NCBI RefSeq assembly: GCF_943914685.1
Contig: NZ_CALUCZ010000008.1
Span: forward strand, 4,109 to 68,108
Source of the DNA: an uncultured Mobiluncus sp.
GTDB taxonomy: Bacteria; Actinomycetota; Actinomycetes; Actinomycetales; Actinomycetaceae
Reading direction: 5' to 3'
DNA length: 64,000 nucleotides
Part shown: positions 1 to 64,000 of the stretch, piece after piece
Numbering within the stretch: position 1 is the stretch's first letter
Layout of the letters: every line of letters begins with the position of its first letter
The notes under the pieces: model-generated
Database searches by the model: none
Seen by the model: only the letters and a program-made list of their open reading frames with translations
Told to the model about the DNA's origin: nothing
Position numbers and translations under genes: made by a program

Positions 1-988
1 GCAAGGTCGCCTCTACCCGCCACCCTCCGGGGGTGGGACCAGCCTCCACGTGACCGTCATAAACCGCGGCGCGCTCGCGCATTCCAATCAGTCCTTTCCC
101 ACCGCCGGGATTAATCCCCGCCAAGGAAGTGGCGTTAAACACGACGATACGAATCCCGTTGTCCCGCACTTGTAAATCGACCTCAACCGCGGTGGAGGCG
201 GGAGCGTGACGCAAAATGTTAGTCAAAGACTCTTGCACAATCCGATAAATCGTCAGCTGCAAAGGACCGTCAGCCGGCACCTCGTCCCCGGAATAACGGT
301 ACGTAATCGGCAGGCCGGCCGCCCGGAACTGGGCAATAAGTCCATCCATTTCCGCCAAATCCGGGGAGGGAGTGAAACGGACTTCCTCTGGCGAGGACGT
401 TTGGGCGTCCGGAGAGGCGTTCGGGTCAAGGTTCTGGGGCACTTCGGTGGGTTGGCGCAGCACTCCCACCAGGCGGCGCGTATCCGCCAGCGCTGCCCGT
501 CCGGTTTCGCTCATATTGCGCAAGGCTTCCTTGGCGAGCTCGGGATTTTTGTCAATCGCGGCGGTGGCGCCATCACTCATCGCAATCAACACCGTCAGCG
601 AGTGAGCCACAATATCGTGCATTTCTCGGGCAATCCGGGCGCGTTCGTCAGCGACCGCAATCTGTTCAGACTGCTCGCGTTCCAGCTCTAACTGCCGGTT
701 GCGCAACGTCAACTCGTCCACCCGGTCTCGTCCCAACTGAACAATGCGCGCCAACAACACCGCCACCACCATCAGCAGGGTGATGACCAGCGCCATCATG
801 CCGCGAGCGGCCACGTTTTCCTGCGGTTCCAAGAAACCCGCTTGGACCACCACCAAAATGCCGACCCCGAACAGCACTACGAATGTGACCAGCAGCAACA
901 CGTTAGACACGACTCCGCGCAAGGTTTGCCGCCGAGCGGGGTCAGTTTTGCCGCCGGGGTTGCGAGGTTTCTGGCTTTCAGTCACCAA
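1..988 (-). CDS. Sensor histidine kinase, NarL-partner type (HisKA_3 + HATPase_c). Partial: the C-terminus runs off the window start.
   Basis: The reverse-complement translation of 1-988 has no stops and contains the H-box 'EMHDIVAHSLTV', N-terminal TM segments, and the ATPase end '...GKGLIGMRERAAVYDGHVEAGPTPGGWRVEATL'. TTG/GTG starts are possible at 988/985. It is missing from the ORF track because it has no in-window stop. Confidence 0.75.
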   Translation of the reverse strand, partial: MVTESQKPRNPGGKTDPARRQTLRGVVSNVLLLVTFVVLFGVGILVVVQAGFLEPQENVAARGMMALVITLLMVVAVLLARIVQLGRDRVDELTLRNRQLELEREQSEQIAVADERARIAREMHDIVAHSLTVLIAMSDGATAAIDKNPELAKEALRNMSETGRAALADTRRLVGVLRQPTEVPQNLDPNASPDAQTSSPEEVRFTPSPDLAEMDGLIAQFRAAGLPITYRYSGDEVPADGPLQLTIYRIVQESLTNILRHAPASTAVEVDLQVRDNGIRIVVFNATSLAGINPGGGKGLIGMRERAAVYDGHVEAGPTPGGWRVEATL

Positions 989-1127
989 CCTATTGTGACA
1001 CAGCTGGTTTTCCCCGGCTCCGCGACAGGGCTGCGCCCTGAGAAATCCCCCCGCAGCAGGAGGACTGTGCCGTGGCAGTATCGCGGAAATCCGCTACGAT
1101 TAAACCGTTGAGACAATAAGGAGAGAC

Positions 1128-2021
1128 ATGAGCAACCCAGTGTTTACCCGCAACAAAGTTTTTACCGAGCGTACTCCGGGAGGTTACCCGACTATGCCCG
1201 GCTACCAAGTCGGCGGCGGAGCAACCCAAACTTATCCTGGCAATGCTCCCCAAGTGAGCTACGCGCCGGAACAACCCCAGCAGTTCTCCACCCCGCAAGG
1301 CCAGGAACAATATGGCACGGTCTCTGCCAGCCGTCCCGTCACCATGGACGATGTTTTGATTAAGACGGTGCTGACTTTCGGGACCCTCCTGCTTTTTGGC
1401 GCCGGGGCTTGGGCGTTGACCGCAGCCAATCCGGGTCTGGGCATGAGCGTGGCGTTTACCTCGATGATTGTGGCCTTGGTGTTGGGTCTGGTGAACTCGT
1501 TTAAGCGCCGTCCCTCCCCGGTTCTGATTTTGGGTTACGCCGCTTTTGAGGGCCTCATGCTGGGCGGCATTTCCAGCCTGTTCGCCGCGCTTTACGACGG
1601 TGTGGTGATGAAAGCTATCGTGGCGACCCTGGTTACCACCCTGGTGATGCTGGTGCTGTTTAAGACCAAGGTGGTGCGTAACTCTCCGACCTTGATGCGG
1701 GTCGTCATGGTCGGTATGTTCTCGATTTTTGTGTTCTACCTGGGCAACTTAGTGGTCAGCCTCATCAACCCTGCCTGGTCTTTCTACGGTCCGAACGCCC
1801 CGACTATCGGTGGTTTCCCGCTGTGGATTCTCGTCAGCCTCATCGCTATCGGCCTAGCGGCGTTCTCGCTGGTCACGGACTTTGACTACATCGTTACCGC
1901 GGTCAATAACGGGGCGCCCCAGGAGACCGCCTGGACGGCCGCTTTTGGGCTCATGGTGACCTTGGTCTGGCTCTACATTGAATTCCTGCGGATTTTCGCC
2001 TACTTTGCCTCCGATAACTAG
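1128..2021 (+). CDS. Bax inhibitor-1/YccA family membrane protein with a Pro/Gln-rich N-terminus.
   Basis: 297 aa. About 7 predicted TM helices follow a P/Q/G/Y-rich N-terminal tail, the typical actinobacterial BI-1/YccA architecture. Clean ORF with upstream AGGAG. Confidence 0.75.
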   Translation: MSNPVFTRNKVFTERTPGGYPTMPGYQVGGGATQTYPGNAPQVSYAPEQPQQFSTPQGQEQYGTVSASRPVTMDDVLIKTVLTFGTLLLFGAGAWALTAANPGLGMSVAFTSMIVALVLGLVNSFKRRPSPVLILGYAAFEGLMLGGISSLFAALYDGVVMKAIVATLVTTLVMLVLFKTKVVRNSPTLMRVVMVGMFSIFVFYLGNLVVSLINPAWSFYGPNAPTIGGFPLWILVSLIAIGLAAFSLVTDFDYIVTAVNNGAPQETAWTAAFGLMVTLVWLYIEFLRIFAYFASDN

Positions 2022-2144
2022 GTTTGTGTCCCGGAGTTTCCGGCTCTGACCCGGAACGGTTTCGCGCTTTCCCCGCGGGGAGGATTCTCCTTGCCCGCCC
2101 GCAGAAGCTAGACTTAAAGAAAACGACTCACGGAATCGAGAGTA

Positions 2145-2654
2145 ATGACTGTCAATATTCGCCCGCCTGAGGTTCAGGACGCCGCCGGCATGGGGGTGGC
2201 TCATGCCCGTATGTGGCTGGCGAACTATGGCGAATTTATTGACGAAAAATACCGTTACCGCTTTGATGAGCCGACTTTGGTTGGTCAATGGCACAACCTG
2301 TTGACCTCGGATCCGGCAGGCCGCCGCATCGCTGTTGCGGTCGAGCACGGCCGGGTGGTCGGCATCGCCATGACGGTGCAGACGGTACGTAACGAGCACG
2401 TGGCCCCGCCCGCTCGGGAACGGGAAGTGTCCATGCACTACCTGATGCCGGAATACCAGGGGCAAGGCTTGGGGCGGCGCTTGTTGGAATACGTGGTTGG
2501 CCCGCAAGAACCAGCCCAGTTGTGGTTGCCCTCGGGGTATCCGGGGGAACAGCGGGCCCACCGGTTTTACCGTCGGGCCGGGTTCCTCTCGGACGGGGCA
2601 ATGACCGGCCGTGAGGTCAACTACGGGCTGACCTTGAACCGGATGGTGCGCTGA
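2145..2654 (+). CDS. GNAT family N-acetyltransferase.
   Basis: 169 aa. Acetyl-CoA binding motif 'QGQGLGRRLLE' and a C-terminal 'FYRRAGF' motif. Confidence 0.7.
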   Translation: MTVNIRPPEVQDAAGMGVAHARMWLANYGEFIDEKYRYRFDEPTLVGQWHNLLTSDPAGRRIAVAVEHGRVVGIAMTVQTVRNEHVAPPAREREVSMHYLMPEYQGQGLGRRLLEYVVGPQEPAQLWLPSGYPGEQRAHRFYRRAGFLSDGAMTGREVNYGLTLNRMVR

Positions 2655-2761
2655 GAGTTTTTCTTTTCCCCAGGTTCCCCGCTCGCCCCGCCGTGTCGCG
2701 ACGTTCCTGATGGGCAGACTGTGAAATCCTTGAAAAACAAACAACCGAAAACGGAAGTGCG

Positions 2762-4291
2762 ATGGAGAAAAAACCGTTATTGAACGCCGGAGCCGAGTTT
2801 AGACGCGGGTGGTGGCGCGAGGTCATTTCCCGGCGGGACACCCAAAATCGGGTTCCCAACTTTGACGGACTGGAACCGACTGCCCCGCCCGAAGTGGAAA
2901 ACGGCCCGAACTCGGCTTATGCCGTGTCGTGGCGGATTCGGGTGGCGGCCAGTTGGGCGTGGCGTTTCCTGGTAATCGTCGCGGCGCTAGGGCTGATTCT
3001 GTACGGAATCACGAAAGTTTCCATCATTTTCGTTCCCCTCGCGGTGGCGTTGCTGTTGACGTTGCTGCTGGAGCCGATGCATTTCCGGTTGCAAAAGTGG
3101 CATGTTCCCAAGACTTTATCCGCGGTCATTTCCCTGGTCGTGGGCGTGGGGCTGGTCGTGGCGATGGTGTGGATTGCGACCTCGCAGCTGGCTCACGGTG
3201 CGCCCGCCCTCCTGGCGAAAGCCGGGGGCGGCTTCGACAAGGCCCTAGCGTGGCTGAGTGACGGTCCCTTGGATTTGGACCAGGCGCAAATCGATAAATA
3301 TATGCAAGATCTGACCGCTCAAATCACCGCCTTTGCCACCAAGTATTCTTCCTCCATCGCGTCCTCAGCGCTGTCGGTAACTTCCTCGGTCGCCAGCGTG
3401 GTCACCACCATCTTGATTTCGCTGTTCTGTCTGTTCTTTTTCCTCAAGGACGGTCGCCAAATCTGGATCTGGCTGATTCGAATGCTGCCGGTCCCCGCCC
3501 GCGAGCCGGTTCACGAGGCGGCCATTCGCGGCTGGACCACCTTGAACGGTTACATCAGGGCGCAGGCGCTGGTGGCTTTGGTGGACTCCGTTTTTATTTC
3601 CATCGGGGCGGCGATTCTGGGCGCGGGGTCAATGACTATCCCGCTGGCTTTGCTCATTTTTATCGGTTCCTTTATCCCGATTGTTGGTGCGGTCACCACC
3701 GGGGCTATCGCCGTGCTGATTCTGCTGCTGGATAAAGGTTTCATGGCAGCCGTCATCATGTTGATTGTGATTTTGGCGGTGCAACAGATTGAGTCCAACG
3801 TGCTGCAGCCGATGTTGATGTCCAACGCGGTCAGCTTGCACCCGCTGGCGGTGCTGCTGGGAGTGACGGCAGGAACCTTCCTGGCTGGAATCATCGGGGC
3901 ATTGCTGGTGGTGCCGGTCATTGCGTTCTGTAACACCGTGGTTCTGTACCTGACCGGGCACGATTCGATGCCGGAGCTGGCTACCCGCCACGACCGTATC
4001 GGTGGAGCCCCCGGGACAGTTCACGCGCAGGTGGCCGCGTCCTATATCGGCGGCTCTAAGAAAGACACCGCGAAAGTTATGGAATCCCAGGAACTTTCCC
4101 GGCAACAGGCTAGTGCGGCCGTTTCGTCCCCGGCGGACGGCCCGCTCGGGCGGACTGGTGACGCCCTGGCCTCGTCGGACACCCCGGCTGGTGAAGACCG
4201 GGCTGGTGCAGACGGCCCGCACACCCAGACTGGTGGCCCCTCCGCAGCAAACCCCGGCGACCCGGCTTTTCCCGAAAAATCCCAACCCTAA
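2762..4291 (+). CDS. AI-2E family transporter (PerM-like) with a Pro/Ala-rich C-terminal tail.
   Basis: 509 aa. Eight or so TM helices with the AI-2E topology and a low-complexity C-terminal extension. Confidence 0.75.
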   Translation: MEKKPLLNAGAEFRRGWWREVISRRDTQNRVPNFDGLEPTAPPEVENGPNSAYAVSWRIRVAASWAWRFLVIVAALGLILYGITKVSIIFVPLAVALLLTLLLEPMHFRLQKWHVPKTLSAVISLVVGVGLVVAMVWIATSQLAHGAPALLAKAGGGFDKALAWLSDGPLDLDQAQIDKYMQDLTAQITAFATKYSSSIASSALSVTSSVASVVTTILISLFCLFFFLKDGRQIWIWLIRMLPVPAREPVHEAAIRGWTTLNGYIRAQALVALVDSVFISIGAAILGAGSMTIPLALLIFIGSFIPIVGAVTTGAIAVLILLLDKGFMAAVIMLIVILAVQQIESNVLQPMLMSNAVSLHPLAVLLGVTAGTFLAGIIGALLVVPVIAFCNTVVLYLTGHDSMPELATRHDRIGGAPGTVHAQVAASYIGGSKKDTAKVMESQELSRQQASAAVSSPADGPLGRTGDALASSDTPAGEDRAGADGPHTQTGGPSAANPGDPAFPEKSQP

Positions 4292-4465
4292 CCTTGCCCT
4301 CACCTCGCAACAGCGTCAGCCCCGCGCGGAAAGCAGTGGTGAAAATTCGCTGCCTTTTTAAATGCTTTCCCACGCCTGTATGTAACAGGAGTAAAAACGT
4401 GAGATGATAGGGGAAGTTGAGCCTGGCAGTCTGGGCTCGCTGAAGTCCCGACGATTGAGGTTGCA

Positions 4466-6115
4466 ATGTCGCTGTTTGAGTATGACCAAGGTCACCTGAT
4501 TCCGGCCCAGTTTGGCCACCCCGTAGGGCCGGAAGCCCAAGGGGAGATTCTGGATTCTGTCCGCCGTCAGGTCCTCGAAGTCATTGCTCGCCCGCTTTTT
4601 CCCGTAACCTGGAACGATATGACTGTGTCGCCGGTGTCCGGGATGCCCGGAGAATTTGCGGAACCTGGGGCGGCACCAGGGGCGGGGGTCCCCGACGCGG
4701 ACGGGACGGATTCTGGTTTTCCCCAAGAATCCCCGCGTTTGACCGCTTTGGACGGTTCCGGACAGGTCGTGCTGGTCGAAGTGGTGAATCGGCTGGATTC
4801 CAGCGGTTTAATTGCCGCTTTGGCCCGGCTCGGGGCGGTGTCGAACCTGGGGTGGAACGATTTAGCTGCCGCCTATCCCGGCGGGGTCAGCGCTTTTCGT
4901 TCCGGTTGGACCCAGTTCCGTGATGCTATGCCCCCGAACTTGGCGGCGGGGCCGCGCCTGATTTTGGTCGCCACCGAGATTGACCCCGACGTGCGCCCGG
5001 CCCTAGATGCTTTGACCCCCTCGGGACTGGAAGTCCATCACGTCAGCGTGCGCGAGATGTCCAACGGGCGCCGTTTCTTAGATGTGCAGCGGGTCGCATC
5101 CTCGCTGTTCAGCCACGATATGAACTTGTTGGCGGGCCGGGGAGCCCGCATTCCGGCGATCACCTCCGCCACCGATGCGGATATGCAAAACGCGGAATCT
5201 ATGGTGCCCGAGGTGGCTCCCGGTTCGGACGAGGTACCGAGCGTGGGCTTTGCCGATTTGGCGACCCCGATGGCGTCCGGTTCGGTTCCCACGGCGGTTG
5301 CGCCAGATAACGTGCCTGCCAGCCCGACGTCGGCGACACCCCCGGAACCGGCAGCGACCCCGGAACCGGCGGCAACCGGCCTTGAGACCCCGGCGGAAAG
5401 CCCGGCACCAGTTGACGAACCCGAGCTGCAAACCGGGTCGATTTCCCGCCACTCCATCATGGAGGCGGCCCGCGCTTCTGCGGTGTCCCCGCTGGCCGCA
5501 GGGGAGGACGAGGAACCTGTCGAGTCGCTGTTTACCACCCATCACGGCAGTCTCGCGGAAAAGGACGCCCCGTCCTTTGCAGACATTATTTCCGGAGTCG
5601 ACGCCGAGGAACCCCAGCCGTCCCATCATTCACACCGGGCTGCTGCCAGCGAACAGACCCTGGAGGCGGAGGCGCAGGCACAGGCCGAGAACGAGCCTGC
5701 CCGACCCGAGGAACCCGAACAGCCCGCCGAGTCCGCTGGCGCGACAAACGCTGGTACGGAGACTTGGGGAATGCCGGAAACCCCGGAGGTGCCCGGCGCG
5801 GACCAATCCGACGCAACCGACCTGCTGAACCGCGACCCCGCCGGTCTTGGTGTCATTGCCCAGGTAACGGGCGAGGACACGCCGCTCATTGCCCTGGTGA
5901 ACTTTGACGGAAGTGCGGCCGAAGTCAACGCTACCCTGGCGGAGCGCGGGGTCATTATCCTGGAGGGTCGCGAATTTGACGACCCCAGCGCGGCGGCCCG
6001 GGTGCTCGGCCAGGAGGTTGATGGCTGGGAGTTCTGGCACCTGGGTTTCATCGATGGCCCGACCCTCGCCGAGGCCCAAGCCGAAATCAACGCTGAAATC
6101 GAGCGCAACCGCTAA
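4466..6115 (+). CDS. Hypothetical protein with an acidic, Pro/Ala/Glu-rich low-complexity central region.
   Basis: 549-aa ORF with a structured N-terminal approx. 200 aa, an approx. 200-aa P/A/E-rich disordered linker and a conserved-looking C-terminal approx. 90 aa. I recognise no domain. The antisense ORFs here are low-complexity artefacts. Confidence 0.5.
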   Translation: MSLFEYDQGHLIPAQFGHPVGPEAQGEILDSVRRQVLEVIARPLFPVTWNDMTVSPVSGMPGEFAEPGAAPGAGVPDADGTDSGFPQESPRLTALDGSGQVVLVEVVNRLDSSGLIAALARLGAVSNLGWNDLAAAYPGGVSAFRSGWTQFRDAMPPNLAAGPRLILVATEIDPDVRPALDALTPSGLEVHHVSVREMSNGRRFLDVQRVASSLFSHDMNLLAGRGARIPAITSATDADMQNAESMVPEVAPGSDEVPSVGFADLATPMASGSVPTAVAPDNVPASPTSATPPEPAATPEPAATGLETPAESPAPVDEPELQTGSISRHSIMEAARASAVSPLAAGEDEEPVESLFTTHHGSLAEKDAPSFADIISGVDAEEPQPSHHSHRAAASEQTLEAEAQAQAENEPARPEEPEQPAESAGATNAGTETWGMPETPEVPGADQSDATDLLNRDPAGLGVIAQVTGEDTPLIALVNFDGSAAEVNATLAERGVIILEGREFDDPSAAARVLGQEVDGWEFWHLGFIDGPTLAEAQAEINAEIERNR

Positions 6116-6190
6116 ATCCCATTCCGGGAAATAATCCCCGTGTGGGGCTTTAATCCTATTAATTTGGGTTTTAGTTCTGCGTGATGGTCG

Positions 6191-6293
6191 CTCGGGGGCG
6201 CTCGCGAGAGGCGGAAGGGGGAGTACCCCCTCGCGTTTTGCGCGACTATTGTCGCAAAACGCTCACCCCCCAGCCTCTCGCTGAGTCGCCCCC
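6191..6293. other. GC-rich nested palindromic element: a long imperfect outer stem enclosing two hairpins. Lies between convergent genes.
   Basis: Outer arms ctcgggggcgctcgcgagaggc / gcctctcgctgagtcgcccccaa. Inner hairpins agggggagtaccccct and gcgttttgcgcgac-tatt-gtcgcaaaacgc. Confidence 0.3.
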
Positions 6294-6379
6294 AATGCTC
6301 CCCTCCCCGCCAGCTCCGCCGAATTCCGGTGTCTATAACTAGATTTCAGCGCTATTCAGGTGTGAAACCTGCCTCGGTA

Positions 6380-6475
6380 TCGGGGTGCGCGTGGATTAAA
6401 GGTGAAAATAGGGCAGTAGCTGCCAATAATGGCAGCTACTGCCCAAATCCCACCTTATATCCGCAACCCAGCGAG
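6380..6475. repeat. Hairpin-repeat family, copy 1. Core: GGGCAGTAGCTGCC-aataat-GGCAGCTACTGCCC (6410-6443).
   Basis: Perfect 14-bp stem with loop AATAAT. Shares the GCTGCCAATAATGGCAGC core and the downstream 'aaatcccaccttata..ccgcaaccca' flank with the copies at 30.1 and 31.6 kb. Confidence 0.5.
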
Positions 6476-6569
6476 TATCTCTTGATTTTTGGGAGCGAAC
6501 ATTCCTGGATTTCCCGAGTGTTTTCCCGGTGCCTTTTGGCTGATTCTGCGAGGAATCGCCGTGCGGGGG

Positions 6570-9515
6570 CTAGGCTTCGACGCGGGCGCTGGGGCCCAGC
6601 AGCAGGCGTGCTAGGTGAATCCCGTGGCTACCCGCCAGCTGTTCCGCCTGGGTGCGGCAACTGAAACCGTCAGCCAGGAAAATCGCGTTCGGGTGTTCGC
6701 GCAGGGCGGGCAGCAAAGCGTGTTCCGCAATCCGTTTCGACACCTCGACATGACCCCTCTCCATGCCGAAATTGCCTGCCATTCCGCAGCAACCCGCCAG
6801 TTCCACGATTTCCGCTCCGGTGGCCGCCAGTAACTTGCGGTCGTTTTCCCAGCCCAGGACGCTGTAGTGGTGGCAGTGCGGCTGGGCGACAACCTGCACG
6901 CCTCGCAAATCCGGCAGCTGCCATACGTCCGGGTTCGGGGCAGTTTCCGGGTCGCTGAGCAGCTCCGCCAAAGTGCGTGTGGCCTGAGCAATCGCCTGGG
7001 CGCGCGGGTCGTCGGGCAGTAAACGTTCCAGGTCATCGCGCAGGGTCGCGGTACAGGACGGCTCCACGCCGACAATCGGAATCCCGTTGACCGCCAGCGG
7101 CCCCAGGATCTGGCACAAGCGCCGCATATTGTGCCGGGCTTTGTCCAGCTGGCCGGTCGTCACGTAGGTCAGCCCGCAGCAGGCCTGGGGCGGAACGTAA
7201 ACCTGGTATCCCGCCGTTTCTAGCAGCTCCACCACGGCCTTGGCACCATCGGGGGCAATCCCCTCCGAGAAAGAATCCGCCCACACCGCCACCCACGGTT
7301 TAGCCTCGCTGGTGGGCCGGGTCTCCCCGCTCGCCGTCGAGGCAACGGCATTGACCTGCCCTGTAGTCTCCGGTGTCTGTTCCGTAGTGGGGGTCACAAG
7401 CCCGTTCGCTCCGGTTTGCGGTTCCGCTGCGTTTCCGCCACGGTGCTGCGCCCAGGCCCGGAATGATTCGGGGGCAAAATGCGCCATCTGACGGCTCGGA
7501 TCCAGCCCGAATAGTCGAAACACCAGGCGCCGAATCCACGCGACCCCGAAAACGCTGTTGGCCAAGCTCGCCCCGCCGGGAATCCGGCGCGCCAAACGCA
7601 GCCAGCCCGGCAGCCGCCCCAACAGGTAATGCGAACGCGGCCGCAAACTCCGTCGATAGGCCCGGTACAGCGACTCGGACTTATAAACCGCCATGTCAAT
7701 CCCGGTCGGACAGGCCGCGGAACAGGCCTTACACGCTAGACACAAATCGAGGGCTCGCAACAGGTTCGGGTCACGGAAATCTCGAATGAGTGTGCCGTTC
7801 GTGACTTCTTGCAGCACCCGAGCACGCCCACGCGTGGCGTCTTGTTCCTGTCCGGTAGCCAGGTAGCTGGGACACATCCAAGCACCGTTGGCCTGGTCCA
7901 TTGCCAAACATTTGCCAACGCCGGTGCAACGATGCACGGCCGCGGTAAAGTCCGTGTCTTTCGGAAAAGTAAAGCCTTGACCGGGCAGGGCCGGAATGAC
8001 CTCAGCTCCCGCCAGCCGCAGGTTCGCGTCCAGCGGATCGGGATCCACCAGCACCCCCGGATTCAGCAACCCGCGAGGGTCAAACAGGGCTTTGACCTGC
8101 TTAAACAAACGGATCAGCGCGGGGGAATACATCCGCGGCAACAGCTCGGAGCGAGCCCGGCCGTCCCCGTGCTCGCCCGAAAGCGAGCCGTGATGTTTCC
8201 CCACCAGGTCAGCGGCACGCTCCAGGAACTCCCGGGAACGCCCTTGTCCAGCCTCCGCTCCCAACGGCAGGTTCAACCGCACGTGCAGGCAGCCGTCCCC
8301 GAGGTGCCCATAAAGCATTCCGTCCACGTTCATTTCCCGCATCAAATCAGTGAAATCTCGCAGGTATGCCGCTAGGTTCTGGGGCGGAACCGCCGCGTCC
8401 TCCCAGCCCGGCCAGGCCGGGTCGTTACCACTGCCGTCCGGGTTCAAGGGCGTTCGCCCGCCCAACCCGGCCCCATCAGCGCGAATCCGCCAAAGTTTCG
8501 TGGCCTGCGTGGAGGGGGGCAGCACCAGGGTGGCGCGGGTGTTGGCGGCTTGTGCCAGGTCCTCGGCCCGAGCCAGGGTTGTTTCTAGATCCGCGGTGGC
8601 GCTGCCCATCTCTACCAGCAGCCAAGCGTTACCCTCCGGCAGTTCGGGCAGTTCGCCAACCCCCGGCTTGTGGGCCAAAGTGTAAACCAGACGCGAATCC
8701 ATGCCCTCCACCGCGAGGGGCGAAAAGTCGTTAATCAGCGGCACATCAGCAGCAGCGGCAATCATGTCGGGGTATCCCAGCACCACCAGCACCGGCGCGG
8801 TCGGCACGGGCACCAAACGGAGCGTGGCGCGCAGCACGCTGACCAAAGTTCCCTCGCTGCCGACCAAGAATTTCGCCAGGTCGCGCCCGTTTTCCGGCAG
8901 CAGGTGTTCCAGGGAATAACCCGAAACTTGCCGGTGAAAACGCCCGCATTCCGTGCGAATCAACGCCAGGTTTTCGTCAACTAGGCGCTGCAACCCCGGC
9001 ACCACGTCTAGCGCGCCCTCGCCCGACGCGGCGTGAAATTCCCGCCCGAAACCGTCAATAACGTCCATCGAAATGACATTGTCGGCCACGCGACCCCAGG
9101 CTTGGGCGTGCGGGCCACAGGCATTGTTGCCAATCGAACCCCCGACGGTGGCTCGCGTCCAGGTGGACGGATCAGGTCCAAATCGCAGACCAAAGGGCGC
9201 CCCGGCCTTCTGAATGGAGGCGAGTACCACCCCCGGCTCCACTGTAATCTGGTGCGCGGAGGGGTCGAGGGACAGAATCCGGTTGCAGTGGTGAGACGTA
9301 TCAATGACCAGGCCAGGACCGATAGAGTTGCCGGAACATGAGGTTCCCCGCCCACGCATCGTCAGGGGCACGCCAGCGGAGAGAGCTTCTAAAATCGTGT
9401 CGCGCAGCTCGTCTAGGTTCTCCGGTTGGGCAATCCGGTCGGGCACAATGCGATAGTTTGAGGCGTCCGAGGCGTAAATGGCCCGGTTCAGGGGGTCTTG
9501 GAGGTATTTCACCAT
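6570..9515 (-). CDS. FAD-binding oxidoreductase fused to Fe-S (CCG/GlcF-like) domains; a D-lactate/glycolate dehydrogenase-like large enzyme.
   Basis: 981 aa. N-terminal FAD-binding PCMH-type region ('GRGTSCSGNSIGPGLVIDTS', 'GGSIGNNACGPH'). Middle region with 4Fe-4S Cys clusters ('CLACKACSAACPTGIDM'). C-terminal Cys-rich CCG repeats. Confidence 0.85.
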   Translation of the reverse strand: MVKYLQDPLNRAIYASDASNYRIVPDRIAQPENLDELRDTILEALSAGVPLTMRGRGTSCSGNSIGPGLVIDTSHHCNRILSLDPSAHQITVEPGVVLASIQKAGAPFGLRFGPDPSTWTRATVGGSIGNNACGPHAQAWGRVADNVISMDVIDGFGREFHAASGEGALDVVPGLQRLVDENLALIRTECGRFHRQVSGYSLEHLLPENGRDLAKFLVGSEGTLVSVLRATLRLVPVPTAPVLVVLGYPDMIAAAADVPLINDFSPLAVEGMDSRLVYTLAHKPGVGELPELPEGNAWLLVEMGSATADLETTLARAEDLAQAANTRATLVLPPSTQATKLWRIRADGAGLGGRTPLNPDGSGNDPAWPGWEDAAVPPQNLAAYLRDFTDLMREMNVDGMLYGHLGDGCLHVRLNLPLGAEAGQGRSREFLERAADLVGKHHGSLSGEHGDGRARSELLPRMYSPALIRLFKQVKALFDPRGLLNPGVLVDPDPLDANLRLAGAEVIPALPGQGFTFPKDTDFTAAVHRCTGVGKCLAMDQANGAWMCPSYLATGQEQDATRGRARVLQEVTNGTLIRDFRDPNLLRALDLCLACKACSAACPTGIDMAVYKSESLYRAYRRSLRPRSHYLLGRLPGWLRLARRIPGGASLANSVFGVAWIRRLVFRLFGLDPSRQMAHFAPESFRAWAQHRGGNAAEPQTGANGLVTPTTEQTPETTGQVNAVASTASGETRPTSEAKPWVAVWADSFSEGIAPDGAKAVVELLETAGYQVYVPPQACCGLTYVTTGQLDKARHNMRRLCQILGPLAVNGIPIVGVEPSCTATLRDDLERLLPDDPRAQAIAQATRTLAELLSDPETAPNPDVWQLPDLRGVQVVAQPHCHHYSVLGWENDRKLLAATGAEIVELAGCCGMAGNFGMERGHVEVSKRIAEHALLPALREHPNAIFLADGFSCRTQAEQLAGSHGIHLARLLLGPSARVEA

Positions 9516-9529
9516 GGCCCTAGTGTATG

Positions 9530-28177: not shown

Positions 28178-28909
28178 ATGATATATGCACTCAGTGATAT
28201 ACACGGTTGTCTCGATGCTCTGGAAGACGCCTTGGCACGTATCGGGGATTTAGATGACATTCTGACGCCTGATTCCGATAATATGCTTATCTTCCTGGGC
28301 GATTACGTCGACGGTGGACCTGAGAGCGCATCTGTCTTATGCCGTATCCACGAGCTGCAACAACGCTATCCCGACAATGTCATCGTCCTCAAGGGAAACC
28401 ATGACGATTGGCTGCTGGATTTCCTCACCACCGATGAACCGCTATTTACCGTCACCTTCACTGAGGAAACCTTGTGCAGTTTCCTCCCCGCGTCCGTTAT
28501 CGACAGCTTTTCCGGAATCGGTTCCTTCGAGGTACTCCCAGCCATTCGAACCTATATTTTGGAGCACTATCCGTGGCTGGTGGGTTGGCTGCGTTCGCTG
28601 CCGCTCTATTTTAAGACGGAAACTCAGGTGTTCGTCCACGCCGGTATCGATGAGGACGCTGCGGAATGGTGGGAGTTGGGCACCAGCGAAGACGTGATGC
28701 TCAATAAGTACCCGCCCATGACCGGACCATTCCTCCTCGATGTTATTGCGGGTCATGTCGGCTCGGGGCAAGTGGCGGACGATCCGACTTTCCATGATGT
28801 GTTCTATGACGGATACTCGCACTACTTCATTGATGGCTCGGTGATACAATCTCAGCGGATTCCCGTTCTCACCTACGACACTGAGACAGGACAGTACGGT
28901 TCAATCTGA
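28178..28909 (+). CDS. Calcineurin-like metallophosphoesterase (PPP-family phosphatase / ApaH-like).
   Basis: 243 aa. Motifs 'DIHGC', 'GDYVDGGPES', 'GNHDDW'. Confidence 0.75.
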   Translation: MIYALSDIHGCLDALEDALARIGDLDDILTPDSDNMLIFLGDYVDGGPESASVLCRIHELQQRYPDNVIVLKGNHDDWLLDFLTTDEPLFTVTFTEETLCSFLPASVIDSFSGIGSFEVLPAIRTYILEHYPWLVGWLRSLPLYFKTETQVFVHAGIDEDAAEWWELGTSEDVMLNKYPPMTGPFLLDVIAGHVGSGQVADDPTFHDVFYDGYSHYFIDGSVIQSQRIPVLTYDTETGQYGSI

Positions 28910-29003
28910 GCAAACGGCTCATGGGCAGTCCGCGCTGTTGATTCAGCGCCTGCCGCGACGGTGGTATCTCCGATTCGCCGGATTGTCAGCCCTGCTCAAA
29001 ACA

Positions 29004-29031
29004 ATGGTGGCGGCGCAAAATTACGCCGCCA
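29004..29031 (-). terminator. Terminator of sodA (minus strand).
   Basis: ggtggcggcg-caaaatta-cgccgccacc: a perfect 10-bp stem. On the minus strand it is followed by attgtttt. Confidence 0.5.
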
Positions 29032-29059
29032 CCATGAGACACAGTTCCTAGCTGAAAAC

Positions 29060-29680
29060 CTAGAGCACGCCGTGATGTTTGGCGGCAGCCTCGAAGCGGC
29101 CTTCGACCTCGGTCCAGTTCACCACGTTCCACCAGGCCTTGACATAGTCAGCCTTGACGTTCAAGTAGTCCAAATAGAAAGCGTGCTCCCACATATCCAG
29201 CATGAGCAGCGGAATCTGAGCAATCGGAATGTTCGACTGCTGGTCGAACAACTGGAAGATGACCGGGCGACCCGCCACACTGTCCCAAGCCAGCACCGCC
29301 CAGCCGGAGCCTTGCAGTCCGGTCGCGGCGGCGGTGAAGTGCTTTTGGAAGGCTTCAAAAGAACCGAAGTATTCATCAATCGCTGCCGCGAGTTCACCGC
29401 TGGGTCGGTCGGGGGTGTCGTTAGCCGGACCCATCATCTTCCAAAAAGCCGAGTGGTTAGCGTGTCCGCCCAGGTTGAAAGCGAGGTCCTTTTCGAGCTG
29501 GTTAATCGTGGCAAAGTTGCCGGTCGCGCGGGCTTCTTCGAGCTTTTCCAAAGCCGTGTTCGCGCCGTTCACATAGTTGGCGTGGTGCTTGTCGTGGTGC
29601 AGCTGCATAATCTTGCCGGAGATGTGCGGCTCCAGAGCAGCGTAATCGTAGGGGAGTTCGGGGAGGGTGTAAACCGCCAT
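29060..29680 (-). CDS. sodA: Superoxide dismutase [Mn/Fe].
   Basis: 206 aa. 'HHDKHH', 'DMWEHAFYLDY' and other canonical Fe/Mn-SOD signatures. Confidence 0.9.
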   Translation of the reverse strand: MAVYTLPELPYDYAALEPHISGKIMQLHHDKHHANYVNGANTALEKLEEARATGNFATINQLEKDLAFNLGGHANHSAFWKMMGPANDTPDRPSGELAAAIDEYFGSFEAFQKHFTAAATGLQGSGWAVLAWDSVAGRPVIFQLFDQQSNIPIAQIPLLMLDMWEHAFYLDYLNVKADYVKAWWNVVNWTEVEGRFEAAAKHHGVL

Positions 29681-29863
29681 GTTTTGTTCCTAACTGTTGC
29701 AGTCAGATCCGGATTGACCCGACGGCTTGATTCTATCCGAGCATACGCGGGCTGTCTGCGGAGTATCGCCTATAGCAAAATCCGGGCCGTTAAATTTCTC
29801 GCCCAGCCGGTATATATGTAGAATAGTAGGCGCTGCTTTTTGTGCAGAATAACTAAATACCTG

Positions 29864-29947
29864 GAGGATTCGCCTAGTGGCCTATGGCGCACGCTTGGAA
29901 AGCGTGTTGGGTGCAAGCCCTCGGGGGTTCGAATCCCCCATCCTCCG
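29864..29947 (+). tRNA. tRNA-Ser (anticodon GGA).
   Basis: Acceptor stem GGAGGAT/ATCCTCC. Anticodon stem-loop cacgc-TTGGAAA-gcgtg. Long variable arm (class II). T-arm gggggTTCGAATccccc. Discriminator G. No encoded CCA. Confidence 0.85.
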
Positions 29948-30075
29948 CTGGTGGTGATGTCCGGCTTGTGCCGGGCATCATTTTCATTTGCACAAGGTCG
30001 GTGGGGCGAGACCCGTGACGGCCAGCGGTTTTCGTGGCGAACCTGCCGCCTCCCTGTGTTCTTCGCCTCGCGCCT

Positions 30076-30246
30076 AGCCAAACAGCACCGCGCAAACGCC
30101 GGCAAGAATCAGGGGATACTCGGTTGGTTGCGGATAAATAGTGGGATTTGGGCTGCAGCTGCCAATAATGGCAGCTGCAGCCCAAATCCCACCTTATAGC
30201 TACGCGCACTCCGCTACCCACCAAGAAACCGCCGGCCAAATCGCCA
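30076..30246. repeat. Hairpin-repeat family, copy 2. Core: TGGGATTTGGGCTGCAGCTGCC-aataat-GGCAGCTGCAGCCCAAATCCCA (30142-30191).
   Basis: 22-bp perfect stem with the same AATAAT loop and GCTGCC/GGCAGC loop-closing bases as copies 1 and 3. Both flanks ('agccaaaca.accgcgcaaacg.cggc.aga.tcaggggatactcg', 'tata..c.cgc.cactccgc.acccaccaa.aaaccgccg.cc') are shared with copy 3. Confidence 0.5.
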
Positions 30247-30272
30247 GGAAACCGCGATTTAGATTCAAGATA

Positions 30273-30303
30273 AAACCGCCTTGGCGTGGTGCCAAGACGG
30301 TTT
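30273..30303 (-). terminator. Hairpin plus T-run terminator for the 88-aa minus-strand gene.
   Basis: Minus-strand sequence aaaccgtcttggc-accac-gccaaggcggttttatctt. Confidence 0.4.
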
Positions 30304-30394
30304 GAATCCGAAATAAGTGAAAGCGGGCTGGCTCTTCCGAGCTGAAAAGCCTAGTGGAACGGCGGCTCCGCCTTCGCTTCCGGTTTACGTTATG

Positions 30395-30661
30395 TTACAA
30401 GCCCTGGGATTCCATGAGCTCTTCGTAATATTCCTCGTCATAGATGTCTTTCAGCGCTAGGACTTCATCAAGAAGTTCTTGCGTGAGGGGTTTGTTGTCA
30501 TTGGTGACTATAGCCGTCACCCCAACGAGAGGGACGAAAATCCCATCTTCTTCAAGGGCGCATAGCATATCGTTGCGCTCCTGTGCGGTAGCGTAGCCCT
30601 CGGCATATAAGTGCTCAAGCAGGGCTGCAACTCTTTTTTCATTCTCATTCATGTCCGTCAA
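30395..30661 (-). CDS. Small acidic hypothetical protein (88 aa).
   Basis: Clean ORF with its own downstream terminator; very acidic (E/D-rich). No motif recognised. Confidence 0.4.
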   Translation of the reverse strand: MTDMNENEKRVAALLEHLYAEGYATAQERNDMLCALEEDGIFVPLVGVTAIVTNDNKPLTQELLDEVLALKDIYDEEYYEELMESQGL

Positions 30662-30967
30662 TCCCTTTTCGTCCCACCCCAGTTTGCAGGAATCTTTTCC
30701 GTATTTTACCCGGTTGGGTGTTTACGTTGATGTCTCTACAGGGCGTTGGGAAGGCTGATCTGAATGTGGAATATTTACGCTCATAAGCAGCGACTTCCAT
30801 TTGAACACCATAAATCATCTTCCGTACTGTTTTCCTTTCGCCTTTGGCGCTTACTCTGTCGGGGTTTTGGTTTGTTAGGAAGGGGAGATGGACGACAACG
30901 GTTCCGAAAACCTGTTTTCAGCGGTAACCCCTTGCCGGTGACGACATTTATGTGACACAATAATCAT

Positions 30968-31219
30968 GTGGAAGTGTTCGAATCAGCTCTTAAACATGGG
31001 GTTGACCCGGCAGATGCGCTCTATGTGGTGCAGCACGCTCTACGAAGTTTCCTGATGAGAGAAGACCCGAGGAAAGTCCTGTACCTGGGCTTTTCTTCCA
31101 GTGGGCAAGCCTTAGAAGTTGTGACTGCTGAGACAGAGCTTTTCGGCGAGGCTTTGATTCATTCGATGCCTATGCGCAAGAGGTATCAAAAACTGATGGA
31201 AGGAGGACGAGATGAGTGA
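30968..31219 (+). CDS. BrnT-family (DUF497) type II toxin, short form.
   Basis: 84 aa from a GTG start. '...LKHGV...' and a C-terminal 'IHSMPMRKRYQK' resemble BrnT. It overlaps the following RHH antitoxin gene by 8 nt. Confidence 0.55.
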   Translation: MEVFESALKHGVDPADALYVVQHALRSFLMREDPRKVLYLGFSSSGQALEVVTAETELFGEALIHSMPMRKRYQKLMEGGRDE

Positions 31220-31505
31220 CATGCGGATAAGGAAATTTGACGAACTTTCCCCGGAGGAAGCAGAAATGCTGGAGCGTGACGTAGCTGAGGCTGAACGTGG
31301 TTACAGCATGGCGCAGCTTGACGCGGGTGAGAAACGGATGCGTGGTCGTCCTCTGAGTGTGGGAGATAGCCCTGCTGTCAAGGTACTGCGGGTGCGCATC
31401 GACCAGGAGCGTGATGCAAAACTTAGTAAATATATGAATGAGCACCACCTGACCCAGAGTGCTGCGGTGCGCGATTTACTGGATAAGGCACTGGCAGAAG
31501 TCTAG
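31212..31505 (+). CDS. BrnA-family antitoxin (CopG/ribbon-helix-helix).
   Basis: 97 aa. C-terminal RHH 'VRIDQERDAKLSKYMNEHHLTQSAAVRDLLDKAL'. Start overlaps the BrnT stop, the typical BrnT-BrnA order. Confidence 0.65.
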   Translation: MSDMRIRKFDELSPEEAEMLERDVAEAERGYSMAQLDAGEKRMRGRPLSVGDSPAVKVLRVRIDQERDAKLSKYMNEHHLTQSAAVRDLLDKALAEV

Positions 31506-31530
31506 GGACCCCAGCAGCGGCCCCGCGCTT

Positions 31531-31705
31531 AGCCAAACACACCGCGCAAACGTCGGCGAGAGTCAGGGGATACTCGCTCGGTTGTGCCTAAAAGGGGAGA
31601 ATAGCCGGGTAGCTGCCAATAATGGCAGCTACCCGGCTATTCTCCCCCTATAATCCACGCTCACTCCGCAACCCACCAACAAACCGCCGACCAACTCCCC
31701 GGGGG
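31531..31705. repeat. Hairpin-repeat family, copy 3. Core: GGGGAGAATAGCCGGGTAGCTGCC-aataat-GGCAGCTACCCGGCTATTCTCCCC (31594-31647).
   Basis: 24-bp perfect stem with the same loop and loop-closing bases. Flanks homologous to copy 2. Confidence 0.5.
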
Positions 31706-31758
31706 GCTCCGAAAGCCCAATTTCCAAAAAAATCCCAAATAAAACCTATTTAAACGTT

Positions 31759-31783
31759 CCGGTATGCCATATATGGCACACCG
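31759..31783. promoter_or_regulatory. Near-perfect palindrome ccggTATGCCATATATGGCAcaccg. It is the core of an approx. 45-bp imperfect palindrome (tttaaacg...cgtttaaa) upstream of the ABC importer operon.
   Basis: Seen directly. About 225 bp upstream of the substrate-binding protein gene start. Confidence 0.35.
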
Positions 31784-32007
31784 ACCCGTTTAAATCGGTT
31801 TAACGCACTATCGGCGCGGACCAGAGCCGAATCAGAGCAGGACCAAAGCTGCACCAGAGCCGGACCAAAGGTAAAAGATGGGTATGTTTTTAGTTATATT
31901 TAGGTTTTGCCTGTAAACTAGCCTCGTGCCACAAAAGTGGTATTACCCGAAAGTTCAGCGATGGCGCTGATGGCGCCAAGCTGAGGATATCTTTGGAGGC
32001 TAACCTC

Positions 32008-33663
32008 GTGAAGAAGCAACTAACTGCCATCGCTGCTGCGGCAGCCCTGGCATTGACGATGACTGCTTGCAGCTCTGGCTCGGACGGCGGCAGCGCTGAT
32101 GGCAAAACTGATCCCAACGCGGTAATCGTTGGTAATAATTCCGAGCCTCAACGCCCGCTGGTTCCGGCTGACACTAATGAGACCGGTGGCGGCTTGATTC
32201 TGGACCACATTTTTGCTGGCCTGGAATACTACGATGTCAAAGGCAACCCTCAGATGGAAGTTGCTGAATCTATCAAGTCTGACGACAACCAGAACTGGAC
32301 CATTAAAATCAAGGGCGATACCAAGTTCTCGGATGGCACTCCGGTGACTTCCAAGTCTTTCGTGGACGCCTGGAACCAGTCTGTGAAGCAAAGCATGCTC
32401 AACGCCAGCTTCTTTGAGTCCATTCAGGGCTATGACGAAGCGCTGAAAGTTGCGGAAGCCGCCATTGAAGCTGACAAAGAGAATGGGGTTGGCGACATGG
32501 ATATGAGCGGCCTGAAGGTAGTGGATGACACCACCTTCACCGTGGCTTTGAACCAGCCGGAATCTGACTTCCCGCTGCGTTTAGGCTACTCGGCGTTCTA
32601 TCCGCTACCGGAAGCCGGTATCGGCGACCGAGCCAAGGTCAAGGCCTACGGTGCAAACCCCATTACCAACGGTCCCTACCTGGTGAAAAAGGATTCCTGG
32701 AAGCACAACGAACAAATTGAGCTGATCCCGAACCCGGACTACAAGGGTGACCGCATGCCGAAGAACGGCGGGGTGACCTTCAAGTTCTACTCCACCCAGG
32801 ACGCGGCATATAACGACTTGCAGTCGGGCGCTTTGGACGTGTTGGACGCTATTCCGGACTCCGCGTTCGGAACCTACCAGGATGAGTTGGGCGACCGCTC
32901 GGTCAACGAGCCTTCCGCTATCTTCCAGTCCTTCACCTTCCCGAAGTCTGATGCTCGTTTCCAAGGCGAGGCCGGTGCCTTGCGTATGCAGGCTATCTCG
33001 ATGGCGATTAACCGTGAAGAAATCTGCAAGACCATCTTCCAGGACACTCGTACCCCCGCCATTGACTTCATTGCGCCGGTTATCCCCGGTCACAACGATT
33101 CGCTGAAGGGTAACGAGGTACTGAAGTTCAACCCGGAAAAGGCTAAGGAACTGTGGAAGCAGGCTGACGCGATTGAACCGTGGACTGGCGATTTGCAACT
33201 GGCATACAACTCTGATGGTGGCCACCAGGCATGGGTTGACGCGACGATGAACTCCATTAAGAACAATCTGGGTATTAATGCCAAGGGTGCTCCTTACCCG
33301 GACTTCAAGTCCATTCGTAACGAAGTCACCGACCGCACCATTAAGACGGCGTTCCGTACCGGTTGGCAGGCAGACTACCCCTCGCCTTACAACTTCCTCG
33401 GTCCGCTTTATCGCACCGGCGGTTCGGCTAACGACGGCGATTACTCCAACCCTGATTTCGACAATCTGCTCAAGCAGGCTCTGAACACCTCTGATCAGAA
33501 GGAAGCCTTTAAGATTTACGACCAGGCTCAGGAAATCCTGATGAAGGAATTGCCGACGATTCCGCTGTGGTACTCCAACGTCAACGGCGGTTGGGCAGAA
33601 GGCGTGCAGGGCGTCCAGTTCGACTGGCACTCCAAGCCGCTGTACTTCGACATCACCAAGTAA
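32008..33663 (+). CDS. ABC transporter substrate-binding lipoprotein, family 5 (oligopeptide/dipeptide/nickel type).
   Basis: Lipoprotein signal 'KKQLTAIAAAAALALTMTAC'. SBP_bac_5-like body. GGAGG RBS before GTG at 32008 (the ORF track starts 15 nt earlier). Confidence 0.85.
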   Translation: MKKQLTAIAAAAALALTMTACSSGSDGGSADGKTDPNAVIVGNNSEPQRPLVPADTNETGGGLILDHIFAGLEYYDVKGNPQMEVAESIKSDDNQNWTIKIKGDTKFSDGTPVTSKSFVDAWNQSVKQSMLNASFFESIQGYDEALKVAEAAIEADKENGVGDMDMSGLKVVDDTTFTVALNQPESDFPLRLGYSAFYPLPEAGIGDRAKVKAYGANPITNGPYLVKKDSWKHNEQIELIPNPDYKGDRMPKNGGVTFKFYSTQDAAYNDLQSGALDVLDAIPDSAFGTYQDELGDRSVNEPSAIFQSFTFPKSDARFQGEAGALRMQAISMAINREEICKTIFQDTRTPAIDFIAPVIPGHNDSLKGNEVLKFNPEKAKELWKQADAIEPWTGDLQLAYNSDGGHQAWVDATMNSIKNNLGINAKGAPYPDFKSIRNEVTDRTIKTAFRTGWQADYPSPYNFLGPLYRTGGSANDGDYSNPDFDNLLKQALNTSDQKEAFKIYDQAQEILMKELPTIPLWYSNVNGGWAEGVQGVQFDWHSKPLYFDITK

Positions 33664-33729
33664 TTTGGCGATAATTTGAGCTTGACTTGACGCGTCGAAA
33701 GACCGCCAAAAAGCCTGAAAATTGAACGA

Positions 33730-33767
33730 CTGCGGCCTGGGTGGGAAAAATCACTCCCAGGCCGCAG
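33730..33767 (+). terminator. Intra-operon stem-loop (attenuator/partial terminator) between the SBP and permease genes.
   Basis: ctgcggcctggg-tgggaaaaatcact-cccaggccgcag: a 12-bp perfect stem followed by ttacgttttcac. Confidence 0.45.
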
Positions 33768-33832
33768 TTACGTTTTCACTACCTTATCGGGGTAGAATCA
33801 TTGGGTTATTTCGATTTTGACAAGGAGGCGCC

Positions 33833-34759
33833 GTGGGACGATATCTCGGCCGCAGGCTCCTGCAGATTATTCCAGTGATGCTGGGTGCGACGCTGCTCAT
33901 CTACGCGCTGGTGTTCCTGATGCCAGGTGATCCGATTCAAGCTTTGGGCGGCGATCGTGGTTTGAGTGAGGCCGCCGCTGCCGCTATGCGCCGGCGTTAC
34001 CATCTGGATCAGCCATTCATCGTGCAATATCTGCTCTATCTGAAAGGCATCTTTACTCTAGACTTCGGGCTGACGTTCTCAGGTCGGGAAGTCACCGAAG
34101 TTATGGCTTCGGCTTTCCCCGTGACGATTAAGCTGGCTCTGATGGCTTTGGCGTTCGAAGCACTCTTTGGGATTGTGTTTGGGACGATTGCGGGTCTGAA
34201 GCGCGGGGGTATTTTTGACGCCACGGTTTTGGTGGTTTCGCTGTTCGTCATTGCCGTGCCGACTTTCGTCATTGGTTTCGTGATGCAGTTCCTCATAGGG
34301 GTGAAGCTGGGGTGGCTACCCACTACCGTGGGGGCAAACACATCTTTCGAAAGGCTGCTGATGCCTGCCATCGTTTTGGGGGCGGTGTCTTTCGCGTATG
34401 TGCTGCGTTTGACCCGCCAATCCGTGTCCGAGACCGTGTCGGCCGACCATGTGCGTACCGCTTATGCCAAGGGTCTGCGTCCCGGACGAGTTATTCGGGT
34501 ACATATCCTGCGTAACTCGCTGATTCCGGTCGCGACTTTCCTGGGCGCTGACCTGGGGGCGCTGATGGGTGGAGCCATCGTGACCGAGGGTATTTTTGCC
34601 ATCAACGGGGTGGGCGGCAATATTTACCAAGCCATTATCAAAGGCGAACCTGCCACAGTCGTCTCCTTTACCACCGTACTGGTGATGGTCTACATCTTGG
34701 CGAACCTCATCGTCGACCTGACATACGCCCTCCTGGACCCGCGGATTCGCTACGAGTAA
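33833..34759 (+). CDS. ABC transporter permease (OppB/DppB-like).
   Basis: 308 aa. Six TM helices and an EAA-type motif 'AYAKGLRPGRVIRVHILRNSLIPV'. AAGGAGG RBS. Confidence 0.85.
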   Translation: MGRYLGRRLLQIIPVMLGATLLIYALVFLMPGDPIQALGGDRGLSEAAAAAMRRRYHLDQPFIVQYLLYLKGIFTLDFGLTFSGREVTEVMASAFPVTIKLALMALAFEALFGIVFGTIAGLKRGGIFDATVLVVSLFVIAVPTFVIGFVMQFLIGVKLGWLPTTVGANTSFERLLMPAIVLGAVSFAYVLRLTRQSVSETVSADHVRTAYAKGLRPGRVIRVHILRNSLIPVATFLGADLGALMGGAIVTEGIFAINGVGGNIYQAIIKGEPATVVSFTTVLVMVYILANLIVDLTYALLDPRIRYE

Positions 34760-34770
34760 GGAGGGGGAAC

Positions 34771-35739
34771 ATGGCAAACGAAAACGAGAACACTGTGGAA
34801 ACGAAAACTTTGCCCGGACAGTCCCACTACGTTTCGGAAATCGACGAAACCGGTCTGGGGGCGGTAGATGCCGTAGCCGACGACCGCGCTCCCTCCTCCA
34901 TGTGGGGAGAGGCGTGGAAGTACCTGCGCAAACGTCCCCTGTTTTGGGTGGCGGCCGCCATTATTTTGTTCGCTGTGATGCTGGCGGCTTTCCCCAGCCT
35001 GTTCACCAGCGTGGATCCGAAGTTTTGCGAGCTAAAGAACTCTTACGGTCAACCCAGTGCCGGACACCCGTTCGGGTTTGACCGGCAGGGTTGCGACATT
35101 ATGGCGCGTACCGTTTACGGGGCGCGCGCCTCTGTAATCGTGGGAATCTTAACCACCGTGGTGGTGGTGCTCATAGGCGGCACGTTCGGAACCTTGGCAG
35201 GATTCTTTGGCGGCTGGTTGGACACAATCCTCTCCCGTATCACCGACATTATTTTCGCGGTACCATTCCTGCTGGCAGCCATCGTGGTTATGCAGATGTT
35301 CAGGGAAAACCGCACCATCTTTACGGTAGTTTTGGTGTTGGCGGTGTTTGGGTGGCCGCAAATCGCGCGTATTACCCGCGGGGCCGTGATGCAAACCAAG
35401 AACGAGGAATTCGTCAACGCTGCCAAGGCTTTAGGCGAAAGTAAGGTTCGTATCATCTTGCGTCACATCGTGCCTAACGCGACCGCTCCGATGATTGTTT
35501 ACGCCACCGTGGCTCTGGGGACGTTCATTGTGTCAGAAGCGACGCTGTCCTTCCTGGGTGTCGGCCTGCCTTCTGACGTGGTCAGCTGGGGTGGAGATAT
35601 TTCCCGCGCTCAGTCCGCACTGCGTCAAAACCCGTCAGTCCTGTTCTATCCGGCTGGCGCGCTGGCTATGACCGTTTTGAGCTTCATCATGATGGGTGAC
35701 GTGGTTCGCGATGCCCTCGATCCGAAAGCGAGGAAGTAA
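34771..35739 (+). CDS. ABC transporter permease (OppC/DppC-like).
   Basis: 322 aa. TM bundle with 'AAKALGESKVRIILRHIVPNATAPMIVYAT'. Confidence 0.85.
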   Translation: MANENENTVETKTLPGQSHYVSEIDETGLGAVDAVADDRAPSSMWGEAWKYLRKRPLFWVAAAIILFAVMLAAFPSLFTSVDPKFCELKNSYGQPSAGHPFGFDRQGCDIMARTVYGARASVIVGILTTVVVVLIGGTFGTLAGFFGGWLDTILSRITDIIFAVPFLLAAIVVMQMFRENRTIFTVVLVLAVFGWPQIARITRGAVMQTKNEEFVNAAKALGESKVRIILRHIVPNATAPMIVYATVALGTFIVSEATLSFLGVGLPSDVVSWGGDISRAQSALRQNPSVLFYPAGALAMTVLSFIMMGDVVRDALDPKARK

Positions 35740-35741
35740 CG

Positions 35742-37583
35742 TTGAGTGACAATGCAAAGAACCTCAGCGAGGCCGCAGCCGAAGCCTCGGGAATGCCGGT
35801 ATTAACTCAGGAACTGGAGGGTGCCGATCAGCCGGCTACCGCCGCCGAGATGGAAGCGACCAAAGATGAGCTGATTCTGCGTTCGGCATCTTACGCGGCC
35901 GTGAAAGCGGGCTCGACCGTGCCCCTGCTGGAAGTCGTCGATTTGGAAGTCGCTTTCCAATCCTCCACCGGTATGGTTCCCGCTGTGCGTAAAGCCAACT
36001 TCTGTGTTTATCCCGGCCAGACCATCGCTATTGTGGGCGAGTCCGGGTCCGGTAAGTCTACTGCGGCCTCCGCCATCATCGGGTTGCTTCCTGGTACGGG
36101 CAAGGTCGTGGGCGGCAAGATTCTGTTCCAAGGTCACGACATCACCAGTTTGGGGCGGCGCCAATACGTTGAGCTGCGTGGTTCGCATATCGGCATGGTG
36201 CCCCAAGACCCCATGTCAAACTTGAACCCGGTGTGGAAGATTGGTTTCCAGGTGCGCGAAGCGCTGCGGGCTAACGGAAAAGCCAAAGGTCATGAGAATG
36301 ACCGCGTGGTGGAACTGCTGGAGGAAGCGGGACTTCCGGACGCGAAACGGCGCGCGAAACAATACCCCCACGAATTTTCCGGCGGAATGCGCCAACGTGC
36401 CCTCATCGCCATTGGCTTGGCTGCCGATCCGCGGTTGTTGATTGCCGATGAACCGACTTCCGCCCTGGACGTCACGGTGCAGCGGCGTATTCTCGACCAC
36501 CTGCAGAATCAGACGCACGAGCGCGGTACCTCGGTCCTGTTTATTACGCACGACTTGGGTCTGGCAGCGGAACGGGCTTCGCACCTCGTCGTCATGCACC
36601 GGGGGCGGGTGGTGGAATCCGGCCCGGCTCTGGACATTTTGAAACAGCCGCAGCACCCCTACACGAAGCGCCTGGTCAGCGCCGCGCCGTCCCTGGCTTC
36701 GCACCGTATCCAAGCGGCTAAAGACCGCGGTGAAGTTTCTGACGAGCTGCTGACTTTCGGAGCCAGCCGGGAGGAATACAAGGAAGAAATTATCCGGGTC
36801 GAAAACCTGACCAGGATTTTTGACGTGCGCGGGGCGAAAGGCGCGGCTAAGAAGCTCAAGGCAGTTGACAATGTGTCCTTTGGCCTGCGTAAAGGCACGA
36901 CTTTGGCGCTGGTGGGCGAATCCGGTTCCGGGAAATCCACGGTGGCGAACATTATTTTGAACCTGCTGGACCCCACTTCGGGCAAGGTTTATTACGAAGG
37001 CATCGACCTGTCGACCCTGAACAAACGCGAACTGTTTGATCTGCGGGCGAAAATGCAGGTCGTTTTCCAAAACCCCTATGGTTCGCTCGACCCCATGTTC
37101 AGCGTCTACCGCTGTATCGAGGAACCGCTGCTGGTGCATCGGAAAGGCGACCGGAAAGCTCGTGAGGAGCGCGTGGCTCAGCTGTTGGACGCGGTAGCTC
37201 TGCCGCGTTCGGCGATGCGCCGCTACCCCGGAGAGCTGTCCGGCGGTCAGCGTCAGCGCGTCGCGATTGCCCGAGCGTTGGCGTTGCGTCCCGAGATTAT
37301 CGTTTTGGACGAGGCCGTTTCCGCCTTGGACGTGTTGGTGCAGGAACAGATTTTGCAGCTGTTGGCTGAGATTCAGCACCGGGAGCACATCAGTTACCTG
37401 TTCATCACCCATGACCTGGCGGTGGTGCGTCAGATGGCTGATGACGTGGTGGTGATGCAGGAGGGTCGGGTCATGGAAACCGGTTTGACTGACGAAATCT
37501 TTGACCACCCGGCCGAGGCTTACACCAGGGATTTGATTGACGCGATTCCCGGCGCCAAGATTCCGTTGTTCACCGGCGAGTAA
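35742..37583 (+). CDS. ABC transporter ATP-binding protein with two fused NBDs (OppD/OppF-like fusion).
   Basis: 613 aa. Two Walker A motifs ('GESGSGKST' twice). Two signature motifs ('FSGGMRQRALIA', 'LSGGQRQRVAIA'). Two Walker B motifs ('LLIADEPTSALD', 'IIVLDEAVSALD'). Confidence 0.85.
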   Translation: MSDNAKNLSEAAAEASGMPVLTQELEGADQPATAAEMEATKDELILRSASYAAVKAGSTVPLLEVVDLEVAFQSSTGMVPAVRKANFCVYPGQTIAIVGESGSGKSTAASAIIGLLPGTGKVVGGKILFQGHDITSLGRRQYVELRGSHIGMVPQDPMSNLNPVWKIGFQVREALRANGKAKGHENDRVVELLEEAGLPDAKRRAKQYPHEFSGGMRQRALIAIGLAADPRLLIADEPTSALDVTVQRRILDHLQNQTHERGTSVLFITHDLGLAAERASHLVVMHRGRVVESGPALDILKQPQHPYTKRLVSAAPSLASHRIQAAKDRGEVSDELLTFGASREEYKEEIIRVENLTRIFDVRGAKGAAKKLKAVDNVSFGLRKGTTLALVGESGSGKSTVANIILNLLDPTSGKVYYEGIDLSTLNKRELFDLRAKMQVVFQNPYGSLDPMFSVYRCIEEPLLVHRKGDRKAREERVAQLLDAVALPRSAMRRYPGELSGGQRQRVAIARALALRPEIIVLDEAVSALDVLVQEQILQLLAEIQHREHISYLFITHDLAVVRQMADDVVVMQEGRVMETGLTDEIFDHPAEAYTRDLIDAIPGAKIPLFTGE

Positions 37584-37639
37584 GCGGCGTTACAATAGGG
37601 CGTTGTTTTTGGAAAACCGGTAACTACAGAAAAGGGTTT

Positions 37640-39559
37640 ATGGCACAGCGTCAAGATATCCGAAATGTCGCCATCGTCGCGCACGTCGATCATGGGAAAA
37701 CGACCTTGGTCGACGCCATGTTGAAACAGGCTCACGCCGAAGGGCTCCGGGCTGATGGCCCAGAACGGGTCATGGATTCGGGCGACTTGGAGCGCGAAAA
37801 AGGCATCACTATTCTGGCAAAAAACACGGCGGTCAAGTATTCCGGTCCGGCAGCTGTGGATAGCGGGTGTCCCCAGGGCGTCACCATTAACGTGGTGGAT
37901 ACCCCCGGTCACGCCGATTTTGGCGGGGAGGTAGAGCGCGGTCTGTCGATGGTGGACGGGGTGGTGCTGCTGGTGGACGCGTCAGAAGGTCCCCTGCCCC
38001 AGACTCGTTTCGTGTTGCGCAAGGCCTTGGCGGCGCGTCTGCCGGTCGTTTTAGTTATTAACAAGGTCGACCGCCCCGATGCGCGTATCGATGAAGTCGT
38101 TTCCGAGGCGACCGACCTGCTGTTGACGCTGGCCACTGATTTGGAAGCCAGTGGAGAACTCGGTGAGGCCGGTTTGGACCTAGATCAGTTGCTGGACTTG
38201 CCGATTATCTACGCTTCGGCAAAGGTCGGGGCGGCGTCCCTGACGAATCCCGGCAACGGCAATGTCCCTGACGGCGACCTGGAGTGCCTGTTCGAGGCCA
38301 TTTTGCAGCATATTCCGGGACCGACTTATGATCCGGAGGCGCCGCTGCAGGCGCACGTCACGAACCTCGATGCCTCTCAATTCCTGGGCCGCCTAGCGCT
38401 GCTGCGGATCCACAATGGAACTATTCGACAAGGTCAGACGGTCGGCTGGGCTCGTCAGGACGGCATGGTAGAAACCGTGAAGATTACCCAGCTCCTGGCC
38501 ACGCACGGCTTGGAACGGGTCCCTGCCGAGTCGGCAAAGTACGGGGATATTGTGGCAGTGGCCGGCATCGAGGACATCACCATCGGCGAGTCCTTGGTTG
38601 ACGTGGACGACCCGCGTCCCCTCCCGCTGATTCGGGTGGACGAACCGGCGATTTCTATGACGATTGGTATCAACACTTCACCGTTCGCCGGGCGAGTGAA
38701 AGATGCAAAAGTCACTGCGCGCCAGGTCAAGGACCGTTTGGAGCGAGAACTAGTGGGGAACGTGTCCCTGCGGATTGTGGATATCGGACGACCGGACGCT
38801 TGGGAAGTGCAGGGCCGCGGTGAGCTGGCTTTGGCAATCTTGGTCGAACAGATGCGCCGGGAAGGCTACGAAGTGACCGCCGGAAAACCGCAGGTCGTGA
38901 CCAAGACAGAAAACGGCAAGCTGATGGAACCGATGGAGGCCCTGACCGTGGACGTTCCGGAAGAGCACTTGGGAACGGTGACGCAGCTGCTGGCGGCGCG
39001 CAAAGGTCAGATGAAAACGATGACCAACCACGGAACCGGCTGGGTGCGTCTGGAATTTACCGTTCCGAGCCGTGGTTTGATTGGTTTTCGGACGCGGTTT
39101 TTGACCGAGACGCGCGGCACGGGGATTGCCTCCTCGGTCAGCTCCGGGTGGGCGCCATGGCAAGGCGACATCGAGGGGCGCGCGACCGGCTCTCTCATCG
39201 CGGACCGTGCCGGGAAAGCCAGTCCTTACGCCATGATTAAACTGCAGGAGCGCGGTAACTTCATCATTCAGCCCGGCTCGCAGGTTTACGAGGGCCAGGT
39301 CGTGGGGGAGAACCCGCGCGGCGAGGACATGATTGTCAACGTTACCAAGGAAAAACAGCAGACCAATATGCGTTCCTCTACCCAGGACGCTTTTGAAGGC
39401 CTGACCCCGCCGATGAACTTTACCTTAGAGGAAAGCCTGGAATTCGCCGGAAATGATGAATGCGTGGAAGTAACTCCCGAAGCCGTGCGGATTCGTAAGG
39501 TAATCTTAGATACGGAAACACGCTACAAAGATGCGGCGCGTCGTCGCCGTGAGCAGTAA
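37640..39559 (+). CDS. typA: Translational GTPase TypA/BipA.
   Basis: 639 aa. '[22 protein letters not shown]', '[14 protein letters not shown]', 'NKVDR'; EF-G-like domains. Confidence 0.9.
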
Positions 39560-39600
39560 CTCGGCGGATAAACCAAGAGCGGATACCGCGGGGAGATTCG

Positions 39601-41493
39601 ATGGGTAAACCAGACGTGAATAACGGTGCGGGGCCGGGTGCCTCCCCCAAGGGGTCGCGTCCTGTCACGCCTCGCCCCGCCTCCCGACCCGCAAAGCCGG
39701 CAGGAAAAGCGCCGGGCGGAGTGCGGGCTGCTAACGCCGCCGAAATGTTCCCCGGTTTTGCACAAGACAAGAAACGTAGCGGCAAGGTTCCGGTGGCCAT
39801 CGGTGTGGTTATTGGAGTTTTGGCCCTGGCCTACGTGGGGGTGGCACTAGCCGTGTCGGGCAGTATGCCGCGAGGATCGTCTTTTGCGGGGGTCTCTGTG
39901 GGAGGAATGGCCCCCGATGCTGCCATTAAGAAGCTCGATTCCGAGTTGGGGGACAAGCTGAAGCAACCTTTCCCGGTGAAACTCGGCGCAAAAACAGCGA
40001 ACATTGATCCGGCCGTGGCGGGGCTGCAGCCCGATTTCACCTCTTCCGTGCATGAGGTCGCCGATTTCTCCTTGAATCCAGTCAAGATTATTGCTCATAT
40101 CGGTGGTGCCGGAGCACTGGATTTGAAATCGAAAATTGATGAGAAAGCGCTGGACAAAGCCGTTTCTGCGGCGGCCGCGGATTTGAAGTCCCCGCCGCAG
40201 GAGGCCGGTTTTAATTGTCAGGCGGGTCAGCTAAAGCCGGTTAAGCCCGGTCCGGGGCGGGACCTGGACCTGAAAGCCGCCACCGCCCTGCTGCAAACCT
40301 CGTGGTGGAAGCAAGGAGACCCCCTGAAACTTCCCGGCAAATCTAGTGCCCCGAAGTCGACCCAGGCGCATCTGGACGCAGCCACTAAGGGCGAGGCAAA
40401 AACCCTGATGAGCGCCCCGGTGAAGCTCAACGTGGGCGGGCAAAGCCTGGACATTCCTACTGCGGAACTGTGCCAGGACGTGACTTGGTCCCTGCGCGAT
40501 GATGAGCTGAAAGCCAGTTTAGACGGAGAGAAACTAAAGAAGTTCACCTTGGAGAACACCAAGGGCTTAGAAACCGAGCCGGTCAACGCCAGATTCAGTT
40601 TCGGCTCCGGGTCCCCGCAGGTGGTGGCGTCGCAGGACGGGACAAAACTCGATCCGAAACAGTTGGCTGACCGTGTGACCTTGGGAGCGACTTCGGAGGA
40701 AAACCGCGAGGTAAGCGTGGATTTGACCCCGATTCCTCCGGCGTTCAGCACCGATGACGCGAAGAACGCCGGGGTTAAGGAAGTCATTGGTGAGTTTTCC
40801 ACCTCGCTGACCGCTGACCGGGTACGCACGGGGAATCTCACGTTGGGAGCCAAGAAACTGACTGGCCTGGTGTTTAAGCCGGGTGAAGTTTTCTCGTTGG
40901 AAAAGTCGTTGGGGCCGGTGACCGCGGAAAACGGTTGGGGCTACGCGGGCGTGGTCGAGAACGGAATCCACACCACCGGCTTGGGCGGCGGCTTGTCCCA
41001 GCTGTGCGTGACAACGTTGAACGCGGCCTGGTTCGCGGGTATGGATTTGATTGAGTTTCACCCCCATTCAGAGTGGTACACCCGCTACCCGATGGGACGT
41101 GAATGCACTTTATGGACCGGGTCTTTAGACCTGAAGTGGAAAAATCCGAACCCCAATGCGGTAGTACTGCAGGGCTGGACCGGGGGCGGCAAGCTGCACA
41201 TCAGATTGTGGGGAACCAAATATTACACGGTCGAGTCCCAGCAAAGCGGCAAGTCCGGGGTGGTGGCTCCGCGAACCGTGGTGAACAACTCCCCCAAGTG
41301 CGAGTCTTCCGGCGCAGGTCAGCCCGGTTTCACTGTGACTAATACCCGCACCCGTTACCTGAATGGGAAACAGGTCGATTCCAAGTCCTATACCCACACT
41401 TACGTGCCGCAAAATAACGTGGTGTGTGCCAAAGATTTAGCCGCTCAACAAGCTAGTGAAGAGGCAACCCCGCCCCCAAGCACGGACGACTAG
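39601..41493 (+). CDS. VanW family protein (membrane-anchored, secreted domain).
   Basis: 630 aa. N-terminal basic/Pro-rich tail and a TM helix. VanW-type C-terminal region ('GGGLSQLCVTTLNAAWFAGMD'). Confidence 0.7.
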   Translation: MGKPDVNNGAGPGASPKGSRPVTPRPASRPAKPAGKAPGGVRAANAAEMFPGFAQDKKRSGKVPVAIGVVIGVLALAYVGVALAVSGSMPRGSSFAGVSVGGMAPDAAIKKLDSELGDKLKQPFPVKLGAKTANIDPAVAGLQPDFTSSVHEVADFSLNPVKIIAHIGGAGALDLKSKIDEKALDKAVSAAAADLKSPPQEAGFNCQAGQLKPVKPGPGRDLDLKAATALLQTSWWKQGDPLKLPGKSSAPKSTQAHLDAATKGEAKTLMSAPVKLNVGGQSLDIPTAELCQDVTWSLRDDELKASLDGEKLKKFTLENTKGLETEPVNARFSFGSGSPQVVASQDGTKLDPKQLADRVTLGATSEENREVSVDLTPIPPAFSTDDAKNAGVKEVIGEFSTSLTADRVRTGNLTLGAKKLTGLVFKPGEVFSLEKSLGPVTAENGWGYAGVVENGIHTTGLGGGLSQLCVTTLNAAWFAGMDLIEFHPHSEWYTRYPMGRECTLWTGSLDLKWKNPNPNAVVLQGWTGGGKLHIRLWGTKYYTVESQQSGKSGVVAPRTVVNNSPKCESSGAGQPGFTVTNTRTRYLNGKQVDSKSYTHTYVPQNNVVCAKDLAAQQASEEATPPPSTDD

Positions 41494-41532
41494 GCGACAG
41501 GCGAACCTGACGACACGGGGTAGGATAGATTC

Positions 41533-41856
41533 ATGACTTACGTGATTGCTCAACCTTGTGTGGACGTGAAAGATAAGGCTTGCGTTGACGAGTGCCCGGT
41601 CGACTGCATTTATGAGGGCGAACGCACCCTGTACATCAACCCGCTGGAATGTGTGGATTGCGGGGCTTGCGAGCCGGTGTGTCCCCCGCAGGCAATCTAT
41701 TACGAAGACGACCTGCCTGCGCCGTGGACGGACTTCTTGCGGGCTAACCGGGACTTTTTTGCTGATTTTGATAACCCGACCCCCGGCGGGGCCTCCGTAG
41801 TGGGCAAGGTTGACAAGGACGACCCGATGGTCGCTGCGCTACCTCCCCAGGGTTGA
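41533..41856 (+). CDS. fdxA: 7Fe ferredoxin.
   Basis: 107 aa. 'CVDVKDKACVDECPVDCIY' ([3Fe-4S]) and 'CVDCGACEPVCP' ([4Fe-4S]). Confidence 0.85.
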   Translation: MTYVIAQPCVDVKDKACVDECPVDCIYEGERTLYINPLECVDCGACEPVCPPQAIYYEDDLPAPWTDFLRANRDFFADFDNPTPGGASVVGKVDKDDPMVAALPPQG

Positions 41857-42098
41857 TTTTTGCACCAACAGGTGTGATTTTACCGAACCGATTGAACACC
41901 CCTCGACGTGCGGGACGCCGCAAAGCGAAGCGACGCCCTAGTGATTTCCATTTAAATTATTGACGGCAAAACTATTGGACGAAACGCGGGTAACGGGAGT
42001 ACTATAGTCCTAAGGACTTAAGTCCCAAAGCTCCCCAGCCTGGCGATGCTGCCGGACCAGCGCTTATATGAAAATCAAAATAATCGAGGAGGAATCTC

Positions 42099-43403
42099 AT
42101 GGGTGAGAATAACGGAGAGTACTTTATCCAATCTGACCAGAAGCGATTGGACACCCCTTTTCACCAAGCCACGCAAGGCAACAGCGGTCTCGAGATCAAC
42201 AAACTGTTGAGTAGCACTGGCAACGTCACTTTGGACTACGGTTTTGGCAACACCGCCAACTGTGAATCCAAGGTCACTTACATTGACGGCGCCAAGGGCG
42301 TGCTGCGTTACCGCGGCTACCCGATTGAGGAACTGGCTCGCGAATCCAGTTTCGTGGAGGTCGCCTACCTCTTGATTTATGGCGATTTGCCTGACGCAAA
42401 GTCCCTGGAAACTTTCACCCATAAAATCAAGCGCAACCGCCTGTTGCCTGAGGACTTTAAGGCGTTCTTTACGGCATTCCCCTCCAACGGTCACCCCATG
42501 TCAATCCTCCAGGCGGGCGTGGCCGGTCTGGCGACCTACTACGAGGATACTTTGAACCCCCTCGAACCTGAACAGCTCGAAGAGGCCACGATTCAGCTGT
42601 TGGCCAAGCTCTCCGTCATGGTCGCGACCATCGCGAAGCGTGCCGCCGGCCTGCCCCAACTGTATCCTGATGCCTCTCGTGACCTGACCGAGGACTTTAT
42701 CCGGATGTGTTTCGGGCTGCCCTACCAGTCCTTTGACATCGATCCGGCGATGGTCCGCGCTTTGGACCGTCTGTTTATCCTGCACGCCGACCACGAACAG
42801 AACTGCTCTACCTCGACGGTGCGTTTCGTGGGCTCTTCTCACGCGAACCTTTACACTTCGGTGGCTTCCGGGGTGGGCGCGCTGGCCGGTCCGCTGCACG
42901 GCGGAGCTAACGAGGCGGTGCTGCGCATGCTGATTCAGCTGCGGGACACGGATATGTCGGTTAAGACCTTCGTGGAAAAGGTCAAGAATAAGGAAGACGG
43001 CATCAAGCTGATGGGCTTCGGCCACCGCGTGTACAAGGCTTACGACCCGCGCGCCGCCCTAGTGAAAGAATCCGCCCACGAAGTCTTGAGCCGTTTGGGC
43101 AAGGCTGACAAGCTGCTGGACTTGGCGCTGGAGCTGGAGGGTATCGCGCTGAGCGACGACTACTTCGTTTCCCGTAACCTCTACCCGAACGTGGACTTTT
43201 ACACTGGCTTGATCTACCGCGCGATGGGCTTCCCGATGAAGATGTTTACCCCGTTGTTCGCGGTGGGTCGTCTGCCGGGCTGGATTGCCCAGTACCGTGA
43301 GATGATTGCCGATCCGGCGACCAAGATTGCTCGCCCGCGTCAGGTTTATATCGGTCACACTGAGCGTCACTACGAGAACTTGCGTTCCCGTTCCGCCAGG
43401 TAA
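42099..43403 (+). CDS. gltA: Citrate synthase.
   Basis: 434 aa. 'GYPIEELA', 'HADHEQNCSTSTVR', 'GFGHRVYK', 'NVDFYTG' signatures. Confidence 0.85.
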   Translation: MGENNGEYFIQSDQKRLDTPFHQATQGNSGLEINKLLSSTGNVTLDYGFGNTANCESKVTYIDGAKGVLRYRGYPIEELARESSFVEVAYLLIYGDLPDAKSLETFTHKIKRNRLLPEDFKAFFTAFPSNGHPMSILQAGVAGLATYYEDTLNPLEPEQLEEATIQLLAKLSVMVATIAKRAAGLPQLYPDASRDLTEDFIRMCFGLPYQSFDIDPAMVRALDRLFILHADHEQNCSTSTVRFVGSSHANLYTSVASGVGALAGPLHGGANEAVLRMLIQLRDTDMSVKTFVEKVKNKEDGIKLMGFGHRVYKAYDPRAALVKESAHEVLSRLGKADKLLDLALELEGIALSDDYFVSRNLYPNVDFYTGLIYRAMGFPMKMFTPLFAVGRLPGWIAQYREMIADPATKIARPRQVYIGHTERHYENLRSRSAR

Positions 43404-43514
43404 ATCGGCTTTTTGTGTCTCCCTGTCCACACGGCCTGTTGACCTGCGGCGCATAACGCGCGCAGGGGTGGGCGGGGTCAGAGCATTGACAGTATTTTAG
43501 AGAGAAGGAAAAAC

Positions 43515-44477
43515 ATGGTTAAGAAAGTTTGGGGTGTCGGCCTGACTGCCGAGACCGAGAGCGGAAAGTCGCTGGACACCTGGTACCCTTACATTTTCGA
43601 GGGCGACGTGGACGAGGCGAAGGCGAAAGAACTGACCGCGAAGCTGGCGCACCTGGAGGGCAAGGACGATGCCCGCCTGATTATCAACAAGGTCATCACC
43701 GTGACCGCCGATTTGGAGGACGATGTCCAGAGCGCTCCTGACGGGTACTTGCGTTTGCACGCCCTGTCGTGGCGGATGGTGAAACCCAACACGTTGAGTC
43801 TGGAGGGCTTGTTCGACAAGCTGAACCTGGTGGCGTGGACCAGCCGCGGAGCTTGTGACTACGACAACTTTGAGGAGACCCGTCTGCGCCTGATGACCAA
43901 GTACGGCATCGGCGCCAATATCCGTTGCGTGGATCGAATCCCCCGAATGACCACCTACGTGACCCCGGACGGGGTGCGGATTGCCAATACTGAAAACGTA
44001 CGGTTGGGGGCTTACCTGCATCCGGGCACCGAGATTGGCTACACCGGATTCGTGAACTACAACGCGGGAACCTTGGGCGCGGCCCGAATTGAGGGGCGGC
44101 TGTCGCAGGGCGTGACTGTGGACGAAGGCACGACTTTGGCTGGCGGCGCTTCCACCGCGGGCACTTTGGCGGTGGGAATTCACAAGCGCGTGTCCTTGGG
44201 TAAGGACTGTCACATGGGGGCAAACTCCGGTCTGGCGGTTCCGCTGGGAGACGACTGTGTCGTTGAAGGCGGTCTGTATTTGAACAGTGACACCAAGGTT
44301 TACTACATGCCTTCCGGCGGTGTTATGCCTGGTGATACCGGGTTCTTTATCGAGCCAAAGACGATGTTGGCCGAGGAACTGGCAGGGGTTTCCCACGCCG
44401 TGTTCCGCCGTAACTCCCAGACGGGCCGTGTCGAGGCCGTGTCTCGTGGTGGTACAGCCATAGAGTTCTCAGACTGA
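43515..44477 (+). CDS. dapD: 2,3,4,5-tetrahydropyridine-2,6-dicarboxylate N-succinyltransferase (actinobacterial DapD type).
   Basis: 320 aa. Left-handed beta-helix hexapeptide repeats and a DapD-like N-terminal domain. Confidence 0.75.
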   Translation: MVKKVWGVGLTAETESGKSLDTWYPYIFEGDVDEAKAKELTAKLAHLEGKDDARLIINKVITVTADLEDDVQSAPDGYLRLHALSWRMVKPNTLSLEGLFDKLNLVAWTSRGACDYDNFEETRLRLMTKYGIGANIRCVDRIPRMTTYVTPDGVRIANTENVRLGAYLHPGTEIGYTGFVNYNAGTLGAARIEGRLSQGVTVDEGTTLAGGASTAGTLAVGIHKRVSLGKDCHMGANSGLAVPLGDDCVVEGGLYLNSDTKVYYMPSGGVMPGDTGFFIEPKTMLAEELAGVSHAVFRRNSQTGRVEAVSRGGTAIEFSD

Positions 44478-44504
44478 GAATCCGCCAGTTTGGCGCGGTT
44501 AATG

Positions 44505-44537
44505 CTTTTTGGGGCTGGCACACGCCAGCCCCAAAAA
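44505..44537. terminator. Bidirectional rho-independent terminator between convergent dapD and the CAP-domain gene.
   Basis: ctttttggggctggc-acac-gccagccccaaaaag, with T/A runs on both sides. Confidence 0.6.
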
Positions 44538-44594
44538 GTTTATTAAGTTAGGAACAGTTTATTCGGTTGGGTGTGCTCCCTGTTTAAGGACGTT

Positions 44595-46029
44595 TTACCG
44601 GCAGAACATCTGGGTCGCGTAGGACGAATTCGGCCCGTCGAACCACACCCCGATACCGGTGGTGGTGAATCCGGCGTTCATCAGGTTCGCGAAGTGCCCG
44701 GGCGAGTGAATCCAGTTGGTGACGTGCTTGCTGCCGCCCTGGCCAGCGGGGAAGTAGCCCATGTGCCAGTCAATGTTTTCACCTATCATGCGGCAAGGAT
44801 GGCCAAAGATAGAGTTGATGCCGTTCGGGTCTCCGTCGGAATGCTTGAAGTCGCCGGTTTCAGCCATATGTTTCGACCAAGCGCGAGCGAGAGCGTCCAT
44901 GGAGGGGTTGCGAGTCAGGGGAGCGATGCCGTCCTGGGCGCGTCGGGCATTAATCCCGGCATGGATATCCGCTTCCTCCTGAGCGGCGGCTTGCTCCATG
45001 GACCCGGCCGCGTTACCAGGATTCTTTGGTTGCTGCGGTTGCTCTGGCTGAGCGGGCTGAGCCGGCGGGGTGAACTCAGTACCACTGGCAATCATCTGCA
45101 TAACCTGCGGATTCCAGATGCTGCCACCCAAGAAGATGGGAGAAGCGGCATTATTATGCGTGTAACCGGCGGCGACATTTATCCCGGAGCTAGGCGAGAT
45201 AGAGGATAGGATAATGGGACCGTCTTGGAGTGCTCCCCCGGAAACAGAATCAGCCAGCACGTCGCCACGAGCCACGTAGAAGATTCCCTTATGGCCGGGG
45301 AAAGCGTGGTTGGCAATCGCCAAGGAGGTGGCGTAGCGGTTCTCTCCCTGCAGGCGGTCGGTGGCTATCCCCTGGGAAACTTCGCTGAGCACCGCTGCGG
45401 ACACGGCCCCCGGCCCGCCCAAGGCTATGACTTTTTGGGTCCCGAGCGCCTTAATGGCGTTGGCGGCGAAAGCATTATTTCCGTTGGGATTGACCAAAAT
45501 AACCGGACCGTCTGTGAGAACCCCACCAGCTACCGCGTCGGGGGAGCCGTCACCGGCGCCATTGGCGATATAAGCCACTGTTGCGCCGCTGGGGAAAGCG
45601 GCCGCGGCAATTTTTGCTGAGGTTTCATAGCGATTGGCTCCGAAGAGTCGGGCGGTAGGCTTGTCCCCAGCTATTCGGGCTAAAGTGGCGTCGGAGACCA
45701 CGCCCGGTCCACCTAGGGCGATGACTTTGCCGCTGACTTTCAATCCGGCCACATACTGGGTGGCAGCATCATTGTTGCCACCTGGCTTGACCAAAACAAT
45801 TGGGCCGCCCGGCAGGGACCCCGCCGAGAGGGCATCGGCTAAAACGTCGCCGCGTGCCAGGTAAACATTTTCCGCCGAGGCAGGATAAGCGTGGCGAGAA
45901 ATCGCCACGGAGGTTTCGTAACGATCAGAGCCCGCGAGCTGGTTGTAGCCCTCAGCATTGGCTGCGGCGCAGGTGATGGTAGACGCGCCCGTCAAAGCAA
46001 GGGCACAAACCGTGACAATGAAATGTTTT
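44595..46029 (-). CDS. Secreted protein with three CWB2 cell-wall-binding repeats and a C-terminal CAP/SCP (YkwD-like) domain.
   Basis: Signal peptide 'MNRKHFIVTVCALALTGAS'. Three 'GSDRYETS...LADALSAG' repeats. C-terminal 'GHFANLM...G' CAP motifs. I prefer the start at 46029 (AAAGGA RBS); the ORF extends in frame to 46112. Confidence 0.7.
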
Positions 46030-46112
46030 CGGTTCATATCAGGTCCTTTCGGTAGTCGGGGTGTATTTATTGTGACATACCGGGCGTGGGAAAAGTTACG
46101 TTTCGGGGTCAC

Positions 46113-47627
46113 TCAGATTTCGTGGCCTTCTGGCGAGGCCGGGGCGCGGCGTAGAGCCAGGCTCATCGATTCGCGCAGGTTTGCGGCAGCTTGAATCTTG
46201 AATCCCCGCGGAGCTTTCAGGCCCTTTGCGGCGGCGGCAGGCACAATAGCGCCGGTGAATCCCAGTCGCGCGGCTTCTGCCACCCGACGAGACACTGCGG
46301 TGCAGGAACGGATTTCTCCGGTCAGGGAGACTTCCCCAAAAGCCACCAGACCGGGGTCGATGACCTGACCCGTCACTGCTGAGGCCGCCGCGAGCGCAAC
46401 CGCCAAGTCCACTGCCGGTTCGACCGCTCTGGCTCCGCCCACTGTCGAGACGTAGGCGTCCAAGGTGCCGAAGGGCAGCTTCAGCCGAGCTTGCAGGACG
46501 GCCAGCATCATGGCGGTGCGGGAATAATCCAAGCCGGAGACCGTGCGCCGCGGGGAACCGCCCGCAATGGGGGTGGCGAGGGCCTCTATCTCTATGGGTA
46601 GAGCGCGCCTGCCTTCCAGTGAGATGGTGACGCAGGCTCCGGGCACCGGTTCGGCCGTTTTGCTGAGGAACAGGCCGCTGGGGTCCTCGATGCCTTCGAT
46701 GCCGGATTCCACCATTTGAAAGAAACCGACCGCGTCCGTAGGTCCGTAGCGGTTTTTCACCGCGCGCAACAGTCTCAGTTCCCCAGTTCGTTCGCCCTCA
46801 AACTGGCACACCACGTCCACCAGGTGTTCCAGGGTGCGCGGGCCGGCCACCGCCCCGTCCTTGGTAACATGCCCCACCAGGACCAGTGCCATGTGGCGGC
46901 CCTTTGCTGCGTCAATGAGTCGGGCCGCGACTTCGCGAACCTGGGCCGGCCCGCCGATGGAGGTGTCCATAGTGGGATCGGTCAAGGTCTGAATGGAGTC
47001 GATGATGGTTAAATCCGGGCTGATTGTCTCGATTTGAGCCAGGGCCTGCGAGACCTGGGTTTCAGCTGCCAGATAGAGGTTTTCCGCCACTCCACCGATA
47101 CGTTTTGCCCGGGACAGCACCGCTTCGGCGGTTTCCTCGCCGGTGAGGTACAGGACAGTTTTGCCCTCAGTATTCGCAGCGGCGGGGCGCGGCGAATCGG
47201 GGGAAACCAAGTGCAGCCGGGAGCTCCCAGCAGCGTCGGGCGAGTGCGGGACCGCGCCTTGGGCAATCCGGGCGGCAACCTCTAACAGCAGCGTTGACTT
47301 CCCGATTCCCGGCTCGCCAGCCAGCAAGATGACCGCACCGGGGACAATACCGCCGCTGAGGACTCGGTCGAATTCACCTACCCCGGTGGGCAGGCGCACC
47401 GCTCTCTCGGTGGAATACTGGCCAATAGGCTTAGCCGGGGACGCTGGGCGCCCATATCCGCCGGAAACACGCCCCGCGGTTCCGCCACCCCCGCGGGCAG
47501 AACTTTTCGCCAGGATTACGTTCTCTTCCAGAGTGCCCCACTGGCCGCAACTGCGGCATTGACCAGCCCATTTGGGCCATTCCTCCCCACAGTTGGAGCA
47601 CACGTAAACCGTTTTTTCTTTCGCCAT
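46113..47627 (-). CDS. radA: DNA repair protein RadA.
   Basis: 504 aa. N-terminal zinc ribbon 'CSNCGEEWPKWAGQCRSCGQWGT'. RecA-like Walker A 'GEPGIGKST'. 'KNRYG' motif. C-terminal Lon-like domain. Confidence 0.9.
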   Translation of the reverse strand: MAKEKTVYVCSNCGEEWPKWAGQCRSCGQWGTLEENVILAKSSARGGGGTAGRVSGGYGRPASPAKPIGQYSTERAVRLPTGVGEFDRVLSGGIVPGAVILLAGEPGIGKSTLLLEVAARIAQGAVPHSPDAAGSSRLHLVSPDSPRPAAANTEGKTVLYLTGEETAEAVLSRAKRIGGVAENLYLAAETQVSQALAQIETISPDLTIIDSIQTLTDPTMDTSIGGPAQVREVAARLIDAAKGRHMALVLVGHVTKDGAVAGPRTLEHLVDVVCQFEGERTGELRLLRAVKNRYGPTDAVGFFQMVESGIEGIEDPSGLFLSKTAEPVPGACVTISLEGRRALPIEIEALATPIAGGSPRRTVSGLDYSRTAMMLAVLQARLKLPFGTLDAYVSTVGGARAVEPAVDLAVALAAASAVTGQVIDPGLVAFGEVSLTGEIRSCTAVSRRVAEAARLGFTGAIVPAAAAKGLKAPRGFKIQAAANLRESMSLALRRAPASPEGHEI

Positions 47628-47695
47628 GACTCCATCGTCTCACAACCCCCGAATGTGAAAAATCGCGAGTTCGAAACCTGCACCCGGGGCTACAC

Positions 47696-47711
47696 AATTA
47701 ACCGGTTAATT
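47696..47711. promoter_or_regulatory. Perfect 16-bp palindrome AATTAACCGGTTAATT in the divergent radA/menA promoter region.
   Basis: Seen directly. About 70 bp upstream of the radA start. Confidence 0.3.
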
Positions 47712-47836
47712 TCAGGTTAAAACCGCGTTAGACTTTTAAGGCGATTTACAGCCGGAACCCCCGGGCGAAAAACCTCGTGAAAGCGCGAACCGCGCGGAAA
47801 CCCGGTGCCGCAACGATTGCAAAGAAAGGAACCCCG

Positions 47837-48751
47837 ATGGCCACTGCTCAAGCCTGGATTGAAGGAGCGCGATTGCGTACCCTCCCGGCTTCGGCATCAC
47901 CAGTCCTGCTCGGTACCGGCATTGCCGCCGGACTGGGCAAGATGGATCCTTGGCTGGCCCTGGGTTGCCTGGCAGTGGCGCTGCTGCTGCAAATCGGGGT
48001 GAATTTTTCCAACGACTATTCCGACGGGATTCGGGGCACGGACGAATACCGTGTCGGTCCGCCGCGCCTAGTCGGAGGCGGGGAAAATCCGCGCAAAGTC
48101 CTGGCGGTAGCGCTCAGCTGTTTCGCTTTGGCCAGCATCGTAGGCTTGAGCGTCGCCATCGTCTCCCAGTCGTGGTGGCTCATCGGTGCCGGAGTAGCGG
48201 CAGTCGCGGCCGCCTGGTTCTATACCGGGGGTAAACACCCCTATGGCTACGCCGGGATAGGCCTGTCTGAGCTGCTGGTTTTTGTCTTTTTCGGTTTGCT
48301 GGCAGTGCAGGGAACCTTGTGGGTGCAGGCCCAAGTCCTGCCGTGGCAGTCCTGGGCGCTGGCCAGCGGCCTGGGGTTGCTGTCCTGCGCACTGCTGATG
48401 GTCAATAATCTGCGCGATATCCCCACTGACCAGAAATCCGGCAAAGTTACCTTGGCGGTGCGTTTGGGAGATGCCTGGTCAAGGCGTATTTATCAGCTTT
48501 TCGTCTATGTCGCTCTGCTGTTGTCGCTGGTGGTGCTGTTTGTGCCGTGGCCGGATATCTTCCCCGGCGGTTTTATCCAGTGGAGCGGCGGTTTCGTGGT
48601 GCAGTTGATGCTGTGGTTGGGGGCTTTGCTGACGATGCGTCCGGTACGCACACACCAGACCGGCAAAGCCCTGATTGTGGCTCTGCGCAACACCGGTTTC
48701 CTCACCCTGGCTTATGGCGGCTTGCTCGGTCTGCTGTTTGCACTGCTCTAG
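47837..48751 (+). CDS. menA: 1,4-dihydroxy-2-naphthoate polyprenyltransferase (UbiA superfamily).
   Basis: 'NDYSDGIRGTDE' and a second Asp-rich motif; about 9 TM helices. I prefer the ATG at 47837 (MATAQAWIEGARLRTLP). Confidence 0.7.
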   Translation: MATAQAWIEGARLRTLPASASPVLLGTGIAAGLGKMDPWLALGCLAVALLLQIGVNFSNDYSDGIRGTDEYRVGPPRLVGGGENPRKVLAVALSCFALASIVGLSVAIVSQSWWLIGAGVAAVAAAWFYTGGKHPYGYAGIGLSELLVFVFFGLLAVQGTLWVQAQVLPWQSWALASGLGLLSCALLMVNNLRDIPTDQKSGKVTLAVRLGDAWSRRIYQLFVYVALLLSLVVLFVPWPDIFPGGFIQWSGGFVVQLMLWLGALLTMRPVRTHQTGKALIVALRNTGFLTLAYGGLLGLLFALL

Positions 48752-48935
48752 CCATTTTCGCCGGTTCTGCAGAATCGCGCACAAGCGCGGGTGAGCGGCA
48801 ACTCGTCTCGGCAGTAGTGATGGTGAGTTTAGCTCAGCGTGCCGTGTCATGCTATGTTAATAGTGTCAAGGGGGCCTCATCGGGGACACTCCCTGAGGAA
48901 CTTTCCAAGTCAACACGACAGAATCAGGAGAAGTC

Positions 48936-50609
48936 ATGAAGCTGGTAGTGGTCGGCGGAGTTGCAGGCGGCCTGTCTTTTGCGGCGCGCATGCGCAGGTT
49001 GGACGAGTCAGCCGAAATTGTGGTGTTTGAAAAAGGGCCGTACCCCTCGTTTTCCAACTGCGGCTTGCCTTTCTATGTCGGCCAGGAGATTCCCACACGC
49101 GAAAGTCTGCTACTGAACACGCCCCAGAGCCTGAAAGCGAGACTGAACCTGGATGTGCGGGTAAACCACGAGGTCATCGGCCTGGACGCGGACGCGAAAA
49201 CCGTGCAGGTACGCGGCGCGGACGGGCAAGAATTCACGGAACGCTACGACAAACTGATGCTTTCTCCCGGAGCGAGGGCCGCGCGTCCCCCGATTACCGG
49301 CTTGGATTCCCCGCGGGTTCACACGCTGCGCACCGTTGATGATGCGCAGCGGATTGTGGACCTGGCTGAATCCGCAAAATCAGCCCTGGTCATCGGCGGG
49401 GGATTCATTGGCATCGAAGCGGCGGAAGCCCTGGCTCATCGCGGCATCAACACAACTATCGTCGAGGGTAGTGACCATGTTGTGCCCCCGCTGGATCTGG
49501 AAATGGCTAACCTGGTGACCGGAGCCTTGCAGTCGCTCAATATTAACGTTATAGCGAAAACTCGGGTCACCAAGATTCAACATTTCCCCGCTCACGACCT
49601 GGCGGAACTGTCAGACGGGCAGCGCCTGGAGGTGGGGTTGATTGTGTTGGCTGCGGGCGTCACCCCCGCTACCAAGCCTTTCGTGGCAGCCGGGGTCAAG
49701 GCTGATGGGCGGGGTTTTATGGTAATTGATCAGCACGGACGTACCAGTTTGCCTGACGTGTTCGCCTGCGGTGACGCCGTTACGCAGCAGACCGGGGTGA
49801 CTGGACAAGCGCGGCCGGTTGCGCTGGCCGGTCCGACCAACCGCGCGGCCCGGCTTATCGCCGACTTCATCGCTGACCCAGAAACCGCCCGGCCCCTGCC
49901 CAAGCCCATCTCTACCTCGATTTTCCGGGTGGGACCCATGACTGTGGCCCAGACCGGGGCCAACCGAGCTGAACTGGACGCGAGGGGCATCGCCTACCGC
50001 ACGATTCACACCCACCCTACTGACCACGGCACTTTCCTGCCCGGCGCCCAACCGATGCAGCTGATGTTGCATTTTGCGGCCACGGACGGCAGAATCCTCG
50101 GCGCTCAAGGAATCGGAGGCAACGGGGTGGATAAGCGTATCGATGTTATCGCCACAGCGCTCAAGGCGGGGCTGACCGCTCCCGATTTGATTGACTTGGA
50201 TTTGGCGTATGCGCCCCCGTATTCCGCGGCAAAGGATCCGGTTAATTTCCTGGGCTACGTGGCGGAAAATGTGCTGCGCGGTCGGCTGAAACTGTGGTAC
50301 GCCGAGGAAGCGGCTCACCTCGACCCCGCTACCCCAATCCTTGATGTGCGCCCCGTCCCCGAGTTCAATGCCGGACATTTGCGAGGCGCCAGGTGTATAC
50401 CCTTGACAGAGCTGCGTTCGCGGCTCGATGAGGTGCGGACTTGGGCCGATGGGAAAACCGTGTATTTGAGCGACGACAGCGGGGCTAACGCTTGGCTGGC
50501 CCAGCGAATTCTGGAACCCGCCGGGATTAATGCTAAAGTATTATCTGGCGGGGTCAATACGGTTTTCGCCTACTACTTTGATAACCCCGGCGCGGTGCTA
50601 GAAATGTAG
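48936..50609 (+). CDS. FAD-dependent pyridine nucleotide-disulfide oxidoreductase with a C-terminal rhodanese domain (CoA-disulfide reductase / NADH oxidase-like).
   Basis: 557 aa. 'VVVGGVAGG', redox-active 'SFSNCGLP', a second dinucleotide fold 'ALVIGGGFIGIE'. C-terminal rhodanese (about aa 450-557) with Cys in 'ARCIP'. Confidence 0.8.
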   Translation: MKLVVVGGVAGGLSFAARMRRLDESAEIVVFEKGPYPSFSNCGLPFYVGQEIPTRESLLLNTPQSLKARLNLDVRVNHEVIGLDADAKTVQVRGADGQEFTERYDKLMLSPGARAARPPITGLDSPRVHTLRTVDDAQRIVDLAESAKSALVIGGGFIGIEAAEALAHRGINTTIVEGSDHVVPPLDLEMANLVTGALQSLNINVIAKTRVTKIQHFPAHDLAELSDGQRLEVGLIVLAAGVTPATKPFVAAGVKADGRGFMVIDQHGRTSLPDVFACGDAVTQQTGVTGQARPVALAGPTNRAARLIADFIADPETARPLPKPISTSIFRVGPMTVAQTGANRAELDARGIAYRTIHTHPTDHGTFLPGAQPMQLMLHFAATDGRILGAQGIGGNGVDKRIDVIATALKAGLTAPDLIDLDLAYAPPYSAAKDPVNFLGYVAENVLRGRLKLWYAEEAAHLDPATPILDVRPVPEFNAGHLRGARCIPLTELRSRLDEVRTWADGKTVYLSDDSGANAWLAQRILEPAGINAKVLSGGVNTVFAYYFDNPGAVLEM

Positions 50610-50653
50610 CGCCGCTGCCGATTATGAACCCGGATCTCAGGAAAGGGAAAAAT

Positions 50654-50818
50654 ATGTGCTCTCCAGTAAAGTGCGCGAACTGCGGAAAGACCACTTGGAC
50701 AGGGTGTGGCCAACACATTGAGGCGGTCAAAGCCAGCGTCCCGGCCGACCAGTGGTGCACCTGCCCAGAAGACAAACGCAAACCGCAATCCCTATTCACG
50801 AGTTTCTTTTCTCGCTGA
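50654..50818 (+). CDS. Small Cys-rich (zinc-ribbon-like) protein, 54 aa.
   Basis: AGGAAAGGGA RBS before ATG 50654. 'CSPVKCANCGKTTWTGCGQH...CTCPEDKRK'. Followed by a terminator hairpin. Confidence 0.35.
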   Translation: MCSPVKCANCGKTTWTGCGQHIEAVKASVPADQWCTCPEDKRKPQSLFTSFFSR

Positions 50819-50823
50819 GTGTG

Positions 50824-50844
50824 TTTTGCCGCGTCGCGGCAAAA
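50824..50844. terminator. Bidirectional terminator hairpin between the small Cys-rich ORF (+) and FemAB (-).
   Basis: ttttgccgc-gtc-gcggcaaaa: a 9-bp perfect stem with A/T runs either side. Confidence 0.5.
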
Positions 50845-50883
50845 GATAAGTGAGGCACCAACAGTGCGGTTAAGATACGTGCC

Positions 50884-51921
50884 TCAGTGATTCGCCACGA
50901 AATCTCGATAGCGGGCCTCGTCAATCACGAAATCAATTTCCCCCAGCATTTCGCGAATCCCCTCATCGCCGGAGAACTGGTGTTTAAAGTTGTATAGACC
51001 GTCGCTGGTTTCTGTACTGTACACCCCACCCATGTCGTATTCGCTCATGCCCCGCGAGATGGCGTACTTGATGGCTTCGAAGTTCATTTGGTCATTGGGT
51101 CGCAGGTTGCGTTTTTCGTTTGAGGACGCGGCGTAAATATAAAAGGATTTCCGATTGTAGGAAACCACTATGCAGCTGGAGAGAACTTCCCTTTCCCCGT
51201 CGGCATCGCAAGAGGTCACGAAGAGTTTGGCGTCGTCAAAAGCGCGCATCAACCTGATGAAATATTCCTTCGGGCGGAAAGTGATGCCCTGGCGCTGGGC
51301 CATAATCTCGGTGAGGTGATAGAACTCGTCCAGGGACTGTAAAAAGTCTTCGTCATCTACAGAGACCAAGCGGGTCGTAATCCCGGATTTGTATGGTTTG
51401 CGAATCTTGTTCTTGGTTTTGCTCGGATAGGTTTCAAATAGGTTCTCCTCGGTGCGTCCCGAGAGATTGACCACCATATTGATGCGTGGATTGGAAAACG
51501 CGTGCGGATCTGCAATCTCGCGCGACCGCACGGTGAATCCGGCTTGGGCATACATCTTGACCAAATCCGGGCTGTAAGTCACTTCCGGATCCATACGCAG
51601 CAGGAATCCGTGGTGTTTCTCGATAACCGGCTGAGATTCTTTAATAAGGGCGCTGACCAGTTCCACGTCCGCTAGGTTGCACACCGGACCGCGTGGCGCA
51701 TAGAGAAACGAGTTCTGCCCGTCGTTGGCAATGGAGAGAATCGAGAGTGCCGCTTTGATGGACCCGTCCGCGCCGCGCAGATAGACAAAATCCGCCCCCC
51801 AGTTGCTCTTAACCTGGGACCAGTTCACCGACTGCATCATGTGTCCGTGGGGGCTGGTCGCAATGAAGTGTTCGTATTCTGCCAGCTCTGAGGCTGGGGA
51901 TTGATTGGTGAGGATAGGCAC
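50884..51921 (-). CDS. FemAB-family peptidoglycan interpeptide-bridge aminoacyltransferase.
   Basis: 345 aa. FemABX architecture (two GNAT-like lobes), 'FLYAPRGPV', 'YNFKHQF' C-terminal motif. Lower GC than the flanks. Confidence 0.75.
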   Translation of the reverse strand: MPILTNQSPASELAEYEHFIATSPHGHMMQSVNWSQVKSNWGADFVYLRGADGSIKAALSILSIANDGQNSFLYAPRGPVCNLADVELVSALIKESQPVIEKHHGFLLRMDPEVTYSPDLVKMYAQAGFTVRSREIADPHAFSNPRINMVVNLSGRTEENLFETYPSKTKNKIRKPYKSGITTRLVSVDDEDFLQSLDEFYHLTEIMAQRQGITFRPKEYFIRLMRAFDDAKLFVTSCDADGEREVLSSCIVVSYNRKSFYIYAASSNEKRNLRPNDQMNFEAIKYAISRGMSEYDMGGVYSTETSDGLYNFKHQFSGDEGIREMLGEIDFVIDEARYRDFVANH

Positions 51922-52080
51922 TTAGGAATCTTTCTAGGCGGTCGTGACGGTTCAATATCCTCGACTCAGAAACAATCTCCGCAATGGTCAATAGCGCTAG
52001 GAGCGCTGAGGAAAGATGTTTCCGAACCGGATAAACTGGTACGCTTTCAGTGTATTACGCCACCCGACGAGGACTCAACC

Positions 52081-53304
52081 TTGACTAACCCGCAAAACAC
52101 GACCGACCTTGTGAATCTGAGACAAAAAATAGCGCAGGCAACCGGAACCTGCGCTGAGGATTGGTTCCCGGTTTATAAAGCTCGCTACGGGATGCACGCG
52201 GTTTTTAGCGCTCTTGCAAGCCGGGCTTCGAGCATTGAGGGATCGCATCAACCCGGTGTCCTCACCCAGCTCTATACCTGCTGCACCGCGGTGGATCCGA
52301 TTCTGGCGGCGGGACTGAGTGGTGTATATGCCGACGTCAACCCCGATTCCCTCACGGCGCAGGTGCAGACTGGCGGTGAAACGGAGCAAAACCCGCTGGT
52401 AGGGCTGGTGATGCAAAACACTTTCGGGTTTATTTCTGATGTTGACACGCTCGCGGCGCGAGACTTCGCCAGCGAGCGCAAGCTGCTCTATGTCGAGGAT
52501 TCCGCGCATTGTGTGGGCCGAATGGCGCGAGACTCCCAGGGTGAGCCGTTAGCGGATGTTTCCGTGCATTCTTTCGGGGTGGAAAAGATTTTGACCGCCA
52601 CCAGATTCGGTGGTCTCATCTGGGTGAATCCTCGCCTCGAAACCACTGATTCCCCGCTCTATGCAGCCATCGTGTCCGCGCTTGAAAACGTAGGCAGGCT
52701 GCCGTGGCTCCAGGACCTATCGGCACGGCTCTATCTCAACCAAATTCGCGTATTTTCAAGGCTCCCCCAGGCGCTGGCGAACGCGCTGAAGCGGGTGCTG
52801 CGCCGGATGCGCCTGTTCGAACCGGCTATCGCCCCCGCGGAGCGGCAAGGCGCGCTCGAGTACCCCAACTACTCAATGAGCCCCTACATCGCAAATAAAG
52901 CATGCGAGGCTTTGGACGGTCTCGAGTCGAACCAGGAACAGCGCCGGCAGGCGGTCGCTGTCTATCAAGACCGGCTGAGCGGGCGGGAATACCTGCAAAT
53001 TCCGGCGCAGATAGCCTGCGGTGCACCCCAACCCCTGCTCATCTTTCCGATCCTGCTGCGAGATGCGCGGGCAGTAAACGAGGTGCACGCTAAACTTCGG
53101 GAGTCTCACGTTTATTCGCGTCGCTGGTACAACTCGATACTTTTCCCCGGGGTGGATAGCCTCGAGCTTTACGGGGTCGGGTCGCTGGAGTCCTATCCGC
53201 ACACCGTGTCTCTGACCCAGCGCAGTCTGGGGTTGCCCACGGATGTGTCGAAGGATAAAGCGGAACAAATCTGTGAGCTGGTGCAGAAATTAGCCGCCGC
53301 GTAG
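52081..53304 (+). CDS. DegT/DnrJ/EryC1/StrS-like PLP-dependent aminotransferase (diverged).
   Basis: Fold-type-I AT pattern: 'LYTCCTAVDPILAAGLSGVYADVNPDSLT', 'LLYVEDSAHCVG', 'HSFGVEKILTA' (Lys). The track ORF starts at 51901, overlapping the FemAB start. I prefer TTG at 52081; the start is uncertain. Confidence 0.55.
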   Translation: MTNPQNTTDLVNLRQKIAQATGTCAEDWFPVYKARYGMHAVFSALASRASSIEGSHQPGVLTQLYTCCTAVDPILAAGLSGVYADVNPDSLTAQVQTGGETEQNPLVGLVMQNTFGFISDVDTLAARDFASERKLLYVEDSAHCVGRMARDSQGEPLADVSVHSFGVEKILTATRFGGLIWVNPRLETTDSPLYAAIVSALENVGRLPWLQDLSARLYLNQIRVFSRLPQALANALKRVLRRMRLFEPAIAPAERQGALEYPNYSMSPYIANKACEALDGLESNQEQRRQAVAVYQDRLSGREYLQIPAQIACGAPQPLLIFPILLRDARAVNEVHAKLRESHVYSRRWYNSILFPGVDSLELYGVGSLESYPHTVSLTQRSLGLPTDVSKDKAEQICELVQKLAAA

Positions 53305-53367
53305 TCTGAGCGCTAACCGCTACCCGATGGCCCGCCCTAGTGACCCCACCCTTGCTATAATCGGCGT

Positions 53368-54336
53368 ATGACCTCGAGCGATGACTTTCTAGAACTTTGT
53401 GCCGGTCAATACCGCGCCCAGATTTCCCCTTTCGGCGGGGGGTTGTGGTCGCTGACTTTTGCGGGAAAGCCGCTGGTGGTGACCCCTCCTTTACCGCACC
53501 AGGGGTTGTCACAAGTGTCCCCGGTTCCGTTTGCGGCGGGGTGTCTGCTGGCGCCGTGGCCCAACCGGGTGGACAGCGGGAATTTCGCGTTTCAAGGCGA
53601 AACGTATCAGCTCGAAATCAACGAACCCGACCGCCACAACGCCATTCACGGCTTCGTCAGGGAACGGCCTTGGGAACTCGATTCCGAAACGTCCGACAAC
53701 CCCGCGGCGGTATGCCTCACGCTGGAAATGGAACCACAACCAGGCTGGCCATGGCGACTCAAATACGTGATGAACTGGAGTCTTGACGCAACCCAAGGCC
53801 TGCGAGGGGAACTGCAGGTGTCCAACCTCAGCGATACGCCCTGCCCGTTTGGTTTCGGGTGGCATCCATATTTAAGCGCGGGGGGTGCGAGCCTGGACGA
53901 ATGCACCCTGAGTATCTCGGTAGGCAACAACCTCGTGCTCGATTCAACACGCAACTTGCCGACCGGTCTGGAGCGCCCCGCGGACACTGTTTTGGGTCAA
54001 GCGCGGCCGGTAGTGCTGCACGGACTGTGGCTTGACCACGCGTTTCGCACGCAACCCGAACCAGACGGGCGAGTCCGGGCAGCCTTGTGCCGGACGGACG
54101 GTTCGGGGACGGAACTCAGTGCCGGACCGTGGTGTTGCTGGCTCCAGATTTATACCGCTGACCCTGCTCACCAGGAGGCTTTCCCCGGCGTTCGCGACGG
54201 GCGCGCCCTGGCCGTCGAGCCGATGACCTGCCCGCCTAACGCCCTGAGCCGCAACCAGGATTTGTTGGTACTCGCGCCAGGAGAATCGCGTTCTTTCATT
54301 TTCGGGCTACGAGCCCTCACCCCGTCGCGTTCCTGA
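53368..54336 (+). CDS. Aldose 1-epimerase family protein.
   Basis: 322 aa. 'NAIHGF', 'GFGWHPYL' and the beta-sandwich mutarotase pattern. Confidence 0.75.
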   Translation: MTSSDDFLELCAGQYRAQISPFGGGLWSLTFAGKPLVVTPPLPHQGLSQVSPVPFAAGCLLAPWPNRVDSGNFAFQGETYQLEINEPDRHNAIHGFVRERPWELDSETSDNPAAVCLTLEMEPQPGWPWRLKYVMNWSLDATQGLRGELQVSNLSDTPCPFGFGWHPYLSAGGASLDECTLSISVGNNLVLDSTRNLPTGLERPADTVLGQARPVVLHGLWLDHAFRTQPEPDGRVRAALCRTDGSGTELSAGPWCCWLQIYTADPAHQEAFPGVRDGRALAVEPMTCPPNALSRNQDLLVLAPGESRSFIFGLRALTPSRS

Positions 54337-54611
54337 GCAGCCACCACTCCGCCAGGTGCTACCAGTGAAAAATTGCTTACAGTACGCAAAAGTTATAGAG
54401 TAGATATTTGCGTGTTCTTTGTCCGAGGCGACCTTAAACCGTTGATATTGCGTAAGTATGCGCCGGCAATATCAGGGCAGGTCAGCGAGGGGCGAGATGT
54501 TCAAACGCCGGAGCGCATCGAGATTTTCAAGGCTGATTGCCGCGGTAGTGTGCGCGGTCGAGCCCGCCCTGAATTCTCGACCATCCATACGACATAAAGG
54601 AAACGGAAATC

Positions 54612-57600
54612 TTGGCTACGAAATCCAAAGAATCCTCCACTCACCCTTTCCGGGTGTCTTTTGCCCAAATTGATGAACCGATGGCACCGCCGAATCTGTT
54701 GGCGCTCCAGACCGAATCTTTTGACTGGTTCCTGGGGAATGAAGCCTGGCAGGAGCGCGTCAAGAAAGCCGATGAAACCGGCGATAAGCACGTTCCCCGC
54801 ACTTCGGGCCTGCAGGAAATCCTGAACGAAATGAGTCCGATTGAGGACAACGGCGGCACCATGAGCCTGTCCTTTAAGGACTACACGTTGGAAAGCCCGC
54901 ACTACACCATCGACGAATGCAAGGACAAGGACCTGACCTACAACGCGCCGATGTACGTGACGGCCGAATTCATTACCTATGAAACCGGCGAAATTAAGAC
55001 CCAAACCGTGTTCCTGGGCGAATTCCCGTTGATGACCCCGCGCGGGACTTTCATCGTCAACGGCACCGAGCGGGTGGTCGTGTCCCAGCTGGTGCGTTCC
55101 CCCGGTGTGTACTTTGAAAAGACCGCGGACAAGACCTCGGATCGGGACATTTATCTGGGCAAGGTCATTCCTTCCCGCGGCGCTTGGCTGGAGTTCGAGA
55201 TTGATAAGAAGGACACGGTCGGGGTGCGTATCGACCGCAAGCGCAAGCAGTCCGCCACCATCTTCCTCAAGGCGCTGGGCATGAGCATCGGCGAAATCCG
55301 CGAGGCCTTCAAAGACTTCCCGTTGATGCTGGAAACCCTGGAAAAAGACGGCGCGATTGAAACCCAGGATCAGGCCCTAGAGGACATCTACCGCAAGATT
55401 CGTCCTGGCGAGCCGCCCAGCGTGGAGGCCGGACGTAACCTGCTGCATAACTTTTACACCAACCCCAAGCGTTACGACCTCGCCGAGGTGGGACGCTACA
55501 AAATCAATAAGAAACTCGGCGTGGAGCGGGAAATGGGCGAGCGCACCCTGGACCTGACCGACATTGTCGCCGCGTTCCGCTACCTGTTGGCGTTGCGTGC
55601 CGGGGACGACACGGTCAAGGTCAAAGACGCGGCCGGCAAAGAAACCGAACTGCGCATCAAGACCGACGACATCGACCACTTCGGCAACCGCCGGGTGCGT
55701 CCGGTTGGCGAGCTCATTCAGATGCAGGTGCGCACGGGTATGTCCCGTATGGAGCGCACGGTGAAAGAACGCATGTCCACTCAGGACGTCGAAGCCATCA
55801 CCCCGAACTCGCTCATTAACATTCGTCCCGTCGTGGCAGCCATCAAAGAGTTCTTTGGGACCTCTCAGCTGTCGCAGTTCATGGACCAAAACAACCCGTT
55901 GGCGGGTCTGACGCACAAGCGCCGTCTGTCGGCTTTGGGCCCGGGCGGCCTGTCCCGTGACCGGGCAGGGATGGAAGTCCGTGACGTGCACCCCTCGCAC
56001 TACGGGCGCATGTGCCCGGTGGAAACTCCCGAAGGCCCGAACATTGGTTTGATTGGTTCGCTGGCGACTTTCGCGCGGATTAACCCTTACGGGTTTGTGG
56101 AAACGCCCTATCGCGTGGTTAAGAAAGGCGTTGTCACCAACGAAATCCACTACATCACCGCGGACGACGAAGAGGGCAAGAACATCGCCCAGGCCTCAGC
56201 GCGACTGACTAAGGACGGGCGTTTTGCCGAACCCCAGGTTTTGTGCCGTTCTACCGGCGGCGACCCGGTGCTGGTCAGCCCCGAAGAAGTCGACTTGATG
56301 GACGTTTCGGCTCGCCAGATGGTGTCGGTCGCGACCGCGATGATTCCGTTCTTGGAACACGACGACGCGAACCGCGCTCTGATGGGTGCCAATATGCAGC
56401 GTCAGGCAGTGCCGCTGCTGAAAACCGAGGCTCCGCTGGTGGGCACCGGCATCGAGAAACGCGCCGCGATTGACGCCGGCGACGTGGTTGTCGCCAAGAA
56501 AGGCGGCGTCGTCACCGAGGTCAGCGCCGATTTGGTGCGAGTCCAGGAAGACGACGGTGAAACCCGCGTTTACGCGGTGGAAAAGTTCAAGCGCTCCAAC
56601 CAGGGCAACTGCTATAACCAGCAGGTTATTGTCAACGAGGGCGACCGGGTCGAAACCGGTGACGTCCTGGCTGACGGTCCCGCTACTGACGGCGGAGAGA
56701 TGGCTTTGGGCAAGAACCTGCTGGTGGCCTACATGTCCTGGGAAGGGCTGAACTACGAAGACGCCATCATTTTGAGCCAGCGGGTCGTTTCCGAAGATTT
56801 GCTGACCTCGATTCACATCGAAGAACACGAAATCGACGCGCGCGACACGAAACTTGGCGAGGAAGAAATCACGCGGGACATTCCCAACGTTTCCGAAGCT
56901 GCTCGCAAAGACTTGGACGAACGCGGCATTATCCGTGTCGGCGCCGAAGTTAGCGCGGGCGACATCTTGGTCGGCAAGGTGACCCCCAAGGGTGAAACCG
57001 AACTGACCAGTGAGGAACGCCTGCTGCGGGCCATCTTGGGCGAAAAGGCGCGGGAGGCTCGCGACACTTCGCTGCGGGTGCCGCACGGCGAATCCGGCAT
57101 CGTTATCGGCGTCAAGGAATTCGTGGCCGGTGACTGCGAAGACGCCGCGTTGGGACCCGGTGTGAACCACATGGTTCGCGTCTTTATCGCCCAGCGCCGC
57201 AAGATGACGGTCGGGGATAAGATGGCTGGACGCCACGGCAACAAGGGCTGTGTCTCCAAGATTCTGCCGGTGGAGGATATGCCGTTCCTCGAGGACGGTA
57301 CCCCGGTGGACATTATCTTGAACCCGATGGGTGTGCCCGGTCGTATGAACCTGGGTCAGGTACTCGAGTTCCACTTGGGTTGGCTGGCTCACGAGGGCTG
57401 GGACATTAGTGAAGCTCGCAAGGCCGGTGAGCAGTGGGCTCAGGAGGTTCCGTTGGAGGTTTGCGAACCGGGACAGCACGTGGCGACCCCCGTGTTTGAC
57501 GGTGCGGAGGCTGACGAGATTACCGGCCTGCTGCGCAACACTCGCGTCCGCGACGACTTCGACCGCCCGCTCATCGACGAAATGGGCAAGGCCAAGCTGT

Positions 57601-58121
57601 TTGACGGCCGTTCCGGGGAACCTTTCCCGTACCCGATTGCTATCGGCTACAAGTACATGCTGAAACTGCACCACTTGGTTGATGACAAGATTCACGCCCG
57701 CTCTACCGGCCCGTACTCCATGATTACCCAGCAGCCTCTGGGTGGTAAGGCCCAGTTCGGCGGCCAGCGTTTCGGTGAGATGGAGGTGTGGGCTATGGAG
57801 GCGTACGGCGCCGCCTACGCCCTCCAGGAACTGTTGACGGTGAAATCCGATGACGTGCAAGGACGTGTGCGGGTTTACGAATCTATTGTGCGCGGCGAGG
57901 ACCTGCCCCAGCCGGGCATTCCGGAATCTTTCCGCGTGTTGATGCAGGAAATGCGTTCGCTGTGCCTGAATGTTGAGGCGCTGGACGCCGCCGGCAACGC
58001 CATCGACTTGCGTGACGATGACGACGAAGCCGGCCGCGGACCCAACAGTCTCGGCTTTGACCTGGGCAAACGTCCTAACGCCCCCGGCCTTTTGACGACC
58101 GACGAATTCATCAACGCCTAA
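54612..58121 (+). CDS. rpoB: DNA-directed RNA polymerase subunit beta.
   Basis: 1169 aa. 'FAQIDEP...LQTESFDWF' and canonical RpoB blocks. TTG start at 54612. Confidence 0.95.
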
Positions 58122-58151
58122 GACGGACCGGAAGAAGAGGAAAGAACACAA

Positions 58152-61100
58152 ATGTTGGATGCAAACAAGTTTGACAAGTTGCACATCGGTTTAGCTACCG
58201 AGGACGACATCAATGGCTGGTCCCACGGCGAAGTTAAAAAGCCGGAAACCATCAACTACCGGACGTTGAAGCCGGAAAAGGACGGCTTGTTCGACGAACG
58301 GATTTTCGGGCCGACCCGCGACTGGGAATGCGCCTGCGGCAAGTACAAGCGCGTGCGTTACAAGGGCATTGTCTGCGAACGCTGCGGGGTGGAAGTCACC
58401 CGTTCCAAGGTGCGCCGCGAGCGAATGGGCCACATCAAGCTGGCTGCCCCGGTGACGCATATCTGGTACTTCAAGGGCGTGCCCTCCCGACTCGGTTACC
58501 TGCTCAATATCGCCCCGAAAGACCTGGAAAAGGTCATTTACTTCGCGGCTTACATGATTACCGAGGTTGACGAGGAACGCCGCCACAAGGACCTTGCCGA
58601 TATGCAAAAGGAATCCGACCTGGCTCGTGAACAACTCGAAAAGAACCGCGACCTGGACGTCGAAAAGCGGGCCCAAAAGATGGAACAGGATATGGCGGCG
58701 CTGGAAAAGGACGGCGCCGAGAAATCCGAAATCGACAAGGTCAAGCGCAACGGCGAAAAAGAAATGCGCGCCATTCGCCACCAGGCCGAGTCTGACCTGA
58801 AACTGCATGACGAAGTTTGGGAACGGTTTAAGAGCCTGAAAGTCGGCGACTTGGAGGGCAACGAGCTGGTCTACCGCGAAATGTATGCCCTGTACGGCAC
58901 CTATTTCAAGGGCGGCATGGGCGCCCAGGCGGTGAAGGATCGTCTGGAATCTTTCGACCTGGAAGCTGAGGCCGAGGCCTTGAAAGAGGTCGTGGAGAGC
59001 AAGTCCGGTCAACAGAAAACCCGTGCTCTGAAACGTTTGAAAGTCATTAACGCTTTCCTCCAGACCGGCAAGCCGGCCTCGGCGATGGTGTTGGACTCGA
59101 TTCCGGTCATTCCCCCGGACCTGCGCCCGATGGTACAACTGGACGGTGGCCGTTTCGCGACTTCTGACCTGAACGACCTGTACCGTCGCGTCATCAACCG
59201 CAACAACCGCCTGCGTCGCTTGCAAGACCTGAATGCTCCGGACATCATCGTCAACAACGAGAAGCGTATGCTGCAAGAGGCCGTAGACGCCCTGTTTGAC
59301 AACGGTCGGCGCGGTCGGCCGGTGACGGGTCCGGGCAACCGTCCGTTGAAGTCCCTGTCCGATATGCTCAAGGGCAAGCAGGGGCGTTTCCGTCAGAACT
59401 TGCTGGGCAAGCGCGTGGATTACTCGGGTCGTTCCGTCATTGTGGTCGGTCCGCAGTTGAAGCTGCACCAGTGCGGTTTGCCCAAGACGATGGCTCTGGA
59501 ACTGTTCAAGCCTTTCGTGATGAAAGTGTTGGTGGAAAACGGGGACGCCAAGAACGTCAAAGCTGCCAAGCGTATGGTGGAGCGGCAAAACCCCCAGGTA
59601 TGGGACGTTTTGGACGAGGTTATCACCAACCACCCGGTGTTGTTGAACCGGGCGCCTACCCTACACCGTTTGGGTATCCAGGCTTTCGAGCCGCTGCTGG
59701 TGGAGGGCAAAGCTATTCAGCTGCACCCGCTGGTCTGCGGCGCGTTCAACGCGGACTTTGACGGCGACCAAATGGCTGTCCACGTCCCGCTGTCCGCCGA
59801 AGCCCAAGCTGAGGCCCGCGTGCTGATGCTGTCGTCCAACAATATCCTGAAGCCCTCGGACGGCCGCCCGGTGACCATGCCCTCCCAGGACATGATTATC
59901 GGGATTTACCACCTGACTTCGGACGAAGATCCGGAGATGGTGCATAACCCGCGGTTTGACCCTGACGGCAACCGGGTGTTGAAGTACTATTCCAGCCCCG
60001 CCGAAGCCCGCCTGGCTTACGACAACGATGACCTGGCTTTGCAGGAAACCTGCGTAATCCGTATGGAACCGGGCGACTTACCGCCGGAGGATATGACAAT
60101 GCCGGAGGGGTGGCAGCCGGGAGACCGCTTTGAGCTGGAAACTTCCCTGGGACGGGTTATCTTTAATGACTCGCTGCCGCGCGACTACCCGTTCGTGAAC
60201 TACGTGGTAGAGAAAAAGAAACTCGGCAAAATCGTCAATGACCTGGCGGAACTGTATCAAAAGGCCGATATTGAGGTGTCCCTGGACGCGCTCAAGTCTT
60301 TCGGTTTCCACTGGTCGACTTGGTCGGGGATTACGATTTCTTTCACGGACGTGGTGCCGCCCGCGACCAAGCCGGCCATTTTGGAGAAGTACGAGAACCT
60401 CGCTTCTGACGTGCAAGCCGACTACGACCTGGGTGCCATCACCGAGGACGAACGCTACAGCGCCTTGATTGACCTGTGGCGGGCGTGCACGAATGAAGTG
60501 GCCGAGGAAATGCGCGAGAACTTCCCCGAACGCAACAATGTGTACCGCATGGTGAAGTCCGGGGCGCGCGGTAACTGGTCCCAGATTCAGCAGATTGCCG
60601 GTATGCGCGGTCTGGTGTCCGACCCGAAGCAGCGCCTGATTGAGCGCCCGATTAAGTCGAACTACCGCGAGGGTCTGTCCGTGCTGGAATACTTCATCGC
60701 GACCCACGGCGCCCGCAAGGGTCTGGCGGATACCGCTTTGCGTACCGCGGAATCCGGCTACCTGACCCGCCGTCTGGTGGACGTGTCTCAGGACGTCATT
60801 ATCCGCGAGGAGGACTGCGGGACTCGCAAGGGTCTGACCATTACCATCGGTTCGGTCAATGAAGATGGCCAAGTCGAGCCCGACGAGCTGGTCGAGACCA
60901 CCGCTTTTGCCCGGACCTTGGCTGTTGACGCGGTAGATGAGGCCGGTAACGTGGTGCTTGAAGCCGGGCAAGATGTCGGCGACGTAGCGATTAAGAAGCT
61001 CTTGAAAGCCGGTATCACCCAGATTAAGGTGCGTTCCGTGCTGACCTGCGACGCGGCGATTGGTACCTGTGCCGCCTGCTACGGGCGGTCCCTAGCTACC

Positions 61101-62054
61101 GGCAAGCGCGTAGATATTGGCGAGGCGGTCGGTATTATCGCTGCTCAGTCCATTGGTGAGCCCGGTACCCAGCTGACGATGCGTACCTTCCACACCGGTG
61201 GTGCGGCTTCGGCGGCCGATATTACCCAGGGTCTGCCTCGTGTGCAGGAGCTGTTTGAGGCGCGTACTCCCAAGGGCGAAGCGACCATTACCGAGGCTGC
61301 CGGCCGGGTGAAGATAAACGACGACCCGTCCGGTCCGCGCGAGGTCATCATCACTCGTGACGACGGTAAGGAAGACCTGGTCATCGAGGTGTCTCGCCGC
61401 CAGGCACTGCTGGTTGCGGACGGCGATCACCTGGAGGTGGGCGACCGCCTGACCCAAGGTCCTATTGACCCGAAGAAACTGCTGCGGGTGAAAGGCCAAG
61501 CCGAGACTCAGCGTTCCCTGGTCAACGAAGTGCAGCAGGTTTACCATAGCCAGGGCGTGGATATTCACGCCAAGCACATCGAGGTTATCGTGCGCCAGAT
61601 GCTGCGCCGCGTCACCGTGCTGGAGTCGGGCGACACTATGTTGCTGCCCGGTCAGCTGATCGACCAAGCGAAGTTCCGCGAGGAAAACAAGCGGGTCGTG
61701 GCGCAGGGCAAGCAGCCCGCCTCGGCGCGTTCCGAGCTGATGGGTATCACCAAGGCGTCCTTGGCCACCGATTCTTGGCTGTCCGCGGCTTCTTTCCAGG
61801 AAACCACGAAGGTCTTGACCAACGCGGCGATGGAGGGTATCGACGACCCGCTGTCGGGCCTGAAAGAGAACGTCATCTTGGGCAAGCTGATTCCGGCCGG
61901 TACCGGCCTAGGCCGTTACCGCCGGGTGGAAATCAAGCCTTCCGCGAGCGGTCACGAGGTGCTGATGTCGCAGCTGCCTTACAGCGACACGACCGGATTC
62001 GGACTGTTTGACGACACCGAAGGTAACTTCGACTTTGAACACCCGTGGGGGTAG
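58152..62054 (+). CDS. rpoC: DNA-directed RNA polymerase subunit beta'.
   Basis: 1300 aa. Zn finger '[23 protein letters not shown]', '[12 protein letters not shown]'. Confidence 0.95.
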
Positions 62055-62187
62055 GGTCGAAAATGCCCGGTGAGCTGTGATTACAGGGCTGAATCGGGTT
62101 TAATTCAATAGTTTTGGGGTTCCCGGTTCGCTAGCTGCGGTTGGCGGACCGGGAACTTCAAGTTTCCGACTTCAGGTTGATAGGGTT

Positions 62188-63603
62188 ATGGCTATGGGAA
62201 TGATAGATAAGGCCAAAGGGATGGTTCAGGCGGTAAAGTCTGGTGCCTCCGGTGACGAGTCGAGCGATGCCGTTGAGATGGGGGACACCGTAGAGGTAAA
62301 GGCGTCAGAGGTGAAAGCCTCCGGCTTGGCTGCCTGGCCTACTGGGATGCGCTTCGCTCTCGCACTGGCTGCCAGCGCGTTGATCATATTTCTTTTGGCG
62401 CAGATAGCCGGGGTGTTCATGCCGACTTTCCTGGCGTTTTCGCTGGCTTTGGCAGTTCGCCCGGTTTCGGAGTGGCTGATTCGTCACCGCTGGCCGGTGG
62501 GTTTGGCTGCTTTGGTGAACATCGTGCTGCTGTTCGCCATTCTCTTTGTCATGCTGGGGTTGATTGCGATTGCCATCACCGCGATGGTTACCGAACTGCC
62601 TCGCTACGGTTCAAAGTTCCAGGCACTCTATGTGCAAGCCATCAACCAGTTGGATCAGCGTGGCTTCGACACTTCCGCCGTGTTGGATTCCTGGAAGAAC
62701 GTGGATATCAACCGGGTATTTTCCTATCTGTCCGGTTTTGCTAACCAGATTAGCGGCGCGGGAACCACCCTGTTCTTTATCATCATGGTGGCGATTTTTG
62801 TGGTCGGAGACATCGTGGTGGTGCGCCGCCGCGCCGCTGAGCTGGCTTCCTACGCGCCAGGTTTCGCCATCGCGTTGCGCAACTTTTCCCTGCGGGTGCG
62901 GACCTACTTCCTGATGACCACCGTTTTTGGTGCTGTCGTGGCGCTGGTGGACGTCGGAATTCTCTATGTGTTTGGTGTGCCGACCCCCTGGACCTGGGGT
63001 ATCCTCGCTTTCGTCGCGAACTACATTCCCGCGGTGGGATTCATTCTGTCCATGATTCCCCCGATTTTGCTGGCCTTGGCACTGGGCGGAGTGTGGCCGG
63101 CCGTCGGGGTCTTCATCGGTTACATGGTCGCGTCACTGCTGTTCTTGAACATTTTGCAGCCCCGCATCGCCGGTAACGCGGTGGGTTTGAACGCTACAGT
63201 TTCTTTCCTATCTTTGATGGTGTGGTCTACGGTCATGGGACCGCTCGGCGCGATTCTGGCGGTGCCCCTCACGCTGTTCTTTAAAGCTATCTTTGTGGAC
63301 TCCGACCCGCGCACGGCCTGGATTGATGTGTTCTTCCGCCCCTCCGATGAGCCCACCTCCCTGGTGGTGAGCCGTAAATTCCGTGACCGTGACGGTGACG
63401 ATTTAGACGACGCCACCGGGAAACCCCGGAGCATCGATACGCGGTTGCGCGAGGAACAGATCCAGGACGCGGCAGAGAAAGAGCGCGCCCGGGCGCAAGC
63501 GACCCTGGAGGCGCTGAACCAGGAAGCTTTAGAGCAAGCTGCGCAAAAGGCTGAAAAAGATAAGGCCAATAAGGCCGAACCCTGTGAGAAAACCGAGGAA
63601 TAG
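62188..63603 (+). CDS. AI-2E family transporter (second copy in the window) with a charged C-terminal tail.
   Basis: 471 aa. AI-2E TM topology and a K/E-rich C-terminus. Confidence 0.75.
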   Translation: MAMGMIDKAKGMVQAVKSGASGDESSDAVEMGDTVEVKASEVKASGLAAWPTGMRFALALAASALIIFLLAQIAGVFMPTFLAFSLALAVRPVSEWLIRHRWPVGLAALVNIVLLFAILFVMLGLIAIAITAMVTELPRYGSKFQALYVQAINQLDQRGFDTSAVLDSWKNVDINRVFSYLSGFANQISGAGTTLFFIIMVAIFVVGDIVVVRRRAAELASYAPGFAIALRNFSLRVRTYFLMTTVFGAVVALVDVGILYVFGVPTPWTWGILAFVANYIPAVGFILSMIPPILLALALGGVWPAVGVFIGYMVASLLFLNILQPRIAGNAVGLNATVSFLSLMVWSTVMGPLGAILAVPLTLFFKAIFVDSDPRTAWIDVFFRPSDEPTSLVVSRKFRDRDGDDLDDATGKPRSIDTRLREEQIQDAAEKERARAQATLEALNQEALEQAAQKAEKDKANKAEPCEKTEE

Positions 63604-63756
63604 CAATCCGGCCTGCTGATTTCGCCCGGTGGCAGGTCAGGAGTGTTACCGGTTCACCAGGCCGGTGGGCTCTATCTCGGGTCGATGGGAGTTGTCGGCG
63701 GCCTAGCTATTGCGGGCAAACCGAGTCTGCAAGATTGCACTAGGTTGGTGCACAAG

Positions 63757-64000
63757 CTCGGGTGGTCAGGATTTCGTGTCGGGGGAGTCCGCAGGGTCCG
63801 GCGGATTTTCCGGGTCTGTAGGTTTCTCTGAGTCGGACTTTTCGTCCGGGCGGGGTTGGAGTTTTTCGTCCTCTTTCTCCCGCTTCTTGCGTTCGTATTC
63901 CTCACGCTGTTTCTCGCGCAGTTTCCGACTGACTTCCTCGAGGAATTCCGGGTCGTCGTCAGGAGCGCTGGGTTGCTTCGGGGCAGGCTTTCGCCCGAAA
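63757..64000 (-). CDS. Partial hypothetical protein (C-terminal approx. 80 aa, K/E/P-rich). The N-terminus lies beyond the window end.
   Basis: The reverse-complement frame reads '...GRKPAPKQPSAPDDDPEFLEEVSRKLREKQREEYERKKREKEDEKLQPRPDEKSDSEKPTDPENPPDPADSPDTKS*', with the stop at 63757-63759. Low complexity, so weak support. Confidence 0.3.

What the first reader, a model, noticed from the sequence alone, without database searches (positions are those of the whole stretch)
6380..6475. Three-copy hairpin repeat family whose stems differ between copies yet stay fully complementary (copies at 6.4, 30.1 and 31.6 kb)
All three copies share the loop and closing bases GCTGCC-AATAAT-GGCAGC. The distal stems differ in sequence yet remain perfectly complementary. 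Copy 1 has a 14-bp stem (GGGCAGTA...). Copy 2 has a 22-bp stem (TGGGATTTGGGCTGCA...). Copy 3 has a 24-bp stem (GGGGAGAATAGCCGGGTA...). Copies 2 and 3 additionally share about 60 bp of 5' flank (agccaaaca.accgcgcaaacg.cggc.aga.tcaggggatactcg) and about 50 bp of 3' flank (tata..cgc.cactccgc.acccaccaa.aaaccgccg.cc). Copy 1 shares only the 3' 'aaatcccaccttata..ccgcaaccca' part. The stem divergence could reflect compensatory change or simply different insertion junctions; either way it points to selection on structure, for example an sRNA, an intrinsic terminator family, or a REP/MITE-like element recognised as a DNA hairpin. Copies 2 and 3 bracket the BrnTA module next to tRNA-Ser.
Basis: seen in the sequence. 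Interest (0 to 1): 0.6.

Follow-up and report, generated by a model that had tools for sequence, protein, structure and literature searches.

The report
Mobiluncus intergenic palindromic repeat family
The three hairpins belong to a so-far undescribed family of small palindromic repeats scattered between genes in Mobiluncus genomes; their matching stems are best explained by copies overwriting one another, so this is an ordinary kind of bacterial repeat in a new host.

Summary
The 18-mer GCTGCCAATAATGGCAGC occurs exactly three times, where 0.02 is expected by chance, and each copy tops a long hairpin. The copies belong to a repeat family specific to the genus Mobiluncus. I recovered 133 copies (116 unique) from seven genomes and many metagenome contigs.

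Each copy is a stem of about 29 bp. The tip is nearly invariant (GYAGCTGCC-AATAAT-GGCAGCTRC), the mid-stem varies (58 arm variants) and the foot is A/T-rich. Many copies sit inside a 115-185 bp imperfect palindrome. Copies are intergenic.

Covariation between the arms is strong, but about 27% of copies are chimeras with arms of different types. The loop lies in either orientation relative to the flanks. Orthologous loci carry wholly different stem types, and one close strain has copy 2 overwritten by copy 3. Folding shows no strand bias. No Rfam family, no plasmid or phage match and no Y1 transposase were found.

Best reading: a REP/MITE-like palindromic DNA repeat kept symmetric by gene conversion and template switching, probably serving as a terminator in places. 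It is a new member of a known kind, of modest interest.

The parts
6376..6489 (.). Copy 1, whole unit of about 114 bp. It consists of the X arm (GGTATCGGGGTGCGCGTGGATTAAAGG), the hairpin, and the Y arm (...TATCCGCAACCCAGCGAGTATCTCTTGATTTT). By its flanks it is inverted relative to copies 2 and 3.
   Evidence: minus-strand alignment to copies 2 and 3; covariance model, 77.6 bits at 6387-6468.
6393..6462 (.). Copy 1 hairpin. The arms are 33 nt and 82% complementary, with only 14 bp perfect (6411-6444). The arms are of two different types, so the copy is a chimera.
   Evidence: On the minus strand it is flagged as terminator-like, with tail TATTTTCACC.
30065..30248 (.). Copy 2, long form of 184 bp. 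It is the left member of a direct-repeat pair and lies 117 bp downstream of tRNA-Ser.
   Evidence: (repeat blocks D1, D2, D4).
30141..30192 (.). Copy 2 perfect hairpin, 23 bp with a 6-nt loop. The stem type is GTGGGATTTGGGCTGCA.
   Evidence: Covariance model, 89 bits at 30126-30207.
31520..31703 (.). Copy 3, long form of 184 bp. It is the right member of the direct-repeat pair.
31589..31652 (.). Copy 3 hairpin. The arms are 30 nt and 93% complementary, with 24 bp perfect (31594-31647). The stem type is GGGGAGAATAGCCGGGTA, the commonest type in the family.
   Evidence: Covariance model, 89.4 bits at 31580-31661.
30249..31519 (+). The 1.27-kb segment between copies 2 and 3. It holds an 88-aa ORF (30395-30661, minus strand) and two overlapping small ORFs (30968-31219 and 31212-31505). 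The segment is variable between strains.
   Evidence: absent from L015, L001 and L064, which have a single copy; L062 and L050 have only the right part and one copy; present in L154, L157 and L203. No family assignment.
47670..47678 (.). Empty site. Four other assemblies carry a family copy plus extra sequence here (an insert of about 317-350 bp). The junction shows a short repeat G(G/A)TTT(T)C.
   Evidence: L054, L047; L115, L230.

Best explanation
The three hairpins are copies of a dispersed, intergenic, palindromic DNA repeat family specific to the genus Mobiluncus. It is REP/MITE-like, with roughly tens of copies per genome.

Each copy is a stem of about 29 bp. The tip is almost invariant (G-T/C-AGCTGCC, loop AATAAT, GGCAGCT-A/G-C), the middle of the stem is variable, and the foot is A/T-rich. 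Many copies are embedded in a longer imperfect palindrome of 115-185 bp with distinct X and Y outer arms.

Shown here:
- Copies are old and mostly sit at orthologous sites across species.
- Their stems come in many alternative, mostly self-complementary types.
- Whole types are swapped at orthologous sites.
- A neighbouring copy can overwrite another.
- Half-swapped chimeras are common.
- The loop is found in either orientation.

Inferred:
- The 'compensated' stems are produced mainly by non-reciprocal recombination between copies, anchored on the conserved tip and outer arms.
- Template switching within the palindrome also contributes. It makes the two arms alike and inverts the loop.
- Selection on an RNA fold is not the main cause.
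- Where a copy lies just past stop codons, it probably acts as a bidirectional transcription terminator or 3'-end stabiliser.
- The near-invariance of the tip suggests either that it seeds the conversion or that some host protein binds it.
For: **Family and distribution**
- The exact 18-mer scan of one genome per species hit 111+ stretches. All hits with the characteristic arms are Mobiluncus: M. curtisii ATCC 35241 (at least 10), M. mulieris ATCC 35243 and five MAGs.
- A metagenome scan with a free loop added about 93 more.
- The total is 133 copies, 116 unique.
- There is no match in plasmid or phage collections.

**Anatomy**
- The alignment of 52 copies is ungapped. Over the 29-pair helix, 88.3% of cells pair against 78.2% in shuffles (0/500). 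Thirteen pairs change on both sides, and slid controls pair at 33-48%.
- Tip conservation is not just ascertainment. 7 of 8 copies not selected on the core have the exact 18-mer, and about 97% of loops are AATAAT or ATTATT when the loop is left free.

**Conversion**
- At orthologous loci matched on both flanks, up to 10 of 23 arm positions differ on both arms while the flanks are 85-96% identical. Other orthologues have identical stems although the flanks are only 85% identical.
- Strain L154 is 96% identical to the window across 29004-35734, yet its copy 2 has been replaced over about 150 bp by copy-3 sequence.
- 31 of 116 copies have at least 4 mismatches in the 17 stem positions next to the core, because their arms are of different types. 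58 distinct arms were seen.

**Loop inversion**
- Window copy 1 compared with copies 2 and 3.
- Orthologous pairs with flipped loops.
- 31 against 15 among flank-oriented copies.
- Template switching between inverted-repeat arms is reported to homogenise arms and invert spacers (PMC8604942, PMC8794818).

**DNA level rather than RNA level**
- There is no strand asymmetry of folding energy in 46 oriented copies (20 against 24).

**Context**
- Essentially all copies are intergenic: 13 between convergent genes, 14 between tandem genes and 8 between divergent genes. Several fill the gap of about 100 bp between convergent stop codons.
- Copies 1 and 2 score as terminator-like on the minus strand.
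- Ordinary terminators in this window are also long perfect hairpins.

**Polymorphism**
- The window site 47670-47678 is empty where four other assemblies are filled.
Against: - The mechanism is inferred from comparative patterns only. No conversion or template-switch event was observed directly.
- The many distinct, perfectly paired stem types still need a symmetrising force, and selection on a hairpin (ssDNA or RNA) cannot be excluded as a contributor.
- The strict conservation of the asymmetric loop and tip is not explained by passive conversion alone. It hints at a specific recognising factor that I could not identify.
- Whole genomes could not be searched for a transposase.
- Eight copies lie in divergent promoter regions, where a terminator role makes no sense.
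- Gene calls in the fetched loci are my own crude longest-ORF calls. Many loci are orthologues, so the context counts are not independent.
Confidence: 0.7

Rival explanations
1. RAYT-mobilised REP/REPIN-type element. The hairpin would be recognised as single-stranded DNA by a dedicated HUH tyrosine transposase, which would cut at the GTAG motif and copy the element around the genome. Hairpin integrity would then be selected because it is needed for mobilisation.
For: - The element is extragenic, palindromic and in multiple copies.
- A GTAG/GCAG motif (GYAG) directly borders the invariant tip, with CTAC/CTGC mirrored on the other side. GTAG tags degenerate to GYAG in known REP families (PMC3733652).
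- Compensatory changes across the hairpin are described for REPINs (PMC3116915).
- One locus shows presence/absence polymorphism.
Against: - No Y1 transposase homologue was found by tblastn in 421 kb of repeat-bearing Mobiluncus sequence, where RAYTs would be expected because they are flanked by their REPs. This is a weak test: one probe was not validated by Pfam and whole genomes were not searched.
- The architecture is the opposite of REPINs. Here the centre is conserved and the flanking stem is variable, whereas REPINs have conserved ends and a variable spacer (PMC3116915).
- GTAG lies inside a perfect stem, not at a terminus.
- Copy number appears to be tens per genome, not hundreds.
- Most copies are fixed at orthologous sites across species.
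Confidence: 0.12
2. The hairpins are primarily intrinsic, bidirectional transcription terminators or mRNA 3' stabilisers. They would have spread or been retained for that function, and stem complementarity would be kept by selection on the RNA hairpin.
For: - The stem is strong and carries A/T-rich, T-dominated segments at both feet (TTTTAG, TATAAT, TTATAT).
- Copies 1 and 2 are flagged terminator-like on the minus strand.
- Many copies sit 30-75 nt past stop codons and between convergent genes.
- Unique terminators in the same window are also 14-23-bp perfect hairpins.
Against: - 8 of 35 scorable contexts are between divergent genes.
- A terminator has no need for an invariant 24-nt tip and loop, nor for 115-185-bp extended arms.
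- 27% of copies have badly mismatched arms.
- There is no G-U strand bias.
- The T-rich foot is usually paired with the A-rich foot, so there is no free U-tail.
Confidence: 0.1
3. The palindromes are recombination sites, comparable to pdif sites or integron attC sites. They would bound small exchangeable gene modules and be recognised by a site-specific recombinase that crosses over in the 6-bp asymmetric centre.
For: - The 6-9-bp inverted arms around a 6-bp asymmetric spacer resemble tyrosine-recombinase core sites (established knowledge; this is a lead only).
- Copies 2 and 3 are direct repeats around a 1.27-kb accessory segment that is cleanly absent, leaving one copy, in L015, L001 and L064.
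- Other pairs flank a 283-aa REase-like gene (L012, L044, L053, L003/L029) and a DUF4143 ATPase (L038).
- Chimeric copies have a switch point at the tip.
Against: - The loss could equally be homologous recombination between two 184-bp direct repeats.
- L062 and L050 carry the right half of the module with only one copy, so module boundaries are not always at a repeat.
- Most copies are solitary.
- Chimeras keep both orthologous flanks, which indicates conversion rather than crossover.
- Paired copies are in mixed orientation.
- No recombinase gene lies next to the pairs examined.
- attC hallmarks such as extrahelical bases and R/L boxes are absent from these perfect stems.
Confidence: 0.06
4. 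A family of small structured RNAs (sRNA or antisense) whose stem covaries under selection.
For: - Covariation in the stem is strong.
- Predicted folds are very stable (z-scores from -6.7 to -11).
Against: - There is no Rfam match above any gathering score; only sub-threshold generic miRNA-hairpin models matched.
- Both strands fold equally well across 46 oriented copies.
- The loop is in either orientation relative to the flanks and genes.
- No consistent promoter was found.
- Chimeras that destroy the stem are common.
Confidence: 0.03

Closest known systems
REP / REPIN elements of Proteobacteria (RAYT-associated; Bertels and Rainey 2011, PMC3116915; Di Nocera et al. 2013, PMC3733652)
   Same: - Short, extragenic, palindromic and in multiple copies.
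- Lineage-specific and vertically persistent at orthologous sites.
- Form long hairpins, and changes on the two sides of the hairpin are matched.
- A GTAG/GYAG motif is present.
- Enriched near gene 3' ends.
   Different: - Here the hairpin tip and loop are the invariant part and the mid-stem is variable. REPINs have conserved ends and a variable spacer.
- GTAG is buried in a perfect stem.
- Copy number appears to be tens, not hundreds.
- No RAYT was found in the sequence available.
- The host is an actinobacterium, and Mobiluncus is not mentioned in the REP surveys consulted.
Bacterial MITEs and long palindromic repeats (for example ERIC/IRU, Correia elements, RUP; review PMC10969869)
   Same: - A 115-185-bp imperfect palindrome with inverted terminal arms.
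- Intergenic, with presence/absence polymorphism at one locus.
- A possible short target repeat.
- Can provide terminator-like hairpins.
   Different: - No parent insertion sequence with matching ends was seen.
- The target-site duplication is not established.
- Most copies are fixed across species.
- The perfect 23-29-bp central stem with an invariant tip is not a usual MITE feature.
Inverted repeats homogenised by replication template switching (PMC8604942, PMC8794818, PMC5941160)
   Same: The two arms become identical and the spacer or loop is inverted. Both signatures are seen here.
   Different: Those reports concern unique inverted repeats. Here the process would act on a dispersed family, together with conversion between copies.

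Membership tests
REP/REPIN (RAYT-associated) | Extragenic palindromic sequence repeated in the genome | tested here: met
   133 copies, nearly all between long ORFs.
REP/REPIN (RAYT-associated) | Conserved GTAG (GYAG) tag at one end of the stem-loop, the RAYT cleavage site | tested here: inconclusive
   GTAG or GCAG is present in all copies. However, it is base-paired inside the stem next to the tip and mirrored by CTAC, and it is not at a terminus (definition from PMC3733652).
REP/REPIN (RAYT-associated) | REPIN layout: two conserved inverted REP ends separated by a less conserved spacer | tested here: not met
   Here the centre (24-nt tip plus loop) is invariant and the stem around it is variable (layout from PMC3116915).
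REP/REPIN (RAYT-associated) | Cognate RAYT (Y1/HUH) gene, typically flanked by the repeats | tested here: inconclusive
   tblastn with an IS200 TnpA probe (validated by Pfam) and a recalled YafM probe (not validated) gave nothing below E=0.25 in 421 kb of repeat-bearing loci plus the window. Whole genomes could not be searched.
REP/REPIN (RAYT-associated) | High copy number (usually more than 100 per genome; PMC2817692) | tested here: inconclusive
   At least 10 copies in M. curtisii ATCC 35241, although the scan was truncated. Two long metagenome contigs carry 3-4 copies per 210-230 kb. This suggests tens per genome.
MITE | Terminal inverted repeats on a short non-coding element | tested here: met
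   The X and Y outer arms pair, so the whole 115-185-bp unit folds as one imperfect hairpin.
MITE | Target-site duplication | tested here: inconclusive
   A short G(G/A)TTT(T)C repeat is seen at the only filled-versus-empty site. However, the insert there is composite (repeat plus about 250 bp of other sequence), and the motif overlaps the X-arm end.
MITE | Presence/absence polymorphism between related genomes | tested here: met
   Window 47670-47678 is empty, while L054, L047, L115 and L230 are filled. Copy 2 is absent in L062.
MITE | Parent insertion sequence with the same ends | tested here: inconclusive
   Arm motifs almost never occur away from a hairpin tip in all fetched sequence. Full genomes were not searched.
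Intrinsic (Rho-independent) terminator | G+C-rich hairpin followed by a T-run | tested here: inconclusive
   Copies 1 and 2 are flagged on the minus strand and copy 3 is not. In most copies the T-rich foot is paired with the A-rich foot, leaving no free tail.
Intrinsic (Rho-independent) terminator | Position downstream of genes in the direction of transcription | tested here: inconclusive
   13 convergent, 14 tandem and 8 divergent contexts. The gene calls are crude and the loci are not independent.
Described RNA family (Rfam 15) | Match at or above a family's gathering score | tested here: not met
   Only the tRNA passed. Permissive searches gave only sub-threshold generic miRNA-hairpin models.
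Integron attC / pdif-type recombination site | Sites bound discrete gene modules and are accompanied by a cognate recombinase; attC sites have imperfect stems with extrahelical bases | tested here: not met
   - Most copies are solitary.
- The stems are perfect.
- Module boundaries are not always at a copy.
- No recombinase lies next to the pairs examined.
- There is a single suggestive case, at the tRNA-Ser locus.

The most novel reading that the evidence does not exclude
The invariant 24-nt hairpin tip, with its conserved asymmetric loop, is the recognition site of a dedicated and still unidentified Mobiluncus protein that acts on the hairpin or cruciform. This could be a non-RAYT nuclease, transposase or recombinase. 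It would drive arm-by-arm replacement, loop inversion, and occasional capture or loss of small accessory modules between paired copies, such as the tRNA-Ser segment, the REase-like gene and the DUF4143 ATPase. That would be a new hairpin-directed mobilisation or cassette-exchange system in Actinomycetaceae.
Probability: 0.1. Interest if true: 0.65.

Novelty: new member of a known kind. Interest (0 to 1): 0.3.

Why it matters
- **A new host for a known kind of repeat.** Small palindromic repeat families are well studied in Proteobacteria but hardly at all in Actinomycetaceae. This one gives Mobiluncus, a genus associated with bacterial vaginosis, a genus-specific marker usable for typing and for detecting assembly breaks.
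- **A caution about covariation.** It is a clear natural example of 'compensatory' stem covariation arising from gene conversion and template switching rather than from selection on an RNA fold. This matters for covariation-based RNA discovery.
- **A possible further lead.** If the invariant tip proves to have a protein partner, it could lead to a new hairpin-recognising enzyme.

Tried and rejected
- **Rfam.** Gathering and permissive searches found only the tRNA and sub-threshold miRNA-like hairpin models.
- **Other copies in the window.** An unfiltered covariance-model search found only the three. The weak hits are ordinary terminators and a different palindrome.
- **Strand-specific RNA structure.** The X-to-Y strand folded better in all three window copies. 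This did not hold in 46 oriented copies (20 against 24), so I dropped it.
- **Loop orientation fixed by replication direction.** Rejected, because copies on the same contig have mixed orientations.
- **Free U-tail after the stem.** Mostly absent, because the A/T foot is paired.
- **Y1/RAYT search.** Nothing found, but the test is weak.
- **The 283-aa gene flanked by two copies as a candidate mobilising enzyme.** It has a sub-threshold MTES_1575 REase-like domain and occurs only as single orthologues. It is not associated with other copies.
- **Plasmid and phage collections.** No match.
- **The 18-mer outside Mobiluncus.** The Prevotellaceae MAG RUG12065 carries a different repeat that happens to share the 18-mer. 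Hits in Vibrio and others are isolated terminators or coding sequence.
- **Link to the retron reverse transcriptase found 4 kb upstream.** Rejected, because the family has more than 100 copies with no reverse transcriptase nearby.
- **Literature.** No paper in the held library describes palindromic repeats in Mobiluncus.

Full report
**1. The observation**

The 18-mer GCTGCCAATAATGGCAGC is present exactly at 6419, 30158 and 31612 on the + strand. Chance expectation is 0.02.

- Copy 1 has a 14-bp perfect stem inside 33-nt arms that are 82% complementary.
- Copy 2 has a 23-bp perfect stem.
- Copy 3 has a 24-bp perfect stem inside 30-nt arms that are 93% complementary.
- Copies 2 and 3 are direct repeats of about 184 bp (30065-30248 and 31520-31703), 1454-1455 bp apart.
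- tRNA-Ser(GGA) lies at 29863-29948.

By its flanks, copy 1 is a complete copy in the opposite orientation. It aligns to copies 2 and 3 over 106-116 nt on the minus strand, and only the palindrome itself aligns on the plus strand. Yet its loop reads AATAAT on the same strand as the others.

**2. It is a genus-wide repeat family**

A scan of one genome per species for the 18-mer returned 111+ stretches. Every hit with the characteristic arms came from Mobiluncus: M. curtisii ATCC 35241 (at least 10 copies), M. mulieris ATCC 35243 and five MAGs. Other hits are an unrelated Prevotellaceae repeat, isolated terminators or coding sequence.

The window is 82-89% identical to M. curtisii ATCC 35241 and 93-96% identical to some MAGs and metagenome contigs. 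It therefore comes from a Mobiluncus lineage.

A metagenome scan with the loop left free (GTAGCTGCC-N6-GGCAGCTAC) added about 93 Mobiluncus-type copies. In all there are 133 copies, 116 of them unique.

There is no match in plasmid or phage collections, no Rfam family, and no paper in the held library on such repeats in Mobiluncus.

**3. Anatomy**

The 52 genome-derived copies align without gaps. The parts are:

- an invariant tip, G(T/C)AGCTGCC - AATAAT - GGCAGCT(A/G)C;
- a mid-stem of about 14 bp that varies (58 distinct 17-nt arms);
- a conserved GG(G/T)GG...CC(C/A)CC block;
- an A/T-rich foot such as TATAAT, TTTTAG or TTATAT.

Many copies carry further outer arms. I call these X (GGTTTCGGGG..GCGTGGATTA) and Y (GTGCCTAAAA or GCGGATA, then ..CGAGTA..GATTCT). 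With them the whole 115-185-bp unit is one imperfect palindrome.

The tip conservation is not only ascertainment. 7 of 8 copies that were not selected on the core have the exact 18-mer. With a free loop, about 97% of loops are AATAAT or ATTATT.

The covariance model finds no further copies in the window.

**4. The stems covary, but the cause is probably not selection on a fold**

Over a 29-pair helix, 88.3% of cells pair against 78.2% in shuffles (0/500). Thirteen pairs change on both sides, and slid controls pair at 33-48%. Most variable pairs are A:T<->T:A or G:C<->C:G flips that distinguish a few main stem types, plus recombinant-looking intermediates.

Four further observations point to copy-to-copy replacement:

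- **Type switching at orthologous loci.** At orthologous loci with both flanks matched, up to 10 of 23 arm positions differ on both arms although the flanks are 85-96% identical. Other orthologues have identical stems with flanks only 85% identical.
- **A direct example of conversion.** Strain L154 is 96% identical to the window over 29004-35734. Its copy 2 is replaced over about 150 bp by copy-3 sequence, while the window's copy 2 resembles the single copy of L015.
- **Common chimeras.** 31 of 116 copies (27%) have at least 4 mismatches in the 17 stem positions because their two arms are of different types. Window copy 1 is one of these, which explains its short perfect stem.
- **Loop inversion.** The loop is in either orientation relative to the flanks: 31 against 15 among oriented copies, and it is flipped between some orthologues.

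Template switching between inverted-repeat arms is reported to homogenise arms and invert the spacer (PMC8604942) and to create and maintain perfect hairpins (PMC8794818). Folding energy shows no strand preference in 46 oriented copies (20 against 24), which argues against a strand-specific RNA.

**5. Context and mobility**

Copies are intergenic: 13 between convergent genes, 14 between tandem genes and 8 between divergent genes. Several fill the roughly 100-bp gap between convergent stop codons (the ORF calls are crude and the loci are not independent).

Copies 1 and 2 score as terminator-like on the minus strand. Unique terminators in the window are also long perfect hairpins. A terminator side-role is therefore plausible, but it explains neither the invariant tip nor the copies in divergent regions.

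Most copies are fixed at orthologous sites across species. One site is polymorphic. Window 47670-47678 is empty, whereas L054, L047, L115 and L230 carry a copy plus other sequence, with a short G(G/A)TTT(T)C repeat at the junction.

**6. The tRNA-Ser locus**

Three arrangements are seen:

- The window, L154, L157 and L203 have copy 2, a 1.27-kb segment, then copy 3.
- L015, L001 and L064 have a single copy and no segment.
- L062 and L050 have only the right half of the segment and one copy.

This fits homologous recombination between 184-bp direct repeats in a variable tRNA-proximal spot at least as well as any site-specific mechanism. The two small overlapping ORFs look toxin-antitoxin-like by layout, but they match no Pfam or NCBIfam model, so 'BrnTA' is unconfirmed.

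**7. Search for a partner enzyme**

- No Y1/HUH transposase was detected by tblastn in 421 kb of repeat-bearing sequence. This is a weak test.
- Arm motifs do not occur away from hairpin tips, so no parent insertion sequence was seen.
- A 283-aa gene flanked by two copies in several genomes has a sub-threshold REase_MTES_1575 domain, but it occurs only as single orthologues.

**8. Verdict**

This is a REP/MITE-like palindromic DNA repeat family specific to Mobiluncus, and a new member of a known kind. Its 'REP/MITE-like' option is supported. Its sRNA option is not supported, and its inference of selection on structure is not required by the data. What remains unexplained is the strict conservation of the tip and its asymmetric loop, which leaves a small chance of a dedicated hairpin-recognising protein.

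Noticed in passing
window 19500-29003: A 9.5-kb segment just upstream of tRNA-Ser is absent from close relatives (L203 at 96% identity, and L157). It encodes a WYL regulator, a 971-aa double AAA+ ATPase, a retron-type reverse transcriptase (24905-26083; PADLOC RT_III-A, E=2.5e-102), a metallophosphoesterase and several unknowns. It looks like a strain-variable defence island carrying a retron. The 300-bp gap upstream of the reverse transcriptase (24604-24904) is the candidate msr/msd region, but one fold did not resolve it.
   Followed up: partly
window 6186-6320: A second repeat of about 125 bp (GCTCGCGAGAGGCGGAAGGGGGAGTACCCCCTCGCGTTTTGCGCGACTATTGTCGCAAAACGCTCACCCCCCAGCCTCTCGC...) has its own inverted arms at 6204-6223 and 6262-6281. 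It recurs at 87-98% identity, in either orientation, next to hairpin copies in L047, L065, L058, L101 and L125. It is missing from the orthologous site in L109, L178 and L218.
   Followed up: partly
window 31742-31801: A different palindrome has 30-nt arms that are 83% complementary and the centre TGTGCC-ATATAT-GGCACA. It lies about 120 bp from copy 3, upstream of the peptide-binding-protein gene. Near-identical centres (CGGTGTGCC ATATAT GGCACACCG) lie about 100-120 bp from family copies in L040, L058 and L101. It may be another repeat or a regulator-binding site.
   Followed up: partly
window 31818-31872: Four to five tandem copies of an 11-bp unit (GGACCAGAGCC-like) lie between copy 3 and the start of the SBP_bac_5 gene at 31993.
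   Followed up: no
window 19438-19480, 33728-33770, 44505-44538, 62113-62162: Unique gene-end hairpins with 14-23 perfect base pairs and 4-nt loops, several with A-tracts and T-tracts on both sides. Ordinary terminators in this organism are unusually long and perfect.
   Followed up: partly
L012 923-1774, L044 5666-6517, L003 6905-7756, L053 5212-6060: A conserved 283-aa protein is bracketed by two family copies in at least four genomes. It has a sub-threshold REase_MTES_1575 (PD-(D/E)XK-like) C-terminal domain and a weak AbiEi-like N-terminus.
   Followed up: partly
L013-L111 (contigs CACYME01..., Prevotellaceae MAG RUG12065): An unrelated, highly abundant repeat in a rumen Prevotellaceae MAG happens to contain the same 18-mer, in a context rich in GGCAGCG motifs (...TATTGGCAGCGGCC GCTGCCAATAATGGCAGC GGGCGGGAAAAACAATGGCAGCG...).
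   Followed up: no
The only weak hits are HTH_67 and DUF6290 on the second ORF.
   Followed up: yes
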